64,000 bases of DNA from Pseudomonadota bacterium (GTDB lineage: Bacteria > Pseudomonadota > Gammaproteobacteria > Burkholderiales > Casimicrobiaceae): the NCBI GenBank assembly GCA_018241785.1, contig JAFEDF010000239.1, forward strand, positions 26,144 to 90,143. Direction: 5' to 3'. The notes below the pieces were generated by a model. That model saw only the letters and a list, made by a program, of their open reading frames with translations. It made no database searches and was not told the DNA's origin. The position numbers and the translations under genes are program-made. Positions within the stretch are counted from its first letter, which is position 1, and each line of letters starts with the position of its first letter. Shown here piece after piece: positions 1 through 64,000 of this stretch.

Positions 1-2
1 GC

Positions 3-3284
<3,282 letters not shown>

Positions 3285-3297
3285 GCAACGATCGCCG

Positions 3298-4479
3298 GTG
3301 CTGAGCGCCGCGGCGAGCCGCTACGCGGCGTTCTTCCGCCTTCCTGACGTCACGCGGCTGATGGTGACGGTGCTGATCGCACGCATGCCGATCGGCACCG
3401 TCAACCTCGCGATGCTTCTGCACGTGCACGCCATCACCGGCTCGTTCGCGAGCGCCGGGGCCGCGGTGGGGACCTGCCTCGGGGCGTCGGCGGTCACGGC
3501 TCCCTTCATGGGGCGCTGGGTCGATCGGCGCGGCGCGCGCGCAGTGCTCGCCGTGACCGGAATCGTGTATCCGGCGGCGCTCGCACTGATCTGGGCCGCG
3601 CACCCGCTCATGCTCTCGACCGCGGCGATCCTCGCCTGTGCGGCCGGCGCCGGCGCCTTCACGCCGCCGATCGCCGTCCTCACGCGTACGATGTGGCGGC
3701 ATCGCTTCGCCGACGCCCACCAGCTTCGCACGGCCTATGCGCTCGACTCGGTGCTGATCGAGTTCGTGTTCGTCGCCGGTCCGGCACTCGTCGCCGTGCT
3801 GCTCGCAGTCGGCTCGCCGGCGGTCGCGTTCGGCGCCGCGTTCGTGTTCGGCACCCTCGCCGTGCCGGCGTTCGCGACGTCGCCGGCTCCGCGCTACCTG
3901 CAGCGCGGGCCGCACGCCACCCGCCGGCTGCTGGGCCCGCTCGCCGACGCGAAGCTCGTCGGCGTCTACGCGGCGATCGTGCTGCTCGCGGCGGCACTCG
4001 GCCTCATCGAGGTCGGCTATCCGGGCTTTGCGACCTTCGCCGGCCGGCCCGCGCTCGCGGGAATCCTGCTCGCGCTCAACGCAGCAGGCAGTGCCGCAGG
4101 CGGCCTCGTCTACGGCGGCCTGCACATCGCGCTGCCCCTCGCTGCCCAGCTGCGCCGGCTGCTCGCGCTCGTCGCCACGGCGCTCGCGCTGCAGGCGCTC
4201 GTGCACGCGCCATTCGTGCTGATGGCGTTCGCCTTCGTCGCCGGCATCGCGATCGCTCCGACGCTCACCGTCACGACGATGCTGATCGCCTCGCGCGCAC
4301 CCGCACGCTACGCGACCGAGGCGTTCACCTGGGCGAGCACGTCGATCGTCGCCGGGCTCGGTGCCGGCAATGCCGCCGGAGGCGTGCTGCTGCAGCACTT
4401 CGGCCCGGCGGCGGTATTCGCCGCCTCTGCGGCAGTCGCCGCGGCAGCCGCCCTTGGTGCGCGCCTGCTGCGCAACTGA
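3298..4479 (+). CDS. MFS transporter
   Basis: 393 aa, about 12 hydrophobic segments, MFS motif A-like GRWVDRRGAR; GTG start 13 nt after the dnaE stop. Confidence 0.85.
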   Translation: MLSAAASRYAAFFRLPDVTRLMVTVLIARMPIGTVNLAMLLHVHAITGSFASAGAAVGTCLGASAVTAPFMGRWVDRRGARAVLAVTGIVYPAALALIWAAHPLMLSTAAILACAAGAGAFTPPIAVLTRTMWRHRFADAHQLRTAYALDSVLIEFVFVAGPALVAVLLAVGSPAVAFGAAFVFGTLAVPAFATSPAPRYLQRGPHATRRLLGPLADAKLVGVYAAIVLLAAALGLIEVGYPGFATFAGRPALAGILLALNAAGSAAGGLVYGGLHIALPLAAQLRRLLALVATALALQALVHAPFVLMAFAFVAGIAIAPTLTVTTMLIASRAPARYATEAFTWASTSIVAGLGAGNAAGGVLLQHFGPAAVFAASAAVAAAAALGARLLRN

Positions 4480-4491
4480 TTCCGCATTCCC

Positions 4492-6006
4492 ATGTCCGAC
4501 CGTCCCTCCCATCCCTCGCAGGCGCGCCGCACGGTCGTCGTCGGCTGCGTGATGCTCGCCATGTTCATGGCTGCGGTTGAAGTGACGATCGTCGCGACCG
4601 CGCTGCCGCAGATCGTCGGGAAGCTCGGCGGCTTCTCGCTCTACACGTGGGTGTTCGCAGGCTTCCTCCTCACGCAGACCGCGACGATTCTCGTCTTCGG
4701 CAAGCTCGCCGACCTCTACGGGCGCCGCCCGGTGCTGATCGCCGGCATCGTCGTGTTCCTTGTCGGCTCGACTTTGTGCGGCTTCGCGTGGTCGATGCCT
4801 GCGCTGATCGCGTTCAGGCTGCTGCAGGGGCTCGGTGCCGGATCGATCCAGCCGGTGGCCGCGACGATCATCGGCGACCTCTATTCACCGCGCGAGCGCC
4901 CGCGCGTGCAGGGCTACCTGTCGAGCGTCTGGGGCTTCGCTGCGATCGTCGGGCCGCTCGCCGGCGGCCTCATCGTCGAGGTGCTCTCGTGGCACTGGAT
5001 CTTCTGGATCAACGTCCCGGTCGGGCTCCTCGCGATCGCCGGCCTCGCGATCTTCCTGCGCGAAGACGTCGCGCACCGGCAGCATGCGATCGACTACCCG
5101 GGAGTTGCGCTCTTCTTCGTCGCGATCACCGCGCTCCTCGTCGCACTGATGGAAGGCGGCGTCGGGTGGGCGTGGGCGTCGCTTCAGACGTTCGTGCTGG
5201 CCATCGTCTTCGCGGCGGGACTCACCCTCTACCTCGGCCGCGAACGGCGCGCGCAGGAGCCGATGATCGACCTCGGCCTGTGGAAGACGCGCCTCATCGC
5301 GAGCGTCAACGCGAGCACGCTTGCCGCCGGCGCCGCGATCATCGGCGTCACCTCGTTCGTGCCGATCTACGTCCAGGGCGTGCTCGGGCGCTCGGCGATC
5401 GTCGCGGGGTTCGCGCTCACCGCGATGTCGGTCGGATGGCCGCTCGCGTCGACGCTCTCCGGCCGCTTCCTGCGCGCGCTCGACGCCAGGCGAACGGTGC
5501 GCGCAGGAGGCGCGCTGCTCTTCGCCGGTGCGCTCGGTCTCGTGCTCGCGCCGGCCGGGGCCGGTGCACTCGCCACCGGAGTGAGCTCGTTCGTCGTCGG
5601 CTTCGGCATGGGGCTGCTCAACACGACTTTCATCATCCTGATCCAGGGGAGTGTTGCGTGGGCGAAGCGCGGCAGCGCGACGGCTTCCAACGTGTTCGCG
5701 CGGATGCTCGGCGGAACCTTCGGCGCCGCCGCACTCGGCGCGGTGCTGAACGGCGCACTCGCCCGCAGCTTCGCCGGTACCGGCGGGACTGCCGACATCG
5801 AGGCGGTCCGCCACATGTTCGACGCGGGCGCCTCGGCCGCCCTTGACCCCGGCGAGCACGCCGCACTCGTCCACGCGCTCGCCGCAGGAATGGCGCAGGT
5901 GTTCGTGGCTCTCGCGATCTTCGCCGCCCTCACGATGGCGGCGACGTGGATGGTCCCGCGGCGCGAGGCCTTCGCCGAGACACCGGTAGAATCGGAAGCG
6001 CGCTGA
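4492..6006 (+). CDS. MDR-type MFS drug:H+ antiporter (DHA2/EmrB-QacA-like)
   Basis: Motif A GKLADLYGRR, motif B FRLLQGLG, motif C GPLAGG, WHWIFWINVPVG; about 14 TM segments. Confidence 0.92.
   Translation: MSDRPSHPSQARRTVVVGCVMLAMFMAAVEVTIVATALPQIVGKLGGFSLYTWVFAGFLLTQTATILVFGKLADLYGRRPVLIAGIVVFLVGSTLCGFAWSMPALIAFRLLQGLGAGSIQPVAATIIGDLYSPRERPRVQGYLSSVWGFAAIVGPLAGGLIVEVLSWHWIFWINVPVGLLAIAGLAIFLREDVAHRQHAIDYPGVALFFVAITALLVALMEGGVGWAWASLQTFVLAIVFAAGLTLYLGRERRAQEPMIDLGLWKTRLIASVNASTLAAGAAIIGVTSFVPIYVQGVLGRSAIVAGFALTAMSVGWPLASTLSGRFLRALDARRTVRAGGALLFAGALGLVLAPAGAGALATGVSSFVVGFGMGLLNTTFIILIQGSVAWAKRGSATASNVFARMLGGTFGAAALGAVLNGALARSFAGTGGTADIEAVRHMFDAGASAALDPGEHAALVHALAAGMAQVFVALAIFAALTMAATWMVPRREAFAETPVESEAR
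5987..5992 (+). promoter_or_regulatory. Candidate sigma70 -10 box (TAGAAT) inside the 3' end of the MDR gene, upstream of the quinone oxidoreductase
   Basis: TAGAAT in a GC-rich context, 24 nt before ATG 6017. Confidence 0.4.
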
Positions 6007-6016
6007 AACGAATCGG

Positions 6017-7030
6017 ATGGAGCCTGCGATGACCGTGCCCGAAACGATGCGTCAGATCGCCGTCACGCGACCAGGGGGCCCCGAGGTGATGCAGATCGCG
6101 GAGGCACCGGTACCGTCGCTGCGCCCCGGCGAAGTACTGATCGAGGTCGAGTGGGCCGGGGTCAACCGTCCCGACTGCCTGCAGCGTGCAGGCAGCTATC
6201 CGCCGCCACCCGATGCGTCACCGGTGCTTGGGCTCGAGGTCGGCGGGCGCGTCGTCGCTCACGGAGAAGGCGTCGCCGAGCCGCGGGTCGGCGCTGCCGT
6301 CTGCGCGCTGGTCCCCGGCGGCGGCTATGCCGAGTACTGCGCGGTGCCTGCCGGCTGGTGCCTGCCCGTTCCCCGCGGCATGACCGCCATGGAGGCGGCG
6401 AGCCTTCCCGAGAACTACTTCACCGTGTGGAACAACGTGTTCGACCGCGTGCGGCTCTCGCGCGGCGAGACGTTCCTCGTCCACGGCGGCACGAGCGGCA
6501 TCGGACTTTCCGCGATCCAGCTCGCGAAGGCGTTCGGCGCGACCGTCATCACCACCGCAGGATCACCCGAGAAGACGGCGTTCTGCCGCAACGTCGGCGC
6601 CGATCATGCGATCGACTACCGGCAGCAGGACTTCCAGGCCGAGGTCAAGCGGATCACCGGCGGGCGCGGCGTCGATGTCGTCCTCGACATCGTCGGCGGC
6701 GACTACATCGAGAAGAACCTGAAGTGCCTGGCGCTCGAAGGCAGGCTCGTGCAGATTGCCTTCCAGAAGGGCAGCCGCGTCGAATGCGACTGGCGCTTCA
6801 TCATGCTGAAGCGCCTCACGGTAACGGGATCGACGCTGCGCGCGAGCCCGGGCGAGCGCAAGGTGGCGCTCGCGCGCGAGCTCGCCGAGCACGTGTGGCC
6901 GCTCCTCGAGCGCGGCGTGGTGAAGACGTTCATCCACGCGACCTTCGCGCTCGCCGACGCGCCGCAGGCGCATGCGCTGATGGAGTCCTCGGCGCACATC
7001 GGCAAGATCATGCTCAACGTACGCGGCTGA
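6017..7030 (+). CDS. NAD(P)H-quinone oxidoreductase, PIG3 family (MDR superfamily); start may be 6029
   Basis: GVNRPDCLQRAGSYPPPP, LGLEVGG, Rossmann motif HGGTSGIG, C-terminal SSAHIGKI. Confidence 0.93.
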   Translation: MEPAMTVPETMRQIAVTRPGGPEVMQIAEAPVPSLRPGEVLIEVEWAGVNRPDCLQRAGSYPPPPDASPVLGLEVGGRVVAHGEGVAEPRVGAAVCALVPGGGYAEYCAVPAGWCLPVPRGMTAMEAASLPENYFTVWNNVFDRVRLSRGETFLVHGGTSGIGLSAIQLAKAFGATVITTAGSPEKTAFCRNVGADHAIDYRQQDFQAEVKRITGGRGVDVVLDIVGGDYIEKNLKCLALEGRLVQIAFQKGSRVECDWRFIMLKRLTVTGSTLRASPGERKVALARELAEHVWPLLERGVVKTFIHATFALADAPQAHALMESSAHIGKIMLNVRG

Positions 7031-7033
7031 GCG

Positions 7034-7052
7034 CGCCCGGCGCCGCCGGGCG
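7034..7052. terminator. GC-rich hairpin between convergent genes (possible terminator, no U-tract)
   Basis: CGCCCGGC-gcc-GCCGGGCG: 8-bp perfect stem with a 3-nt loop. Confidence 0.3.
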
Positions 7053-7081
7053 GCGCATACGGGGCGCAGCCGTTGCGCGCT

Positions 7082-8707
7082 TCAGGTCGCGACCTCCACG
7101 CCGACCTCGGTGGTCGCACCGATCAGCCGCGACACGCGGATCGAAACGTCGCCGCGCTGCAGCTCGGCGACGCGCTTCTGCAGCTCGCTGTCGGCCTTGG
7201 TCATCCGCGAGCGCAGCCGCACGTACTCGGCCCACGATTCGATCACGTAGCGCTCGACGTAGCGGCCCTCCTCTCCGAGATCGCGGAAGACGCGCCAGCT
7301 CGTCGCGCCGTTGCGGCGCCGGGTCGGCCCGACCTTCTGGATGGCCTGCAGGAAGCGCTCGCGCACCGCGGGATCGATCCGGTACTCGATCTGGATCAGC
7401 ACCGGTCCGTCGTCGGGCCGCGGCATGCTGCCGAGCGCAAGGTCGGCGGGGGCTGCCACCGGCTCGGTGTCCGCCTCCTTGCCGAGCCGCACATGCACCC
7501 GCCGATAGGCGATCTGCAGCCCGATCACCGCCGCTGCCGAGACGCCCAGCGCCCAGCGCGTGCCGACCCCCGACGCGACGGCGCCCCACACGGCGCTGCC
7601 CACGGCGAGGCAGCCCTGGGTGGTGACGATGTTCATCGCGAGCGCGCGTGCGCGCACCCACGCGGGGGCGCTCGTCTGCGTGCCGGTGGAGAGACTCGCG
7701 AATACGTAGACCCACGCCGCTCCCGCGCAGCCTGCTCCGATCAGCGCGAGCGGCGTGTCGCTGGCGAGCCCGACCAGCACCATCGCGACCGCCCACAGGC
7801 GCACCGCCTGCGTGACGATGCTGTTCATCGATTGCCGCTGCAGGAGCCCGGCGACCGACAGCGCACCGACGATCGCGCCGATGCCGAAGCTCGCCGAGAG
7901 CAGCCCGAAGCCGGCTGCACCCATGCCGAGCTGGTCGCGCGCGATGACCGGAAGAAGCGCCCAGAATGCGCTCGCGCAGGCGCTGAACACGAGGTTGCGC
8001 AAGAGGAGCGCGCGCATCGGCGCCGAATGCCTGACGTAGCGCAGCCCGATCGTCACGCCCGAGAGCAGCCGCTCGGGCACGCCGGGAAGCGGCGGCTGGC
8101 TGCGCACCGTGCGCAGCATCACGACGAACATCGGTGCGAAGAACACCGACGCGACGATGAGCGCCATGCCCGGATTCATCGCGGCAGCGATCGCCCCGGC
8201 GAGTGCCGGCCCGACCGCGCGTGCGAGGTTGAACGCGACCGACCCCAGCGCGATCGCACGCGTCAGGAGCGTCGTCGAGACGAGCTCGTTGACGCTCGCC
8301 TGCTGGGCAGGCAGGTAGAACGTGAAGCCGCCGCCGACGAGGAAGGTGAGGAGCAGCAGGAACGCCGGCCCGACGATCCCCGTCACCGCCGCAAGGCCGA
8401 GGATGAGCGTGGCGCCGAGGAGCACGACCTGTGTCACGAGGATCAGTCGCCGCCGCTCGACGATGTCTGCGAGCGTTCCGGCGAAGAGGCCGAACAAGAG
8501 CGTCGGCAGCGTCGATGCGCTCTGCACGAGCGCCACCATCAGCGTCGACGTGGTCAGCGTGGCCATCAGCCACGCTGCCATCGTCGCCTGCATCGTGTAG
8601 CCGAGCGCCGACCCGATCGAGCCGAAGTAGAAGTTGCGATAGGCCGCGCCGCCGAGCGGCGACGACGCGAGGCGGCTCCTCACGAACGCGGGCAGGTGTG
8701 CGCGCAC
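7082..8707 (-). CDS. MFS transporter (MFS_3-like) with C-terminal soluble ABM-like domain
   Basis: About 12 TM segments, LADIVERRRL motif, then a soluble tail GPVLIQIEYRID...SWAEYVRLRSRMT. Start revised to GTG 8707, which follows a TACACT box (ORF track gives 8767). Confidence 0.88.
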   Translation of the reverse strand: MRAHLPAFVRSRLASSPLGGAAYRNFYFGSIGSALGYTMQATMAAWLMATLTTSTLMVALVQSASTLPTLLFGLFAGTLADIVERRRLILVTQVVLLGATLILGLAAVTGIVGPAFLLLLTFLVGGGFTFYLPAQQASVNELVSTTLLTRAIALGSVAFNLARAVGPALAGAIAAAMNPGMALIVASVFFAPMFVVMLRTVRSQPPLPGVPERLLSGVTIGLRYVRHSAPMRALLLRNLVFSACASAFWALLPVIARDQLGMGAAGFGLLSASFGIGAIVGALSVAGLLQRQSMNSIVTQAVRLWAVAMVLVGLASDTPLALIGAGCAGAAWVYVFASLSTGTQTSAPAWVRARALAMNIVTTQGCLAVGSAVWGAVASGVGTRWALGVSAAAVIGLQIAYRRVHVRLGKEADTEPVAAPADLALGSMPRPDDGPVLIQIEYRIDPAVRERFLQAIQKVGPTRRRNGATSWRVFRDLGEEGRYVERYVIESWAEYVRLRSRMTKADSELQKRVAELQRGDVSIRVSRLIGATTEVGVEVAT

Positions 8708-8776
8708 GCGCGAAGTGTAGCCTGCGGCGGACGCCAATCCTCGCCGAGGACCGAGTGTGCGCGCCACGGCGGCGCG

Positions 8777-9523
8777 TCAGTACGTCGCGCGTCCGCCCGA
8801 GAGATCGAACACCGCTCCGGTCGAGAACGAGCACTCTTCGGACGCAAGCCAGCAGACGAGCGACGCCACCTCGTCGACGCCTCCGAAGCGTCCCATCGGG
8901 ATCTTCGACAGCATGAAATCGATGTGCTCCTGCGTCATCTGGTCGAAGATCGCGGTGCGCACCGCCGCCGGCGTCACGCAGTTGACACGGATACCGGTTC
9001 TCGCGAGCTCCTTGCCGAGCGACTTGGTGAGACCGATCACCGCCGCCTTCGACGCGCTGTACGCCGAGGCGTTCGGATTGCCTTCCTTGCCCGCCACCGA
9101 TGCGATGTTGACGATGCGTCCGTAGCCGCCTCCACGCATCACCGGCACCACGGCGCGGATGCAGTGGAAGACACCGTGGACGTTCACGTCGAAGACCTGC
9201 CGCCAGGCTTCGATCGGATACTCCCAGGTGACCGCGTTGGGGCCGCTGATGCCCGCCGAGCAGACGAGCACGTCGATGCCGCCGAGGGTGGTCGCGGTCT
9301 CGTGCGCGGCACTCGCGACTGCGTCGTTGTCGGTCACGTCGACGGATACCGCCAGCGCATCGGCGCCGAGCGTCGATCGCACCTCGCCGAGCGCCACTGG
9401 ATCGCGGTCCCACAGCGCGACCCGCGCGCCCCCTGCGGCCAGGCGGCGAGCGACGGCGAGCCCGATCCCGGATGCCCCGCCGGTGACGACCGCACGCCGG
9501 TTGCCGAAATCGAGCCGAGTCAT
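8777..9523 (-). CDS. SDR family NAD(P)-dependent oxidoreductase (FabG-like)
   Basis: TGGASGIG, IVNIAS, YSASK, NCVTPA; start revised to ATG 9523 (MTRLDF). Confidence 0.93.
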   Translation of the reverse strand: MTRLDFGNRRAVVTGGASGIGLAVARRLAAGGARVALWDRDPVALGEVRSTLGADALAVSVDVTDNDAVASAAHETATTLGGIDVLVCSAGISGPNAVTWEYPIEAWRQVFDVNVHGVFHCIRAVVPVMRGGGYGRIVNIASVAGKEGNPNASAYSASKAAVIGLTKSLGKELARTGIRVNCVTPAAVRTAIFDQMTQEHIDFMLSKIPMGRFGGVDEVASLVCWLASEECSFSTGAVFDLSGGRATY

Positions 9524-9575
9524 TTGCGCTCCGTCGGCCGCGGCGCAGGATCGCTCGGCGCTCGCGGCGAAGCGT

Positions 9576-9584
9576 AATCTAACA
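9576..9584 (-). promoter_or_regulatory. Extended -10 (TGT-TAGATT) for the SDR gene; overlaps a plus-strand TAATCT
   Basis: AT-rich patch TAATCTAACA in the divergent intergenic region. Confidence 0.45.
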
Positions 9585-9667
9585 CTGATGCATCGCACCC
9601 CAGGCCGGCCGACCGTACGGCGCGGCAACAGCGGCTTCGGCCGCAATGGCGTACGCCGTGCCGCTGT

Positions 9668-9988
9668 TTGCTGCAGAAGACCTCGCGCTCCCGGCTTCGA
9701 TTGCCGGCGCTGGCGGCCGTCGCCATGGCCGCGGCCGGGTTCGCCACGGCCGGGCCCGCGTCTGCCGCCCCCGCACGCCCCGCGAGCGCAAGCGCCGGAA
9801 GCGGCCTATCGGCCGTCATCGGGCGCTCGGGCGATACGGTTGTCGTGCGCGCCAGGACCGAGGTCACGGTCAATCTCGGCACCGGATGGCGGGTTCTGAC
9901 CGACGACCGCCGCGATCTTCGCTTCGACATGCGCGTGAAGCGCCGACCCGGCGCGATCGCGCAAGGCGGGAATAGACGAGCAGGTTGA
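9668..9988 (+). pseudogene. Short signal-peptide ORF, possibly a truncated SRPBCC/START-like gene remnant
   Basis: Sec-like signal (basic N-terminus, Ala-rich core, ASA-A), then GRSGDTVVVRARTEV..WRVLTD, which resembles the first strand/helix of SRPBCC proteins. The ORF ends soon after and overlaps the DUF2784 gene tail-to-tail by 119 nt. Confidence 0.35.
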
Positions 9989-10304
9989 CCACCAGCACCA
10001 TCGCCGCAAGCGCGTACTGGATGTGACGCGTGAGGCCGGCCGGATAGATCGTCGCGAGGAGGTAATGGGCGACGAACCCGTCGCGGTAGCCGGCGAGCCC
10101 GGCGCGCTCGCGCAGCGCGTTCTCGAGATACGTAAGCGGGCAGGTGGCTCCCGAGAGCTCGATCCAGGTGCCCCAGGCGGCAGCGGGAATGTGCAGCCAG
10201 ACGAGCCGGCGCCACCGCCAGACTGCGAGCGCGCCGAACACGACGAATGCGATGAACGCGAGATGGAGCGTCAGCGTGACGACAGCGGCAACGTGCCAGG
10301 TCAC
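9870..10304 (-). CDS. DUF2784-like membrane protein
   Basis: LHLAFIAFVVFG..WLHIPAAAWG..CPLTYLEN..GF..HYL..IYP. Start revised to GTG 10304 because the ORF-track start lies inside the tRNA. Confidence 0.85.
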   Translation of the reverse strand: MTWHVAAVVTLTLHLAFIAFVVFGALAVWRWRRLVWLHIPAAAWGTWIELSGATCPLTYLENALRERAGLAGYRDGFVAHYLLATIYPAGLTRHIQYALAAMVLVVNLLVYSRLARSRRVGASRACRSEDRGGRRSEPAIRCRD

Positions 10305-10324
10305 AGTGCGGCTCGCGACATCGA

Positions 10325-10400
10325 TGGTGCCGGCAGAGAGACTCGAACTCCCGACCAACGGTTTACAAAACCGCTGCTCTACCAACTGAGCTATGCCGGC
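10325..10400 (-). tRNA. tRNA-Thr (UGU)
   Basis: GCCGGCATAGCTCAGTTGGTAGAGCAGCGGTT-TGT-AAACCGTTGGTCGGGAGTTCGAGTCTCTCTGCCGGCACCA: acceptor stem, D and T loops, encoded CCA. A TACAAT lies 8 nt upstream. Confidence 0.97.
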
Positions 10401-10427
10401 GCACGGTGATTGTAGCGCGCGGCGCCG

Positions 10428-11693
10428 TCAATCCGCAGGCGTGAACGCCTTCGACAGCGCCTTGTACACCGGGTGCGGGCAGATGAGGCGCGAGAGGCCG
10501 TAGGCGAGCAAGGACGTCGCCATCAGCGGCAGCGCCATGTCGGGGTCGCGCGTCATCTCGATCACGATGACGAACGCCGTGATCGGCGCCTGGACGACTC
10601 CCGAGAAGTAGGCGACCATGCCGAGGATCACCACTGCCGCCTGCGGCGCGTGCGGCACGAGCAGCGCAACGTTCTGCCCGACGCCGGCGCCGACCGCAAG
10701 CGACGGCGAGAAGATGCCTCCGGGGATGCCGCTCGCGTAGGACACCGCCGTCGCGACGAGCTTCAGCACCCCGAACGTCTGCGGGATCACGCCGGCGCCG
10801 GCGACGATCGAGCGTGTTTCGACATAGCCGGTGCCATAGATCGTTCCGTGCGATGCGAATCCGATCAGCGCGAGGAGGAGCCCGCAGCACGCCGCGTAGC
10901 GCTGCGGGTGCGCGTACCTGAACGCCCCGATTCGGCCACCGAAGCCCGCGGACGCCGCGACGACGATGCGGCTGAACGTTCCGCCGAGAAGACCGCCGGC
11001 GATGCCGCAGAGAACGACGGCCGCCGAGCCCGAGGTGAAGTCCACCGTCGCCGAGGTGTGGCCGAAGTAGGCGTAGTTGCCGAGGATCACCAGCGAGACG
11101 AGGCCGGCGAAGACGACCGCAGCGACGACGATGCCGCTCGTGCGCTGCGAGAACGACCGGCTCATCTCCTCGATCGCGAACACCACTCCGGCGAGCGGGG
11201 CGTTGAAGGCCGCCGCGACGCCTGCCGCCCCGCCGGCGAGAATCAGCCCGCGGCGCATGCTCTCGTGCGGAAACGCCGACACGCGGGCGAGCGCGTACAT
11301 CATCGCCGCGCCGATCTGCACCGTCGGCCCTTCCCGGCCGATCGATCCGCCGCAGAGGAGCCCGACGAGCGTCATCGCGATCTTCGCGGCGGCGACGCGA
11401 ATCGAAAGCAAGCGTCCGCGAAAGTCCGCATCACGGTGCCGCAAGGCCGCAATCGTCTGCGGAATGCCGCTGCCCTGCGCGCCGGCAAACCAGCGCTGGC
11501 TCGCGTAGCTGATCGCGGCGAAGCCCGCGGGCGCGAGCACGAACGGCAACCACCACCATCGGGCGAGCATCCTGTGCAGGATGTCGTTCGCGAGGTTCGC
11601 GGCAATCGCGAAGCCGACCGCGACGATGCCCACCGCGATGCTGCCGCCGAGGAAGACGACGCGGCGGCTCCATTGCGGACGCGACAGCCACAC
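10428..11693 (-). CDS. ClC family chloride channel / Cl-:H+ antiporter
   Basis: ClC signatures GSGIP, GREGP, AFNAPLAG and GIFSP. Start approximate (GTG 11693, downstream of sspB). Confidence 0.93.
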   Translation of the reverse strand: MWLSRPQWSRRVVFLGGSIAVGIVAVGFAIAANLANDILHRMLARWWWLPFVLAPAGFAAISYASQRWFAGAQGSGIPQTIAALRHRDADFRGRLLSIRVAAAKIAMTLVGLLCGGSIGREGPTVQIGAAMMYALARVSAFPHESMRRGLILAGGAAGVAAAFNAPLAGVVFAIEEMSRSFSQRTSGIVVAAVVFAGLVSLVILGNYAYFGHTSATVDFTSGSAAVVLCGIAGGLLGGTFSRIVVAASAGFGGRIGAFRYAHPQRYAACCGLLLALIGFASHGTIYGTGYVETRSIVAGAGVIPQTFGVLKLVATAVSYASGIPGGIFSPSLAVGAGVGQNVALLVPHAPQAAVVILGMVAYFSGVVQAPITAFVIVIEMTRDPDMALPLMATSLLAYGLSRLICPHPVYKALSKAFTPAD

Positions 11694-11749
11694 GTGCCGC
11701 GACCTGCGCGTGACGCGCAGGAGCGCGTTGCGAATCGAGGGTGTGACGG

Positions 11750-12181
11750 CTATTTGACGACTTGCAGATGCGACGGCCGTCTCGGCCGCGAGGCATCCGC
11801 GAGTTTCGGCGCGCCGATCGCCTGGCTGTCGCGCGGTGCCGTGGATACCGCGAGCGACGCCACCGGATCGTCGGGAGTCGTGAACGAGAAACCGTAGCCG
11901 GTTTCCTTGGCAAAGATGCCGATCACCGCGCCAACCGGCACCGCGACCTCCTGCGATGCACCGTTGAAGCGCGCGGTGAACTGGATCCACTGGTTGTCGA
12001 TCGTCAGCTTGCGCGTCGCCGTCGCACTGACGTTCAGCACGATCTCGCCGTTCTTGACGAACGCCGCCGGCACCCGCGTCTGCGGATTGACGCGGACGGC
12101 GAGATAGGGCGTGAGCCCGTTGTCGGCGCACCATTCACAGATGGCGCGCACGAGGTAGGGCTTCGCTGACTGCTCGGACAT
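11750..12181 (-). CDS. sspB: ClpXP specificity-enhancing factor SspB
   Basis: KPYLVRAICEWCADNGLTPYL, IVLNVS, ARFNG, and the C-terminal ClpX-binding tail HLQVVK. Confidence 0.96.
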   Translation of the reverse strand: MSEQSAKPYLVRAICEWCADNGLTPYLAVRVNPQTRVPAAFVKNGEIVLNVSATATRKLTIDNQWIQFTARFNGASQEVAVPVGAVIGIFAKETGYGFSFTTPDDPVASLAVSTAPRDSQAIGAPKLADASRPRRPSHLQVVK

Positions 12182-12268
12182 GCGGAAAATATTACCCTCG
12201 GCGCGGGAGCGGTCAAGCCGCGGGCTTTACCGCCTGTCCGGCGGCCGTGCACCACATTGCGTAGTACG

Positions 12269-12868
12269 CTACTTGCGCATGCCGCGTTCGGCCGAGGTGA
12301 GCGCCTCGGAGAACGCGGGACGGGAGAACAGCCGCTCGGCGTACTTGAGGAGCGCCGCCGCCTGCTTTGGCATCTGCACCCCGTAATAGTCGAGCCGCCA
12401 GAGCAGCGGCGTGATGGCGACGTCGAGCATCGAGTACTCGTCGCCGAGCATGTACTTGTGCTTCGAGAACACCGGCGCAATTTGCAGCAGCGCGTCGCGC
12501 ACGAGCCCGCGCGCGCGGTCGGCGTGGCGCTGGTTGTTGCCCTCGAGCGCCTCGACGTGGACGAAGAGCTCCTTCTCGAACCGGTGGAGGAAGAGGCGCG
12601 CGCGCGCGCGCATCACCGGGTCGGCGGGCATCAGCTGCGGATGCGGGAAGCGCTCGTCGATGTACTCGTTGATGATGTTGGCCTCGTGCAGGACGAGGTC
12701 GCGCTCGACCAGGACAGGCACCTGGTTGTACGGGTTCATCACGGCGAGGTCCTCGGGCTTGTGGTCGAGGTCGACGTCGATGATCTGGAAGTCCATGCCC
12801 TTCTCGTGCAGCACGATCCGGCAGCGCTGGCTGAACGGATCGGTGGTGCCGGAATACAGGGTCATCAT
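12269..12868 (-). CDS. sspA: Stringent starvation protein A (GST fold)
   Basis: MMTLYSGTTDPFSQRCRIVL, NPYNQVPVLVERDL, YIDERFPHPQLMP. Confidence 0.96.
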   Translation of the reverse strand: MMTLYSGTTDPFSQRCRIVLHEKGMDFQIIDVDLDHKPEDLAVMNPYNQVPVLVERDLVLHEANIINEYIDERFPHPQLMPADPVMRARARLFLHRFEKELFVHVEALEGNNQRHADRARGLVRDALLQIAPVFSKHKYMLGDEYSMLDVAITPLLWRLDYYGVQMPKQAAALLKYAERLFSRPAFSEALTSAERGMRK

Positions 12869-12869
12869 G

Positions 12870-13667
12870 TCAGTGCAGGGCCTTCCAGTAGTCCCGCTTC
12901 AGCGCGTAGGCAAGCGCGAAGAGCACGCCCAGGAACGCGAGCACGATGATGCCGAGATGGATGCGCTCGTCGCGAACCGGCTCGCTCATGTAGTCGAGGT
13001 AGTTGACGAGGTCGCCGACGAAGGCTTCGTACTGGGTGCGCGTCATCGTCCCCGGAGTGTCCGGGCCGATCGACACCATCATGTACTTGTGGTCCTTGGT
13101 CGGCTCGACCATCGCGAGCCCCTTGACCGCGATCGCCGCCGCCTCGGCCGATCCCTCGTCATCGAACTCCCTCTCGATGCGCTTGCCGGTCCCTGAGAGC
13201 TGCCAGAGCACGTTCGGCATGCCGACGTTCGGGAAGACGAGGTTGTTCCAGCCGGTCGCCGATTTGTCGTCGCGGTAGAAGCCGAGCAGGTAGTTGTAGA
13301 GCCAGTCGCGGCCGCGTACGCGCGCCTCGACCGAGAGATCGGGAGGCGGCGCACCGAACCACGCCTTGGCGTCGTCCTCGCGCATCGCCACCGTCATCGT
13401 GTCGCCGATCTTGCTGGTGGCGAACATCAGGTTGCCGGTGATCTGCCCGGGCGTCAGGCCGATGTCGGCGAGCCGGTTGTAGCGCATGTACTGGGCGGAG
13501 TGGCAGGTCAGGCAGTAGTTGACGAAGTCGCGCGCGCCGCGCTGCAGCGACGCGACGTCGAGGCGATTGTCCGGGGCGGGCGCCATGCGCAGGCCCGCCT
13601 CCTGTGCGTGCGCGGCGAACCCGGCGAAAGCGAGCACCGCACAGGCGATCATCGCGAGCTTTTTCAT
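12870..13667 (-). CDS. petC: Cytochrome c1
   Basis: Signal peptide, heme motif CLTCH, PDLS, Met ligand in GMPNVL, C-terminal TM anchor. Start 13667 overlaps the petB stop (ATGA). Confidence 0.96.
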   Translation of the reverse strand: MKKLAMIACAVLAFAGFAAHAQEAGLRMAPAPDNRLDVASLQRGARDFVNYCLTCHSAQYMRYNRLADIGLTPGQITGNLMFATSKIGDTMTVAMREDDAKAWFGAPPPDLSVEARVRGRDWLYNYLLGFYRDDKSATGWNNLVFPNVGMPNVLWQLSGTGKRIEREFDDEGSAEAAAIAVKGLAMVEPTKDHKYMMVSIGPDTPGTMTRTQYEAFVGDLVNYLDYMSEPVRDERIHLGIIVLAFLGVLFALAYALKRDYWKALH

Positions 13668-14938
13668 GGCCACCTCACCCGGTCGGGTTGGGGCCGGGTC
13701 TTGTCGCGCACGGAGTACCACGGCATCAGCAGGAAAAACGCGAAGTAGACGACCGTCAGCACACGCGAGACCACGGTTGCGCGATCGGCGCCGTGGAAGG
13801 GAAACGCATCGGCGAACTGCCCCCATACGGTGACCGGGACCGTGCCGAGGTAGCCGAGGATCAGGAACGACACGATGAAAGCGATCAGGAACCCCTTGTA
13901 GAGCCGCCCGCGGTAGCGGATCGACTTGACCGGCGCGCGGTCGAGCCACGGCAGCGCGAAGAAGATCAGCACTGCACAGGCCATCACGATCACACCCCAG
14001 ACCTGCGTCTCGAGGAACGACGGCACCGCGCGCAGCATCGCGTAGTACGGCGTGAAGTACCACACCGGCGCGATCTCCTGCGGAGTCTTCAGCGGGTCGG
14101 CCGGGATGAAGTTGTTGGCCTCGAGGAAGAAGCCGCCCATGTTCGGAAGGAAGAACACGATCGCCGAGAACACGATCAGGAAGCCGATCACGCCGACGAT
14201 GTCCTTCACCGTGTAGTACGGGTGCGAGTAGATGCCGTCGAGCGGCAGGCCCGTCTTCGGATCCTTCGGCTGCTTCTTGATCTCGACACCGTCGGGATTG
14301 TTCGACCCGGTCTCGTGCAGCGCCATCAGGTGCATGACGACGAGCGCCACCAGCACGAGCGGCAGCGCCGCGACGTGGAAGGCGAAGAAGCGGTTGAGCG
14401 TCACGTCCGAGATCGTGTAGTCGCCGCGGATCCACACCGCGAGGCCCTCGCCGATGCCGGGAATGGTCGAGAACAGGTTGACGATCACCTGCGCGCCCCA
14501 GTACGACATCTGGCCCCACGGCAACAGGTAGCCGAAGAACGCCTCGGCCATCAGCGCGAGGTAGATGACGCAGCCGAAGAGCCAGGTGAGTTCGCGCGGC
14601 TTGCGGTAGCTGCCGTAGATCAATCCGCGGAACATGTGCAGGTACACGACGACGAAGAACATCGACGCGCCCGTCGAGTGCATGTAGCGGATCAGCCAGC
14701 CCCAGTGCACGTCGCGCATGATGTACTCGATGGACCCGAAGGCTTTCGCCGCATCGGGCTTGTAGTCCATCGCGAGCCAGATGCCGGTGACGATCTGCAG
14801 CACCAGTATGAACGCGGCGAGCGAGCCGAAGAAGTACCAGAAGTTGAAGTTCTTGGGCGCGATGTACTTGCCCCACTGGCTCTCCCACAGAGCAGTGAGC
14901 GGGAAGCGCTCGTCGACCCAGGTCATGAACTTGCTCAT
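13664..14938 (-). CDS. petB: Cytochrome b
   Basis: NFWYFFGS, RYMHSTGAS, GQMSYWG, RFFAFH, PVWYF. Start revised to 14938 (MSKFMTW). Confidence 0.98.
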   Translation of the reverse strand: MSKFMTWVDERFPLTALWESQWGKYIAPKNFNFWYFFGSLAAFILVLQIVTGIWLAMDYKPDAAKAFGSIEYIMRDVHWGWLIRYMHSTGASMFFVVVYLHMFRGLIYGSYRKPRELTWLFGCVIYLALMAEAFFGYLLPWGQMSYWGAQVIVNLFSTIPGIGEGLAVWIRGDYTISDVTLNRFFAFHVAALPLVLVALVVMHLMALHETGSNNPDGVEIKKQPKDPKTGLPLDGIYSHPYYTVKDIVGVIGFLIVFSAIVFFLPNMGGFFLEANNFIPADPLKTPQEIAPVWYFTPYYAMLRAVPSFLETQVWGVIVMACAVLIFFALPWLDRAPVKSIRYRGRLYKGFLIAFIVSFLILGYLGTVPVTVWGQFADAFPFHGADRATVVSRVLTVVYFAFFLLMPWYSVRDKTRPQPDRVRWP

Positions 14939-14954
14939 CGATCGCTCCGTTGCG

Positions 14955-15551
14955 TCATGCCTGCTTCGGATCCTCGCCGACCACCACGCGGGTGTCGCTC
15001 GCGTACCGGTAAGGCGGGACGTAGAGGTTCGTCGGCGCGGGGACCCCCTTGAAGACGCGCCCGGCGAGGTCGTATTTAGACTGGTGGCAGGGACAGAAGA
15101 AGCCGCCGAGCCAGTCGGGGCCGAGGTCCGCCGGGGCGACCTCGGGCCTGAACGTCGGCGTGCAGCCGAGGTGGGTGCAGATGCCAATACCGACCCACAG
15201 ATTCGGCTTGCTCGAGCGGTTCTCGTTCTTGCAGTACTCCGGCTGGTGCGGAACCTCGGACTTCGGATCGGCGACACGCGAATCCATCTTCGGCAGCGTC
15301 GCCAGCATCGCATCGGTGCGGTTGACGACAAAGATCGGCTTGCCGCGCCAGGCGACGGTGATCATCATGCCCGACTCGATCTTCGAGATGTCGATCTCGA
15401 CCGGAGCCCCCGCGGCCCTCGCCGCCTCGCTCGGGGACAGCGATGCGACGAACGGGATCGCCACTCCGATGACGCCGATGCCTCCGACGACCGACGTCGC
15501 GCCGATCAGGAACCGTCGCTTGCCCGTGTTGACTGCCGCATCCGCGCTCAT
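14955..15551 (-). CDS. petA: Ubiquinol-cytochrome c reductase Rieske Fe-S subunit
   Basis: Tat-like KRRFL anchor, CTHLGC and CPCH Rieske boxes. Confidence 0.97.
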   Translation of the reverse strand: MSADAAVNTGKRRFLIGATSVVGGIGVIGVAIPFVASLSPSEAARAAGAPVEIDISKIESGMMITVAWRGKPIFVVNRTDAMLATLPKMDSRVADPKSEVPHQPEYCKNENRSSKPNLWVGIGICTHLGCTPTFRPEVAPADLGPDWLGGFFCPCHQSKYDLAGRVFKGVPAPTNLYVPPYRYASDTRVVVGEDPKQA

Positions 15552-15602
15552 CCGCCGCCTTTCGTCCGGCACGTCTCGCCGGATCGCAAAAAAACCCGCG
15601 GA

Positions 15603-15608
15603 TTATAC
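15603..15608 (-). promoter_or_regulatory. -10 box (TATAAT) for petABC
   Basis: Plus-strand ATTATA about 50 nt upstream of the petA ATG. Confidence 0.55.
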
Positions 15609-15750
15609 GAGATTCTGGTCGATCAATTGAAGCGCGATCGTGCGACGGGCGCGCTTTCCCGTGCAGAAACAGTCAGTTGGAGCGCCCGGCACAAACGGCA
15701 CGCGACGCAAGCCGTTACGATCGTTCCGCGCGATCGGGGTGCGCCGCACC

Positions 15751-15756
15751 TATAAT
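15751..15756 (+). promoter_or_regulatory. -10 box (TATAAT) for the HtrA protease
   Basis: Perfect TATAAT 65 nt upstream of ATG 15822. Confidence 0.55.
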
Positions 15757-15821
15757 GCGCGGGCGGCGCGTGCCTGTGACCCGGCCGGCGCGGCGCTGCT
15801 GTCCTTCATTGCGCCCGGCAC

Positions 15822-17006
15822 ATGCCGGCCCTCCCTGTGCTGAAGCATTTCTGGCTCCTGTTCGCCCAGGCCTGCACGCTCTGCCTCGCTGCGCTGTTCG
15901 TCGTCGTGACGCTGCGACCCGATCTGCTCCCGCGCTTCGCCGCACGGCAAAACCAGGTGGTCGTGCTGCGCGAGGCAGCGCCGGGACCTTCGACGCCGGT
16001 GCCGGCGCAGCCGACGACGGGTTACGCCGACGCGGCACGGAAAGCGATGCCGTCGGTCGTCAACGTCTATACGAGCAAGGCAGTGCGCGTCGCCAATCCA
16101 CTGCTCGACGACCCGATGCTGAAGCGCTTCTTTCCCGATCTCGTCGAGCGGGCGCAGACGCGGCGCACGACGAGCCTGGGGTCGGGCGTGATCGTCGCGC
16201 GCAACGGGTATGTGCTCACCAATCATCACGTGATCGCCGGCGCCGACGAGATCCAGGTCGTGCTCGCCGACGGCCGCGACTTCCGCGCCACGGTTCGCGG
16301 CGACGATCCCGAGACCGACCTCGCCGTGCTCAAGGTCGACGCGACCGACCTGCCGGCGATCACCTTCGGCTCGATCGACCAGGTCGAAGTCGGCGACATC
16401 GTGCTTGCGATCGGCAATCCGTTCGGCTTCGGCAACACCGTCACCGCCGGCATCGTCAGCGCGCTCGGGCGCAACCACCTCGGCGTCAACCGCTTCGAGG
16501 ACTTCATCCAGACCGATGCACCGATCAACCCGGGCAACTCGGGCGGCGCTCTCGTCGACACGCACGGCGACCTCATCGGCATCAACAGCACGATCTTCTC
16601 GCAGTCGGGGGGGTCGATGGGCATCGGCTTCGCGATTCCCGTTTCGCTCGCGCGCGACGTGCTGGAGCAGATCATCGCCCGCGGCGAGGTCACGCGCGGC
16701 TGGCTCGGCGTCGAACCGCAGGCGCTCACTCCCGGCGCCGCGCAGGCGCTCGGCGTTCCCGTGTCGGCGGGCGTGCTGGTGAGCGGCGTGCAGCGCGGCG
16801 GACCGGCCGATCGCGCGGGAGTGCATCTGCGCGACGTCATCGTCGCGATCGCCGATCGCTCGACTCGCGACGTGCCGCAGCTGATGGCGCAGGTCGCGGA
16901 CCTCTCGCCCGGATCGGTCGTCAGGCTGTCGCTGCTGCGCGAGGGCAAGCCTCTCGCCGTCGAGGTGACGGTCGCCAAGCGGCCGCCGCCGACACCTGCG
17001 CAATAG
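15822..17006 (+). CDS. HtrA/DegS-DegQ family serine protease (trypsin domain + one PDZ)
   Basis: LGSGVI, LTNHHV (His), DLAVLK (Asp), GNSGGAL (Ser), PDZ GGPADRAG; N-terminal TM segment. Confidence 0.95.
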   Translation: MPALPVLKHFWLLFAQACTLCLAALFVVVTLRPDLLPRFAARQNQVVVLREAAPGPSTPVPAQPTTGYADAARKAMPSVVNVYTSKAVRVANPLLDDPMLKRFFPDLVERAQTRRTTSLGSGVIVARNGYVLTNHHVIAGADEIQVVLADGRDFRATVRGDDPETDLAVLKVDATDLPAITFGSIDQVEVGDIVLAIGNPFGFGNTVTAGIVSALGRNHLGVNRFEDFIQTDAPINPGNSGGALVDTHGDLIGINSTIFSQSGGSMGIGFAIPVSLARDVLEQIIARGEVTRGWLGVEPQALTPGAAQALGVPVSAGVLVSGVQRGGPADRAGVHLRDVIVAIADRSTRDVPQLMAQVADLSPGSVVRLSLLREGKPLAVEVTVAKRPPPTPAQ

Positions 17007-17139
17007 CTCGAATGGAACGTGAGTTTCTGATCCCGGGATTGCCTTTCCTGGGATACCTGTACTCAGGATTCGAGCACCCCCCCGCATGTCGACATGACGC
17101 GAATGCTATGGCGCGGGGCGATGATGGCAGAGGTGATCG

Positions 17140-17580
17140 ATGGTCGTGAAACGGTGCGGACTGCGCGAGCAGCTCAACGATTCGAGAAGACTCGTCGTCA
17201 GCGGCATCCTGGTCGCCGCCTTGCTGCTGATCGCGTCCTTTGTCCGGAACCGCGCCATCGCGCACGCGATGTTGCTCGGTGGGATCGTCGGTGTGCTCAC
17301 ACACTGGTGGATGACCGGCCCCGCCGAAGCCGACGTTCCAGGGGCATTCCCGCGCGCGGCGCGAGTCTCCGAATGGATCGAGCGGCGGGGCTATGCAAGG
17401 GCTCCCGGCACCGACCGGTGGATTCCGAAGCGGTCCTGGTGGCTGTGCTACCGCTCAGAAGACATCGTTCTCGAACAGATCGGAGCCGTCATAAGAGTTC
17501 GTGGGCCGCACCATCTGATGAAACGACTCGCTGAGAGGGTCGCGGACTCTGTTTCCGCGCCCGAGGCCTCAGAACATTGA
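17140..17580 (+). CDS. Hypothetical 2-TM membrane protein in a lower-GC patch
   Basis: Strong SD GAGGTG just before the ATG; two hydrophobic helices, then a soluble domain; no family recognised. Confidence 0.6.
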   Translation: MVVKRCGLREQLNDSRRLVVSGILVAALLLIASFVRNRAIAHAMLLGGIVGVLTHWWMTGPAEADVPGAFPRAARVSEWIERRGYARAPGTDRWIPKRSWWLCYRSEDIVLEQIGAVIRVRGPHHLMKRLAERVADSVSAPEASEH

Positions 17581-17674
17581 CGGTGGCGCAGCCTCGGCGG
17601 ACGTCGCGTTCGAGCGTGCGTTGCGACGCGGCCCTAGTTCGAACCCGTTGAGATCACGACTTCCGAAAGCGTCG

Positions 17675-18457
17675 CTACTTCGCCGGCTCGGTCTCCTCTT
17701 CCGGCGCATCGGGCGCACGTGCGGCCGGGCTCGACACGAAGCGCGCGACGAGCAGCCCGATCTCGTAGAGCATCCACAGCGGCACCGCGAGCAGGCACTG
17801 CGACAGGATGTCGGGCGGCGTGAACAGCGCTCCGATGATGAACGCGCCGACGATCGCGTAGGGCCGCACCGACTTCAGCCTGGCGAGCGAGACGATGCCG
17901 AGGCGCACCAGCACGACGATCACCACCGGCGTCTCGAACGTGACGCCGAACGCGATGAACATCTTCAGCACGAACGTCACGTACTTGTCGATGTCGGTCA
18001 TCATCTGCACGCCGACCGGCGTGTAGTGCGCGAAGAAGTGGAACGCGACCGGGAAGACGACGAAGTACGCGAACGACATGCCGACGAGGAAGAAGAAGCA
18101 GCTCGACACCAGCACCGGCAGCACCAGCCGCTTCTCGTGCCGGTAGAGACCGGGCGCGACGAATGCCCACACCTGCCACAGCACGTACGGAAGCGCGATC
18201 AGGAACGCCGCGACCAGCGTCACCTTGAGCGGCACGAGGAACGTGCCGGTGACGTCGGTGGCGATCATCGTCGCGCCTTGCGGCAGCGCCCGAAGCAGCG
18301 GACGCGCCAGGAATTCGTAGATGTCCTTGGCGAACGGGAACAGCGCCGCAAGCACCACCACCACCGCGACGATCGAGCGCATCAGTCGCGTGCGCAGCTC
18401 GATCAGGTGCGAAATGAAGGTTTCCTGCGTGTCGGTCGATTCCGTGCCTTCGCTCAT
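17675..18457 (-). CDS. tatC: Twin-arginine translocase TatC
   Basis: HLIELRTRL, WAFVAPGLYRHEKR, FGVTFETP, FTPPD; start revised to 18457. Confidence 0.97.
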   Translation of the reverse strand: MSEGTESTDTQETFISHLIELRTRLMRSIVAVVVVLAALFPFAKDIYEFLARPLLRALPQGATMIATDVTGTFLVPLKVTLVAAFLIALPYVLWQVWAFVAPGLYRHEKRLVLPVLVSSCFFFLVGMSFAYFVVFPVAFHFFAHYTPVGVQMMTDIDKYVTFVLKMFIAFGVTFETPVVIVVLVRLGIVSLARLKSVRPYAIVGAFIIGALFTPPDILSQCLLAVPLWMLYEIGLLVARFVSSPAARAPDAPEEETEPAK

Positions 18458-18527
18458 CGCGCTCGCATGTGCAGCCCTCGATGCCGGCGCAGCTCGGAGG
18501 CTGCGCCGCGGGCCGCGTGTTCGTCGG

Positions 18528-18956
18528 TCAGATCCGGTCGAAGCCCGGAAGCGTCGCCTGCCGCGCGCCCTCGGCGGCGCCGGCGCCCGCGGATGCGCCC
18601 GGCGCGCCCGGCGCACTCGCCGTCCCGGCAGGCAATGCCGCCGGGGCGGCGGTGCCCGCAGCGGCTTCGTTCAACTCGCGCTCGACGTCGCGCACGCCGC
18701 TCGCGACGTCGTTGGCGGCGCTCGTCATCGTTCGCTCGAACTCCTGCGCCGCACCCTGCATCTCGGTCTTCAGCTTGCGCAGCTCCTCGAGTTCCATCTC
18801 GCGGCTGATGTCGGCCTTGACCTCGTTGACGTAGCGCTGCAGCCGCCCGAACAGGTGTCCGAGCGTGCGCGCCGCCTTCGGCAGCCGCTCGGGGCCGAGC
18901 ACGACCAGCGCGACGACCGCGATCAGGACGATTTCGGAAAAGCCGATGTCGAACAT
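18528..18956 (-). CDS. tatB: Twin-arginine translocase TatB
   Basis: MFDIGFSEIVLIAVVALVVLGPERLP. Confidence 0.97.
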   Translation of the reverse strand: MFDIGFSEIVLIAVVALVVLGPERLPKAARTLGHLFGRLQRYVNEVKADISREMELEELRKLKTEMQGAAQEFERTMTSAANDVASGVRDVERELNEAAAGTAAPAALPAGTASAPGAPGASAGAGAAEGARQATLPGFDRI

Positions 18957-19025
18957 GGCAGTACGGCGCTCAGCGGGCCGCCGCGGCCGGCAGCGCCCGC
19001 GGTGGCGCGCGCCCGCGCCGGCGCG

Positions 19026-19259
19026 TCAGACCTTGGACGAGGTCTCCTTGGTGACCTCGGCGTCGATCGTGCGTCCGGTCACCTGCGGCGCATCGGCCGG
19101 CGCCGGCGGCGCGGGCTCCTCGGCGCCCTTCATGCCTTCCTTGAAACCCTTGACGGCGCCGCCCAGATCCTGGCCGATGTTGCGCAGCTTCTTGGTGCCG
19201 AAGATCAGCACGACGACCAGAAGCACGATCAACCAGTGCCAGATGCTCAATCCACCCAT
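19026..19259 (-). CDS. tatA: Twin-arginine translocase TatA
   Basis: [40 protein letters not shown]. Confidence 0.97.
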
Positions 19260-19285
19260 GGCTCTCTCTCCTTGTTTCGAATCGG

Positions 19286-19651
19286 TTACGCGCCCGTGCG
19301 CGGCAGCATGGGCCCGAGGCGATCGGGCCCGCCGAGAATGTGCACGTGCACATGCATCACGTCCTGGCGCCCGACGTGGCCGGTGTTGACGATGGTGCGA
19401 AAACCGTTGCCGGCACCCTGCTCGCGCGCAAGCTTCCCGGCGAGCGACAGGATGCGCCCCAGCGCCGGAGCATCTCCCGGGACCGTGTCGTAGAGCGTCG
19501 GAATGTGGCGCTTGGGCACCATCAGGAAGTGCACCGGCGCCCACGGCTGGATGTCGTGAAACGCGATGATCTCGTCGTCCTCGTATACCTTGCGGCTGGG
19601 AATCTCGCCGCGGATGATCTTGCAGAACACGCAGTTCGGATCGTCAGCCAT
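19286..19651 (-). CDS. Histidine triad (HIT) nucleotide-binding protein
   Basis: [12 protein letters not shown] and HIT motif HVHVHIL. Confidence 0.95.
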
Positions 19652-19705
19652 GCCGGAGCCTGTCAATGCCATCGTCGGTCAGCCCGGTACGGGAGGTGCC
19701 GCGCA

Positions 19706-20095
19706 TCAGCGGCGGCTCGCCTTCTCCGCGTGGCCGGAAACGCCCTCCCGCCGGGCGAGTTCCGCCAGGACGTCGGCGGGACCCAGGCCGTGGCGCGCGA
19801 GAAGCACGAGGCAGTGAAACCAGAGATCGGCGACCTCGGCGGCAATGCGAATCTTATCACTGCCCTTGCCGGCGATGACCGTCTCGGTCGCCTCCTCGCC
19901 GATCTTCTTCAGGATCGCCTCGTCGCCCTTGGCGAACAGCGACGCGACGTACGACTGGCGCGGATCGGCGTGCTTGCGCGTCTCGATCGTCGCGGCGAGG
20001 CGCTCGAGCACGTCGCACGCGGCCTCGCTCGGCCCGCGGGCGCCTGAACCCGCAGCGCCCCCGGCGTCGCCCGCCCTGCGCTCACTCGTGGCCAT
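19706..20095 (-). CDS. hisE: Phosphoribosyl-ATP diphosphatase
   Basis: [31 protein letters not shown]. Confidence 0.95.
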
Positions 20096-20480
20096 AGACC
20101 GTGACCGGATCCTCGAGCACCGGCTCGACGACGTGCCACTGGCCGCCTTCCAGCCGGTGGTAGAAGCAGCGCTCGCGCCCCGTATGACAGGCGATGCCGC
20201 CGACCTGTTCGACCGCGAGCAGGATGGTGTCGCGGTCACAGTCGAGGCGGATCTCGCGCACGCGCTGGACGTGCCCCGAGCGCTCGCCCTTGTGCCACAG
20301 CTGCGCACGCGAGCGCGACCAGTAATGCGCCTCGCGCGTGGCCTCGGTCAACTCGAGCGCCTGCCGGTTCATCCAGGCGAGCGTCAGCACGCGGTGGGTC
20401 GCCGCATCCTGCGCAATCGCCGGAACGAGCCCGTCGGCGTTCCAGCGCACGGCGTCCTGCCAGGCGGTCTGTTTCGCCAT
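20082..20480 (-). CDS. hisI: Phosphoribosyl-AMP cyclohydrolase
   Basis: [32 protein letters not shown]. Confidence 0.96.
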
Positions 20481-20482
20481 CG

Positions 20483-21244
20483 TCAGTCCCGCACCTCGAT
20501 GCCCGCCGCCCTCATCGCCGCCTTGGCAGCGCCGATCGTGTATTCGCCGTAATGAAAGATCGAGGCGGCAAGGACCGCGTCGGCCCCGCCCTCGACGACG
20601 CCGTCGACGAGGTCGGCGAGCGAGCCGACACCCCCCGACGCGATCACCGGCACGTCGACCGCATCGGCGACCGCGCGCGTCAGCTTGAGGTCGAAGCCGT
20701 GACGTGCGCCATCGCGATCCATGCTGGTGAGCAGGATCTCTCCCGCACCCTGTGCGACCACTTCGCACGCCCAGTCGACGGCGTCGATGCCGGTCGGCGT
20801 GCGCCCGCCGTGGATCCACACCTGCCACTGGTCCACCGCGCACTTCCTGGCGTCGATCGCCGCCACGATGCACTGCGCGCCGAAGCGCTCGGACGCGGCG
20901 CGGAACAGCGTCGGATCACGCACGCCCGCGGTGTTGATGCTGACCTTGTCGGCGCCGGCGTTGAGCAGCGCGCGGATATCGTCCAGCGTGGCAACCCCGC
21001 CGCCGACCGTGAGCGGAATGAACACCTGGTCGGCGACCGCCTCGATCATGCCGTAGAGGAGGCCGCGCGACTCGACGCTCGCGCGAATGTCGAGGAAGGC
21101 GATCTCGTCGGCGCCCTCGGCGTCGTAGCGCCGCGCCGTCTCGACCGGATCCCCCGCGTCCTTGAGGTCGACGAAGCGGATCCCCTTGACCACGCGCCCG
21201 CCGGCGACGTCGAGGCAGGGAATGACGCGCCTGGCGAGGCTCAC
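20483..21244 (-). CDS. hisF: Imidazole glycerol phosphate synthase, cyclase subunit
   Basis: [43 protein letters not shown]. Confidence 0.98.
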
Positions 21245-21978
21245 GCCGCGCCCTTCGCGGCCTTCAGCGCTTCCCTGAAATCGAGGCGCCCCTCGTACAG
21301 CGCACGCCCGGCGATCGCGCCGATGATGCCGTCGCCCTCGTGGAGCAGCAGGTCGTGGATGTCCTTCAGCGACGCGATGCCGCCGCTCGCGATCACCGGC
21401 GTCTTCACCTCGCGCGCGAGGCTCACCGTGGCGGCGATGTTGACTCCGGTGAGCATGCCGTCGCGGCCGATGTCGGTATAGATGATCGCCTCGACGCCGT
21501 AGTCCTCGAACTTGCGCGCGAGGTCGACGACGTCGTGGCCGGACATCTTCGACCAGCCGTCGGTCGCCACCTTGCCGTCGCGCGCGTCGAGCCCGACGAT
21601 GATGTGGCCGGGAAACGCGTAGCAGGCGTCGTGCAGGAGCCCGGGATTCTTGACTGCGGCGGTGCCGATCACCACGAAGCTGATCCCGTCGTCGAGGTAG
21701 CGTTCGATGGTGTCGAGGTCGCGAATGCCGCCACCGAGCTGTACCGGAACGTCGTCGCCGACCACGCTGACGATCTCGCGGATCGCGAGCTCGTTCTTCG
21801 GCCGCCCCGACACGGCCCCGTTGAGATCGACGAGATGCAGGCGCTCGGCGCCGAGCTCGAGCCAGTGCTGCGCCATCGCGGCGGGATCCTCCGAGAATAC
21901 CGTCGCCGCCTGCATGTCGCCCTGGCGCAGGCGCACGCAGTGGCCGTCCTTGATGTCGATCGCGGGGATGATCTGCAT
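21241..21978 (-). CDS. hisA: ProFAR isomerase
   Basis: [42 protein letters not shown]. Confidence 0.98.
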
Positions 21979-22037
21979 GTCGGGAAGACAGCGCAGGGGA
22001 CGCAACGCGAGGGCGCTCGAGCGCCTCGAGGGGTGGT

Positions 22038-22676
22038 CTAGGAACGCGGGTCCCAGGTCACGAAGTTCGCGAGCAGCCGCAGGCCGGCGCGCTGGCTCTT
22101 TTCCGGGTGGAACTGCACGGCGAAGATATTAGCCTGCGCTATGGCGCAAGTAAACGGCGACGCGTAGTCGGTCGTGCCGGCGGTGACGGCAGGATCGGCC
22201 GGCACCGGGTGGTAGCTGTGCGCGAAGTAGAAGCGCGCGCCGTCCGGAATCCCGCTCCACAGCGCATGCGGCATCGTCTGGCGGACCCGATTCCAGCCCA
22301 TGTGCGGGATCTTGAGGCGCTCCCGCGCCGGCGTCACGAGATCGGCCTCGCGAAAGCGCCGGACCCTCCCCGGCACGACCCCGAGGCACTCGGTCGGGCC
22401 CTCCTCGCTCATGTCGAAGAGCACCTGCAGTCCGAGGCACACGCCGAGAAACGGCCGCTCGCGAAGCGCCTCGACCACGGCGTCGCGCAGGCCCGAACGC
22501 ATAAGCCCCGCCATCGTCCCGGGCATCGCGCTCTGGCCGGGCAGCACGACGCGCGCCGCGGCGCGGATGTCGGCCGCGTCCGACGTCACGACGATCCGCT
22601 CGCGCGGAGCGACGTGCGCGAGCGCCTTCGCGACCGAGCGCAGGTTGCCCATCCCGTAGTCGACGACGGCCAGCAT
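22038..22676 (-). CDS. hisH: Imidazole glycerol phosphate synthase, glutaminase subunit
   Basis: [33 protein letters not shown]. Confidence 0.97.
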
Positions 22677-22705
22677 GTCCGGGGACCTCGCGCCGTCCGC
22701 GCCTT

Positions 22706-23323
22706 CTACAGGCTGCCCTTCGTCGACGGCACCGCGGCGCCCGCGCGCGGGTCGCGCTCGCACGCGACGCGCAGCGCGCGCGCAAACGCCTTGAACACCG
22801 TCTCCGCCTGGTGGTGGGCGTTGTCGCCGCGAAGGTTGTCGAGGTGGAGCGTCGCCATCGCGTGGTTGGCGAAGCCCTGGAAGAACTCGTGCACGAGATC
22901 GACGTCGAAGCCGCCGACGAGCGCGCGCGTGAACGGAACGTGGAACGTGAGCCCGGGCCGGCCGGACAGATCGATCACCGCGCGCGACAGCGCCTCGTCG
23001 AGAGGGACGCAGGCGTGGCCGTAGCGGCGGATGCCGCGCTTGTCGCCGAGCGCCTGCCGCAGGGCGTCGCCGATCGCAATGCCGGCATCCTCGACCGTGT
23101 GGTGGGCGTCGACGTGAAGGTCGCCCTTCGCGCGCACTTCGAGGTCGAGCATCGCGTGGCGCCCGACCTGGTCGAGCATGTGGTCGAGGAACCCGATGCC
23201 CGTCGCGAGCTGCGTATGCCCGGCGCCGTCGACGTCGAGCACGACCTCGATGTCGGTCTCCGCCGTGCGCCGCGCAACCCGCGCCGTGCGGTGCGCAGCG
23301 GTGGTGTCGAAGGGTGCGTTCAT
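22706..23323 (-). CDS. hisB: Imidazoleglycerol-phosphate dehydratase
   Basis: [36 protein letters not shown]. Confidence 0.98.
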
Positions 23324-25743
23324 GGTTTCCGTGACAGGGCCGCGATCAGCGCATCGTTCTCCGCCGCGGTGCCGACCGTGATGCGCAGGCAGTTGGCGAG
23401 GAGCGGGTGCGCGCCGTGGACATTCTTCACCAGGATGCCGGCCTCGCGCAACGCCGTCGAAGTCGCGCCTGCGTCCGCAACGCGCACGAGGACGAAGTTG
23501 GCCTCGCTCGGGAACACGCGCACGCCGGGGAGCGCGGCGAGCGCCGCGGCGAGGCGAGCGCGCTCAGCGCGCACCGCCGCCGCCTGCTGCGCGAACGGCG
23601 CCGGGTCGGCGAGGAGCACCGTCGCGGCGGCCTGGGTGAGCGCGTTGAGGTTGTAGGGCGAACGCAGCGCGTCGAGCGGGCGCGTCCATGCGCGGTCACC
23701 GACGGCGTAGCCGAGGCGCAGGCCGGCCATGCCGGTCTTGGAGAGCGTGCGCAGCACGAGCAGGTTGGAAAACCGCTGCGCGCGGCCGAGGATCGACTCG
23801 CGCGCGTAGGCGCAGTACGCTTCGTCGACGACGACGAGGCCGGGTGCAGCGCGCAGGATCCGCTCGATCGAGTCGCGTGGAAACAGCGTGCCGGTCGGGT
23901 TGTTGGGCGACGCGAGCCAGACGAGCGCCGGGTGCTCGCGCGCGATCGCAGCGAGCATCGCTCCGACGTCGAGCTCGAGGTCGGCATCGAGCGGGACACC
24001 GACGTAGCGCACCCCCGCGTGCTTCGCGTAGATCGCATACATGACGAACGTCGGCTCCGGCGCGAGCACCACGGCGCCCGGCCGCGCGACCATCGTCGTG
24101 ATGAGCTGGATGAGCTCGTCCGAGCCGTTGCCGAGCACGAGCCCCGTCGCGTCGGCAAGGCCGAGCGTCGTGCGGAGCGCGCCCTGCACGGCGTCGGCGC
24201 CGCCGTCCGGGTAGCGATTGAGCGGGATCGCGGCAAGGGCCGCGGCGAGCGCCGGACGCAGCGCGTCGGGCAGCGCGAATGGGCTCTCGTTCGCGTCGAG
24301 CTTGATCATCGACCCGGCTTTCGGCACCGCGTAGGCGGACATCGCGAGGACGTCCTGTCGCACCGTGCGGGCGGCAACCGCCGCGGCATCGCGCGCGACG
24401 GCGTCGTCGCCGAGCGGGGTCGCAACCGGCTTCGCCGCCCGCGCTTCGGCCGAGCGCGCGTGCGCGACGAGCCCCTCGCCTCGCGCCAGCGTCGACGCGA
24501 TTCCGGCGAGCACGCCTGCCGTGGCGGAGTTGATGCGCAGGATGCTGCTGCGCTTCTGGAAATCGTGGACGCCGAGCGGCGACGAGAAGCGCGCCGTGCG
24601 GCCGGTCGGCAGCACGTGGTCGGGCCCGGCGCAGTAGTCGCCGAAGGCTTCGCAGGCATGATGGCCAAGGAAGATCGCTCCGGCGTGACGGATCTTCGGC
24701 AGCAGGGCGTCGGGGTCCGCCACGGCGAGCTCGAGGTGTTCGGGAGCGATCCGATTGGCGATCGCGCAGGCCTCGTCGAGGTCGCGCACACGGATGAGCG
24801 CACCGCGGTGTGCGACCGACGCCGCGATGATCGCCGCACGCGGCATTTCGGCGACGAGGCGCGCAGCGCTCGCCGCGACGCGCTCGATCAGCCCGGCATC
24901 GGGGGTGACGAGAAGCGCCTGCGCGAGCTCGTCGTGCTCGGCCTGCGCGAAGAGGTCGAGCGCGACCCAGTCGGGGTTCGCAGTCGCGTCGGCGAGGACG
25001 AGGACCTCCGAGGCCCCCGCGACCATGTCGATGCCGACGGTGCCGAACACGCGGCGTTTGGCGGCCGCCACGTACGCGTTGCCGGGGCCGCAGATCTTGT
25101 CGACCGGTCGAATCGTCTCGGTGCCATAGGCGAGTGCGGCGATCGCCTGCGCGCCACCGATCGCGAACGCCTGCGTGACACCAGCAAGGTGCGCCGCGGC
25201 GAGCACCAGCGGGTTGCGCTCGCCGCCCGGGGCCGGCACCGCCATGACGATCTCGCGCACCCCGGCGACCTGGGCAGGAATCGCGTTCATCAGCACCGAC
25301 GACGGGTAAGCCGCCTTGCCGCCTGGAACGTAGATGCCGGTGCGATCGATCGGCGTCACGCGCTGGCCGAGCGTGCTGCCCTCGGCGTCGCCGAGCACGA
25401 ATTCGCCCCCGCGCTGGTGCTCGTGGAACTCGCGGATCCGGTGCGCCGCGGCGGCGAGCGCCTCGCGCATCGGCGCGGGGAGCGCGTCGTGTGCGGCATG
25501 CATCGCATCGGCGCCGATCGCAAGCCCGGCGGCCGACGCGACGGTGTGACGATCGAAGCGCGCCGTGTATTCGACGAGCGCGGCGTCGCCGCGGCGGCGC
25601 ACGTCGGCGATGATCGCGGCGACGACACGGTCGACTTCGGGGTCCTGCGCGGCTTCGAAGGCGACGAGCTGCCCGAGCGCGGCGTCGAAATCCGCCGCCG
25701 ACGAATCGAGCCTGCGCCACGCGAGCGGCGACGCCGTGGTCAC
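23320..25743 (-). CDS. hisD-hisC: Fused histidinol dehydrogenase / histidinol-phosphate aminotransferase (HisD-HisC), 807 aa
   Basis: GTG 25743 overlaps the hisG stop. HisD motifs (YVPGGKA, QAEH, APEHL, HVLPT, HARSA) continue without a stop into HisC (KLDANE, GNGSDE, SPNNPTG, VDEAY, RTLSK..GLRLGY). Confidence 0.92.
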
Positions 25744-26408
25744 CGTCCGGCCCCGGCGGCGCCCCGCGCCGCGACCGCCGCCTCGATCGCGTCGTGCACC
25801 GGCTTCACCTCGGCACGCCGGAGCTTCAGCGCGGCCGGATTCACGATCAGCCGCGAGCTGATCGGCATGATGTCCTCGACGGCGACGAGGTCGTTGGCCT
25901 TGAGGGTATTGCCCGTCGACACGAGATCGACGATCGCATCGGCGAGTCCCGCGAGCGGGGCGAGCTCCATCGAGCCGTAGAGCTTGATCAGGTCGACGTG
26001 CATCCCCTTCGCCGCGAAGTGCTCGCGCGCCACCCGCACGTACTTGGTCGCGACGCGGATGCGCGCGCCGCGCTGCACGCTGTGCGCCCAGTCGTAGCTC
26101 CGGTGCGCCGCGACCACGAGCCGGCAGCGGCCGATGCCGAGGTCGACCGGCTGGTAGAGCCCGTCGCCGCCGTGCTCCAGCAGCACGTCCCGTCCGGCGA
26201 CACCCAGAGCGGCCGCGCCGTACTGGACGTAGGTCGGGACGTCGGTGGCGCGCAGCACGACCACCGACGCGCGTGCGTCGGAGGTCGCGAGGATCAGCCT
26301 GCGCGACGAGCGCGGGTCCTCGACCGGAACGATCCCCGCTTCGGCCAGGAGCGGCAGCGTCTCGTCGAGAATGCGCCCCTTGGACAGGGCAATGGTGACG
26401 GTAGGCAT
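25740..26408 (-). CDS. hisG: ATP phosphoribosyltransferase, short form (HisZ-dependent type)
   Basis: [39 protein letters not shown]; 222 aa with no C-terminal regulatory domain. Confidence 0.96.
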
Positions 26409-26441
26409 CGGAACGGGGCGCGCGGGCGCGCCCGAAATCCG

Positions 26442-26447
26442 TGATTC
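26442..26447 (-). promoter_or_regulatory. -10 box (TAGAAT) for the his operon
   Basis: Plus-strand ATTCTA 33 nt upstream of the hisG ATG. Confidence 0.45.
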
Positions 26448-26488
26448 TAGTGGGTCGCCGCAGCGGGCCCGCGGCGCAGTGCACCGGG

Positions 26489-27328
26489 TCACTGGCGCGG
26501 CGTGCGCACGTTCGGCGGCGGCGGAGCTCCGGCGTTGCTGCGAAACGGGTTGATCTCGATGCCGCCGCGGCGCGTGAAGCGCGCGTAGACGGAAAGCACT
26601 GCCGGGCGGCAGCGGCGCATGACGTCGACGAAGATGCGCTCGACGCAGTGCTCGTGGAAGCCCGGATGGCGGCGATACGACACGAGGTAGCGCAGGAGGC
26701 CCACGCGGTCGATCGGCGGCCCGCGGTAGGCGATCTGCACCGAAGCGATGTCGGGCTGCCCGGTCACCGGGCACACCGAGCGGAACAGGCGGGTGACGAG
26801 GGTCTCGGCCGTTTCGGCGCCGTGCGCGCCGAGCGACGACGGATCGACGTCGTAGCGGTCGCAGTCGGCGTCGAGGGCGTCGATCGACTCGCCGGCGAGC
26901 TCGCGCATCGCGAGCGCCGCGAATTGCTCCGGTCCTGCCAGCGTCACCGCAACCGCCGCACCGGCGACCCGCGCGAGGTCGGAGCGCAGGACTGCGGCGA
27001 CCTCGGCGGCCGATCGCCACTGCGTCTGCGCGAACGAGCCGAGGTAGAGCTTCATCGACTTCGACTCGACGATCGACGGCGAATCGGCGGGGACCTCGAT
27101 CGTCGCCAGCGCGACCTGCGGCCGGCCGCCCGAACCGAGCCAGGTGAGCTCGTAGGCGGTCCACTGGTCGCAGCCGCCGAACGGCAGCTCCGCACCGATG
27201 CCGATCGCCTCGCGCTGCGGCGCGCGCGCGATCGCGAACAGCGCGTCGGGTGCGTAGCGGTCCGGGTACCCGGTTGCGCGGCCGAGCGGCGAGCCGTCGA
27301 GTGCGGCGGCGGGATCCGGCGGGCTCAT
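26489..27328 (-). CDS. queF: NADPH-dependent preQ0 reductase (long, type II QueF)
   Basis: [14 protein letters not shown], catalytic [33 protein letters not shown]. Confidence 0.96.
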
Positions 27329-27390
27329 CGTTGAGCGGCGGACTCGATCATCGGTGAGCGGCAGCTTTGCCGGGCGACGCGGCGCCCCGG

Positions 27391-30634
<3,244 letters not shown>

Positions 30635-30663
30635 CGGCCGGGCCCGTACCGCTGCGGCACCGA

Positions 30664-31008
30664 TCAGGCGATCAGCTCGTCGACGCCGTAGACCGCGGCC
30701 AGCGAGCGAAGCGCTTGCGGAACGCCGACGACCGCGAGTGCGACACCCTCGCTCGCCGCGCGGCGTCGGAGCGCGATCAGCACGGCGAGCGCCGCCGAAT
30801 CGGCGTGGCGCAGTTCGCCGATGTCGACGGTTCCTCCGGCGGGAAGGGGCAACGCCGACGACGCCTGCATCACGGCGGCGGCGTTGGCGAACGTGAGGTC
30901 ACCTGCGTAGCGCCAGCCGGTCTCGGTCGCGATGAACCCGCCGGCGGTGCCGTCGCCGACCCCGCCATCGGGTGGCTGCGCCCCCGCTTCGCGGCAGGCG
31001 ACGCTCAC
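30664..31008 (-). CDS. mlaB: STAS-domain protein MlaB
   Basis: GDLTFANA, DSAALAVL, LAAVYGV; GTG overlaps the mlaC stop; position in the mla operon. Confidence 0.85.
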   Translation of the reverse strand: MSVACREAGAQPPDGGVGDGTAGGFIATETGWRYAGDLTFANAAAVMQASSALPLPAGGTVDIGELRHADSAALAVLIALRRRAASEGVALAVVGVPQALRSLAAVYGVDELIA

Positions 31009-31673
31009 TTCGCGCCCGCCCCGCCGTTCTTGGCCTCGAGCGCCTTGATGAGGCCGTCGATGCCGCCGCGCTGGATCTCGGCGTTGAACTCGTCGCGGTA
31101 GTTGGTGACGAGGGACACCCCGCCGACGACCACGTCGTAGGCTTTCCATCCGGACGCAGTCTTCTCCATGCTGTAATCGATCTGCACCGGCGCCTGCCCG
31201 GGCTGCTCGACCTGCGTGCGCACGGTGACGTCGGTGGCGCCGGCATCGCTGCGAAGCGGCAGGTACTTGATCGTCTGGTCGCGGTACTGGTTGAGGGCGC
31301 CCGAGTAAGTGCGCACGAGGAGCGTCTTGAACTGCCCGGCGAGCACTTTCTTCTGCTCGGGCGTCGCCTGCCTCCAGCCGCGCCCGGCGGCGAGCGCCGT
31401 CATGCGCTCGAAATCGAAGTAAGGCGTGAGGCGCGTCTCGATCACTTCGCGGATGCGCGCCTGGTCGCCGGCCTGGATCCTCGCGTCGGACTTGATGAGC
31501 GCAAGGACCTCCCCGGTGACGCGCTTGACGAGCGCGTCGGGAGCCTCGTCGGCCGCCGCGCGGACGATCGGTGGGGCAAACGCGACGAGCGCGACGCCGA
31601 TGAACGCGAGCGCGAGCAGGCGCCGCGCGCCAGCGGGAACCAGGCGAAGCGCCGGAAGGCGATGGAGGCTCAT
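31005..31673 (-). CDS. mlaC: Periplasmic phospholipid-binding protein MlaC
   Basis: Signal peptide, FDFERMT, LLVRTYS, WKAYDVVVGGVSLVTNYRDEF. Confidence 0.95.
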   Translation of the reverse strand: MSLHRLPALRLVPAGARRLLALAFIGVALVAFAPPIVRAAADEAPDALVKRVTGEVLALIKSDARIQAGDQARIREVIETRLTPYFDFERMTALAAGRGWRQATPEQKKVLAGQFKTLLVRTYSGALNQYRDQTIKYLPLRSDAGATDVTVRTQVEQPGQAPVQIDYSMEKTASGWKAYDVVVGGVSLVTNYRDEFNAEIQRGGIDGLIKALEAKNGGAGAK

Positions 31674-32380
31674 GGACTGTCCTTTTCCGGCGGCGGCTTG
31701 CCGTCGTAGAGCAGGTAGCGGCGATGCTGCAGATAGGCGCGCCGGATGAACGCATACGGGTCGAGAGCGGCCGAGAGCGCCACCGCTTCGGCGGAGAGCG
31801 CCTGCGCGCGCGCGTTGAGCGCGCCGATCCCGTACAGCGTGTTGCGCAGCGGCACGTCGGGAATGTAGCCGACCGGGCCCATGTAGAGCTCGACGAGGCT
31901 CCCGGTGCCGTCGCGCACCGTCGTCGGGCCCCAGACGGGGACGAACAGGTACGGTCCCTGCGGGAAGCCCCAGACGCCGAGCGTCAGGCCGAAGTCCTCG
32001 TTGCCCTTGGGGATGCCCGCCTCGGTGGCGATGTCGATCAGCCCGCCGAGGCCGAAGCCGGTGTTGAGGATCACCCGCCCCATGTCGTTGCCTGCCTTGT
32101 CGAGCTTGCCCTGCAGGAAATCGTTGATGACCGACACGAAATCGCGGACGTTGCCGAAGAAGTTGGCGACCGCCGTCTGGACCGGCTTCGGCGTGTACGC
32201 GACGTACGCCTGCGCGATCGGCCTGACGAAGTGACCGTCGACGACTTCGTTCACCTTGAACGACGCGCGGTTCATCGGCTCGAACGGATCGTCGCGGTTG
32301 GGCGCCACCGCGCAGCCGGCGAGCATCGCGGCAAGCGCGAGCACGCCGAGACGGCCGGCGACGACGCGGGCCGCGCTCAC
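31670..32380 (-). CDS. mlaA: MlaA/VacJ lipoprotein
   Basis: Lipobox LAGC, DPFEPMNR, NEDFGLTLG, GPYLFVPVWGP, DPYAFIR. Confidence 0.95.
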   Translation of the reverse strand: MSAARVVAGRLGVLALAAMLAGCAVAPNRDDPFEPMNRASFKVNEVVDGHFVRPIAQAYVAYTPKPVQTAVANFFGNVRDFVSVINDFLQGKLDKAGNDMGRVILNTGFGLGGLIDIATEAGIPKGNEDFGLTLGVWGFPQGPYLFVPVWGPTTVRDGTGSLVELYMGPVGYIPDVPLRNTLYGIGALNARAQALSAEAVALSAALDPYAFIRRAYLQHRRYLLYDGKPPPEKDSP

Positions 32381-32877
32381 TTTGCCCCTCCGCTGCCCGC
32401 TGCCGCAGCCGGCGCGCCGCCGTTGCCTGCCGCGCGATCGAACATGAACTGGCTGATGAGCTTCTCCAGCACGATCGCCGACTGCGTCTTGGCGATCCGG
32501 TCGCCGTTGGCGAGCATCTTCGTGTCCCCGCCGGAGTCGAGCCCGATGTACACCTCGCCGAGGAGCCCCGACGTGAGAATGGAGGCGATCGTGTCCTTGG
32601 TGAACTCGTAGCCGTGATCGATTCGCATCGTCACCACCGCCTGGTAGGTCTTCGGATCGAGCTGGATCGCCTCGACCCGGCCGACGACGACCCCGGCCGC
32701 CTTGACGGGCGCGCGCAGCTTCAGTCCGCCGATGTTGTCGAACTCGGCGATGAGCCGATAGCCCGCGTCATGGCTCACGGTGAGCAGGTTCCCGACCTTG
32801 AGCGACAGGAACAGGATCGCCGCGATGCCGAGGGTGACGAACACCCCCACCCACAGATCCAGCGTCGAGCGATTCAT
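32377..32877 (-). CDS. mlaD: MCE-domain protein MlaD
   Basis: FDNIGGLKLRAPVKAAGVVVGRV, TSGLLGEVYI. Confidence 0.96.
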   Translation of the reverse strand: MNRSTLDLWVGVFVTLGIAAILFLSLKVGNLLTVSHDAGYRLIAEFDNIGGLKLRAPVKAAGVVVGRVEAIQLDPKTYQAVVTMRIDHGYEFTKDTIASILTSGLLGEVYIGLDSGGDTKMLANGDRIAKTQSAIVLEKLISQFMFDRAAGNGGAPAAAAGSGGAK

Positions 32878-32926
32878 CGCGCACCCGCCCGCGCGGCACC
32901 CGCCGCGCCGTCCGATCGAACACGCC

Positions 32927-33730
32927 TCATGCGCCCACCCCCCGGAACATGAATACCGTCAGCACGAAGTCGAGCGCCAGGATGGAGAGCGAGCTCGCGA
33001 CCACGGTGCGCGTCGTCGCCGTTGACACGCCCGCTGCCGTCGGACGGGCGTTGTATCCCTCGAACACGGCGATCAGGCTCACGGCGACCCCGAAAACGAT
33101 GCTCTTGATGATTCCGTTGACGATGTCGTAGCGAAAATCCACCGCCGACTGCATGTTGCCCCAGAACGAGCCGGCGTCGATGCCGATCAGCTTCACGCCG
33201 ACGAGATAGGCGCCGAAGATGCCGAGCGTCGAGAACAGCGCCGCGAGCAGCGGCATCGACACGATCCCGCCGAAGAAGCGCGGCGCGACCACGCGCGCGA
33301 GGGGATCGACCGCCATCATCTCCATCGCCGAGAGCTGCTCGGTCGTCTTCATCAGGCCGATCTCGGCGGTGATCGCGCTCCCGGCGCGGCTCGCGAACAG
33401 CAGTCCCGCGACAACGGGCCCGAGTTCGCGCACGAGCGACAGCGCAACCAGCACGCCGAGCGACTCGTTCGCTCCGTAGCGCGTCAGCACGTCGTATCCC
33501 TGCAGGGCGAGGACCATGCCGACGAAGAGCCCCGACACGAGGATGATGACGAGGGACAGCACGCCCGAGAAATAGATCTCGCGCAGTGTCAGCGACAGCC
33601 GCCGCAGCGCCGCCGGCGAGTGCACGAGCACGGCGACCGAGAAGCGCGCCGCGAAACCGAGCCGCTCGACCGAGCCCAGCGTCGCCCGGCCCACGCGCCG
33701 CAGCGCCCAGGCGACCGAGTCAGGCCGCAC
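32927..33730 (-). CDS. mlaE: Mla permease MlaE
   Basis: LVRELGPVV, GSAITAEIGLMK, PTAAGVSTATTRTVV. Confidence 0.96.
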   Translation of the reverse strand: MRPDSVAWALRRVGRATLGSVERLGFAARFSVAVLVHSPAALRRLSLTLREIYFSGVLSLVIILVSGLFVGMVLALQGYDVLTRYGANESLGVLVALSLVRELGPVVAGLLFASRAGSAITAEIGLMKTTEQLSAMEMMAVDPLARVVAPRFFGGIVSMPLLAALFSTLGIFGAYLVGVKLIGIDAGSFWGNMQSAVDFRYDIVNGIIKSIVFGVAVSLIAVFEGYNARPTAAGVSTATTRTVVASSLSILALDFVLTVFMFRGVGA

Positions 33731-34559
33731 GCGCGAAATCCTCGCCGAGCGGACGCGCCGGGTAGTGGAACGGCACCGGGCCGTCCGCCGCGCCGTCGAC
33801 GAACTGGCGCACGAATGCCTCGCTCGATGCGCGCACCTCGGCCGGCGTTCCGCGCGACACGATGCGGCCCTCCGACACGAAGTAGATGTAGTCGACGATC
33901 TTCAGCGACTCGTAGATGTCGTGCGTGACGACGACCGACGTGATGCCGAGTGCGTCGTTGAGGCGCCTGATCAGCTGGCCGACGATGCCGAGCGAGATCG
34001 GATCGAGCCCCGCGAAGGGCTCGTCGTACATGACGAGCATCGGATCGAGCGCGATCGCGCGGGCGAGCGCGACGCGACGCGCCATGCCGCCCGAGAGCTC
34101 GGACGGGGTGAGCCCCGCGGCGCCGCGCAGGCCCACCGCGTTGAGCTTCATCAGCACGAGGTCGCGAATGAGTTCCTCGGGAAGCTCGGTGTGCTCGCGC
34201 AGCGGGAAGGCGATGTTCTCGAATACCGACATGTCGGTGAACAGCGCCCCCATCTGGAACAGCATGCCGATCTTGCGCCGCATCGCGAACAGCTCCTCGC
34301 GCTCGAGGCTCGCGACATCGCGCCCGTCGACCAGCACCTGCCCGCGCTGCGGGCGCAGCTGGCCGCCGATCAGGCGCAGGATCGTCGTCTTGCCGCAGCC
34401 CGAGCCCCCCATGATCGCGACGACCTTGCCGCGAGGCACCGACATGTCGATCCCGCTGAGAATCGTCCGGCGGCGCTCGTAGCCGAACGAGACGTCCTTC
34501 AGCAAGACGGTGGCGCCGGCGCCGCCGGCGTCATTCCCGGCTGGAACAGTGTCTGGCAT
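33720..34559 (-). CDS. mlaF: Mla ATP-binding protein MlaF
   Basis: GGSGCGKTT, ELSGGMARRVALARA, YDEPFAGLDP. A TACAAT box (34586-34591) and an AGGA SD lie upstream. Confidence 0.96.
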   Translation of the reverse strand: MPDTVPAGNDAGGAGATVLLKDVSFGYERRRTILSGIDMSVPRGKVVAIMGGSGCGKTTILRLIGGQLRPQRGQVLVDGRDVASLEREELFAMRRKIGMLFQMGALFTDMSVFENIAFPLREHTELPEELIRDLVLMKLNAVGLRGAAGLTPSELSGGMARRVALARAIALDPMLVMYDEPFAGLDPISLGIVGQLIRRLNDALGITSVVVTHDIYESLKIVDYIYFVSEGRIVSRGTPAEVRASSEAFVRQFVDGAADGPVPFHYPARPLGEDFARAA

Positions 34560-34625
34560 GGAATTCCTGCGAAATGCGAACGGGCATTGTATCCGCAGCG
34601 TTTCGGGCCCCGCAATGACCGCGGG

Positions 34626-36596
34626 TCATCGCGTGCGCGGGCCGTCGAGGAGTCGCGTTTCCGCGCGCACGAGGTCGACGGGCTGACCGAGCAGCACGAC
34701 GGCGTCACCGGCCTCGAAGCGCCAGTCGGTGCCGGGGCGCACCGATCGCGCACCGTGGCGCCTGACGCCGGTCACCTCGACGTTCCCCTGCAGCCCGATG
34801 GCGCCGAGCGTGCGCCCCGCCGCCCAGGCGCGCTCGGAAAGCAGGATCGTGCGCAACCGCGGCTGCAGGTTGTCGGCCGCCTCGGCGTCGCTCGCACCGT
34901 GGAAGAACCCGCGAAACAGCCCGTAGCGCTCCTCGCGGATCGCGCGGATGCGCTTCAGCACGCGGTTGAGCGGCAGCCCGAGCAGCAGCAGCGAATGCGA
35001 TGCGAGCATCAGGCTGCCCTCGAGGATCTCGGGCACCACCTCGGTCGCGCCGGCGGCGAGCAGCCGCTCGATCTCGCTGTCGTCGCGCGTGCGCACGACG
35101 ACGGGCAAGTCGGGCCGCAGCTGATGCACGTGATGCAGGATGCGCAGCGCCACCGGCGTGTCGGCGAAGGTGATCACGACCGCACGCGCGCGCTCGACGC
35201 CGGCCGAGACGAGCATTTCGCGGCGGCTCGCGTCGCCGTAGACGACGCTCGTCCCGTCGGCGGCGTCGCGAACGCGCTGCGGGTCGGCGTCGAGCGCGAC
35301 GTAGGAAATGTCCTCGCGCTCGAGCAGGCGCGCGAGGTTCTGGCCGCTGCGCCCGAATCCGCAGATCAGCACATGGCCCTGGCGCGCCATCGTGCGCGCG
35401 GCCACCTGGGTCACTTCGGCGGCGCGCGCGAGCCAGTCGTTCGCGGTCAGCCGCCGCACCAGCCGGTCCGCGTGCTGGATCATGAGCGGCGCGGCCAGCA
35501 TCGACAGGATCATCGCCGCGAGCGCGAGCTGCGTGAACGCTGGAGGCAGCAGTGCGTTCTCTGCCGCGAGGGCGAGCATGACGAGCGCGAACTCCCCCGC
35601 CTGCGCGAGGTAGACGCCGGTGCGAAGCGCGGTCGCCAGCGGCGAGCCGAACGCTCGCGCGAGCACGACGACGAGCGCGAACTTCACCACCACCACCACG
35701 GCGAACAGGAGGACGACCTCGACCGCCTGCACGGCGCCAACGCGAAGATCGAGGAGCATGCCCATCGTGACGAAGAACAGGCCGAGGAGCACGTCGCGGA
35801 ACGGCTTGATGTTCTCGTCGACCTGGTAGCGGAACTCGGTCTCGGCGATCAGCATGCCGGCAAGGAACGCGCCGAGCGCCAGCGACAGGCCGGCGAGCTG
35901 GGTGAGCTCGGCCATCGCGAGGGTGACCAGCAGCACGTTGAGCACGAAGAGCTCGGGCGAGCGCTGGCGCGCGACGAGGTGGAACCACACGCGCATCGGC
36001 TTCTGTCCGAAGTAGAGGATGAGCCCGAGTGCGAGCGCACCCTTGCCGAGCGCCTTCGCGAGCGCAATGCCGACGTCGGGACCGGGATGGCCGAGTGCCG
36101 GGATGAGCACGAGGAAGGCCACCACCGCGAGATCCTGGAAGAGCAGGATCCCGATCACGTCGCGCCCGTGCGGCGTGACGAGCTCCATCCGCTCGGCGAG
36201 CATCCGCGACACGATCGCCGTCGAGCTCATCGCGAGCGCACCGCCCAGCACCACTCCGACCTGCCACCTGTAGCCGAGGAGCTCGACGGCGACGGTGGCG
36301 CCGAGCGTCGTCAGCGCGACCTGCGCGAGGCCGAGGCCGAACACCGCGCGCCGCATCGCATGGAGCTGCGGCAGGCTGAACTCGAGACCGATCGAGAACA
36401 TCAGGAACACGATGCCGAACTCGGCGAGCCGCTGCGTCGCCGCGACATCGGGCACGACGGCGAGCGCGTGCGGTCCGAGCACGATGCCGACGATGATGTA
36501 GCCGAGGATCGGCGGCAGCCGCAGCGTGCGGCAGAGCGTGACGACGACCACCGACGAGGCGAGCAGAAGCAGCACGAGCAGGAGGGTCTCGGGCAT
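34626..36596 (-). CDS. CPA2 monovalent cation:proton antiporter (KefB/KefC-like) with TrkA-N and TrkA-C domains
   Basis: AEFGIVFLMFSIGLE, SSTAIV, FQDL, ICGFGRSG, then a C-terminal TrkA-C domain. Confidence 0.94.
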   Translation of the reverse strand: MPETLLLVLLLLASSVVVVTLCRTLRLPPILGYIIVGIVLGPHALAVVPDVAATQRLAEFGIVFLMFSIGLEFSLPQLHAMRRAVFGLGLAQVALTTLGATVAVELLGYRWQVGVVLGGALAMSSTAIVSRMLAERMELVTPHGRDVIGILLFQDLAVVAFLVLIPALGHPGPDVGIALAKALGKGALALGLILYFGQKPMRVWFHLVARQRSPELFVLNVLLVTLAMAELTQLAGLSLALGAFLAGMLIAETEFRYQVDENIKPFRDVLLGLFFVTMGMLLDLRVGAVQAVEVVLLFAVVVVVKFALVVVLARAFGSPLATALRTGVYLAQAGEFALVMLALAAENALLPPAFTQLALAAMILSMLAAPLMIQHADRLVRRLTANDWLARAAEVTQVAARTMARQGHVLICGFGRSGQNLARLLEREDISYVALDADPQRVRDAADGTSVVYGDASRREMLVSAGVERARAVVITFADTPVALRILHHVHQLRPDLPVVVRTRDDSEIERLLAAGATEVVPEILEGSLMLASHSLLLLGLPLNRVLKRIRAIREERYGLFRGFFHGASDAEAADNLQPRLRTILLSERAWAAGRTLGAIGLQGNVEVTGVRRHGARSVRPGTDWRFEAGDAVVLLGQPVDLVRAETRLLDGPRTR

Positions 36597-36602
36597 CGGC
36601 GA

Positions 36603-36651
36603 ACACTAGCATGGCGTTGTGCGGACGAGCGCCCAAGCGCGGCGGTATACT
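36603..36651. promoter_or_regulatory. Back-to-back divergent -10 boxes (minus TGC-TAGTGT at 36603-36611; plus TATACT at 36646-36651)
   Basis: Each hexamer sits 6-7 nt from the ATG of its gene, and neither gene has an SD. Confidence 0.55.
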
Positions 36652-36658
36652 CCGCGCG

Positions 36659-37687
36659 ATGACGGCCCCAGCCGATGAGCGCGTGCCGGCGCGCGGCGCC
36701 CGCACCCCGGCGGTCGACCCGAAGCGCGCGCTCTCGCTCGCGCGCAACGTCCTCGACACCGAAGCACGCGCGATCGCCGCGCTCGCGCAGCGCCTCGCCG
36801 GGCCTTTCGTGACTGCGGTCGAGCTGATGCTCGCCTGCCGCGGCCGTGTCGTCGTGTCGGGGATCGGCAAGTCGGGGCACGTCGCGCGCAAGGTCGCGGC
36901 GACTCTCGCGTCGACCGGCACCCCGGCGTTCTTCGTCCATCCGGCCGAGGCGAGCCACGGCGACCTCGGCATGATCACCTCAGACGACGTCGTCGTCATG
37001 CTGTCGAACTCGGGCGAGACCGACGAACTCCTGATGCTCGCCCCCCACCTGAAGCGGCAGGGTGCGCGGGTGATCGCGCTCACCGGCAACCGCGAGAGCT
37101 CGCTCGCGCAGGCGGCCGACGTGCACCTCGACGCCGCGGTCGACGGCGAGGCCGGCCCGCTCGGCCTCGCGCCGACGGCGAGCACGACCGCGGCGCTCGC
37201 CCTCGGCGACGCGCTCGCGCTGGCGCTCCTCGATGCACGCGGCTTCTCCGTCGAGGACTTCGCGCGTTCGCATCCCGGCGGAGCCCTCGGCCGCAGGCTC
37301 CTGACCCGCGTCGCCGACGTGATGCGTACCGGAGCCGCGATTCCCCGCGTGCACGAGGACGCGACGCTCGCGTCGGCGATCGTCGAAATGACCGGCAAGG
37401 GCATGGGGATGACGATCGTCGTCGGCGACGACGACCGCATCGCGGGCATCTTCACCGACCGCGACCTGCGCGACGCGCTCGCCGCCGGCGGCGATCCCAG
37501 GCACACCGGAGTCGCCGCGCACATGACGAGGACCCCGCGCACGATCGAGGCGGGCCGGCTCGCCGCCGATTGCGTCGTGCTGATGGAGACGGCGCCCAAG
37601 GTGCTGCAGCTCGTCGTCGTCGACGATGCCGGCCGTCTTGCCGGGGCCGTGCACATGCACGACCTGTTCGAGGCGCGGGTGATCTGA
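36659..37687 (+). CDS. kdsD: Arabinose-5-phosphate isomerase (KpsF/GutQ family)
   Basis: SIS domain GIGKSGHV, HPAEASHGDLG, APTASTT, FARSHPGGALG, tandem CBS domains. Confidence 0.96.
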   Translation: MTAPADERVPARGARTPAVDPKRALSLARNVLDTEARAIAALAQRLAGPFVTAVELMLACRGRVVVSGIGKSGHVARKVAATLASTGTPAFFVHPAEASHGDLGMITSDDVVVMLSNSGETDELLMLAPHLKRQGARVIALTGNRESSLAQAADVHLDAAVDGEAGPLGLAPTASTTAALALGDALALALLDARGFSVEDFARSHPGGALGRRLLTRVADVMRTGAAIPRVHEDATLASAIVEMTGKGMGMTIVVGDDDRIAGIFTDRDLRDALAAGGDPRHTGVAAHMTRTPRTIEAGRLAADCVVLMETAPKVLQLVVVDDAGRLAGAVHMHDLFEARVI

Positions 37688-38235
37688 TGGAGCGCGTCGG
37701 GCGCGCCACGATGAGCGCGGGCGAAATCGTCGATCGTGCGCGGCGCGTGCGGCTTCTGACCTGCGACGTCGACGGCGTGCTGACCGACGGGCGCATCTAC
37801 GTCGACGAGCGCGGCCGCGAGAGCAAGGCCTTCCATGCGCTCGACGGCATCGCCGTCGGGCTCCTCGCGCGGGCGGGGATCGCCGTCGGCTGGATCACCG
37901 GCAGCACGGCGCAGGCGGTGGCGCACCGCGCGCGCCAGCTCGGCGTGCCACACGTCGTGCAGGATGCGCGCGACAAGCTCGCTCCCTGGCTGCGGCTGAG
38001 GGGCGAGCTCGGCGTCGCGGCCGACGAGTGCGCGCACATCGGCGACGACCTCCCCGACCTGCCGGTGCTCGCCGCCTGCGGGCTCGCCGTCTGCGTGCCG
38101 CACGCGCCGGCACGCGTCATCGCGCACGCGCACTACGTGACGCTGCGCGAAGGCGGCTGCGGTGCAGTGCGCGAGCTCGCCGATCTCATCCTCGATGCGC
38201 AGGGGCACGGCGCCGGGCAGGCGGCCGGACGCTGA
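37687..38235 (+). CDS. kdsC: KDO 8-phosphate phosphatase (HAD)
   Basis: DVDGVLTDG, GDDLPD, GCGAVRELADLIL. Confidence 0.95.
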   Translation: MERVGRATMSAGEIVDRARRVRLLTCDVDGVLTDGRIYVDERGRESKAFHALDGIAVGLLARAGIAVGWITGSTAQAVAHRARQLGVPHVVQDARDKLAPWLRLRGELGVAADECAHIGDDLPDLPVLAACGLAVCVPHAPARVIAHAHYVTLREGGCGAVRELADLILDAQGHGAGQAAGR

Positions 38236-38853
38236 ATGGACCGCACGCGCGTCCTCGTCGATCGCCTCGTCGCGTGGTCGCCGGCGCTGCTCCTCGCCGG
38301 GCTCGCTGCGCTCACCTGGTGGCTCGATGCGCAGATCCAGCCGGCGGCGACGCGCGCAGACGGCTCGAAGCGCCACGATCCTGACCTCTTCCTGCAGGAT
38401 TTCCGTGCGCTCACCTTCGATGCCGCGGGCAACCTGCGTGAATCGCTGTCGGCGAAGCGCGCCGAGCACTTTCCCGACGACGACAGCACGGTGCTGACCG
38501 CCCCGATGCTGCTCCTCACGCAGACCGGGCGTCCGGCGCTGTCGGTGACGGCGGACCAGGGCATCGTCGCGGGCGATCGCGACAGCGGCGAGTTCAGGGG
38601 CAACGTGCGCGTCGTCCGCGAGGCCGGCCCCGCGGCGCAGGGCACGGATGCGACGGGCCCGGTCACGCTCACCACCGACAGCCTGCACGTCGAGGCGAAC
38701 GAACAGCGCGTCGATACGCGCGCAGCGGTGACGATCACGGAGCCGCGTGGAATAATCCGCGGCCGTGGCCTGACCTACGACAACAAGACGCACATCTTGC
38801 ACATCGATTCGAACGTGAGCGGAAGCCTCGCGCCGCGAGCGCTGCCGCAATGA
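38236..38853 (+). CDS. lptC: LPS export protein LptC
   Basis: Single N-terminal TM, HDPDLFL, HFPDDDS; position in the operon. Confidence 0.9.
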
Positions 38854-39524
38854 GCGGCCGCGCCGGCACGCCGGACGCGCCCCGCGCGGGGCCGATCCGC
38901 GCCGCCGCGCTTGCGCTCGCGGCGACACTCGCGCTCGCCGCCGCGCCGGTCCATGCCGAGAAGGCCGACCGCGACAAGCCGATCAACTTCTCGGCCGACC
39001 AGCCGGCGCAGGTCGATTTCCAGAAGCGCGTCGGCACCTTGCGCGGCAACGTGGTCATCACGCAGGGAACGCTGTCGATCCACGCCGACCGCATCGACTT
39101 CAAGCAGAATCCGGACAACTCGCTCTCCGCGACCGCCTACGGCGATCCGGTGAGCTTCCGGCAGAAGAAGGACGGCTCGGACGAGTATTTCGAGGGCTAC
39201 GCGCAGAAAGCGGTCTACAACGGCGAGACGCAGACCCTCGAGCTCTTCGACCGCGCGCTCCTCAAGGAAGGCAAGAACGAATTGCGCAGCAACTACATCT
39301 CGTACAACGAGGCCACCGGCATCTTCAAGGCCGAAGGCCGCCCCGATGCGCCGGGAACCGAGGGTCCCGGCGCGCGCGTGCGCGGCGTGTTCCAGCCGCA
39401 CCCCGAAGGCGGCGCGGCGAAGGGCGCGGCCGGAACGGGCGCAGCCGCGGCGCCGCCTGCCGGGGGTGCGGCCGCCGGCCCGCCCCTCACGCTGACGCCC
39501 GACACGCGGCCACCGGGCAAGTGA
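38850..39524 (+). CDS. lptA: LPS transport periplasmic protein LptA
   Basis: Signal peptide, [29 protein letters not shown]. Confidence 0.93.
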
Positions 39525-40243
39525 GCGAGCTCAGGGCAGCGCACCTCAGGAAGCGCTACAAGACGCGCACCGTCGTGCACGACGTCTCGCTCGACGTCGC
39601 GAGCGGAGAGGTGGTCGGACTGCTCGGCCCCAACGGCGCCGGCAAGACGACGTGCTTCTACATGATCGTCGGCCTGGTCGCCGCCGACGGCGGCGGCATC
39701 GAACTCGACGGCGAGAACCTCTCGCGACTGCCGATCCACCGCCGTGCGCGCCGCGGGCTGTCGTACCTGCCGCAGGAAGCGTCGATCTTCCGCAAGCTGA
39801 CCGTTGCGCAGAACGTGCGCGCGATCCTCGAACTGCAGGGACTCGACGACGACACGCTCGCGAACCGTCTCGATGCGCTCCTGGACGACCTGTCGATCGC
39901 GCACCTCGCCGACGCGCCGGCGGTGTCGCTGTCGGGGGGTGAGCGCCGCCGCGTCGAGATCGCGCGTGCGCTCGCCACGCGCCCCCGCTTCATCCTGCTC
40001 GACGAGCCGTTCGCCGGAGTCGACCCGATCGCCGTCCTCGACATCCAGAAGATCATCGGATTCCTGAAGGAGCGCGGCATCGGCGTGCTGATCACCGACC
40101 ACAACGTGCGCGAGACGCTCGGCATCTGCGACCGCGCGTACATCATCAACGAAGGGCGGGTGCTCGCCTCGGGCGCGCCCGGTGAGATTGTCTATAATGA
40201 GGACGTAAGGAAGGTGTACCTGGGAGAGCACTTCCGACTCTGA
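39521..40243 (+). CDS. lptB: LPS export ABC ATP-binding protein LptB
   Basis: [43 protein letters not shown]. Confidence 0.97.
40193..40198 (+). promoter_or_regulatory. TATAAT inside the lptB 3' end; candidate internal promoter for rpoN
   Basis: Perfect -10 built from AT-ending codons (ATT GTC TAT AAT) in an otherwise GC3-rich gene, 65 nt before the rpoN ATG. Confidence 0.5.
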
Positions 40244-40263
40244 GCGATGCACGTCAAGCGTGG

Positions 40264-41736
40264 ATGCCGGTGAAGCAGACGCTCCAACTCAAGTTATCGC
40301 AGCACCTCACGCTGACGCCGCAGCTCCAGCAGTCGATCAGGCTGCTGCAGCTGTCGACACTCGAGCTCAACGCCGAAGTCGAGCGCATGCTGCAGGAGAA
40401 CCCGCTGCTCGAGCGCGCGGAGGGTGAAGGCGACGACGAGCACGTCCCGCCTGCGATGCCGCTCGCCGGCCCGGGGCGCGCTGAGAGCGACGGGGAGCCG
40501 GCGCGCGGCGAAGCGGCGGACGACGATCGCGCGGCGCCCGCGCACGACGATCCCGCGATCGTCGCCGAATATGCCGAGTACGGCGGCTCCGACGCCGACT
40601 GGGGCAGCACGGGCTCCGGCGACGACGACGATTTCCTGCCGCAGCAGGTCGCCTCGAGCACGCTGCGCGAGCACCTGATCGGCCAGCTTGCGCTGCTCAA
40701 CCTGCCCCTCCGCGACCGGCAGCTCGCGACCGCGCTGATCGACGCGCTCGACGACGACGGCTACCTGCCGACCTCGCTCGAGGAGCTTGCGCGGCTGTTC
40801 CCCGAGGAACTCGAGCTCGAGCCCGAGGAGCTGTCGATCGCGCTCAAGTACGTGCAGAGCTTCGAGCCTGCCGGCGTCGGTGCACGCGACTGCGCCGAAT
40901 GCCTCGCGCTGCAGCTGAAGGCGCTGCCCGCCGGCACGCCGCGCCGCGACGACGCGCTGAAGGTCGTCGACGGCCACCTGATGCTCCTCGCGAGCCGCGA
41001 CTTCACCAAGCTGAAGCGGCTCCTGCGCACCGACGACGCCGGCGTGCGGCAGGTGCGCGACCTCATCCGCAGCCTCAACCCGAAACCCGGCGCGGCGTTC
41101 GCGAAGACCGAGGCGAACTATGTCGTTCCCGACGTCATCGTGCGCAAGGTCAAGAATCAGTGGGTGGCGGCGTTGAACGAAGCGGCAATGCCGAAGCTGC
41201 GGCTGAACCGCATCTACGCCGACATCCTCACGCGCAATCGCGAGAGCTCGAACCAGCAGCTCGCCGCGCAGCTGCAGGAGGCCAAGTGGCTGATCCGCAA
41301 CGTCCAGCAGCGCTTCGACACGATCCTGCGCGTGGCCCGCGCGATCGTCGAGCGCCAGCGGCGCTTCTTCGAGCACGGCGAGGTCGCGATGCGGCCGATG
41401 GTGCTGCGCGAGATCGCCGACATGCTGTCGCTGCACGAGTCGACGATCTCGCGGGTCACCACGCAGAAGTACATGCTGACGCCGCGCGGCACCTTCGAGC
41501 TCAAGTACTTCTTCGGCAGCCACGTCGCCACCGATACCGGCGGGGCCGCCTCGGCGACGGCGATCCGGGCGCTCATCAAGCAGCTGATCGCCGCGGAGAA
41601 TGCCAGCGCGCCGCTGACCGACAGCCGGATTGCCGAGCTTCTCGGCGAACAGGGTATTCTGGTGGCACGCCGCACGATCGCGAAATACCGCGAGGCGCTG
41701 CAGATTCCGCCCGTGAACATGCGCAAGGCCCTTTGA
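40264..41736 (+). CDS. rpoN: RNA polymerase sigma-54 factor
   Basis: Region [25 protein letters not shown], RpoN box [10 protein letters not shown]. Confidence 0.98.
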
Positions 41737-41818
41737 CGCCCCGACCGGGGACCCGACGCGCCACCGCTTCCCGAGGGACCTCGCCTGCGCCGACCACGCA
41801 GTCCACCAGGAGCGCCTG

Positions 41819-42166
41819 ATGAACCTGACCCTCACCGGCAATCACCTCGACATCACCCCTGCCATCCGCGCATACGTCGTCGCCAAGCTCGAGCGGATCA
41901 ACCGGCATTTCGACCACGTGATCGACGTGAGCGTCGTGCTCGCCGTCGACAAGCTGCGCCAGATCGTCGAAGCCAACGTCCACGTGCGCGGCAAGGACCT
42001 CCACGCCGAGAGCGTCGATGCCGACATGTACGCCGCCATCGACCTCCTCGCCGACAAGCTCGACCGCCAGGTGCTCCGGCACAAGGAGAAGCGCCGCACC
42101 CACCGCGTCGAGGCGACACCGGTCGCACGCACGATGGCGCGCGGCGGGAGCGGCGGCGCCGCGTAG
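41819..42166 (+). CDS. hpf: Ribosome hibernation promoting factor
   Basis: TGNHLDITPAIR, DMYAAIDLLADKLDRQV. Confidence 0.95.
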   Translation: MNLTLTGNHLDITPAIRAYVVAKLERINRHFDHVIDVSVVLAVDKLRQIVEANVHVRGKDLHAESVDADMYAAIDLLADKLDRQVLRHKEKRRTHRVEATPVARTMARGGSGGAA

Positions 42167-42194
42167 TTCGCGCGCCGCGGCACGGAATCCCGCC

Positions 42195-42689
42195 ATGGGC
42201 GAGATCGCGAAGCTGTTGCCGCGCGCCAACATCGTCACCGGCCTCGACGTCGCCGACAAGGCACAGTTCTTCGCGGCGATCAGCCAGGTCTTCGAGCATG
42301 GCTCGGGTCTCGCGCGGGCCGGCGTCGCGGCGAGCCTCGCCGCGCGCGAGAAGCTCGGCTCGACCGGCCTTGGCCAGGGAGTCGCGATCCCCCACGGCCG
42401 CATCAAGGGCCTGCGCGAGCCGGTCGGCGCATATGCACGCCTGCTCCATCCGATCGGGTTCGGCGCCCCCGACGGCCGGCCGGTGACGCATTCGTTCGTC
42501 CTGCTCGTTCCCGCCGAAGCGACCGAGCGCCACCTCGAGCTCCTTTCCGAACTCGCCCAGATGTTCTCGGACGCGGCCTTTCGCGAGCGCCTCGCGCACG
42601 CCGCGGGCGCCGACGACATCGCCGCACTGTTCGATTCGTGGGGTCAGGTCTTGCCTTTTGCCCCCGCGGGGGCAAAAGGCAAGACCTGA
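42195..42689 (+). CDS. ptsN: PTS IIA-Ntr protein, C-terminus extended by a palindromic repeat
   Basis: REKLGSTGLGQGVAIPHGR (phospho-His), HLELLSELA. The last 15 or so codons are encoded by the palindrome. Confidence 0.94.
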   Translation: MGEIAKLLPRANIVTGLDVADKAQFFAAISQVFEHGSGLARAGVAASLAAREKLGSTGLGQGVAIPHGRIKGLREPVGAYARLLHPIGFGAPDGRPVTHSFVLLVPAEATERHLELLSELAQMFSDAAFRERLAHAAGADDIAALFDSWGQVLPFAPAGAKGKT

Positions 42690-42695
42690 CCCCAC
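42638..42695. repeat. Perfect 58-bp palindrome (REP/MITE-like), followed by a 12-bp tandem duplication TGACCCCACCCG (42687-42710)
   Basis: GTGGGGTCAGGTCTTGCCTTTTGCCCCCG|CGGGGGCAAAAGGCAAGACCTGACCCCAC: two 29-bp arms with no spacer. Confidence 0.93.
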
Positions 42696-42713
42696 CCGTG
42701 ACCCCACCCGCGC

Positions 42714-43661
42714 ATGCACCAGATCTCAGTCGGCACGCTGATCGAGCACAACCGCGAGCGCCTCGGACTCGTCTGGCTGGCGGGCCGCGGCGGAGGCGAG
42801 CGCGCGCTGGTCGGCGAGAGTTCGCTGCGCCCGACGATCGGCCAGGTCGGGCACATGAACCTGATCCATCCGTTTCGCGTGCAGATTCTCGGCGCCGCGG
42901 AAACGGCGTGGCTCAACGCGCTTCCCGAGGACGAGCTCAAGCACTCGATCGATCGCCTCTTCACGAGCGAGCTCGCAGCGGTGGTCGTCGGCAACGGCGA
43001 GCCGGTGCCGCCGCACCTCGTCGCGCGCTGCGAGCAGCACGGCATCGCACTCGTCACGTCGCAGGTGCCTTCGCCGCACATCGTCGACGTCTTCCGCATC
43101 TACCTGCAGCGTGTGCTCGCCGAGTCGACGACGCTGCACGGCGTGTTCCTCGACGTGCTCGAGCTCGGCGTGCTGATCACCGGAGCTTCGGCGATCGGCA
43201 AGAGCGAGCTCGCGCTCGAGCTCATCTCGCGCGGCAACGGCCTCATCGCCGACGACATCGTCGAGCTCTACCGGATCTCGCCCGACACGATCGAGGGGCG
43301 CTGCCCGCCGGTGCTCCGCGATTTCCTCGAAGTGCGCGGCATCGGCATCCTCAACATCCGCACGATCTTCGGGGAGACCGCGGTGCGGCCGCACAAGCTG
43401 CTGCGCCTGATCGTGCACCTCGAGGACCACGGCAACGAGGCGTTTACCGACCTCGACCGCCTGCAGGTCAACGCGACCTTCCAGGAGGTGCTGGCGGTGC
43501 CGATCCGCAAGGTGACGATCCCGGTTGCGGCGGGACGCAACCTCGCCGTGCTGGTCGAGGCGGCAGTGCGCAATTTCGTCCTCAACCAGCGCGGCATCGA
43601 CAGCACGCGCGAGTTCATCGAGCGCCAGCAGAGGCTGATGGACACCGGGCACGGCAGCTGA
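42714..43661 (+). CDS. hprK: HPr kinase/phosphorylase
   Basis: HGVFLDV, Walker A GASAIGKSE, LIADD, LEVRGIGILN, PVAAGRNLA. Confidence 0.96.
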   Translation: MHQISVGTLIEHNRERLGLVWLAGRGGGERALVGESSLRPTIGQVGHMNLIHPFRVQILGAAETAWLNALPEDELKHSIDRLFTSELAAVVVGNGEPVPPHLVARCEQHGIALVTSQVPSPHIVDVFRIYLQRVLAESTTLHGVFLDVLELGVLITGASAIGKSELALELISRGNGLIADDIVELYRISPDTIEGRCPPVLRDFLEVRGIGILNIRTIFGETAVRPHKLLRLIVHLEDHGNEAFTDLDRLQVNATFQEVLAVPIRKVTIPVAAGRNLAVLVEAAVRNFVLNQRGIDSTREFIERQQRLMDTGHGS

Positions 43662-43688
43662 CTGCCATCGCGCCGGAAAGCCTCGCAC

Positions 43689-44534
43689 ATGGACGTCCTA
43701 TTGATCGGCGGCGTGTCGGGCTCGGGCAAGAGCGTGGCGCTGGCGGCGTTCGAGGATTCCGGGTACTACACGGTCAACAACCTGCCGGTGCCCCTCGTCA
43801 TGGCGACGGCCGACTACCTCGCCGGCGCCGGCCGCGAGCGCGTCGCGCTGGCACTCGACGTCAGGACCGGCCCGGGTCTGCCCGGCCTCGCCGAAGCGAT
43901 GCGCGCGCTCGAGGCGCGCGGCTGGCAGGCGCGCTTCCTCTACCTCGACGCCTCGGTCGAGGCGCTCGTCAAGCGCTTCTCGGAGACGCGCCGGCGCCAT
44001 CCGTTCTCCAACGACGAGCGCACGCTCACCGAGGCGATCGAGTACGAGCGCGCGCTCCTCGCCGCGGTGCGCGACCTCGGCATCGTATTCGACACGAGCG
44101 AGCTTCCCGCCGCGGGACTGCGCGCGTGGATCAAGGATTTCGTATCGCTCGATCCGTCGAAGCTCACGCTGCAGATCGGCTCGTTCGGATTCAAGCACGG
44201 CGTGCCGCTCGACTCGGACCTCGTTTTCGACGTGCGCTGCCTGCCCAATCCGCACTACGAGCCCGCGCTCGCCCCGCTGTCGGGGCGTGACCCGCCGGTG
44301 GTCCGGTTCCTCGAGACGATTCCCGAGGTCGAGCGGATGTACGGCGACATCTACCACTTCATCGCGAGCTGGCTTCCCGATTACGCGCGCGACAACCGCA
44401 ACTACCTGACGGTGGCGATCGGCTGCACCGGAGGACGCCACCGCTCGGTGTACCTCGTCGAGCGGCTCGCCCGCGCGTTCTCGCCGCGCTACCAGGTGCT
44501 GGTCCGCCACCGCGACCTCGCGGTTCCCGCATGA
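43689..44534 (+). CDS. rapZ: RNase adapter RapZ
   Basis: GVSGSGKS, FSETRRRHP, SFGFKHGVP, DVRCLPNP, IGCTGGRHRSV. Confidence 0.96.
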   Translation: MDVLLIGGVSGSGKSVALAAFEDSGYYTVNNLPVPLVMATADYLAGAGRERVALALDVRTGPGLPGLAEAMRALEARGWQARFLYLDASVEALVKRFSETRRRHPFSNDERTLTEAIEYERALLAAVRDLGIVFDTSELPAAGLRAWIKDFVSLDPSKLTLQIGSFGFKHGVPLDSDLVFDVRCLPNPHYEPALAPLSGRDPPVVRFLETIPEVERMYGDIYHFIASWLPDYARDNRNYLTVAIGCTGGRHRSVYLVERLARAFSPRYQVLVRHRDLAVPA

Positions 44535-45178
44535 GCGCGCCGCGCCGGATCACGCTCGCCTTCACCGGGGCCTCGGGCATGCCCTACGGCCTGCGCCTGC
44601 TCGAGAGCCTGCTCGCCGCGGGTGCCGAAGTGCACGTCGTCTACTCGGCGGCGGCGCAGATCGTCATGCATCAGGAATGCTCGCTCGCCCTGCCCGCGCA
44701 GCCGCGCGAAGCCGAGCGCGTGCTCGCTGGCCGGTGCGCCACGTCCGCGGGGCGGCTCGTCGTTTATGGGCGCGACGACTGGCTCGCGCCGATGGCATCG
44801 GGATCGAATCCCGACGACGGCATGGCGATCTGCCCGTGCACGATGGGAGCGCTCGGCGCGATCGCCGGCGGGCTCGCCGACAACCTGATCGAGCGCGCCG
44901 CCGACGTGATGCTTAAGGAGCGCCGCCCGCTCGTGCTGGTGCCACGCGAGACGCCGCTCTCGGCGATCCACCTCGAGAACATGCTCAAGCTCGCGCGCGC
45001 GGGCGCGGTCATCCTGCCGCCCGCCCCCGGCTTCTACACGCAGCCGCAATCGGTCGGCGACCTCGTCGACTTCGTCGTCGCGCGCGTGCTCGATCACCTC
45101 GGCTTCGCCAACGCGCTCGCACCCCGCTGGGGCGAGGAGCGCCGGCGCGGGCAAGCTGCCGGACCGGGGCCGCTATAA
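44531..45178 (+). CDS. ubiX: Flavin prenyltransferase UbiX
   Basis: TGASGMPYG, MASGS, ERAADVMLKERR, PRETP, IHLENML, PGFY. Confidence 0.96.
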   Translation: MSAPRRITLAFTGASGMPYGLRLLESLLAAGAEVHVVYSAAAQIVMHQECSLALPAQPREAERVLAGRCATSAGRLVVYGRDDWLAPMASGSNPDDGMAICPCTMGALGAIAGGLADNLIERAADVMLKERRPLVLVPRETPLSAIHLENMLKLARAGAVILPPAPGFYTQPQSVGDLVDFVVARVLDHLGFANALAPRWGEERRRGQAAGPGPL

Positions 45179-45179
45179 T
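45174..45179 (+). promoter_or_regulatory. -10 box TATAAT overlapping the ubiX stop codon; promoter for the yebC-ruv-tol cluster
   Basis: C-TA-TAA-T: the ubiX TAA is part of the hexamer. Confidence 0.55.
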
Positions 45180-45301
45180 CCGCCGCGACGATCCGGAAAC
45201 CGTACGTCGAACGTACTCCGGCGGACGCATTCACCATCGAAGACGCCGTGCGCGGCGCGGGCCCGGCCGCCGCCGGCGCCGGAACCTGCTTCGGGGAAGC
45301 C

Positions 45302-46030
45302 ATGGCCGGCCACAGCAAGTGGGCGAACATCAAGCATCGCAAGGCCGCGACCGACGCGAAGCGCGGCAAGATCTTCACGCGCCTCATCAAGGAGATCACC
45401 GTCGCAGCGCGTCTCGGCGGAGGCGATATCACAGCCAACCCGCGCCTTCGCCTCGCCGTCGACAAGGCGCGCGAGCAGAACATGCCGAAGGACACGATCG
45501 ACAACGCGATCCGGCGCGGATCGGGCCAGCTCGAAGGGGTGACCTACGAGGAGGTGCGCTACGAGGGTTACGGCATCGGCGGCGCCGCGGTGATCGTCGA
45601 CGCGATGACCGACAACCGCACGCGCACGGTGGCCGACGTGCGCCACGCGTTCTCCAAGTACGGCGGCAATCTCGGGACCGACGGATCGGTCGCGTTCCTG
45701 TTCAGGCACTGCGGCCAGATCGTGTTTGCGCCCGGCACTGACGAGAACAGGGTGATCGAGGCGGCGATCGACGCCGGCGCCGAGGACGTCGTCACCAGCG
45801 ACGACGGCAGCATCGAGGTAACGACCGGACCCTACGACTTCATCGCAGTGCGCGACGCTCTCGCGAAAGCGGGCCTGCACGCCGAGTTCGCCGAGGTCGC
45901 GATGAAGCCGCAGAACGAAGTCGAGCTCGCCGGCGAGGACGGCGAGCGGATGCAGAAGCTCCTCGACGCGCTCGAGGCAGTCGACGACGTGCAGAACGTC
46001 TATACGTCGGCGGTGATCGTCGCGTCCTGA
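45302..46030 (+). CDS. yebC: YebC/PmpR family protein
   Basis: [32 protein letters not shown]. Confidence 0.97.
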
Positions 46031-46083
46031 CCGCATCGGCATGCCGGTGCCGTCCGCAAACCGTCACCCGTGAATCGCCGCCC

Positions 46084-46632
46084 GTGAATCGTCGTCCGAG
46101 CCCGGCTCTGCGGCGCATCCTCGGCATCGATCCTGGGCTGCGCATCACCGGCTTCGGGGTGCTCGACCTTCGCGGCAACGCGCTCGCCTACGTCACCAGC
46201 GGCTGCATCCGCGCGACCGGCACGAGCCTGCCCATCCGGCTGGGCGTGATCGTGCGCGATCTCGCCCAGGTGATCGCCGAGCAGAACCCGACCGAAGTCG
46301 CGATCGAGCGCGTATTCGTCAACGTGAACCCGAACACGACGCTGCTGCTCGGCCAGGCGCGCGGCGCGGCGATCGCCGCGGCGGTCATCGCCGGACTGCC
46401 GGTCAGCGAATACACGGCGGGGCAGGTCAAGCAGGCGGTCGCCGGCGTCGGGCGCGCGCCGAAAGCGCAGGTGCAGGAGATGGTGCGAAGGCTGCTGCTC
46501 CTTCCCGGACGGCCTGCGGTCGATGCCGCCGATGCCCTCGCCGCGGCGATCTGCCACGCCCACGCATCGACGGGCGTCGGCGCGCTGACGCAGCGAAGCG
46601 CGCGCGCGGGACGCGTGCGCCCTGCCGCATGA
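46084..46632 (+). CDS. ruvC: Holliday junction resolvase RuvC
   Basis: [33 protein letters not shown]. Confidence 0.96.
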
Positions 46633-47318
46633 GCGACGCGCTGCGGCGGGTGCGCGCTGCGGTGTTCGACATGGACGGACTGCTCCTCGACAGCGAGCGC
46701 ATCGTGGCCCGCGCCTGGGTCCTCGCCGCGCAGCGGCTCGGCGTCGAGTTCGACGCGCAGTTCGGGCTCACGCTGATCGGCCGCAACGCCGAGGACTCCC
46801 GCCGCATGCTCGCCGATCACCTGCCGCGCGGCTATCCGCTGGACCGGTTCTTCTGCGCGTGCCGCGATGCCTGGGACGAGATCACCGCGCGCGAGGGTGT
46901 TCCGGTCAAGCCCGGAGTCCACGCACTTCTCGACTGGATCGGGCGCAGGCGCTGGCCATGCGCGGTCGCGACGTCGACCGCCCATGAGCGCGCCTGCGCC
47001 GAGCTCTCACGCGTCGAGCTGATGCCGCGCTTCCACGCTCTTGTCGGTGGCGACGAGATCGCCCGCGGCAAGCCCGCGCCGGACATCTATCGCGAGGCGG
47101 CAAAGCGGCTCGGTGTCGTGGCGGCCGAATGCGTCGCGTTCGAGGACTCCGAACCCGGCGTGCGTGCGGCCCTCGCCGCCGGCATGCAGGTCTTCATGGT
47201 GCCGGACATCGCACCCGTGCCGGGCGCGCTCGCGCTGCTCCCGGTGTCGATCGTCGCGAGCCTCGACGCCGCGCGCCTCCGGCTCGATGCGGTGCACGCG
47301 TACAATCCGCCCCCATGA
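46629..47318 (+). CDS. HAD-superfamily phosphatase (subfamily IA)
   Basis: [30 protein letters not shown]. Confidence 0.93.
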
Positions 47319-47896
47319 TCGGCCGTCTTTCCGGCGTTCTGCTCGAGAAGAATCCACCGCAACTTCTGCTCGACGTGCAGGGGGTCGCCTACGAGGTCGA
47401 CGTGCCGATGAGCACCTGGTACAACCTGCCGGCGAGCGGCGAGCGGATCACGCTGTTCACGCATCTCGTCGTGCGCGAGGACGCCCACCTGCTCTACGGC
47501 TTCGGCACCGACGACGAGCGCCGCGCCTTCCGCCAGCTCCTGAAGGTCAACGGCATCGGTGCACGGACCGCGCTTTCGGTCCTCTCGGGGCTGTCGGTGG
47601 CCGAACTCGCCCACGCGGTCAGCCTGCAGGAGACGGCGAGGCTGACACGCATCCCGGGGATCGGCAGGAAGACCGCCGAGCGGCTCCTGCTCGAGCTCAA
47701 GGACAAGCTCGGCGCGGACCTCGGCCGCGCGGGTGCGGCGAAGCGCGAGACGCCTGCCACCGTCGACATCACGAGCGCACTGCTCGCCCTCGGGTACAGC
47801 GAGCGCGAAGCGCAGGCGGCGGTCAGGCAGCTTCCTGACGGCGTCGCCGTCGCCGACGGCATCCGCCAGGCGCTGCGCACGCTGGCGCGCGGGTGA
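47315..47896 (+). CDS. ruvA: Holliday junction branch migration protein RuvA
   Basis: [41 protein letters not shown]. Confidence 0.97.
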
Positions 47897-47909
47897 TCGC
47901 GGGGCATCG

Positions 47910-48959
47910 ATGGCGATAGAAAGCGACAACCTCGCCCGCGTGGTCACTGGAACGAGCGCCGGCGAGCCCGAGGAGGTGATCGAGCGGGCGCTGCGCCCGC
48001 GCGTGCTCGCCGAGTACGTCGGCCAGCGCAAGATCCGCGACCAGCTGTCGATCTTCATCGAAGCCGCGAAGGGGCGCGCCGAGGCGCTCGACCACGTGCT
48101 GCTGTTCGGCCCGCCGGGACTCGGCAAGACGACGCTCGCGCACATCCTCGCCCACGAGCTCGGCGTCAACCTGCGCCAGACGTCGGGGCCGGTCCTCGAG
48201 CGCGCCGGCGATCTCGCCGCGCTCCTCACCAACCTCGAGCCGCGCGATGTGCTGTTCATCGACGAGATCCACCGCCTGCCGACGGTGGTCGAGGAGATCC
48301 TCTACCCCGCGCTCGAGGATTTCCACATCGACATCATGATCGGCGAAGGACCGTCGGCGCGCAGCCTCAAGATGGACGTGCCTCCGTTCACGCTGGTCGG
48401 CGCGACCACTCGCGCGGGCATGCTCACCAATCCGCTGCGCGACCGCTTCGGTATCGTCGCGAGGCTCGAGTTCTACACCCCGGACGAGCTGTCGTCGATC
48501 GTCGTGCGCTCGGCGCGCCTGCTGTCGATCGGCGTCGACGCCGAAGGCGCGCTCGAGATCGCGCGCCGCGCGCGCGGCACCCCGCGCATCGCGAACCGGC
48601 TCCTGCGCCGCGTGCGCGACTACGCCCAGGTGCGCGCCGAAGGCGACATCTCGCGCACAGTCGCCGATGCCGCGCTGGCGATGCTGGACATCGACGGCTC
48701 CGGGCTCGACGTGATGGATCGCAAGCTCCTGTCGACGGTACTCGACAAGTTCGGCGGCGGCCCGGTCGGCGTCGACAACCTCGCAGCGGCGATCGGCGAG
48801 GAGCGCGACACGATCGAGGACGTGCTCGAGCCGTACCTGATCCAGCAGGGTCTGCTGCAGCGCACGACGCGCGGCCGTGTCGCCACCGCGCTCGCCTGGC
48901 GCCACTTCGGACTCGCGCAGCCGCCGCGGCCCGGCGGCGACCTCTTCCCGGGCTCGTGA
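47910..48959 (+). CDS. ruvB: Holliday junction helicase RuvB
   Basis: [43 protein letters not shown]. Confidence 0.98.
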
Positions 48960-49441
48960 GCATCGTGCGTGACGCGTTCCCGCAGCCGCAGCCGTTCGCG
49001 CTCGCGGTCCGCGTCTACTACGAGGACACCGACGCGGGGGCCGTCGTCTATTACGCAAACTACCTCCGGTTCATGGAGCGCGCGCGCACCGAGTGGCTCG
49101 ATGCGCTGGGCTTCGCGCTGCCGGCCCTCGAGCGCGAGCACGGCATCACCTTTGCCGTCCGCCGCGCGGAGATCGACTTCCTGCGCCCCGCGCGCCTCGC
49201 CGACCGGCTCGACGTGACGGTCGAGCCCACGGGCCGCGGGGCGAGTTGGCTCGACCTCGCCCAGCGCGTGCTGCGCGACGGGGCGGCCCTCGCTTCGGCG
49301 GCGATCGCGCTCGTCTGCCTCGACGCCCGGCGCTTCCGGCCGGTGCGCATTCCGCCGCCCCTCGCCGCCGCGCTCGCCGGCCTTCCAACCTCGCCGCGCC
49401 GGCCCGCCGGCCGCGCCGCCTCCCCGCAGGAACCACATTGA
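48956..49441 (+). CDS. ybgC: Tol-pal-associated acyl-CoA thioesterase
   Basis: [31 protein letters not shown]. Confidence 0.94.
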
Positions 49442-50106
49442 ACCTCGAGACGAATTTCTCGTTCCTCGCGCTGATCGCCCACGCATCGGTGATCGTGCAG
49501 GCGATCCTCGTGCTGCTCGCCGCGCTCTCGCTGTGGTCGTGGTGGCGCATCTTCCTCAAGATCTTCCTGCTGAAACGCGCGGCACGCGAGGCCGACGCCT
49601 TCGAAGACGAGTTCTGGAAAGGGGGCGACCTCAACGTCCTCTACCGGGAGGCGGGCGAGGCGCAGATCGGCGGCGGGCTGCAGCACATCTTCGCCGCCGG
49701 CTTTCGCGAGTTCTCGAAGCACCGCCGGCAGGGGAGCCCGTCGCCGGTCACCCTCGACGCCGCGCGGCGCGCGATGCGCGCCGCCTACCAGCGCGAGATC
49801 GACGCGATCGAGGCGCACCTCTCGGGGCTCGCGACGGTGGGCTCGGTGTCGCCTTACATCGGGCTCTTCGGCACCGTCTGGGGAATCATGAACGCCTTCC
49901 GCGGTCTCGAGAACGTGAGCCAGGCGACCCTCGCCAACGTCGCGCCCGGAATCGCCGAAGCGCTGATCGCCACCGCGATCGGGCTGTTCGCCGCGATCCC
50001 GGCGTTCGTCGCGTACAACCGCTTCACCCACGACGTCGACCGCCTCGCGGTGCGCTACGAGACGTTCATCGAGGAATTCTCGAACATCCTCCAGCGCCAG
50101 GGGTGA
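49438..50106 (+). CDS. tolQ: TolQ
   Basis: TTG start; LATVGSVSPYIGLFGTVWGIMNAF, PGIAEALIATAIGLFAAIPA. Confidence 0.96.
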   Translation: MNLETNFSFLALIAHASVIVQAILVLLAALSLWSWWRIFLKIFLLKRAAREADAFEDEFWKGGDLNVLYREAGEAQIGGGLQHIFAAGFREFSKHRRQGSPSPVTLDAARRAMRAAYQREIDAIEAHLSGLATVGSVSPYIGLFGTVWGIMNAFRGLENVSQATLANVAPGIAEALIATAIGLFAAIPAFVAYNRFTHDVDRLAVRYETFIEEFSNILQRQG

Positions 50107-50110
50107 GCCG

Positions 50111-50521
50111 ATGCGCAGGCCGCGCAAGTCCGTGAACCAGATGAACGTCGTGCCCTACATCGACGTGATGCTCGTGCTGCTCGTCATCTTCATGGTCACG
50201 GCACCGCTGGTTGCGCCGGGCGAGATCCAGCTTCCGTCGGTCGGAAGCAAGCTGCAGCCCCCGGTCAATCCGCTGCGTGTCCGGCTCAACCGCGACAAGT
50301 CGATCACGCTCGTCGACCAGTCGAGCCGGGCGCCGAAGACGTCGCGCGTCTCGCTCGCCGACCTCGTCGATACCGTGCGCAGCATCCAGGACGGCCGCGA
50401 CCAGCCGGTCGTGATCGAAGCCGACAAGAGCGCACGCTACGAGGACGTCGTCGACGTTCTCGACCGCCTGCAGCGCGGCGGCATCCGCAAGGTGGGGCTG
50501 CTCGCGCGGCCGCAACCCTAG
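50111..50521 (+). CDS. tolR: TolR
   Basis: MNVVPYIDVMLVLLVIFMVTAP, ADKSARYEDVV. Confidence 0.96.
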   Translation: MRRPRKSVNQMNVVPYIDVMLVLLVIFMVTAPLVAPGEIQLPSVGSKLQPPVNPLRVRLNRDKSITLVDQSSRAPKTSRVSLADLVDTVRSIQDGRDQPVVIEADKSARYEDVVDVLDRLQRGGIRKVGLLARPQP

Positions 50522-50560
50522 CGCCGCGCAGCCGCGATTCTTGCCGCAACCCGCGCTCCG

Positions 50561-51424
50561 ATGACGTCCCACGACCGCCCCGCGCGCGCACGGCGCCCGC
50601 GCGGGCGCCTGATCGCGCTGATCCTCGCCATCGGCGTCAACCTGCTGTTCGTCGGCGTGCTCGTGTTCTCGGTCACCTGGCAGAACCGCGAGCCCGCCGC
50701 GGTGACCGCCGAGCTGTACGCCCCCCCGTCGGCCGACCTCACGCCGCTGCCCGCCGCGAGGCTGCCCGAGGTCGCGCCGCCGCGGCCGCTGCCCGCCCCG
50801 CCGCAGCTTCCGCCGGTGCCGGCACCCGCGCCGAAGCCGCCGCCTGCGCCGCCACCGGTGCCGTCGCAGGCCGACATCGAGCTCAAGGCGAAGCAGGAGG
50901 CTGCGAAGCAGCAGGAAGCGAAGCGCGAGGCCGAGCAGAAAGCGAAGCAGGAAGCGAAGCGGCAGGCCGAACAGCAGGCGAAGGCCCTCGCCTCCATGCA
51001 GGCGCAGGCCCAGCGCGAATTGCAGACGCGCGAGGATGCCGAGCGCCTGCGCAGGCAGGCCGAGGCCGAGGCGCAGATGCGTGCGCAGGCGGAGCAGGAG
51101 GCGCAGGCGCGCGCCCAGCAGGCCGCAGCCGCGACGGCACGAAGCCGCGCCGAAGCCGACTGGATCGACCGCATTCGAAGCAAGATCCGCAGCAACGTCA
51201 ACCTGCCGCCCGAGATCTCCGGCAACCCCGAGGCGATCTTCGACGTCGTCCAGCTGCCGACCGGCGAGGTGCTGACCGTCAGGATGAAGCAGTCGAGCGG
51301 CATCCCCGCCTACGACGACGCCGTGCAGCGCGCAATCGTGAAGTCGTCGCCGCTGCCACCGCCGCCGTCACCCGACCTCTTCCAGCGCGAGCTCGTGCTG
51401 CGCTTCCACCCGCACGAACCGTGA
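50561..51424 (+). CDS. tolA: TolA
   Basis: N-terminal TM, Pro-rich and then Ala/Gln/Glu/Lys-rich helical linker, C-terminal domain SSGIPAYDDAVQRAI. Confidence 0.9.
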   Translation: MTSHDRPARARRPRGRLIALILAIGVNLLFVGVLVFSVTWQNREPAAVTAELYAPPSADLTPLPAARLPEVAPPRPLPAPPQLPPVPAPAPKPPPAPPPVPSQADIELKAKQEAAKQQEAKREAEQKAKQEAKRQAEQQAKALASMQAQAQRELQTREDAERLRRQAEAEAQMRAQAEQEAQARAQQAAAATARSRAEADWIDRIRSKIRSNVNLPPEISGNPEAIFDVVQLPTGEVLTVRMKQSSGIPAYDDAVQRAIVKSSPLPPPPSPDLFQRELVLRFHPHEP

Positions 51425-51435
51425 ACGGCGAACGC

Positions 51436-51456
51436 GGGGTCAGGTCTTGCCTTTTG
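51436..51456. repeat. Second, single-arm copy of the ptsN palindrome unit
   Basis: GGGGTCAGGTCTTGCCTTTTG, 21/21 identical to 42640-42660. Confidence 0.9.
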
Positions 51457-53134
51457 GACGTTGCCGCTCTACACGCTCGAGAATCTGCAGCGCCACCCAG
51501 GTCCAGTCTGCGCGCTGCTCGACGACCTGCCGCAGCGCGATCGTGTAGTCGGTGCGGCCGGTGGCGAGGACGAGCCGCCGCCCCTCGCGATACTCATGCG
51601 TCGGCACGATCAGCGTGCGCGCAGACAGCGGCTTGTCGGGGCGCGACGGGGGCGGCAGGTAGAGCGCGTCGAAGCACGGGCCGAGACCGTGCGCATCGAC
51701 GCCATCGACCTCGATGCCCAGATCGCTGCGCGCTTCACGCTGCGCGTGCAGGCTGACCGCGACGACGCGCTCGGCGATCACCGAAAGTCCGGCCTCGATC
51801 TCGTCGCCGGCGAACCGGTTCACGCGGCGCACGACCCCCAGGACCCATTGCTCGCGGTTCGCCTCGCGCACGGCGACCAGCGTGCCCAGCATCAGCGACT
51901 GGCCAACGCCGCCGCCCGCGCAGATGCGAAGGCCGGCGACGCTGCGATCGCGAACCTGCCACAGCGACTGCGGAAAGCGCACGAGGCTTCCGGAGAGCGT
52001 GTCGCCCTCGTCGTTGGCAGCGGCGGCCGCGTGCGGGGCGCCGGCGACGGCGAATACCTCGATCTGGTCGGCCGGGGGTTCGGCCGCGACGGCGATGGGT
52101 CGCGCGAGCTCCTCGATGACCCGCGCCACGCCGATGCGGACCCGCGCCTCCTGCACGCAGCTGACGCGCGGGTCGCGGCGCATGTCGACATTCAGGTTCG
52201 GCGCGATCGCCGCGCGCGCTTTCTCGAGGATCGCCGCCCGCTTCGCGCCCTGCTCGCTCATCGGTCCCTGCTCGGTCGCGTCGGAGTTGCGCAGCGCGGC
52301 CAGCGTCACGTCGAGCTGCTCGGCGAGCGGCGTCGTGTCGAGGTAGCGCAGCATCGCGCCGGAGTCCTGGCCGGTCCGCCGCCGCAGCCCCTCGCGCCCC
52401 GCGACGTCGACGAAGAAGCCCTCCATCGTCTTCGGAATGGCGAGCAGCTCGAGCCGCCTGCCCCAGGCGCGAAACTGGGCGGCGACCCAGTCGAAGTTCG
52501 CCGGTGACAGATTGCCGCTGTTCAGCTGGTGCAGCAGCAGCACGTAGACGTATTCCTGCTCGACGCTCCAGCGCGCGCCCGCCGCGCCCGCCGCGGGGTC
52601 CTCGCGATCGAGCCCGAGCTCGGTGGCGCGCAGATAGGCGCGATGCAACTCGGACCAGCGTGCGGGAATCCAGTGCTCGTGGCGGCTGATGCGCAGCCTC
52701 GCGTCGATGCCGTAGTAGTGGACGAGCCGTGCGAAGAGCTGCGCGAGGCGCGGCTTCCAGCGCGCGTGCGCCGATGGAACGAGCGCCGCCTCGATCGCGG
52801 CCTGGTAGGCGCCGATGAACGCCTGTGCGAGGTCGAACGCCGCGGCCCAGAGGCGCTCGGCGATTCGCGGCGACGATTCGCAGTTGTCGACGAACTGCCG
52901 GACGAGCTTGCGCCGGTCGCTGCGCAGCGCCGCATCGAGATGCTGCAGCGCGTCGACCCGCGCGAGGTCGATCGGCCGCGCCGACTGGCGCATCGCGTCG
53001 AACGCGCGCAGGACCCGCTGCTGGCGCGCGACGAGGTCGAGCGTCGGCAATTCGTCGAGCCAGGCCGAGGCGGCGCGCACCGATGCGAGGGGGTCGGCGG
53101 CGGCCTGCGCGGAGGGCTTCAGGAAGGCGAACAT
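51440..53134 (-). CDS. Uncharacterised protein: helical N-terminal region plus PilZ-like C-terminal region
   Basis: About 564 aa from MFAFLK; RRDPR (RxxxR) and DRSVAG (DxSxxG) motifs followed by beta-rich GVVRR segments. Confidence 0.75.
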   Translation of the reverse strand: MFAFLKPSAQAAADPLASVRAASAWLDELPTLDLVARQQRVLRAFDAMRQSARPIDLARVDALQHLDAALRSDRRKLVRQFVDNCESSPRIAERLWAAAFDLAQAFIGAYQAAIEAALVPSAHARWKPRLAQLFARLVHYYGIDARLRISRHEHWIPARWSELHRAYLRATELGLDREDPAAGAAGARWSVEQEYVYVLLLHQLNSGNLSPANFDWVAAQFRAWGRRLELLAIPKTMEGFFVDVAGREGLRRRTGQDSGAMLRYLDTTPLAEQLDVTLAALRNSDATEQGPMSEQGAKRAAILEKARAAIAPNLNVDMRRDPRVSCVQEARVRIGVARVIEELARPIAVAAEPPADQIEVFAVAGAPHAAAAANDEGDTLSGSLVRFPQSLWQVRDRSVAGLRICAGGGVGQSLMLGTLVAVREANREQWVLGVVRRVNRFAGDEIEAGLSVIAERVVAVSLHAQREARSDLGIEVDGVDAHGLGPCFDALYLPPPSRPDKPLSARTLIVPTHEYREGRRLVLATGRTDYTIALRQVVEQRADWTWVALQILERVERQRPKGKT

Positions 53135-53190
53135 CGCGCGTCGGGGAGGACCGGTCGGATACAATTCGCAGGCGGGGGACAATCATTCCT

Positions 53191-53207
53191 TAGCAAATTG
53201 AATGCCA
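53191..53207 (-). promoter_or_regulatory. Sigma-54 (-24/-12) promoter
   Basis: Minus strand TGGCATTCAATTTGCTA: GG-N10-GC with TGGCA and TTGCT flanks, 56 nt upstream of ATG 53134. Confidence 0.8.
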
Positions 53208-53236
53208 CAAACGAGATACCAACAAATGCCACGTGT

Positions 53237-53249
53237 AAACAACAAGTTG
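53237..53249 (+). promoter_or_regulatory. IHF-like site upstream of the sigma-54 promoter
   Basis: AAACAACAAGTTG versus consensus WATCAANNNNTTR (one mismatch), in an AT-rich island. Confidence 0.45.
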
Positions 53250-53334
53250 AACATGGTACAACGACCGTCCGGCCCCGCGCACCGCCGCCACTGCCCCATT
53301 ATCGCGGTCCCCGATCGGCGGACGCACTAGACCG

Positions 53335-56061
53335 ATGGCCGACGAGGCTGCGAAGACCCACGCGAAGGGGGCCTCGCCTCCGGTCAAGCGACGCCTCGAT
53401 TACCGCGCGCCGGCCTTCCTCGTCGACGCCATCGACCTCGAGTTCCAGCTCGATCCCGACGCGACGACCGTGCGTTCGCGCCTGCGCGTCAGGCGCAATC
53501 CGGCAGCGGAGGTCGCCGACCGGGACGCTCCGCTCGTTCTCGATTGCGAGGCGCAGGACGCAATCGAAGTCGCGTTGGACGGTCGCGCGCTCGGCGCCGG
53601 CCGCTGCGAGATCGGCAGCGGTACGATCACCATCGGCGGCATCTCCGGTGGCGCGACGGTCGAGGTGCGCTCGCGCAACGCCCCGGCGTCCAACACGGCG
53701 CTCGAGGGTCTCTACCTCTCATCGGGCGTGTTCTGCACGCAGTGCGAGCCCGAGGGTTTCCGGCGCATCACCGCCTTTCCCGACCGGCCCGACGTCCTCG
53801 CGCGTTACCGGGTGACGATCATCGCCGCGCGTGATCGCTGTCCGGTGCTGCTGTCGAACGGCAACCGCGTCGCCGCGGGCGAGCTTCCCGGCGGGCGTCA
53901 CTACGCGACCTGGGAGGATCCGTTTCCCAAACCTTCCTATCTGTTCGCGCTCGTCGCCGGCGACCTCGCCGCGCTCGAGGACCGCTTCGTCACCTGCTCC
54001 GGGCGCGAGGTCGCCTTGCAGATCCACTCGACCGCCGCGAACCTCCCGCGCTGCCGCCACGCGATGCGCTCGCTCAAGCGTGCGATGCGCTGGGACGAGG
54101 AGCGCTTCGGGCGCGAGTACGACCTCGACACGTTCATGATCTTCTGCGCCGACGACTTCAACATGGGCGCAATGGAGAACAAGGGCCTCAACATCTTCAA
54201 CAGCCGCATGCTCCTCGCCGATTCCGCGACGGCGACCGATGCGGACTTCGAGGCGATCGAGAGCGTCGTCGGGCACGAGTACTTCCACAACTGGACCGGC
54301 AACCGGGTCACCTGCCGCGACTGGTTCCAGCTGTCGCTGAAGGAAGGCCTCACCGTCTTCCGCGACCAGGAGTTCTCGGGCGACGTGGCCTCGCGCGCCG
54401 TCGCGCGCATCGGAGCAGTCGAATACCTGCGCCGCGACCAGTTCGCCGAGGATGCGGGGCCGATGGCGCATCCGGTGCGTCCGGACGCCTATCGCGAGAT
54501 CAACAACTTCTACACGGCGACGGTGTACGAGAAGGGCGCCGAGGTCATCCGCATGCAGCACACGCTGCTCGGCGCCGAGCGCTTCAGGCGCGGCATGGAT
54601 CTCTACTTCGATCGCCACGACGGGCAGGCGGTGACCTGCGACGATTTCGTCGCTGCGATGGAGGACGCGTCGGGCGTCGACCTTGGCCAGTTCCGCCGCT
54701 GGTACGCCGAGGCGGGGACACCGCAGATCATCGTGCGCGAGACGTGGGACGAAGGCTCGCGGCGCTACTGCCTCGACCTCGAGCAGCGGCTGCCGCCGCA
54801 CGACGACGGTGCGCCGCGCCCGGCGTTGCACATGCCTTTTGCCGTCGGCCTCGTCGGGCCCGACGGGCGCGACCTGCCGCTGCGCCTCGCGAGCGAGCCG
54901 CAAGCCGGTCCCACGACGCGCGTGTTCGAGCTTCGCGCCGCCCGCGAGGTGTTCGAGTTCGCCGACGTCGGCGTGAAGCCGGTACCTTCGCTGTTCAGGA
55001 ACCTGTCAGCGCCGGTGCGCGTCGAGTTCGCCTACGCCGACGAAGATCTCGCGCTCCTCGCGGCGAGCGACACCGACGCGGTCAACCGCTGGGATGCCAC
55101 CCAGCGGCTGCTCGCGAGCGCGATCCTCGCCTTCGCCCGCGCGACGCGGGCCGGTGCGGACGCCGGGGCAGGCTCCGCGCGCGCGGCGGCAGTCGCCGCC
55201 TCGGCGCCGCTGTCGCGAACGGTCGAAGCGCTCCTCGCCGACGAGTCGAGCGATCCCTCGCTCGTCGCGCTCGCGCTGACTCCGCCCGACCCGGCCTGGG
55301 TCGCCGCGCAGGAGACGGCGATCGACGTCGACGGCGTGTCGGCCGGGTGGGTGTTCGTGCGCCGCGAGCTCGCGCGGCTGCACCGCGATGCATTCGAAGC
55401 GGCATGGGAGCGCAGCCATCCGCGCGAGCCGTGGGCGCCGCTGCCCGACCAGGCGGGGCGCCGCCGCCTCGCCAACGTCGCGCTCGGCTGGCTCGCTGCG
55501 CTCGACGACGACCGCGCCCGGCGCCGCGTGCGCATGCAGTTCGACGCTGCGACCAACATGACCGACGAGCTCGGGGCGCTCGCCGCGCTGCGCGACAGCG
55601 CGTCAGCGGCCGCGGAGGAGCTGCTGATGCGCTTCGAGGCGCGCTGGCGCAGCGAGCCGCTGGTCCTCGACAAGTGGTTCGCGCTGCAGGCGTGTTCGAG
55701 CGCACCCGGAGCGGTCGAGCGCGTGCAGGGGCTCATCGCGCATCCGCACTACAACGCGCGCAACCCTAACCGCGTGCGTGCGCTCGTCGGCACCTTCGTG
55801 CGCGCCAACTTTCCGGGCTTCCACCGCGCCGACGGCGCCGGCTACGACTTCGCCGCGACGCAGGTGCGCGCACTCGACCGCAGCAATCCGCAGCTCGCCG
55901 CGTCGGTCGCCGGGGCGTTCCGTCTCTGGAGGCGCTTCGACGCGCACCGGCAGTCGCTGATGCATCAGGCGCTCGTGCGGATCGCGCGAAGTCACGAGCT
56001 CTCCCCCGACACGAGCGAGATCGTCGCGCGGACGCTCGGCGACGCGCCCGGCTACCAGTAG
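53335..56061 (+). CDS. pepN: Aminopeptidase N (M1 family)
   Basis: TQCEPEGFRRIT, GAMENKGLNIFN, HEYFHNWTGNRVTCRDWFQLSLKEG, YEKGAEV, NPNRVRAL. Confidence 0.98.
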   Translation: MADEAAKTHAKGASPPVKRRLDYRAPAFLVDAIDLEFQLDPDATTVRSRLRVRRNPAAEVADRDAPLVLDCEAQDAIEVALDGRALGAGRCEIGSGTITIGGISGGATVEVRSRNAPASNTALEGLYLSSGVFCTQCEPEGFRRITAFPDRPDVLARYRVTIIAARDRCPVLLSNGNRVAAGELPGGRHYATWEDPFPKPSYLFALVAGDLAALEDRFVTCSGREVALQIHSTAANLPRCRHAMRSLKRAMRWDEERFGREYDLDTFMIFCADDFNMGAMENKGLNIFNSRMLLADSATATDADFEAIESVVGHEYFHNWTGNRVTCRDWFQLSLKEGLTVFRDQEFSGDVASRAVARIGAVEYLRRDQFAEDAGPMAHPVRPDAYREINNFYTATVYEKGAEVIRMQHTLLGAERFRRGMDLYFDRHDGQAVTCDDFVAAMEDASGVDLGQFRRWYAEAGTPQIIVRETWDEGSRRYCLDLEQRLPPHDDGAPRPALHMPFAVGLVGPDGRDLPLRLASEPQAGPTTRVFELRAAREVFEFADVGVKPVPSLFRNLSAPVRVEFAYADEDLALLAASDTDAVNRWDATQRLLASAILAFARATRAGADAGAGSARAAAVAASAPLSRTVEALLADESSDPSLVALALTPPDPAWVAAQETAIDVDGVSAGWVFVRRELARLHRDAFEAAWERSHPREPWAPLPDQAGRRRLANVALGWLAALDDDRARRRVRMQFDAATNMTDELGALAALRDSASAAAEELLMRFEARWRSEPLVLDKWFALQACSSAPGAVERVQGLIAHPHYNARNPNRVRALVGTFVRANFPGFHRADGAGYDFAATQVRALDRSNPQLAASVAGAFRLWRRFDAHRQSLMHQALVRIARSHELSPDTSEIVARTLGDAPGYQ

Positions 56062-56807
56062 GTCTCGAGCGTGATGTGGCCGGGCTCGCGCCGCCGGTGC
56101 CGGCGCATGCCGCGCGCGCCGAGGACCGCCTGCACGTCGTCGACCATCGCCGGGTTGCCGCAGAGCATCGCGTGAGCATTCTCGGGCGTCAGCGCGAGCC
56201 CGACGCGGCCCTCGAGCCTGCCGTCCTCGATCGCCGCCGGAATGCGCCCGGCGAGCGCGTCCGGATGCGCTTCGCGGCTCACCATCGGCACGTAATCGAA
56301 CGCCCCCGGGTGCGCACCGGCGATCCGTGCGATCTCGTCGCGATAGGTGAGCTCCTCCGCGTAGCGCACCGAGTGCACGAGCACGACGCGGCCGAACTTC
56401 GTCCACGGATCGCCGCTGCGCAGGATCGACAGGAACGGGCCGATGCCCGTCCCGGTCGACACGCACCACAGCGAGTCGGACTGCGCGGTCTCGGCGATGC
56501 CGAAGAGACCGCTCGCGCGCGGCGCGAGCCACACGCTTGCGCCGGTGTCCAGCGCGGCGAGCCGGGGCGACAGCGGGCCCTCGGGAAGGATGATGAAGTA
56601 GAACTCGTGCGGCGCGGCGTGCGGAGGATTCACGAACGAATACGGGCGCGCGATCATCGGCTCCTTCGCTCCCGGCGGCGCCGGCAGCGCGAGGCGGGCG
56701 AACTGCCCGGCGGCGAAGCTCAGCGACGGGGCCTCCACGCCGATCGAGCACAGGCTTTCGGTCCATCGCCGTGTTCCGGCGACACGGCCTTCGATCCATG
56801 CGCTCAT
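56052..56807 (-). CDS. fpr: Ferredoxin/flavodoxin-NADP+ reductase
   Basis: RPYSFVN, GPLSPRL, STGTGIGPFLSIL, MLCGNPAMV, C-terminal ETYW; overlaps the pepN 3' end by 10 nt. Confidence 0.95.
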   Translation of the reverse strand: MSAWIEGRVAGTRRWTESLCSIGVEAPSLSFAAGQFARLALPAPPGAKEPMIARPYSFVNPPHAAPHEFYFIILPEGPLSPRLAALDTGASVWLAPRASGLFGIAETAQSDSLWCVSTGTGIGPFLSILRSGDPWTKFGRVVLVHSVRYAEELTYRDEIARIAGAHPGAFDYVPMVSREAHPDALAGRIPAAIEDGRLEGRVGLALTPENAHAMLCGNPAMVDDVQAVLGARGMRRHRRREPGHITLETYW

Positions 56808-56839
56808 CCGCGCGCTTCCCTCGCGATAAAATGCCGATT

Positions 56840-57436
56840 ATGCCTAGGCGCCCGCTGCGCGCGACACTCACCGGAAACCGGGTCTTCGTGCGGCCGCCGC
56901 GGCGCGCCGACGAGGCCGCGTTCGTCGCCGCCGTGCGCTCGAGCCGGCGGCTGCACGGCCGCTGGGTCAGCGCGCCCGCGACGCCCTCCGCGTACGCCCT
57001 CTACCTGTCGCGCTACGCACGCACGGTGCGCATGCCGCTCAACGCGGCGCTGCTCGTCTGCCGCAGCGACGACGGCGCACTCGCCGGCGCGTTCAATTTC
57101 TCGGAGATCGTGCGCGGGGCGTTCGAGAGCGCGTACCTCGGCTACTACGCGTTCGTGCCGCTCGCCGGCCACGGCTACATGACCGACGGCTTCGTGCTCG
57201 CCCTCGACTTCGCGTTCCGCCGCCTCGGCCTGCACCGCGTCGAGGCGAACGTGCAGCCCGACAACGTGCGCTCGCTCGGGCTCCTCGAACGGGTCGGCTT
57301 CGTCCGCGAGGGCTATTCGCGGCGCTACATCAAGCTCGCGGGCCGCTGGCGCGACCACGTGCGCTTCGCGATGCTCGCCGAGGACTGGCGCGTGCGGAGG
57401 ACACCGCTGCGTGCAGCGATCGCGCCGGCGCGGTGA
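56840..57436 (+). CDS. RimJ/RimL-type GNAT N-acetyltransferase
   Basis: AYLGYY, GHGYMT, LGLHRVEANVQPDN..S..LL..GF..EG, GRWRDH; start revised to ATG 56840. Confidence 0.92.
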   Translation: MPRRPLRATLTGNRVFVRPPRRADEAAFVAAVRSSRRLHGRWVSAPATPSAYALYLSRYARTVRMPLNAALLVCRSDDGALAGAFNFSEIVRGAFESAYLGYYAFVPLAGHGYMTDGFVLALDFAFRRLGLHRVEANVQPDNVRSLGLLERVGFVREGYSRRYIKLAGRWRDHVRFAMLAEDWRVRRTPLRAAIAPAR

Positions 57437-57822
57437 GCGCCCGGCGACGCGCGTTTGCATTCTGCGCGGCGGCGGCGATCACCGCCGCCCTGGCGGCATG
57501 CGGCGGGCACGCGCTCGTCGCGGGGATGGAACGCGATGCGCCGCGCGTGATCGTCTCCCCATGGCAATCGCACGAGGTCTGTGCGGAACTCGCCCCGCAG
57601 GAGCGCCTCGACTACCGTTTCACGAGCAGCGCGCCGGTGTCCTTCGCGATCGCCTACGACGACGGCAAGGCGGTGCTGATGCCGGTCGTGCAGGATCACG
57701 CCACCGCGGGCAGCGGCATCTACGAGGCGCCGTTTGCGAAGCGCTACTGCCTCGAGTGGGAGGCAGGGCCGCCCGGAGCCATCCTCGCCTACCGGGTCAT
57801 CGTGCGGCCGCGGCCGCGTTGA
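57433..57822 (+). CDS. Hypothetical lipoprotein (beta-sandwich, GOLD-like?)
   Basis: Lipobox LAAC; GTG overlaps the GNAT stop; two further Cys (EVCAEL, RYCLEW). Confidence 0.65.
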   Translation: MSARRRAFAFCAAAAITAALAACGGHALVAGMERDAPRVIVSPWQSHEVCAELAPQERLDYRFTSSAPVSFAIAYDDGKAVLMPVVQDHATAGSGIYEAPFAKRYCLEWEAGPPGAILAYRVIVRPRPR

Positions 57823-57828
57823 GCGACG

Positions 57829-58560
57829 CTACAACTCCGCATAGGCGTAGGTACGGCCGTTGTCGATCTCGCCCTCGACGAGGCGGACGACGACCTTCGT
57901 CGCGACGCCGGCGGGCGCCACCAGCCTCCCGCTCGCGTGGAAGTCGCGGAACATCGCGACGCCGGGCAGGCGCTCGACGGGCTGTCCGCGCATCGCTTCC
58001 TGCATCGGCGTATCGATGACCCCGGGACGCAGAGTGACGGCGCGCAGGCGGCCCCCGCCCTGCTCGGCGGCGAGCGCGCGCGTCAGCATCTCGAGCCCCG
58101 CCTTCGCGATCGAGTAGAGCGCTGCACCGGCGATCGGCGACTGCGCGGCCCCCGACGAGACGTTGACGATCCTGCGCTCGCAGCCCGGATCGGCGAAGAT
58201 GCGGCAGAAGCAGTCGGCCGCGATCACCGGCGCCGCGAGGTTGACGTCGAGATCTGCCGCGATGCCCGCGCCGCCGAGGGTTCCGAGCAATCCGACGCCG
58301 CCGACCGTCGCGGCGTTGTTGATCAGGCATGCGAAGTCCGGCGAGCATGCGGCGAGCGTGGTGAACGCCGGGACGAGCGCCTGCTCCAGTGCATCGACGC
58401 GTGCGAGATCGGCGTGCACGAAGGCGAAGCGTGTGCCCGCGAGCCGCGGCGACCGTCGCCGGCCGACTCCGAGCACGTCGTAGCCCCGCGCGAGGAGCTG
58501 TCCGGCGAGCGCCTCGCCGAGGCCGGCCGACACCCCGGTGACGATCGCGCACCGGCGCAC
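57829..58560 (-). CDS. SDR oxidoreductase (sepiapterin/benzil reductase-like)
   Basis: TGVSAGLG, INNA, NVSSGAA, YSIAK, PGVIDTPMQ. Confidence 0.9.
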   Translation of the reverse strand: MRRCAIVTGVSAGLGEALAGQLLARGYDVLGVGRRRSPRLAGTRFAFVHADLARVDALEQALVPAFTTLAACSPDFACLINNAATVGGVGLLGTLGGAGIAADLDVNLAAPVIAADCFCRIFADPGCERRIVNVSSGAAQSPIAGAALYSIAKAGLEMLTRALAAEQGGGRLRAVTLRPGVIDTPMQEAMRGQPVERLPGVAMFRDFHASGRLVAPAGVATKVVVRLVEGEIDNGRTYAYAEL

Positions 58561-58572
58561 GGCGACGGCCGG

Positions 58573-59460
58573 TCAGCGTGCGGCCTGCGTCGCCGCGCGG
58601 CCCTTGGCGAGCTCGGCCTGGGCGCTCGCCATCTCCTTCTCGATCTGCGGCAGCGGCAGCGCCCCCGGGATCATCGTGCCGTCGGCGAAGATCAGCGTCG
58701 GCGTCGCGTTGATGTGCAGCGAATCGCCGAGCGCCTGCGTCTTCGCAACCGGATTGCTGCAGTCGCCGCTGTTCGACGGCAGCTTGCCGGTCGCAAAATA
58801 GGTGTCCCAGGCCTTGGCGCGGTCGGGTGCGCACCACAGAATGCGCGACTTGCGCGCGGCATCCGGATGGAGCTGGTCGATCGGGAACATGAACGTGTAG
58901 ATGGTCACGTTGTCGAGGCCGCGCATTTCCTGCTCGAGTCGATGGCAGAACGGGCAGTCGGCGTCGGAGAAGAGGTAGAGCTTGCGCGAGCCGTCGCCCT
59001 TGACGCGCTTGAACGCGAGGTCCATCGGAAGCCTGTCGACCGCCACGCGATTGAGCTTGCGGGTCCGCAACTCGGTCAGGTTCTGCCGCGTCGCCGCGTC
59101 GTAGATCGATCCGACGAACAGCCACGTGACCTTGGGATCGGTGTAGAGGAGCTGGTCGCCGAGCATGACCTCGTAGAGGCCAAGATAACCGGTCTTGCCG
59201 ATGTGGCTGATCGACGCGCCCGGAAAGCGCTGCTCGAGCGCCTTGTGGATCGACGCGGCCTCGGGGCTCTCGGCGGGCGTGCTCTCGGCGGGAGCGCTCG
59301 CGGCGGGAGCGACGGCCGTCGAGGCGAGCGGAGGCCCCGCGACCTGCGCCTGCGCCTGCCCTTGCGCGACGGACAGCGCACAGGCGAAGGCGACGGCGGC
59401 GGCGAACGCAGCTCGTCGAGGCTCGTGCAAACGCGATCGTGCGGTCATCGTCAGCTCCAA
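58573..59460 (-). CDS. dsbC: DsbC family disulfide isomerase (start may be 59448)
   Basis: Signal peptide, dimerisation domain GLYEV..YTD, DADCPFCH, cis-Pro loop TP, GALP. Confidence 0.92.
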   Translation of the reverse strand: MELTMTARSRLHEPRRAAFAAAVAFACALSVAQGQAQAQVAGPPLASTAVAPAASAPAESTPAESPEAASIHKALEQRFPGASISHIGKTGYLGLYEVMLGDQLLYTDPKVTWLFVGSIYDAATRQNLTELRTRKLNRVAVDRLPMDLAFKRVKGDGSRKLYLFSDADCPFCHRLEQEMRGLDNVTIYTFMFPIDQLHPDAARKSRILWCAPDRAKAWDTYFATGKLPSNSGDCSNPVAKTQALGDSLHINATPTLIFADGTMIPGALPLPQIEKEMASAQAELAKGRAATQAAR

Positions 59461-59469
59461 TTCGATCGT

Positions 59470-60663
59470 TCAGTGCATCGCGGCCCGCGCGAGCACGTTC
59501 TTGAGGGCCGGAAGACGATCGACGATCGTCATGCCGGCGTTGCGCGCTGCGCGGACGACGCGCGACCGGTTCGCGAAGAGGTGCCCGAGGCCCTCGACCA
59601 TCGACTGCATCGCCAACACCGGCTCCGCACGGCGCCGCGCGTAGCGTTCGAGCAGCAGCGGCGCGCCGCAGTCGGGAACCGGCCCGCGTCCGGCGAGCAC
59701 GGCAGCGAGCGCCTCGCCATCGCCGAAGCCCAGATTAACACCCTGGCCGGCGAGCGGGTGCACGCCGTGCCCGGCATCGCCGACGAGCGCAAGCCGGCGA
59801 GCGACAGGCGTCGGCACGTGCAGCGAGTGAAGCGCGAACCCGGCGGCCGCACCGAGCGGCGTCAGCGCCCCGAGCGCGCTGCCGCCGGCTTCGCCCACCC
59901 GCGCCGCGAGCTCGTCCGCGGTGAGCGCCATCAGCTCGCCCGCGAGCGCCGAGGGGGCCGACCACACGATCGAGATGCGCGATCCGGGCAGCGGCAGCCA
60001 CGCGAGCACGCTGCCGTCGTCGCGGAACCACTGGCGCGCACAGCCGCCGTGTGCGAGCGCCGTGGCGAAATTCGCGACGACGCCGAGCTGATTCCAGGGT
60101 TGCGGCTTCGCGACGATGCCCGACGCAGCCCGCACCCACGAATGGAGGCCGTCCGCACCGACGACGAGTTGCGCCGCGAGCGCGCTGCCGTCGCCCAGGG
60201 TCAGCACCGTCTCGTCGGCCGACCATGCGAGCCGCTCGCATGCAACGCCCTCGCGAAGCTCGATCCCGGCACCCGCCGCCGCCTCGCGCAGCGCGCTCCG
60301 GAGCGCGCGCTCCTCGACGATCCAGGCGAGCGCACGCTCGCCCGCATCGTAGGCGGAGAACTCGAGCGTCGCCCCCGCGTCGCCGGCGATCCGCATCGAC
60401 TCGACCGCAGCGATGCGCTCGCACGGCAGTCGCTGCCACGCTCCGACGGTGGCGAGGAAGCGCGCGCTGCCTGGGCTCACCGCGTACACGCGCCGGTCCC
60501 AGTCGTCGGCATGGCCCGCCGCGGACGGAACCGACCGGTCGACGATCGCGACCGCGAGCCCTGCGCGCGCGAGCGCGACAGCCGTCGCGAGACCGACGAG
60601 GCCCGCGCCGGCGACGACCACGTCGAAGCGGGCACTCCCGCCGGCTGCGGCCGCCGTCACCAC
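59470..60663 (-). CDS. UbiH/UbiF/VisC/COQ6 family FAD-dependent hydroxylase
   Basis: [40 protein letters not shown]. Confidence 0.93.
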
Positions 60664-61214
60664 GAGAGCCTCTCGATCACGACCTGGTCGTTCGTATAGA
60701 TGCAGATCTCGCCGGCGATCGCGAGCGCACGCGCGACGATCGCCTCGGCGTCGAGTTCGGTGGCGTCGATCAGCGCGCGCGCGGCCGCCTGCGCGTAGGG
60801 TCCCCCCGATCCGATCGCGACGATGCCGTGCTCGGGCTCGAGCACGTCGCCGGTCCCGGTGATCACCAGCGACGCATCGCGATCGGCCACGGCCAGCATG
60901 GCCTCGAGCCGGCGCAGGACGCGGTCGGACCGCCAGTCCTTCGCAAGCTCGACGGCCGCGCGCGTCAGGTGGCCCTGATGCTTGTCGAGCTTCGCCTCGA
61001 AGCGCTCGAACAGCGTGAAGGCGTCGGCGGTCGCGCCGGCGAACCCGGCGAGGACCCTGCCATGGTGGAGGCGGCGAACCTTCCGCGCCGTCGACTTGAT
61101 GACGACGTGACCCAGCGTGACCTGGCCGTCGCCGCCCAGCGCGACCGCGCTGCCGCGGCGCACGGAAAGGATCGTCGTTCCATGGAACGTGGGTGCGCCT
61201 TCGGCCTGTCCCAT
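60657..61214 (-). CDS. hslV: ATP-dependent protease peptidase subunit HslV
   Basis: [10 protein letters not shown] (Thr nucleophile), [37 protein letters not shown]. Confidence 0.97.
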
Positions 61215-61252
61215 TCGATCGCCCGTCGGCATGCGCGCGCCGGCGTCCGGCG

Positions 61253-62530
61253 TCAGCTCACCTTGCGCACGAAGTGGCGCGGCGACGCGCCGATCAGCAG
61301 CAGGAGCGCGCGGACGATCGGCGTCGCCCCGACGATCTGCAGCGCCTTGTGCCGGCCCTCGAGCCGTGCGATCACATTGAGCAGCGCTCCCGCCGCGACG
61401 AAGTCGACGCGCTCGACGGCGCTCATGTCGACGGTCACCACGTCGCGCAGCGCTCCGAACTGCTCGATCTCGGCGAGTTGCGGAGGCGCCGCTCCCGCCA
61501 TGGTGCCGGCGAGGTCGAGCACGTCGGACTCGTCGGCAGCCTCCGCGGCACGCGACGGCGTGGCCACTGCTGTGGGAGCCGCGTCTCCGGCTACGGCTGA
61601 CGCACCGTCTGCGCCCGCAGCGGGCGGCTCCCACGATGGCGGGGACACCTCGAAGGCGACGGCGAACTCGAGCGCCCGCTCGTCGAACTTCGCCTGCTCG
61701 CGCCGCCACTGCAGGAGCTCGAGCGCAAGGAGCCAGGCGCCCTCACCCCCGTCGCGGCCGCGCGCGACGGCAGCTTCGAGTGCGCTCTGCAGCTTCTCGG
61801 GCCGCTGCACGGTCAGCGCCATGCGCTGGCGGCGCGCACGCCCGAGGAGCTCGGCGAGCTCGCGTGCACCCGCTTCGTCGAAGCCGCCGAGCCCGGCGAG
61901 ATCGACCCGCGCACGCGGCACGCTCGACCCGACCGCGCGCCGCAGACCCTCGAGCGCGGGTGCATTGGCGGCCGACAGTTCGCCGGCAACCGCGATGTAC
62001 CCGCCCCCCTGGGCGGCTCCTTCACCCGTTTCCGGCGCGGCTTTCTCCCACGAAGGCGCCGAGCTCTCGAACTGGAGCACGTACTGCATCGCAAGCTGGT
62101 CGAACGCGTTACGGTCTCCCGCGCGCTGCATCAGGTCGAAGAGCGCGAGCCAGGCAAGCGCCGACTGGCGCGCCTCGGCGTCGGCCTGGACCCCCTGCTC
62201 GAGCAGCGTGCGTGCGGCTCCGTCCTGCCCGCTCGCGAACATCAGCGCTGCATTCTCGAGGACGTCGCACAGCCCCGGATTGGCCTCCTGGACCTCGATT
62301 GCCGACGGCGCGGTCGACCAGTCGATGATGCTGGCCCCGCGCAGGCTCGTGTCGCCGATCGGCTCGAAGGCCCCCGATTTGCCGGCACGGCGCCCGGCGG
62401 CCGCCGCGGCGAGCTCGCGCGCGGAGACCGGACGCGGCCCGGCCGCGGCCGGCCGGCTGGCCGCCTTCGCACCCGGAACCGACCGGCCGGCGGGGGATTT
62501 CTTCGCCGGCGTCTTGCCGAACAGGACCAT
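61253..62530 (-). CDS. Tandem [helical repeat + STAS-like] protein
   Basis: Two AWL..(F/L)(D/E)L...F...A..(Y/F)...FE.S.PSWE units, each followed by a STAS-like segment. Confidence 0.8.
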
Positions 62531-62636
62531 CCGGACAGTTATGCCGTTGGAATGAAAGTTACCGATTATGACCCCGGGAGCGCGCCGGGGGCAAGCCACG
62601 CTCGTCGCGGCAATGCCCGCCGATGCGCGCCGGGTC

Positions 62637-63233
62637 TCAGCTACGCGGGAGCTTGTCCGCGGCAAAGCCCCAGTTCAGCAGCTTGTCGATCACCGCGTTG
62701 ACGTAATCGCCGCGGCGGTTCTGATAATCGAGGTAATACGCGTGCTCCCAGACGTCGATCGTCAGCAGCGGCGTCTGTCCGCGCGTGAGCGGGACCTCGG
62801 CGTTGCCGGTCTTGACGACCTTGAGCTTGCCGCCCTCGGCGACGAGCCACGCCCAGCCGGAGCCGAACTGCGACACGGCTGCGGCGGCGAAGTCCTTGCG
62901 GAACTGGTCGTAGCCGCCGAGATCGGAGTCGATCATCGATGCGAGCCTGCCGGCAGGCTTGCCGCCGCCACCCGGCGTCAGGCTGCTCCAGTAGAACGTG
63001 TGGTTCCAGATCTGCGCCGCGTTGTTGAACATTCCGGCGCGATCGGGCTTGCCCGCGCTGTCGCCGATGATCCTCTCCAGCGTTGCCGATTCGAACTCGG
63101 TGCCCTTGACGAGGTTGTTGAGGTTATCGACGTATGCCTTGTGGTGCTTGCCGTAGTGGAAGGACAGCGTGTTGGCCGAGACGACCGGCGCGAGTGCGCC
63201 GTCGGCGAACGGCAGGGGCGGCAACGTGAACAT
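62637..63233 (-). CDS. sodB: Fe superoxide dismutase
   Basis: [22 protein letters not shown] (Fe-type Gln), [15 protein letters not shown]; AAGGAG SD. Confidence 0.96.
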
Positions 63234-63346
63234 GTTCGGGATCTCCTTGGGTCAGTGGATGGGAAGCGCGGCAACGCGCATGCCGCCGCCGCGCAGGGAA
63301 CCTCGCGCAGGGAGGACATGCTGCCGCACGCCGGCCGTGCCCGCCG

Positions 63347-63808
63347 TCAGTCGCCGTAGAGCTTCTGTACGCGTTCGCGGCGTTCCTGGGCCTCGATCGA
63401 CAGCGTCGTCATCGGGCGCGCGATCAGGCGCGGCACGCCGATCGGCTCGCCCGTCTCCTCGCAGTACCCGTAACTGCCGTCCTCGATCATTCGCAGCGAT
63501 TTTTCGACCTTCTTCAGCAGCTTGCGTTCACGGTCCCGCGTGCGCAGCTCGAGCGTGTACTCCTCCTCCAGCGTCGCACGATCGGAGGGATCGGTGGTGA
63601 TCTCGTTCTCGCGCAGGTGCTCGCCGGTGTCGTCGGCGTTGCGCAGGATCTGGTCGCGGATGTCCTCGAGGCGCCTCCTGAAGAACGTGAGCTGCGCCTC
63701 GTTCATGTAATCCTTCTCCGGGGCCTTCAGGATGTCCTCTTCGGTAAGCTCGCGCGGAGCCTTCCTGGCGGCGGTGGCGGTCTTGGCGGTCACGGTCTTC
63801 GCGGTCAT
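63347..63808 (-). CDS. dksA: RNA polymerase-binding protein DksA
   Basis: YMNEAQLTFF, DPSDRA coiled-coil tip, RDRERKLLKK, GYCEETGEPIG..RL.ARP. Confidence 0.96.
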   Translation of the reverse strand: MTAKTVTAKTATAARKAPRELTEEDILKAPEKDYMNEAQLTFFRRRLEDIRDQILRNADDTGEHLRENEITTDPSDRATLEEEYTLELRTRDRERKLLKKVEKSLRMIEDGSYGYCEETGEPIGVPRLIARPMTTLSIEAQERRERVQKLYGD

Positions 63809-63889
63809 GCTGAATCCATCCGTTACGTCGCTGAAGCGCGGCTTGTGCCGTCGGGTCACGGGTCGTACCGCGCCCGTGGGAAATTGGAC

Positions 63890-63895
63890 ATTATA
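63890..63895 (-). promoter_or_regulatory. -10 box TATAAT for dksA
   Basis: Plus-strand ATTATA about 80 nt upstream of the ATG. Confidence 0.55.
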
Positions 63896-63967
63896 GCCGG
63901 TCGCCCGGTCGCAGGCGCAGCCGCCGCCACCCCGGGGCCGCGCCGCGTCGCGCCTGCCCCCGCCCCC

Positions 63968-63973
63968 TATAAT
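63968..63973 (+). promoter_or_regulatory. -10 box TATAAT for a divergent gene beyond the window
   Basis: Perfect hexamer in a GC-rich flank. Confidence 0.45.
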
Positions 63974-64000
63974 CGGGGCCGCAAGCGACGCGCCGACGGA

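Follow-up and report, generated by a model that had tools for sequence, protein, structure and literature searches.

A natural in-frame fusion of hisD and hisC within a Casimicrobiaceae genus, probably encoding one bifunctional polypeptide

Reviews of gene fusions in the histidine pathway list hisIE, hisNB, hisHF/HIS7 and HIS4. According to PMC1963479, hisIE arose several times, and hisC is absent from the seven his genes listed there as fusion-prone. For the pair hisD and hisC, PMC6563810 (ref. 21) and PMC9141793 (ref. 94) place a laboratory fusion from Salmonella typhimurium (Yourno, Kohno, Roth, Nature 1970, 228:820) among the first enzyme fusions, and the citation in PMC6563810 supplies a laboratory precedent that such a fusion can work. 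A description of a natural hisD–hisC fusion was not found in open-access papers and bioRxiv. Here, we describe such a fusion, which resembles fungal HIS4 (HisI-HisE-HisD) and bacterial hisIE and hisNB in being a natural multifunctional fusion of the pathway, but which differs from them in its partners. Furthermore, the steps joined in hisIE follow directly on each other, but between HisC (step 7) and HisD (steps 9–10; PMC8305728) lies the HisN step. An earlier reading of the locus from the sequence alone (the sequence-only reading) had considered hisD–hisC to be known mainly as an engineered Salmonella fusion, and the closest precedent we found is indeed that of Yourno, Kohno and Roth from 1970.

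The stretch of DNA analysed, referred to as the window, comprises 64 kb of a Casimicrobiaceae metagenome-assembled genome (MAG) of 3.49 Mb in 262 contigs, which is 99% complete. On its minus strand, positions 23320–25743 form a single stop-free frame of 807 codons with a GTG start, followed by a TGA stop; this gene, hisDC, is the sole HisD of the genome. Retranslation confirmed the in-frame HisD–HisC fusion of 807 residues that the sequence-only reading had described, and returned exactly the letters first written for the protein sequence of the junction. Residues 1–435 (24439–25743) constitute the histidinol dehydrogenase (HisD) domain, with a full-length match above curated cut-offs to PF00815 Histidinol_dh (residues 32–435, profile positions 6–410 of 411, E 1e-159, 532 bits) and to TIGR00069 hisD (residues 41–435, profile 1–393 of 393, 503 bits vs a cut-off of 244). 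Residues 462–807 (23323–24360) constitute the histidinol-phosphate aminotransferase (HisC) domain, for which the same holds with TIGR01141 hisC (residues 462–804, profile 1–347 of 349, 322 bits vs a cut-off of 277) and PF00155 Aminotran_1_2 (residues 479–803, profile 3–361 of 361, E 8.5e-54). Between them, residues 436–461 (24361–24438) form the junction, in which the last part of the HisD tail is followed by the native N-terminal arm of HisC. With both family matches in one frame, hisDC is far past the chance long open reading frames of a genome with 72% G+C. A protein 100% identical to HisDC (P0002) is present in a public protein collection. In a structure search, the best solved relatives of the HisD part were HisD chains matching residues 5–436, and solved HisC chains matched residues 457–805; no chain covering both domains was among the solved-structure matches. 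The raw open frame of hisDC continues upstream to 26484, but over this added length it covers hisG in a wrong frame.

The catalytic motifs of both enzymes, described as intact from the window's letters, proved to be invariant across an alignment of 60 fused proteins. In HisD this concerns Q267, H270, E335, H336, D369 and H428, which we take to correspond to E. coli Q259, H262, E326, H327, D360 and H419, and in HisC N614, D640, Y643, S668, K669 and R676, where K669 is the pyridoxal-phosphate lysine in the motif RTLSK. Within the fused clade of the genus described below, dN/dS amounts to 0.12–0.20 for HisD and 0.22–0.31 for HisC, so that both domains are under purifying selection. Since these low values are accompanied by dS of 0.17–0.55, the fusion has persisted through substantial divergence. 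The junction, with dN of 0.24–0.43 vs 0.04–0.12 in the domains, changes its amino acids 3–6 times faster.

The genomic surroundings are those of a canonical histidine operon, in the order murA-queF-hisG-hisDC-hisB-hisH-hisA-hisF-hisE-type ORF-HIT-tatA/B, as obtained from Pfam matches of the window's open reading frames. Upstream lies a short form of hisG (25740–26408, minus strand, 222 aa, PF01634 HisG), whose TGA stop overlaps the GTG start of hisDC (GTGA, in the context GGTGACC); hisZ is present elsewhere in the genome. Downstream, the ATG start of hisB (22706–23323, minus strand) overlaps the TGA stop of hisDC (ATGA, in the context CCATGAAC), and this hisB encodes imidazoleglycerol-phosphate dehydratase only (PF00475 IGPD), without a phosphatase domain. 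The remaining operon at 19289–22679, likewise on the minus strand, contains hisH, hisA, hisF, the hisE-type ORF encoding phosphoribosyl-ATP pyrophosphohydrolase and a HIT-family gene, assigned by GATase, His_biosynth (twice), PRA-PH and HIT, respectively, with tatA/B farther downstream. The fused loci of two other lineages occupy the same operon slot with the same gene order. We found no hisN within the 64-kb window, in agreement with the earlier observation, and a profile search of the genome returned a HisN candidate of the inositol-monophosphatase type on another contig (C163), at 274–275 bits vs a cut-off of 275.15. The accompanying remark that the HisN step separates the HisC and HisD steps was also correct.

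To characterize the junction we used an AlphaFold2 model from the 60-sequence alignment (mean pLDDT 87.5), in which both domains are predicted with confidence and pLDDT falls below 50 only at residues 440–445. A helix predicted at residues 447–460 belongs to the HisC arm, leaving about 10 residues, roughly 437–446 (window 24406–24435), as the presumably disordered part. No fixed orientation of the two domains is predicted, since pTM is 0.57. The junction aligns gap-free with the HisD tail and the HisC N-terminus (MNDPRPQRLAVADREVAARIGATVR...) of unfused sister genomes, and the connector likewise aligns gap-free to AEVRRDR + NDPRPQRLAVADREVAARIGATVR, the product predicted from a 2-nt deletion there. 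The apparent linker is therefore best read as the HisD tail followed by HisC's own N-terminal arm, and the alignment indicates that the connector contains no added foreign linker.

Among 121 sampled species of the genus, four carry the stop-free fused frame, namely the source genome (G000) and G092, G014 and G100, which are 81–84% identical to it. Two metagenome proteins (P0003, P0004) are also fused, and the cluster of P0004 holds nine more members of 805 aa, with sequences drawn from four sources (NCBI, ENA, JGI and Logan). The connectors differ among the four species, one of them carrying a tandem ATEVH repeat, and from the GLxxH codon to the KLD codon the window measures 168 nt, compared with 162, 231 and 213 nt for the other three species. 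All four lengths are multiples of three, and in these independent genomes the frame between the domains is kept without stop or frameshift. In trees of the concatenated domains the fused clade has a support of 100, its sister is the unfused G002 (support 99), and the pair is nested among unfused members of the genus. This branching places the origin of the fusion within this genus of Casimicrobiaceae, independent of the fusions elsewhere in Burkholderiales.

The unfused relatives allow the steps leading to this fusion to be proposed. In three of them (L006, L008, L011) hisD ends and hisC starts within a shared 4 nt, ATGA or GTGA, and two others (L009, L010) have a 102-aa EthD-domain ORF lying between hisD and hisC. 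For G002 and two genomes close to it (three sister genomes, with the loci L006, L080 and L083), hisC lies in the -1 frame relative to hisD, and the GLxxH–KLD distance is 170 nt (frame offset 2), so that the window differs from these sisters by a net -2 nt. We therefore propose that hisD and hisC ancestrally shared a 4-nt stop–start overlap, ATGA, an arrangement that would have supported the coupling of their translation. When this overlap or its vicinity lost a net 2 nt, the stop would have disappeared and hisC would have joined the hisD frame; with two bases taken out of ATGA, the HisD frame would run on into codon 2 of hisC. It should be noted that only the net length difference is readable, because the junction is too diverged at the nucleotide level for the exact fusing mutation to be read, and the observed lengths would also result from a +1 insertion with later deletions that kept the frame.

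In comparison, the Salmonella laboratory fusion contains the same two enzymes in the same order, with HisD N-terminal and HisC C-terminal. It was obtained through mutations that changed the frame where the two neighbouring operon genes meet and thereby eliminated the hisD stop. Set beside a frame change of this type, the window has its net -2 nt relative to unfused sisters with the ancestral ATGA, across a diverged junction. Unlike the laboratory-selected fusion, that of the window is natural, fixed in a clade and has persisted through dS of about 0.5, and its connector has since evolved by in-frame indels. The Salmonella fusion of Yourno, Kohno and Roth reportedly retained both activities.

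Taken together, we estimate a probability of about 85% that hisDC is a heritable gene fusion which encodes one bifunctional polypeptide and which came about by a net 2-nt loss within the genus, as read from sequence comparison. A sequencing or assembly artefact, in which a false 2-nt deletion in the MAG merged two genes, might be suspected, given that the source genome consists of 262 contigs and that at least one related long-read MAG (G131) appears to carry an indel near the start of hisC. However, the fused frame recurs in the representatives of four species and in several metagenome contigs of independent origin (NCBI, ENA, JGI and Logan), the linkers vary in sequence and length, yet every one is in frame, and both domains are under purifying selection; judged by this conservation, an artefact is effectively refuted. 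Purifying selection bears equally on the idea of a decaying fusion, in which one domain, most plausibly HisC, is non-functional and a paralogue takes over. The genome does contain a second HisC-family gene above the hisC equivalog cut-off, a stand-alone HisC2 in a pheA-hisC2-tyrA cluster with 347 bits on TIGR01141, which could in principle back up HisC activity. Against decay stand the dN/dS of 0.22–0.31 of the HisC domain, the retention of every invariant residue of its pyridoxal-phosphate site and the position of HisC2 in an aromatic amino-acid cluster, together with its presence in the 33 unfused relatives, from 18 families, for which all matches are listed, and we consider decay highly improbable.

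Two further possibilities would yield a separate HisC from an intact gene. The cell could produce the full fusion together with a free HisC of roughly 340 aa, started internally at ATG468 (or GTG461 or ATG479). The sequence-only reading had counted only a GTG and a later ATG as candidate starts near the junction, without a Shine-Dalgarno sequence. This count has to be corrected to four in-frame start codons (GTG461, ATG468, GTG473, ATG479); the second part stands, since upstream pairing with the anti-Shine-Dalgarno sequence ranges from -0.5 to -6.2 kcal/mol, not above the background of the 40 in-frame start codons of the gene (mean -3.7, best -9.0 kcal/mol). All four fused species keep ATG468, in the motif LAMS[AP]Y, AGGA, GGAG or GAGG is found 8–10 nt upstream of it, and the NCBI pipeline annotates a HisC-only product of 343 aa in a cluster mate of at least 90% identity. 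Its pairing of -4.6 kcal/mol, however, lies inside the background of the gene, the purine-rich stretch is accounted for by a conserved Asp/Glu codon that is present in unfused relatives too, and Met occupies the same position in other fused HisC N-termini as well. Moreover, a product starting at residue 468 would not contain the N-terminal arm of HisC, which still aligns with unfused relatives. Such dual output thus appears unlikely. Alternatively, the chain could be cut after translation in its flexible connector, as a polyprotein releasing separate HisD and HisC. The connector is indeed floppy, about 10 residues long and quick to evolve, and flexible linkers are open to proteases, but the linkers are unconserved and hence offer no conserved cleavage motif, and the operon is without a dedicated protease gene, which makes processing of this kind very improbable.

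For the uncut fusion protein, translation as one chain, with a predicted mass of about 84 kDa, and the presence of both activities are inferred from the sequence. The C-terminal HisC domain of this protein would convert imidazole-acetol phosphate to histidinol phosphate; HisN, a phosphatase in its own right with its candidate gene on a different contig, would strip the phosphate; and the N-terminal HisD domain would carry out the NAD-dependent oxidation of histidinol to histidine. Direct channelling from one fused domain to the other is unlikely, given that the intervening step belongs to HisN and that this enzyme is encoded elsewhere in the genome. The fusion would rather swap translational coupling for obligatory 1:1 synthesis of HisD and HisC, with an effect that is probably close to neutral or slightly beneficial. 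After fixation the fusion is difficult to undo, because hisC has lost its own start context. Higher-order assemblies of the two fused homodimers, as suggested in the sequence-only reading, may be possible. An adaptive role is conceivable as well, in which the tethered obligate homodimers form a defined D2C2 particle or an open polymer and recruit free HisN, giving a three-enzyme complex for the end of the pathway. If true, this complex would keep histidinol phosphate, histidinol and reactive histidinal off the free pool and would explain the repeated fixation of hisD–hisC fusions in several Burkholderiales lineages; we regard it as quite improbable.

Beyond the genus, one other true fusion (G036) was found in a sample of 400 other genomes of the order, taken at no more than 10 per family, where about 34 genomes carry hisD and hisC in the same frame with 1–3 stops between them. 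The class sample, with 399 other genomes scored, contained no true fusion, and about 10% of it showed in-frame hisD–hisC pairs parted by stops. Many full-length matches of order and class carry 1–3 in-frame stops and were counted as unfused. In the family of G036 (f13), about 45 of 172 species are fused, near-universally so in three genera (9 of 10, 11 of 14 and 3 of 4). Fused records bearing names come from two Rubrivivax sp. MAGs, one uncultured Burkholderiaceae MAG and two betaproteobacterial MAGs, and a collection of 5.8 billion protein clusters contains at least 120 that are fused, their low-complexity connectors being diverse. An alternative genetic code (TGA read as Trp) was considered for the fused database proteins and rejected, the linkers having no Trp at the stop position and the sequences being diverse.

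The other Burkholderiales fusions (f13, Rubrivivax and the betaproteobacterial MAGs) share with that of the window the architecture, the operon slot and a low-complexity connector, with 30–60 residues between the GLxAH and KLD motifs, but they are only 54–58% identical to it. Because they fall outside the Casimicrobiaceae clade in the trees, and the nearest members of that clade are unfused, they are best regarded as separate events. A big all-fused clade in a first tree is not taken to show a single ancient origin: the database proteins in that tree had been chosen by length and were therefore all fused, so that this clade is a sampling effect, and family-level genome counts were used instead. 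Three more metagenome proteins inside Casimicrobiaceae (P0005, P0006, P0007) are fused and branch beside unfused genomes, and the well-supported branches of the tree force at least five changes between fused and unfused states, where singleton contigs among these three could be sequencing errors. The picture suggested by these distributions is that of a rare mutation which recurs, is sometimes fixed and is helped by the tight hisD–hisC junction. The possibility, raised at the outset, that the architecture might be already common and described thus holds in its first half, for some Burkholderiales lineages (the roughly 45 of 172 species in one family); as to the second, no paper describing the fusion was found within the literature searched.

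The fusing of adjacent operon genes is an ordinary process, and the hisD–hisC fusion of the window is a variant of it that has gone unremarked. This fusion is common in some neighbouring lineages and reveals no new kind of biology. It can be seen as nature repeating the first gene fusion made by experiment, in which the ancestral ATGA overlap, a minimal net 2-nt mutation and the later evolution of the linker would be readable from living relatives. This offers a clean case for teaching and research on how operon neighbours become multidomain enzymes, and on whether fusions of this kind have adaptive value or are just difficult to undo. The close relatives of the source genome are soil MAGs. 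In the databases, the fused gene is annotated variously as 'histidinol dehydrogenase', as 'hypothetical protein' or as a HisC of 343 aa only; annotation pipelines mishandle hisDC, and hisD or hisC can therefore be wrongly scored as missing in pathway reconstructions of soil and wastewater MAGs.

At the junction where hisD and hisC are fused in the window, some congeneric species have a 102-aa ORF carrying an EthD domain (PF07110, E 1.8e-12), which lies between both genes at loci L009 (1178–1483, reverse strand), L010 (1173–1478, reverse strand) and L082 (2826–3131, forward strand). We therefore regard the hisD/hisC junction as a rearrangement hot spot. At a further locus of the genus, L014 from a long-read MAG (G131:C7), hisC starts with an ATGA overlap (MNARTPGLVD...) and undergoes an apparent frame shift past a CCCCC run, after which it continues in the hisD frame, with one TGA before it; this represents either an indel in the assembly or a natural intermediate on the way to a fusion.

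In about 10% of the sampled Burkholderiales and Gammaproteobacteria genomes, hisD and hisC share one reading frame with only 1–3 stop codons between them, examples being loci L004, L016–L033 and the Pseudomonas loci L075–L084. Such pairs are one or few point mutations short of fusion. Within the connector of the fused species G100 (locus L013), we observed the tandem repeat ATEVH ATEVH ATEA, which points to a linker grown via small in-frame duplications.

In public records the fusion is systematically mis-annotated: near-identical fused genes (HET7261965.1, MET0508482.1, MET0506754.1 and RIK93760.1) are labelled as a HisC of 343–363 aa only, as 'partial' HisD or as 'hypothetical protein'. Separately, two loci from MAG records titled 'uncultured Streptomycetaceae bacterium' (L096 and L101) carry hisD/hisC 66–68% identical to the Casimicrobiaceae genes and placed among Burkholderiales sequences in the tree; these bins are probably mislabelled or contaminated.

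The genome encodes a second HisC-family aminotransferase on contig C44 (4682–5659, locus L002; 347 bits on TIGR01141), flanked by a chorismate mutase/prephenate dehydratase gene on one side and a prephenate dehydrogenase gene on the other, a gene cluster that corresponds to the aromatic-pathway 'HisC2' arrangement. The hisG gene (window 25740–26408, reverse strand) is of the short form, its 222-aa product lacking the regulatory C-terminal domain. Short-form HisG requires HisZ, and hisZ is found on contig C147 of the genome (55656–56585; 278 bits, above the curated cut-off). In the window's clade, queF (26492–27334, reverse strand; QueF_N and QueF domains, 7-cyano-7-deazaguanine reductase) is flanked by murA and hisG, as it also is at L038, whereas the equivalent locus in another Burkholderiales lineage (L037) lacks it.

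Follow-up and report, generated by a model that had tools for sequence, protein, structure and literature searches.

A spacer-less 58-bp palindrome in the last codons of ptsN, probably a terminal-inverted-repeat dimer of a TIRYT/TIRtron element

The 58-bp palindrome that closes the ptsN gene of a Casimicrobiaceae bacterium (Pseudomonadota) is very probably a non-autonomous dimer of the terminal inverted repeats (TIRs) of a TIRYT/TIRtron element, which landed in the last codons of ptsN directly past Trp149. The parent element would consist of a gene for a RAYT-like Y1 HUH tyrosine transposase lying between inverted repeats of about 24 bp, and the dimer of two such repeats placed head to head with a short centre between them. 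PtsN would have lost its native tail of 2–5 residues and its stop codon, and gained 15 repeat-encoded residues together with the stop of the repeat. Since the right repeat carries the last five codons of the transposase and its TGA, any gene entered in frame would end in AKGKT and a stop. As in IS200/IS605 and RAYT systems, the transposase may have spread copies in trans by acting on hairpins of single-stranded DNA, and these copies would now be stranded in the genome. We know of no demonstration of transposition by a TIRYT for the class.

The palindrome at the junction of ptsN and hprK

We analysed a window of 64,000 nucleotides (GenBank assembly GCA_018241785.1, contig JAFEDF010000239.1, positions 26,144 to 90,143 of the forward strand), to which the coordinates below refer. 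The palindrome lies within the gene order lptB-rpoN-hpf-ptsN-hprK-rapZ, and the features at the junction are the following.

42195 to 42689, plus strand: ptsN (EIIA-Ntr), 164 aa; residues 1–149 native, residues 150–164 and the stop repeat-encoded
42638 to 42695, no strand: 58-bp palindrome with 100% complementary arms, read as one TIR-dimer hairpin of the family; arms GTGGGGTCAGGTCTTGCCTTTTGCCCCCG (42638–42666) and CGGGGGCAAAAGGCAAGACCTGACCCCAC (42667–42695)
42640 to 42660, plus strand: left arm, conserved 21-mer GGGGTCAGGTCTTGCCTTTTG, opening with the TIRYT TIR motif GGGGWSAS
42646 to 42689, no strand: 44 nt absent from the orthologous site of the relative G473 (TGGGGTC/CCCCAAACCGCATG) in an alignment of the two
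42661 to 42672, no strand: copy-specific centre CCCCCG/CGGGGG, itself palindromic and different from the other family copies
42673 to 42693, minus strand: right arm, the same 21-mer; the plus strand ends GCA AAA GGC AAG ACC TGA, or AKGKT and a stop
42687 to 42710, plus strand: 12-nt tandem duplication, TGACCCCACCCG twice, each unit comprising the outer 7 nt of the arm and 5 nt of flank
42714 to 43661, plus strand: hprK (HPr kinase/phosphorylase; PF07475/PF02603), beginning 24 nt past the ptsN stop

An inverted-repeat computation across the window gave two arms of 29 nt with 0 nt between them, in agreement with the claim of an earlier note on this DNA that a spacer-less palindrome stands at the end of ptsN. 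The Pfam match of PtsN to EIIA_2 (PF00359, E 2.6e-28) covers residues 7–147. The codon of Trp149 occupies 42639–42641, GQVLPFAPAGAKGKT is then read from the palindrome, and the TGA stop (42687–42689) falls within the right arm, so that both the tail and the stop are repeat-encoded, as had been proposed. The 12-bp duplication, with exact units at 42687–42698 and 42699–42710, and the start of hprK were likewise found at the coordinates previously claimed. As the 21-mer of the arm matches three times in the window against none in 100 shuffles, and 88 times in the genome against none for the reversed control, a chance origin is excluded.

There is next to no probability that the palindrome arose in sequencing or assembly, as a fold-back chimera formed at a repeat. 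Several contig ends of the assembly (C161, C191 and C102) do fold back through hairpins, with a perfect outer mirror of 28–30 nt at most 70 nt from the end, and short-read contigs of other samples break within the palindrome. However, the ptsN copy lies at least 29 kb from either contig end, and the identical, complete 58 bp is also present in another sample, on a JGI metagenome contig of 3.68 Mb (99.76% identity over 6.9 kb). Four further contigs, assembled from other sequencing runs, have their first bases within the palindrome or shortly past it and agree with its right half. These same-species contigs, retrieved by an exact-protein look-up with HprK, dispose of the fold-back artefact against which the earlier note had cautioned. 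The hairpin family is itself a main cause of the fragmentation of the assembly into 262 contigs, which break mostly at hairpins, and mirror flanks near contig ends are artefacts. Hairpins were seen at many contig ends (e.g. C161:29-90, C191:65-128, C132:31014-31077 and C102:45-153), some of which fold back over 12–30 nt.

The 12-nt unit occurs once in two other assemblies (L074 and L075), and twice in the window and three more (L076–L078); the species therefore includes strains with and without the duplication. The instability that the earlier note had expected of so long a palindrome was not evident at ptsN, where the repeat is stably inherited across strains, although the relative G473 seems to have lost several hairpin cores. 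A search with the single model SbcD_C (PF12320) gave no match in this 99%-complete genome, and an absence of SbcCD, if true, could explain the tolerance of spacer-less palindromes.

The predicted RNA fold comprises a 27-bp stem and a 4-nt loop, with a minimum free energy of -84.7 kcal/mol over 141 nt, compared with a mean of -51.7 for shuffled sequences (z = -7.95). A consensus scan of 42400–42900 returned 0 intrinsic terminator sites, and the stem is followed by CCCCACCCG, without a T-run; with no U-tract past the stem, the hairpin is therefore not an intrinsic (rho-independent) terminator. The Rfam search for known RNA families gave only sub-threshold matches to generic hairpins (miRNA precursors). 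The stem may act as a stable RNA hairpin in the ptsN-hprK transcript, where it could protect the mRNA upstream against 3' exonucleases or serve as a substrate for a double-strand RNase, altering the ptsN:hprK ratio.

The repeat family, its transposase and related systems

The arm is not confined to the two copies at ptsN: its 88 matches in the 3.49-Mb genome (up to 3 mismatches), 66 of them exact and 44 on each strand, bear out the earlier proposal of a genome-wide, non-autonomous palindromic family. These arms form about 35 inverted pairs of 51–93 nt each and 18 singles; a few of the pairs are one locus counted at two overlapping contig ends, and the copy number is about 30–35 hairpins. The arms, of about 24 nt (GGGGTCAGGTCTTGCCTTTTGCC), are nearly invariant among the copies of the genome. 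The hairpin centres, of 9–51 nt, differ in sequence and length in nearly every copy, yet are self-complementary, and six copies, including that at ptsN, have no unpaired centre. Nested or tandem groups of arms are found on contigs C102 and C153.

Beyond ptsN, five coding-type ORFs (codon-position GC of about 0.75/0.5/0.85) end at the TGA of an arm, as KGKT or KGRT and a stop. The window holds a further arm of this family.

51436 to 51456, plus strand: single arm of the family; the minus strand gives RVERQRPKGKT and the stop of a 580-aa ORF (51440–53182)

The 580-aa ORF is one of the five, and its codon-position GC (0.76/0.49/0.88) is typical of coding sequence. This arm begins 11 nt past the stop of a plus-strand ORF (50561–51424), and together with the next 22 nt (43 nt in total) it recurs at the start of contig C135 (2–44).

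We identified, in many other genomes, a plus and a minus arm 890–1060 nt apart that enclose a single ORF of 283–295 aa. This ORF begins MARPLRIEFPGA.YHVT.RGD and matches the IS200-like Y1_Tnp family (PF01797) above the cut-off, with E values of 1e-11 to 1e-14. The HUH motif (HYH) and the tyrosine region (RYVELNP) are visible in the transposase of one such genome (L065), and most of the 32 loci with a transposase homologue have arms at one or both ends of the gene. The ORF terminates inside the right arm, as AKGKT or AKRKT and a stop, and PtsN ends in AKGKT because the right arm natively holds the last five codons of the transposase and its TGA in the same frame. At one intact TIRtron (L066, G162:C333), we observed four to five tandem units of caagaa plus GGGGTCA in the left flank (about 440–520) and repeated TGACCCC units in the right flank (about 1440–1560); repeats of the terminal heptamer are therefore found beside the transposase gene as well as at hairpin copies.

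The gene that the earlier note had suggested might be found flanked by the repeat, a Y1/HUH transposase of IS200-like, RAYT type, is thus present in many other genomes and, here, as a broken relic. A profile search of the 99%-complete genome gave no match to PF01797, and tblastn with an intact TIRYT found only a C-terminal fragment, followed by one arm, on a 1.1-kb contig (C251:1-453). On the 3.68-Mb contig of the same species, the relic locus (L079:4322-4880) lies between a monothiol glutaredoxin gene and spoT/relA. The relic is frameshifted, and lacks residues 1–67, with the HUH motif HYH, and a stretch of 37 residues that holds the catalytic tyrosine (RYVELNP). To judge from its sequence, the only transposase gene found in the species is a dead relic without the HUH and catalytic-tyrosine regions, a reading limited by the division of this genome into 262 contigs, but the 3.68-Mb contig has the same relic. 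The element is probably now immobile in this genome. Compared to the 3.68-Mb contig, the relic on C251 is short of a further 100 nt or so between CGACCGCT direct repeats, and the relic itself therefore varies between strains. No transposase homologue was detected in the nearest repeat-bearing relatives, G473 and G014 (87% and 92% complete).

The same evidence bears on the possibility of a MITE of the classical kind, derived from a DDE-type insertion sequence and having TIRs and a target-site duplication, an origin that we consider highly improbable. Such an element would share the terminal inverted repeats of 21–24 bp, the short length (51–93 bp) and the lack of coding capacity, but we found no direct target-site duplications across the copies, whose flanks are unrelated or inverted (mirrored), and the only gene between full-length arms encodes a Y1 HUH enzyme, a DDE transposase not being seen.

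By its sequence features, the repeat belongs to the known but little-studied TIRYT/TIRtron branch of the RAYT world, rather than to a new kind of system. TIRtrons are RAYT-like TIRYT genes flanked by long TIRs, which share the consensus GGGGWSAS (also given in PMC6006769), sometimes overlap the 3' end of the gene, and form moderately abundant families of single, dimeric and grouped copies (Di Nocera, De Gregorio & Rocco 2013, BMC Genomics 14:522, PMC3733652). Similarly, a Y1 HUH gene stands between long TIRs in other genomes, with a one-armed relic only in this one; the arm opens with GGGGTCAG, corresponding to GGGGWSAS, at its outer end; the TIR overlaps the 3' end of the transposase gene; and TIR copies are dispersed in moderate numbers as singles, dimers and clusters. 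Most TIRYTs fall in subclass 2.1 of TnpA_REP, with a C-terminal HTH, and no repeat families were reported around subclass 2.1 genes (Quentin et al. 2018, PMC6006769). The transposases of other genomes may have an HTH-like C-terminal extension (residues 240–290), where the matches to HTH_23, HTH_28, Sigma70_r4 and HTH_Tnp_ISL3 all lie below the Pfam cut-offs; in contrast to that report, genomes with 60–88 arm copies exist here. A search of the searchable literature for the exact 21-mer gave no hit, nor did we find described for TIRtrons an arm identical across bacterial classes, palindromic copy-specific centres, mirrored flanks, or duplications of flank plus GGGGTCA.

REPINs and RAYTs associate a Y1 transposase with dispersed inverted doublets (Bertels & Rainey 2011, PMC3116915; Nunvar et al. 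2010, PMC2817692). The present family resembles them in its single-copy Y1 transposase, whose flanking repeats are dispersed as hairpin-forming inverted doublets, and in that these doublets are non-autonomous, lie mostly at gene ends and far outnumber the transposase gene. A classic REP unit is, in contrast, an imperfect palindrome with a GTAG (or CGTC) tag, whereas direct reading of the 21–24-nt arm found neither GTAG nor an internal stem reaching 4 bp, and the hairpin arises only as a dimer of arms that are not self-complementary. The arm-flanked ORF scores 79.6 and 75.9 bits with the NCBIfam model REP_Tyr_transpos (NF047646), for which the cut-off is 80, and the family is patchy in the genus (4 of 80 genomes) rather than clade-wide. 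The suggestion in the earlier note of a palindromic family tied to HUH/RAYT transposases was correct as to the Y1/HUH link, but an arm that lacks both self-complementarity and a GTAG tag has its place in the TIR-flanked TIRYT/TIRtron branch and not among the classic GTAG REPs.

Rickettsia palindromic elements and Neisseria Correia elements are palindromic repeats known to intrude into coding sequence or to provide a stop. GTAG REPs can also give TAG stops (PMC3733652). As in these cases, a small palindrome here overlaps the 3' end of a host gene, adds residues and gives the stop; the difference is that the stop and the last five residues are the C-terminal codons of the transposase itself, and different host genes therefore acquire the same KGKT ending. 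With the IS200/IS605 elements (IS608, ISDra2), the family shares the Y1 HUH catalytic type and hairpin-forming ends, although in IS200/IS605 these ends are subterminal hairpins and not terminal inverted repeats.

The repeat is sparse in the genus and scattered beyond it. Any arm at all was found in only 4 of 80 other genomes of the genus (23 arms in G473, 10 in G014, and one weak match in each of two more), and at least one arm in 60 of 401 genomes sampled from the order, with 78, 63, 33 and 30 arms in arm-rich genomes of other families. At least 114 stretches in a named genome collection contain a perfect match to the 21-mer, and the hosts among the matches listed include Rhodoferax, Rubrivivax, Thiobacillus, Ferrigenium, Marinobacterium, Marinobacter, Pseudoalteromonas, Rhodospirillales and Mariprofundaceae, with a few MAGs from outside the Proteobacteria. 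The arm-flanked transposases are 44–65% identical to each other, and the arm differs at 0–2 of 21 positions; for all this divergence of the enzyme, the arm is constant across Beta-, Gamma-, Alpha- and Zetaproteobacteria.

Arm-rich genomes usually carry the repeat as a 53-nt hairpin, whose loop of 3–5 nt varies between copies. Subfamilies of the arm carry compensatory changes in both arms (GCC/GGC, GAG/CTC, GAC/GTC), for example in genome G039. The loops of the 53-nt hairpins in G191 and G039 are often C-GNA-G (GAA, GTA or GCA) on one strand. C-GNA-G is a very stable type of DNA triloop. Both these loops and the compensatory changes suggest that the repeat functions as a hairpin of single-stranded DNA.

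Age of the ptsN copy and comparison with the closest relative

In 24 of the 24 genus genomes examined, PtsN ends 2–5 residues past Trp149 (e.g. WHGNP, WEPAA or WQPE and a stop), and neither the hairpin nor the tail is present in any, settling the question that the earlier note had raised over PtsN orthologues. Among the genomes compared, the repeat at ptsN is shown to be lineage-specific.

The closest relative found, G473, is 86–91% identical at the locus and reads TCA TGG GGTC/CCC CAA ACC GC ATG. It keeps only the outermost bases of the element (GGGGTC/CCCC), and removal of the 44 nt from the window gives approximately the same sequence. The G473 junction (TGGGGTC/CCCC) was considered as a clean pre-insertion target and set aside, as insertion here versus deletion in G473 cannot be polarised from it. 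A deletion footprint in G473 is nevertheless favoured, because its PtsN uniquely lacks a stop and because remnants with variable endpoints occur at other loci; the ptsN insertion would therefore predate the split of the two species. The ptsN of G473 (L209 = G473:C122, about 1940–1990) reaches hprK without a stop and continues for 13 codons, with the tail WGPQTACASSPSAR and a stop, overlapping hprK by about 30 nt, whereas all other relatives stop before hprK. The relative G014 has GGGAACCCA at the ptsN site, and given this sequence, a target site resembling the ends of the element is possible.

We additionally compared 20 other hairpin loci with G473. Three hold orthologous full hairpins in which the locus-specific centre is kept. 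About nine (ten with ptsN) hold only terminal remnants in G473, and eight are empty without trace. Several of the remnants break exactly after GGGGTCA (GGGGTCA/flank; GGGGTCA-AGC-TGACCCC; /TGACCCC; GGGGTCAGG/CAAGACCTGACCCC), and mirrored flanks co-vary between the two species, for example TCTGAT..ATCAGA versus ACTGAC..GTCAGT. Many copies of the family, probably including that at ptsN, appear on this comparison to predate the split from the nearest relative. Mini-remnants with a deleted core are also found in this genome: GGGGTCAGG/CCTGACCCC (C167:13330-13347), with mirrored flanks, and GGGGTCA/GACCCC (C130:5515-5527).

The three orthologous hairpins, whose arms carry 13 substitutions over 126 nt in G473 and 0 here, though the transposase is dead, argue for selection by the host. 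On that account the hairpins would be functional elements, acting in mRNA stabilisation or processing at gene ends or as putative sites for host proteins, with arms kept by selection, and the ptsN copy would be a maintained regulator of the ptsN-hprK junction, which is compatible with a transposon origin. The identity of the arm across classes, where transposases are 44–65% identical, the position of copies at gene ends, several of them supplying stop codons, and the very stable predicted RNA stem fit this account as well. Yet a repeat carried by so few other genomes of the genus is dispensable, most copies are lost or degraded in G473, and the conservation of the arm across phyla is more simply explained by co-evolution with the transposase, whose coding end lies in the arm. 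We judge host selection unlikely as the explanation.

Ends and centres of the hairpins, and the spread of the family

We identified tandem duplications of the outer 7 nt of the arm plus 5–7 nt of unique flank at 10 of 28 left ends and 8 of 28 right ends, compared with 2.7% expected. The 12-mer at ptsN is one such end duplication, and several include the stop codon of the neighbouring gene. In 5 of 28 internal copies, unique flank is mirrored over 5–16 nt across the hairpin (0.3% expected). Taken with the G473 comparison, these features suggest that the DNA breaks at a defined point after GGGGTCA and that some copying is templated by the hairpin. Such a break, placed here on the strength of the remnants and end duplications, resembles what is seen in IS200/IS605 elements, which on excision leave behind a fixed motif of the target or left flank (TTAC, TTGAT). 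Outside full arms, the bare heptamer GGGGTCA is not over-represented (328, against 70–589 for controls of the same composition), nor is the mini-palindrome GGGGTC..GACCCC (4, against 0–5 in controls). The variable centres were also considered as native target hairpins bracketed by two arm insertions, an explanation that was rejected, as the eight trace-free empty sites of G473 hold no such hairpins.

Two observations count against the TIR-dimer origin in its simplest form: the arms are perfect in old copies, which is unexpected of a stranded neutral repeat, and the centres differ from copy to copy, which is unexpected from copy-and-paste off one master element. As a tentative and, in our estimate, rather doubtful extension, the TIRYT family may move in a single-stranded, IS200/IS605-like way, with a reusable GGGGTCA and with old arms maintained beyond the life of the transposase. 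The enzyme would cut exactly after GGGGTCA and leave the heptamer behind as a reusable target, and DNA synthesis would be primed by the 3' end of the folded hairpin, with the hairpin's own flank as template. Such a mechanism would account for the palindromic, copy-specific centres, the mirrored flanks (with the stops of neighbouring genes) and the duplications of 5–7 nt of flank plus GGGGTCA. Some process or selection that persists after the transposase is lost would preserve the arms of old copies. To our knowledge, the mechanism by which hairpin repeats spread is unsolved even for the REPs of E. coli.

The repeat, very probably a TIR dimer, explains the odd C-terminus of PtsN in this genome, and places a stable hairpin between the nitrogen-PTS regulators ptsN and hprK. 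It also accounts for a KGKT ending common to several unrelated genes of the genome. More broadly, the family documents the little-studied TIRYT/TIRtron branch, in some genomes with 60–88 copies of the arm, and the break after GGGGTCA, the mirrored flanks and the palindromic centres provide testable clues to how hairpin repeats may be spread by Y1 transposases.

Follow-up and report, generated by a model that had tools for sequence, protein, structure and literature searches.

The 21-nt sequence GGGGTCAGGTCTTGCCTTTTG that lies 11 nt after the stop codon of tolA is very probably a solo terminal inverted repeat (TIR) of a RAYT-like Y1/HUH element, a TIRtron, and the KGKT* tail (asterisk, stop codon) that two unrelated proteins share would then be the built-in reading frame of the element's own transposase gene. 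The window, i.e., the whole 64,000-nt stretch of DNA that was analysed, belongs to a 3.49-Mb draft genome (G000; 262 contigs, 69% GC, 99% complete). The original prediction had described an exact copy of one palindrome arm behind tolA, a minus-strand ...PKGKT* end and stop that this arm gives to the convergent gene, and the identical plus-strand ending of ptsN. All three are present, as the following features illustrate for the tolA site:

50561 to 51424, plus strand: tolA (287 aa, TonB_2 C-terminal domain), last gene of tolQ-tolR-tolA, stop codon at 51422 to 51424
51436 to 51456, plus strand: solo arm (singlet) of the repeat family, GGGGTCAGGTCTTGCCTTTTG
51440 to 51457, minus strand: final five codons of the 564-aa gene with its stop (P K G K T *), CCA AAA GGC AAG ACC TGA
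51440 to 53134, minus strand: conserved 564-aa gene (580 aa if the start is the TTG at 53182)
51457 to 51469, no strand assigned: right flank GACGTTGCCGCTC, an imperfect inverted copy (11/14) of the left flank at 51423 to 51435

tolA and the 564-aa gene are convergent, and reading the reverse complement of 51440 to 51457 reveals that the arm supplies all bases but one of the latter's PKGKT* end. The 564-aa protein ends here in ...RQRPKGKT*, that is ...ILERVERQRPKGKT*, and its predicted element-derived tail peptide, if translated, is ...FDSWGQVLPFAPAGAK. Orthologues of this gene occur in 60/60 congeners searched, with a native C-terminus of the form ...ILE(K/R)xxRx* (ILERRPRA* in the sister species, G014). 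The gene had been labelled "PilZ-like"; we dropped this label because Pfam and NCBIfam, even at lenient thresholds, matched nothing in the 564-aa protein.

The inner end of the tolA-site arm reads ...TTTTG followed by GAC, continuing ...TTTTGGAC, rather than ...TTTTGCC as nearly every other arm of the family does; this copy is therefore a half-element, truncated on the inner side. The flanks form inverted copies over 13 nt on each side of the arm, with weak significance (z = -1.96), and the right flank codes for part of the new tail (ERQR).

Two further observations concern this locus. A 12-nt periodic repeat (AGCAGGAAGCGA-like) within tolA (window 50910 to 50981) codes for a Lys/Glu/Ala-rich central region, which is usual for TolA domain II. 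In addition, the first 44 nt of another contig (C135:1-44) are identical to window 51435 to 51478, comprising the arm and 23 nt of the 564-aa gene's tail, and are followed by a ~285-bp MITE and then by the ksgA-pdxA locus. As genuine contig overlaps in this assembly measure 125 nt, not 44, this match reflects either a chimeric contig or a sub-population with the MITE inserted in the tail of the 564-aa gene. The MITE-like element constitutes a second, self-complementary repeat family of ~285 bp with more than 70 copies in G000 and ends (C)TAGGGAAGCTCTGCGAAACGGGAACGGACCC. Its copies, among them C135:45-330, C174:4550-4840, C151:71749-72040 and C154:1-184, all lie outside the window; many are located at contig ends, and the terminal TAG often abuts gene ends.

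The second site in the window involves ptsN and a complete doublet of the repeat:

42195 to 42689, plus strand: ptsN (EIIA-Ntr, PTS_EIIA_2), ending ...DSWGQVLPFAPAGAKGKT, that is ...FDSWGQVLPFAPAGAKGKT
42638 to 42695, no strand assigned: perfect 58-nt palindrome, an inverted doublet of the repeat with arms at 42640 to 42660 and 42673 to 42693
42687 to 42710, plus strand: tandem duplication, TGACCCCACCCG twice (arm end plus flank)

The ptsN stop is located inside the second palindrome arm and yields the same KGKT* ending as that of the 564-aa gene. In fact, the doublet encodes the stop together with residues 150-164 (GQVLPFAPAGAKGKT, the last 15 aa), while ptsN in relatives carries 3-4 native residues past a conserved Trp (WEPAG*; WHGNP* in G014). 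A second TGA (42699 to 42701), in frame with ptsN and 12 nt downstream, may be the earlier native stop.

Analysis of the three frames explains why both genes end in the same register. The forward arm contains no stop, and the reverse-complement arm contains one in a single frame. The sequence AAA GGC AAG ACC TGA is the 3' end of the transposase gene itself (A-K-G-K-T-TGA). ptsN and the 564-aa gene share their register because the arm offers this single stop, in the transposase's own frame; the shared KGKT* register is forced by the repeat and is not a sign of stop-codon targeting.

The arm's association with a transposase is evident from other genomes. In a scan of one genome per species, the exact 23-mer GGGGTCAGGTCTTGCCTTTTGCC was found at at least 113 loci, with records from beta-, gamma-, alpha- and zetaproteobacteria that include isolates of Scleromatobacter, Roseateles, Chitinolyticbacter, Ferrigenium and Pseudoalteromonas; a few matches fall in short contigs of non-proteobacterial MAGs and may result from misbinning. 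At at least 11 loci in other genomes, two inverted arms ~900 bp apart bracket one gene for a 281-284-aa transposase, with the forward arm followed by ~46 nt and the ATG, and the stop located 16 nt into the reverse-complement arm. One locus (L139) carries two such units in tandem within 4.5 kb. The proteins contain the HUH motif NHYHLLI, the Tyr motif GVYTQRFN and a C-terminal helix-turn-helix, and match PF01797 (Y1_Tnp) with E values of 1e-13 to 1e-14. The one transposase tested against the NCBIfam equivalog NF047646, "REP-associated tyrosine transposase", scored 84.8 bits (cut-off 80). These transposases are merely 44-68% identical to one another, yet all end in ...AKGKT*, because the reverse-complement arm contains their final codons and the stop.

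For G000 itself, a Pfam-model search (PF01797) found no Y1 transposase, and tblastn with the foreign transposases revealed one decayed remnant and no intact gene:

C149:1-137 (reverse strand) joined to C251:1-453: transposase remnant, spanning the 125-nt overlap of C149 and C251

The remnant begins at about residue 76, and therefore lacks the HUH motif; ~45 internal residues are missing, the frame is shifted, and the sequence ends ...YQAKGKT* in an arm at C251:433-453. It is positioned directly 3' of a gene ending ...RVARART*. An intact copy could be hidden from the assembly, because a ~900-bp unit between assembly-breaking repeats falls below the apparent 1-kb contig cut-off. The absence of an intact transposase gene in G000, set against arms that are mostly 21/21 identical, thus points to recent activity, an unassembled intact copy or some other force keeping the arms uniform.

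The repeat is not a private pair of copies but a genome-wide family. We counted 88-89 arms in G000 (up to 4 mismatches allowed), grouped into 51 elements, of which ~45 are unique after setting aside assembly overlaps and fold-back artefacts at contig ends. Perfect 30-nt inverted flanks at the contig ends of C161, C191, C102 and C157 were judged to be such artefacts and excluded from the statistics. The 17-mer core occurs three times in the window, compared with 0 occurrences in 100 shuffles; by chance, no arm at all would be expected. Most elements are +/- doublets, accompanied by ~13 single arms and a few triple or quadruple clusters, and a typical element spans 51-93 nt and consists of an arm, GCC, a variable self-complementary stretch, GGC and a reverse-complement arm. 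A search of the window with Rfam returned tRNA alone above the gathering threshold, and the palindrome gave sub-threshold, generic miRNA-hairpin matches.

Within the genus, the arm is held by 2 of 24 congeners and is absent from the other 22; the sister species G014, which appears 84-89% identical to G000 in nucleotides, has five copies. G000 and G014 have copies in common at the DUF808, queG-like and C128 sites, partly collapsed in G014, and the family is therefore older than their split. Both window copies are absent from G014 and are thus younger, or were lost there. At the C128 site the two species carry different central deletions, and at the 3' end of the queG-like gene in G014 (L177) the element has collapsed to GGGGTCAGGTCTGAC, leaving a tail of ...RGQV*. 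Comparison of these sites shows that copies decay through central deletion, the collapsed queG-like doublet still giving a stop. We also note that contig C138 (2803 bp) and C149:26173-26228 have an identical flank pair and different content: the C149 flanks enclose a plain doublet, those of C138 an arm, a 2.3-kb segment of two genes (nucleotidyltransferase-like and sulfatase-like) and a doublet. This difference resembles a cassette polymorphism between strains, with the repeat at its borders.

A custom codon-bias model trained on long ORFs called 3147 genes in G000; they cover 90% of the genome, and expected operons were reproduced. A complete 3' end is available for 3002 of them; six of these terminate in GKT*, which in five cases is encoded by the repeat. 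The original prediction had proposed that the element targets or creates stop codons and so appends a shared peptide: the creation of stops is supported by these five of six ends, while the common register, being forced, does not indicate targeting. Overall, eight genes end inside elements, with tails that include KGKT, KGRT and GQVLPFA:

ptsN
the 564-aa gene
a DUF808-like membrane protein gene, AKGKT* in G000 and ANGKT* in G014
a queG-like gene, tail GRGQVLPFASVEAKGKT*
recN, tail GGVRSCLLPPAPGLSPPRGAKGRT*
two genes with a GQVLPFA* end
one gene at the end of a contig, possibly an artefact

In three more genes, an arm begins with the G of their TAG stop. The orthologues of the queG-like gene and of recN have unrelated native tails, extending 3-19 residues beyond the last aligned position. 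Four of the six genes that read into a forward arm do so in the GQVLPFA frame, an excess that is not significant (P ~0.3, hand calculation) and that is explained by survivorship, because this frame meets a stop soonest. We infer that the tails are translated and near-neutral.

These results suggest the following mechanism. The autonomous unit consists of an arm, ~46 nt and the gene for the 281-284-aa transposase, the last five codons and stop of which sit in the reverse-complement arm. Non-autonomous derivatives (an arm, a short variable hairpin and an inverted arm) and single arms have multiplied to the ~45 elements of G000, surviving chiefly in tiny gaps at gene 3' ends. A copy landing on or just inside a gene end replaced the native tail in one of two ways: (I) a gene reading into the reverse-complement arm can stop solely at the arm's one TGA and ends in ...KGKT*, and (II) a gene reading into the forward arm acquires GQVLPFA... 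or GVRSCLLP..., with its stop in the spacer or the second arm.

The location of the copies is in line with this reading. Fourteen of the 38 unique internal elements lie between convergent genes, compared with 11.5% of gaps genome-wide (binomial P = 5e-5), and of the 76 gene ends that flank an element, 47 are 3' and 29 are 5'. Stops lie a median of 6 nt from an element, compared with 74 nt for 5' sides (Mann-Whitney P = 3e-5); 32 of the 47 flanking stops are within 15 nt of an element and 10 overlap one. The corresponding empty sites in the closest relative, G014, measure 7 nt (between the TGA of tolA and the TTA belonging to the 564-aa gene) and 5 nt (between the TAA of ptsN and the ATG of hprK). 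Because the genome is so tightly packed (90% coding), insertions that spare promoters and coding cores touch last codons, and purifying selection alone predicts the clustering of elements at stops. The elements may also genuinely prefer certain targets, such as stop-like triplets or small palindromes. Metagenomes were scanned for contigs of the same species in which the site is empty, and none was found.

Proximity to stops also bears on an alternative that we consider unlikely, namely that copies are not tolerated selfish DNA but are retained as host RNA or DNA structures, such as mRNA 3' stabilisers, terminators or translation dampers near stops. The doublet hairpins are indeed very stable (-63 kcal/mol and z = -10.8 for the ptsN doublet as RNA), 32 of the 47 flanking stops lie within 15 nt, and the arms are still 21/21 despite a dead transposase gene. 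REPs of E. coli located no more than 15 nt from a stop reportedly lower translation, through ribosome stalling and tmRNA, which counts in favour of such a role. However, the tolA copy is a single arm for which folding of the tolA strand gave no significant structure (z = +0.69) and at which no terminator-like site was found, and orthologous copies decay by central deletion. Furthermore, 22 of 24 congeners are entirely without the repeat, and therefore no general function is needed.

A distinct mode of movement would be a rather improbable addition to the TIRtron reading: the family may, in contrast to the "peel and paste" of IS200/IS605, integrate in the middle of small palindromes located at gene ends, leaving a footprint behind. 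One-sided tandem copies of (T)GACCCC plus 5-9 nt of flank often follow the CCTGACCCC end, here and beside transposase units elsewhere, and in about one third of the internal doublets the flanks are inverted repeats of each other. These end duplications and inverted flanks may represent a transposition footprint, or insertion into pre-existing small palindromes. The 23-nt end is invariant across bacterial classes, while protein identity drops to 44%. If palindrome-centre insertion were true, the C-termini of convergent genes would be rewritten systematically. Separately, we observed end-plus-flank tandem duplications at window 42687 to 42710 and downstream of the transposase genes in L139, L088, L069 and L077, with TGACCCCACCCG x2, TGACCCCatttcg x2 and GACCCCatctacca x3 as examples, and many arms have an outer partial copy, GGGGTCA, 5-8 nt off.

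It is very unlikely, judging from sequence, that the element seeks stop codons and adds a functional shared peptide, for instance a degradation tag that would co-regulate PtsN, the 564-aa protein and others. Such a role might be read into the 6-nt median stop distance with 10 of 47 3' ends overlapping an element, into the five repeat-derived tails among six GKT* ends, and into the retention of A(K/N)GKT* on the DUF808 protein in two species. Yet the arm imposes its register by having one stop in three frames, the transposase's own, and the transposase itself carries the KGKT tail. The tails are also heterogeneous (KGKT, KGRT, GQVLPFA, and GQV* after collapse), relatives manage without such tails, 29 of the 76 gene ends beside elements are 5', and purifying selection in a genome that is 90% coding accounts equally well for the proximity to stops. 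KGKT is also unlike known bacterial C-terminal degrons, e.g., the non-polar ssrA-type ...LAA, and a degron role of the shared tail would be unlikely. In published REP systems, C-terminal REP-encoded residues are probably neutral (PMC3733652), which likewise argues against a tag.

Finally, the proposal that the solo arm marks a repeat-mediated rearrangement that took tolB-pal from behind tolA, based on tolB-pal not adjoining tolA and tolB lying on another contig (C38), can be dismissed, since the order tolA, convergent 564-aa gene, pepN is found in nearly all of 30 congeners (wherever the contig extends far enough) with the repeat at 0 of the 30 tolA/564-aa loci fetched, the order SPOR gene (RlpA-like), tolB, pal is kept in G000 and the five relatives checked (L189-L193), tolA and tolB are ~925 kb apart on one contig in G013, and the partner arm anticipated beside tolB-pal is absent, C38 carrying no arm. 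On C38, tolB is preceded by the SPOR-domain gene and followed by pal (C38:1-3500). In this genus tolQ-tolR-tolA follows ruvB and tolB-pal is located elsewhere; the tol-pal split dates back to the ancestor of the genus and has nothing to do with the repeat.

The TIRtron reading of the tolA-site arm has a direct precedent. Di Nocera, De Gregorio & Rocco (2013, BMC Genomics 14:522; PMC3733652) described RAYT-like genes with long terminal inverted repeats instead of GTAG REPs, and named the units "TIRtrons" and their transposases "TIRYTs". Some of these TIRs share GGGGWSAS, some overlap a gene 3' end, and some occur as singles, dimers and clusters in families of moderate abundance. The same study reports that REP termini often give stop codons to neighbouring ORFs, that REPs also occur inside ORFs, and that the added C-terminal residues are probably harmless. 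Similarly to TIRtrons, the family described here has a Y1/HUH gene bracketed by long TIRs (at least 11 loci elsewhere, and the decayed remnant ending in an arm in G000), an arm that begins GGGGTCAG and fits GGGGWSAS, a TIR that overlaps the transposase gene 3' end, and copies occurring as singles, doublets and clusters (51 elements). It differs in that the transposase gene is wrecked here while ~45 elements persist, and in that eight host genes have TIR-encoded C-termini. A full-text search for the repeat core found this 21-23-nt TIR sequence in no searchable paper.

REPIN-RAYT systems (Nunvar 2010; Bertels & Rainey 2011, PMC3116915; Bertels 2017, PMC5581495) resemble the family in their short-spacer inverted doublets that form hairpins, in dozens of copies per genome that are mostly extragenic and at gene 3' ends, and in a Y1 transposase flanked by the same repeat. 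In contrast, the arms here have no GTAG tag: they start GGGGTCAGG, TAG or GTAG occurring upstream of some copies by chance, and a single arm is not self-palindromic. Group 2 and 3 RAYTs are vertically inherited and single-copy, whereas the present TIR family is more IS-like. Lineage-specific, single-copy inheritance does not apply, because the 23-mer crosses bacterial classes, L139 holds two units and 22 of 24 congeners are without the repeat. A further class of RAYTs, "Group 1", is widespread and may be transferred horizontally (Bertels et al. 2017; PMC5581495).

The transposase belongs to the Y1/HUH superfamily of IS200/IS605 (PF01797), and a single-strand mechanism is therefore presumed; by analogy with IS200/IS605 and RAYT enzymes, it would mobilise the elements as single-stranded DNA. 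IS200/IS605 elements, however, have sub-terminal hairpins and no TIRs, while the TIRs here measure 21-23 nt, and the NCBIfam IS200 model (NF033573) scores 21 bits against a cut-off of 55. Classical MITEs, which are DDE-mobilised, combine TIRs with direct target-site duplications. No direct duplication brackets the copies here; their flanks are unrelated or inverted, in addition to the one-sided end-plus-flank tandem duplications.

Rickettsia palindromic elements are repeats that encode parts of proteins. Together with intragenic or stop-donating GTAG REPs (PMC3733652), they share with our family the outcome that a selfish palindromic repeat adds residues and/or a stop and the gene survives. 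Here, the C-terminus is replaced and the stop comes from the transposase frame, unlike an internal in-frame insert.

In sum, elements and side effects of this kind are both already known, and the family is a well-populated example, with orphaned repeats, of the TIRtron/TIRYT class, which has barely been studied. A false lead on the tol-pal cluster is removed. For annotation, KGKT*, GQVLPFA... and GVRSCLLP... C-termini in Burkholderiales and other Proteobacteria should be read as repeat-derived and not as conserved motifs. PtsN (EIIA-Ntr) is a regulator with a replaced tail, and the same last four residues in two unrelated proteins are very probably a by-product of an element end that doubles as the transposase 3' end.
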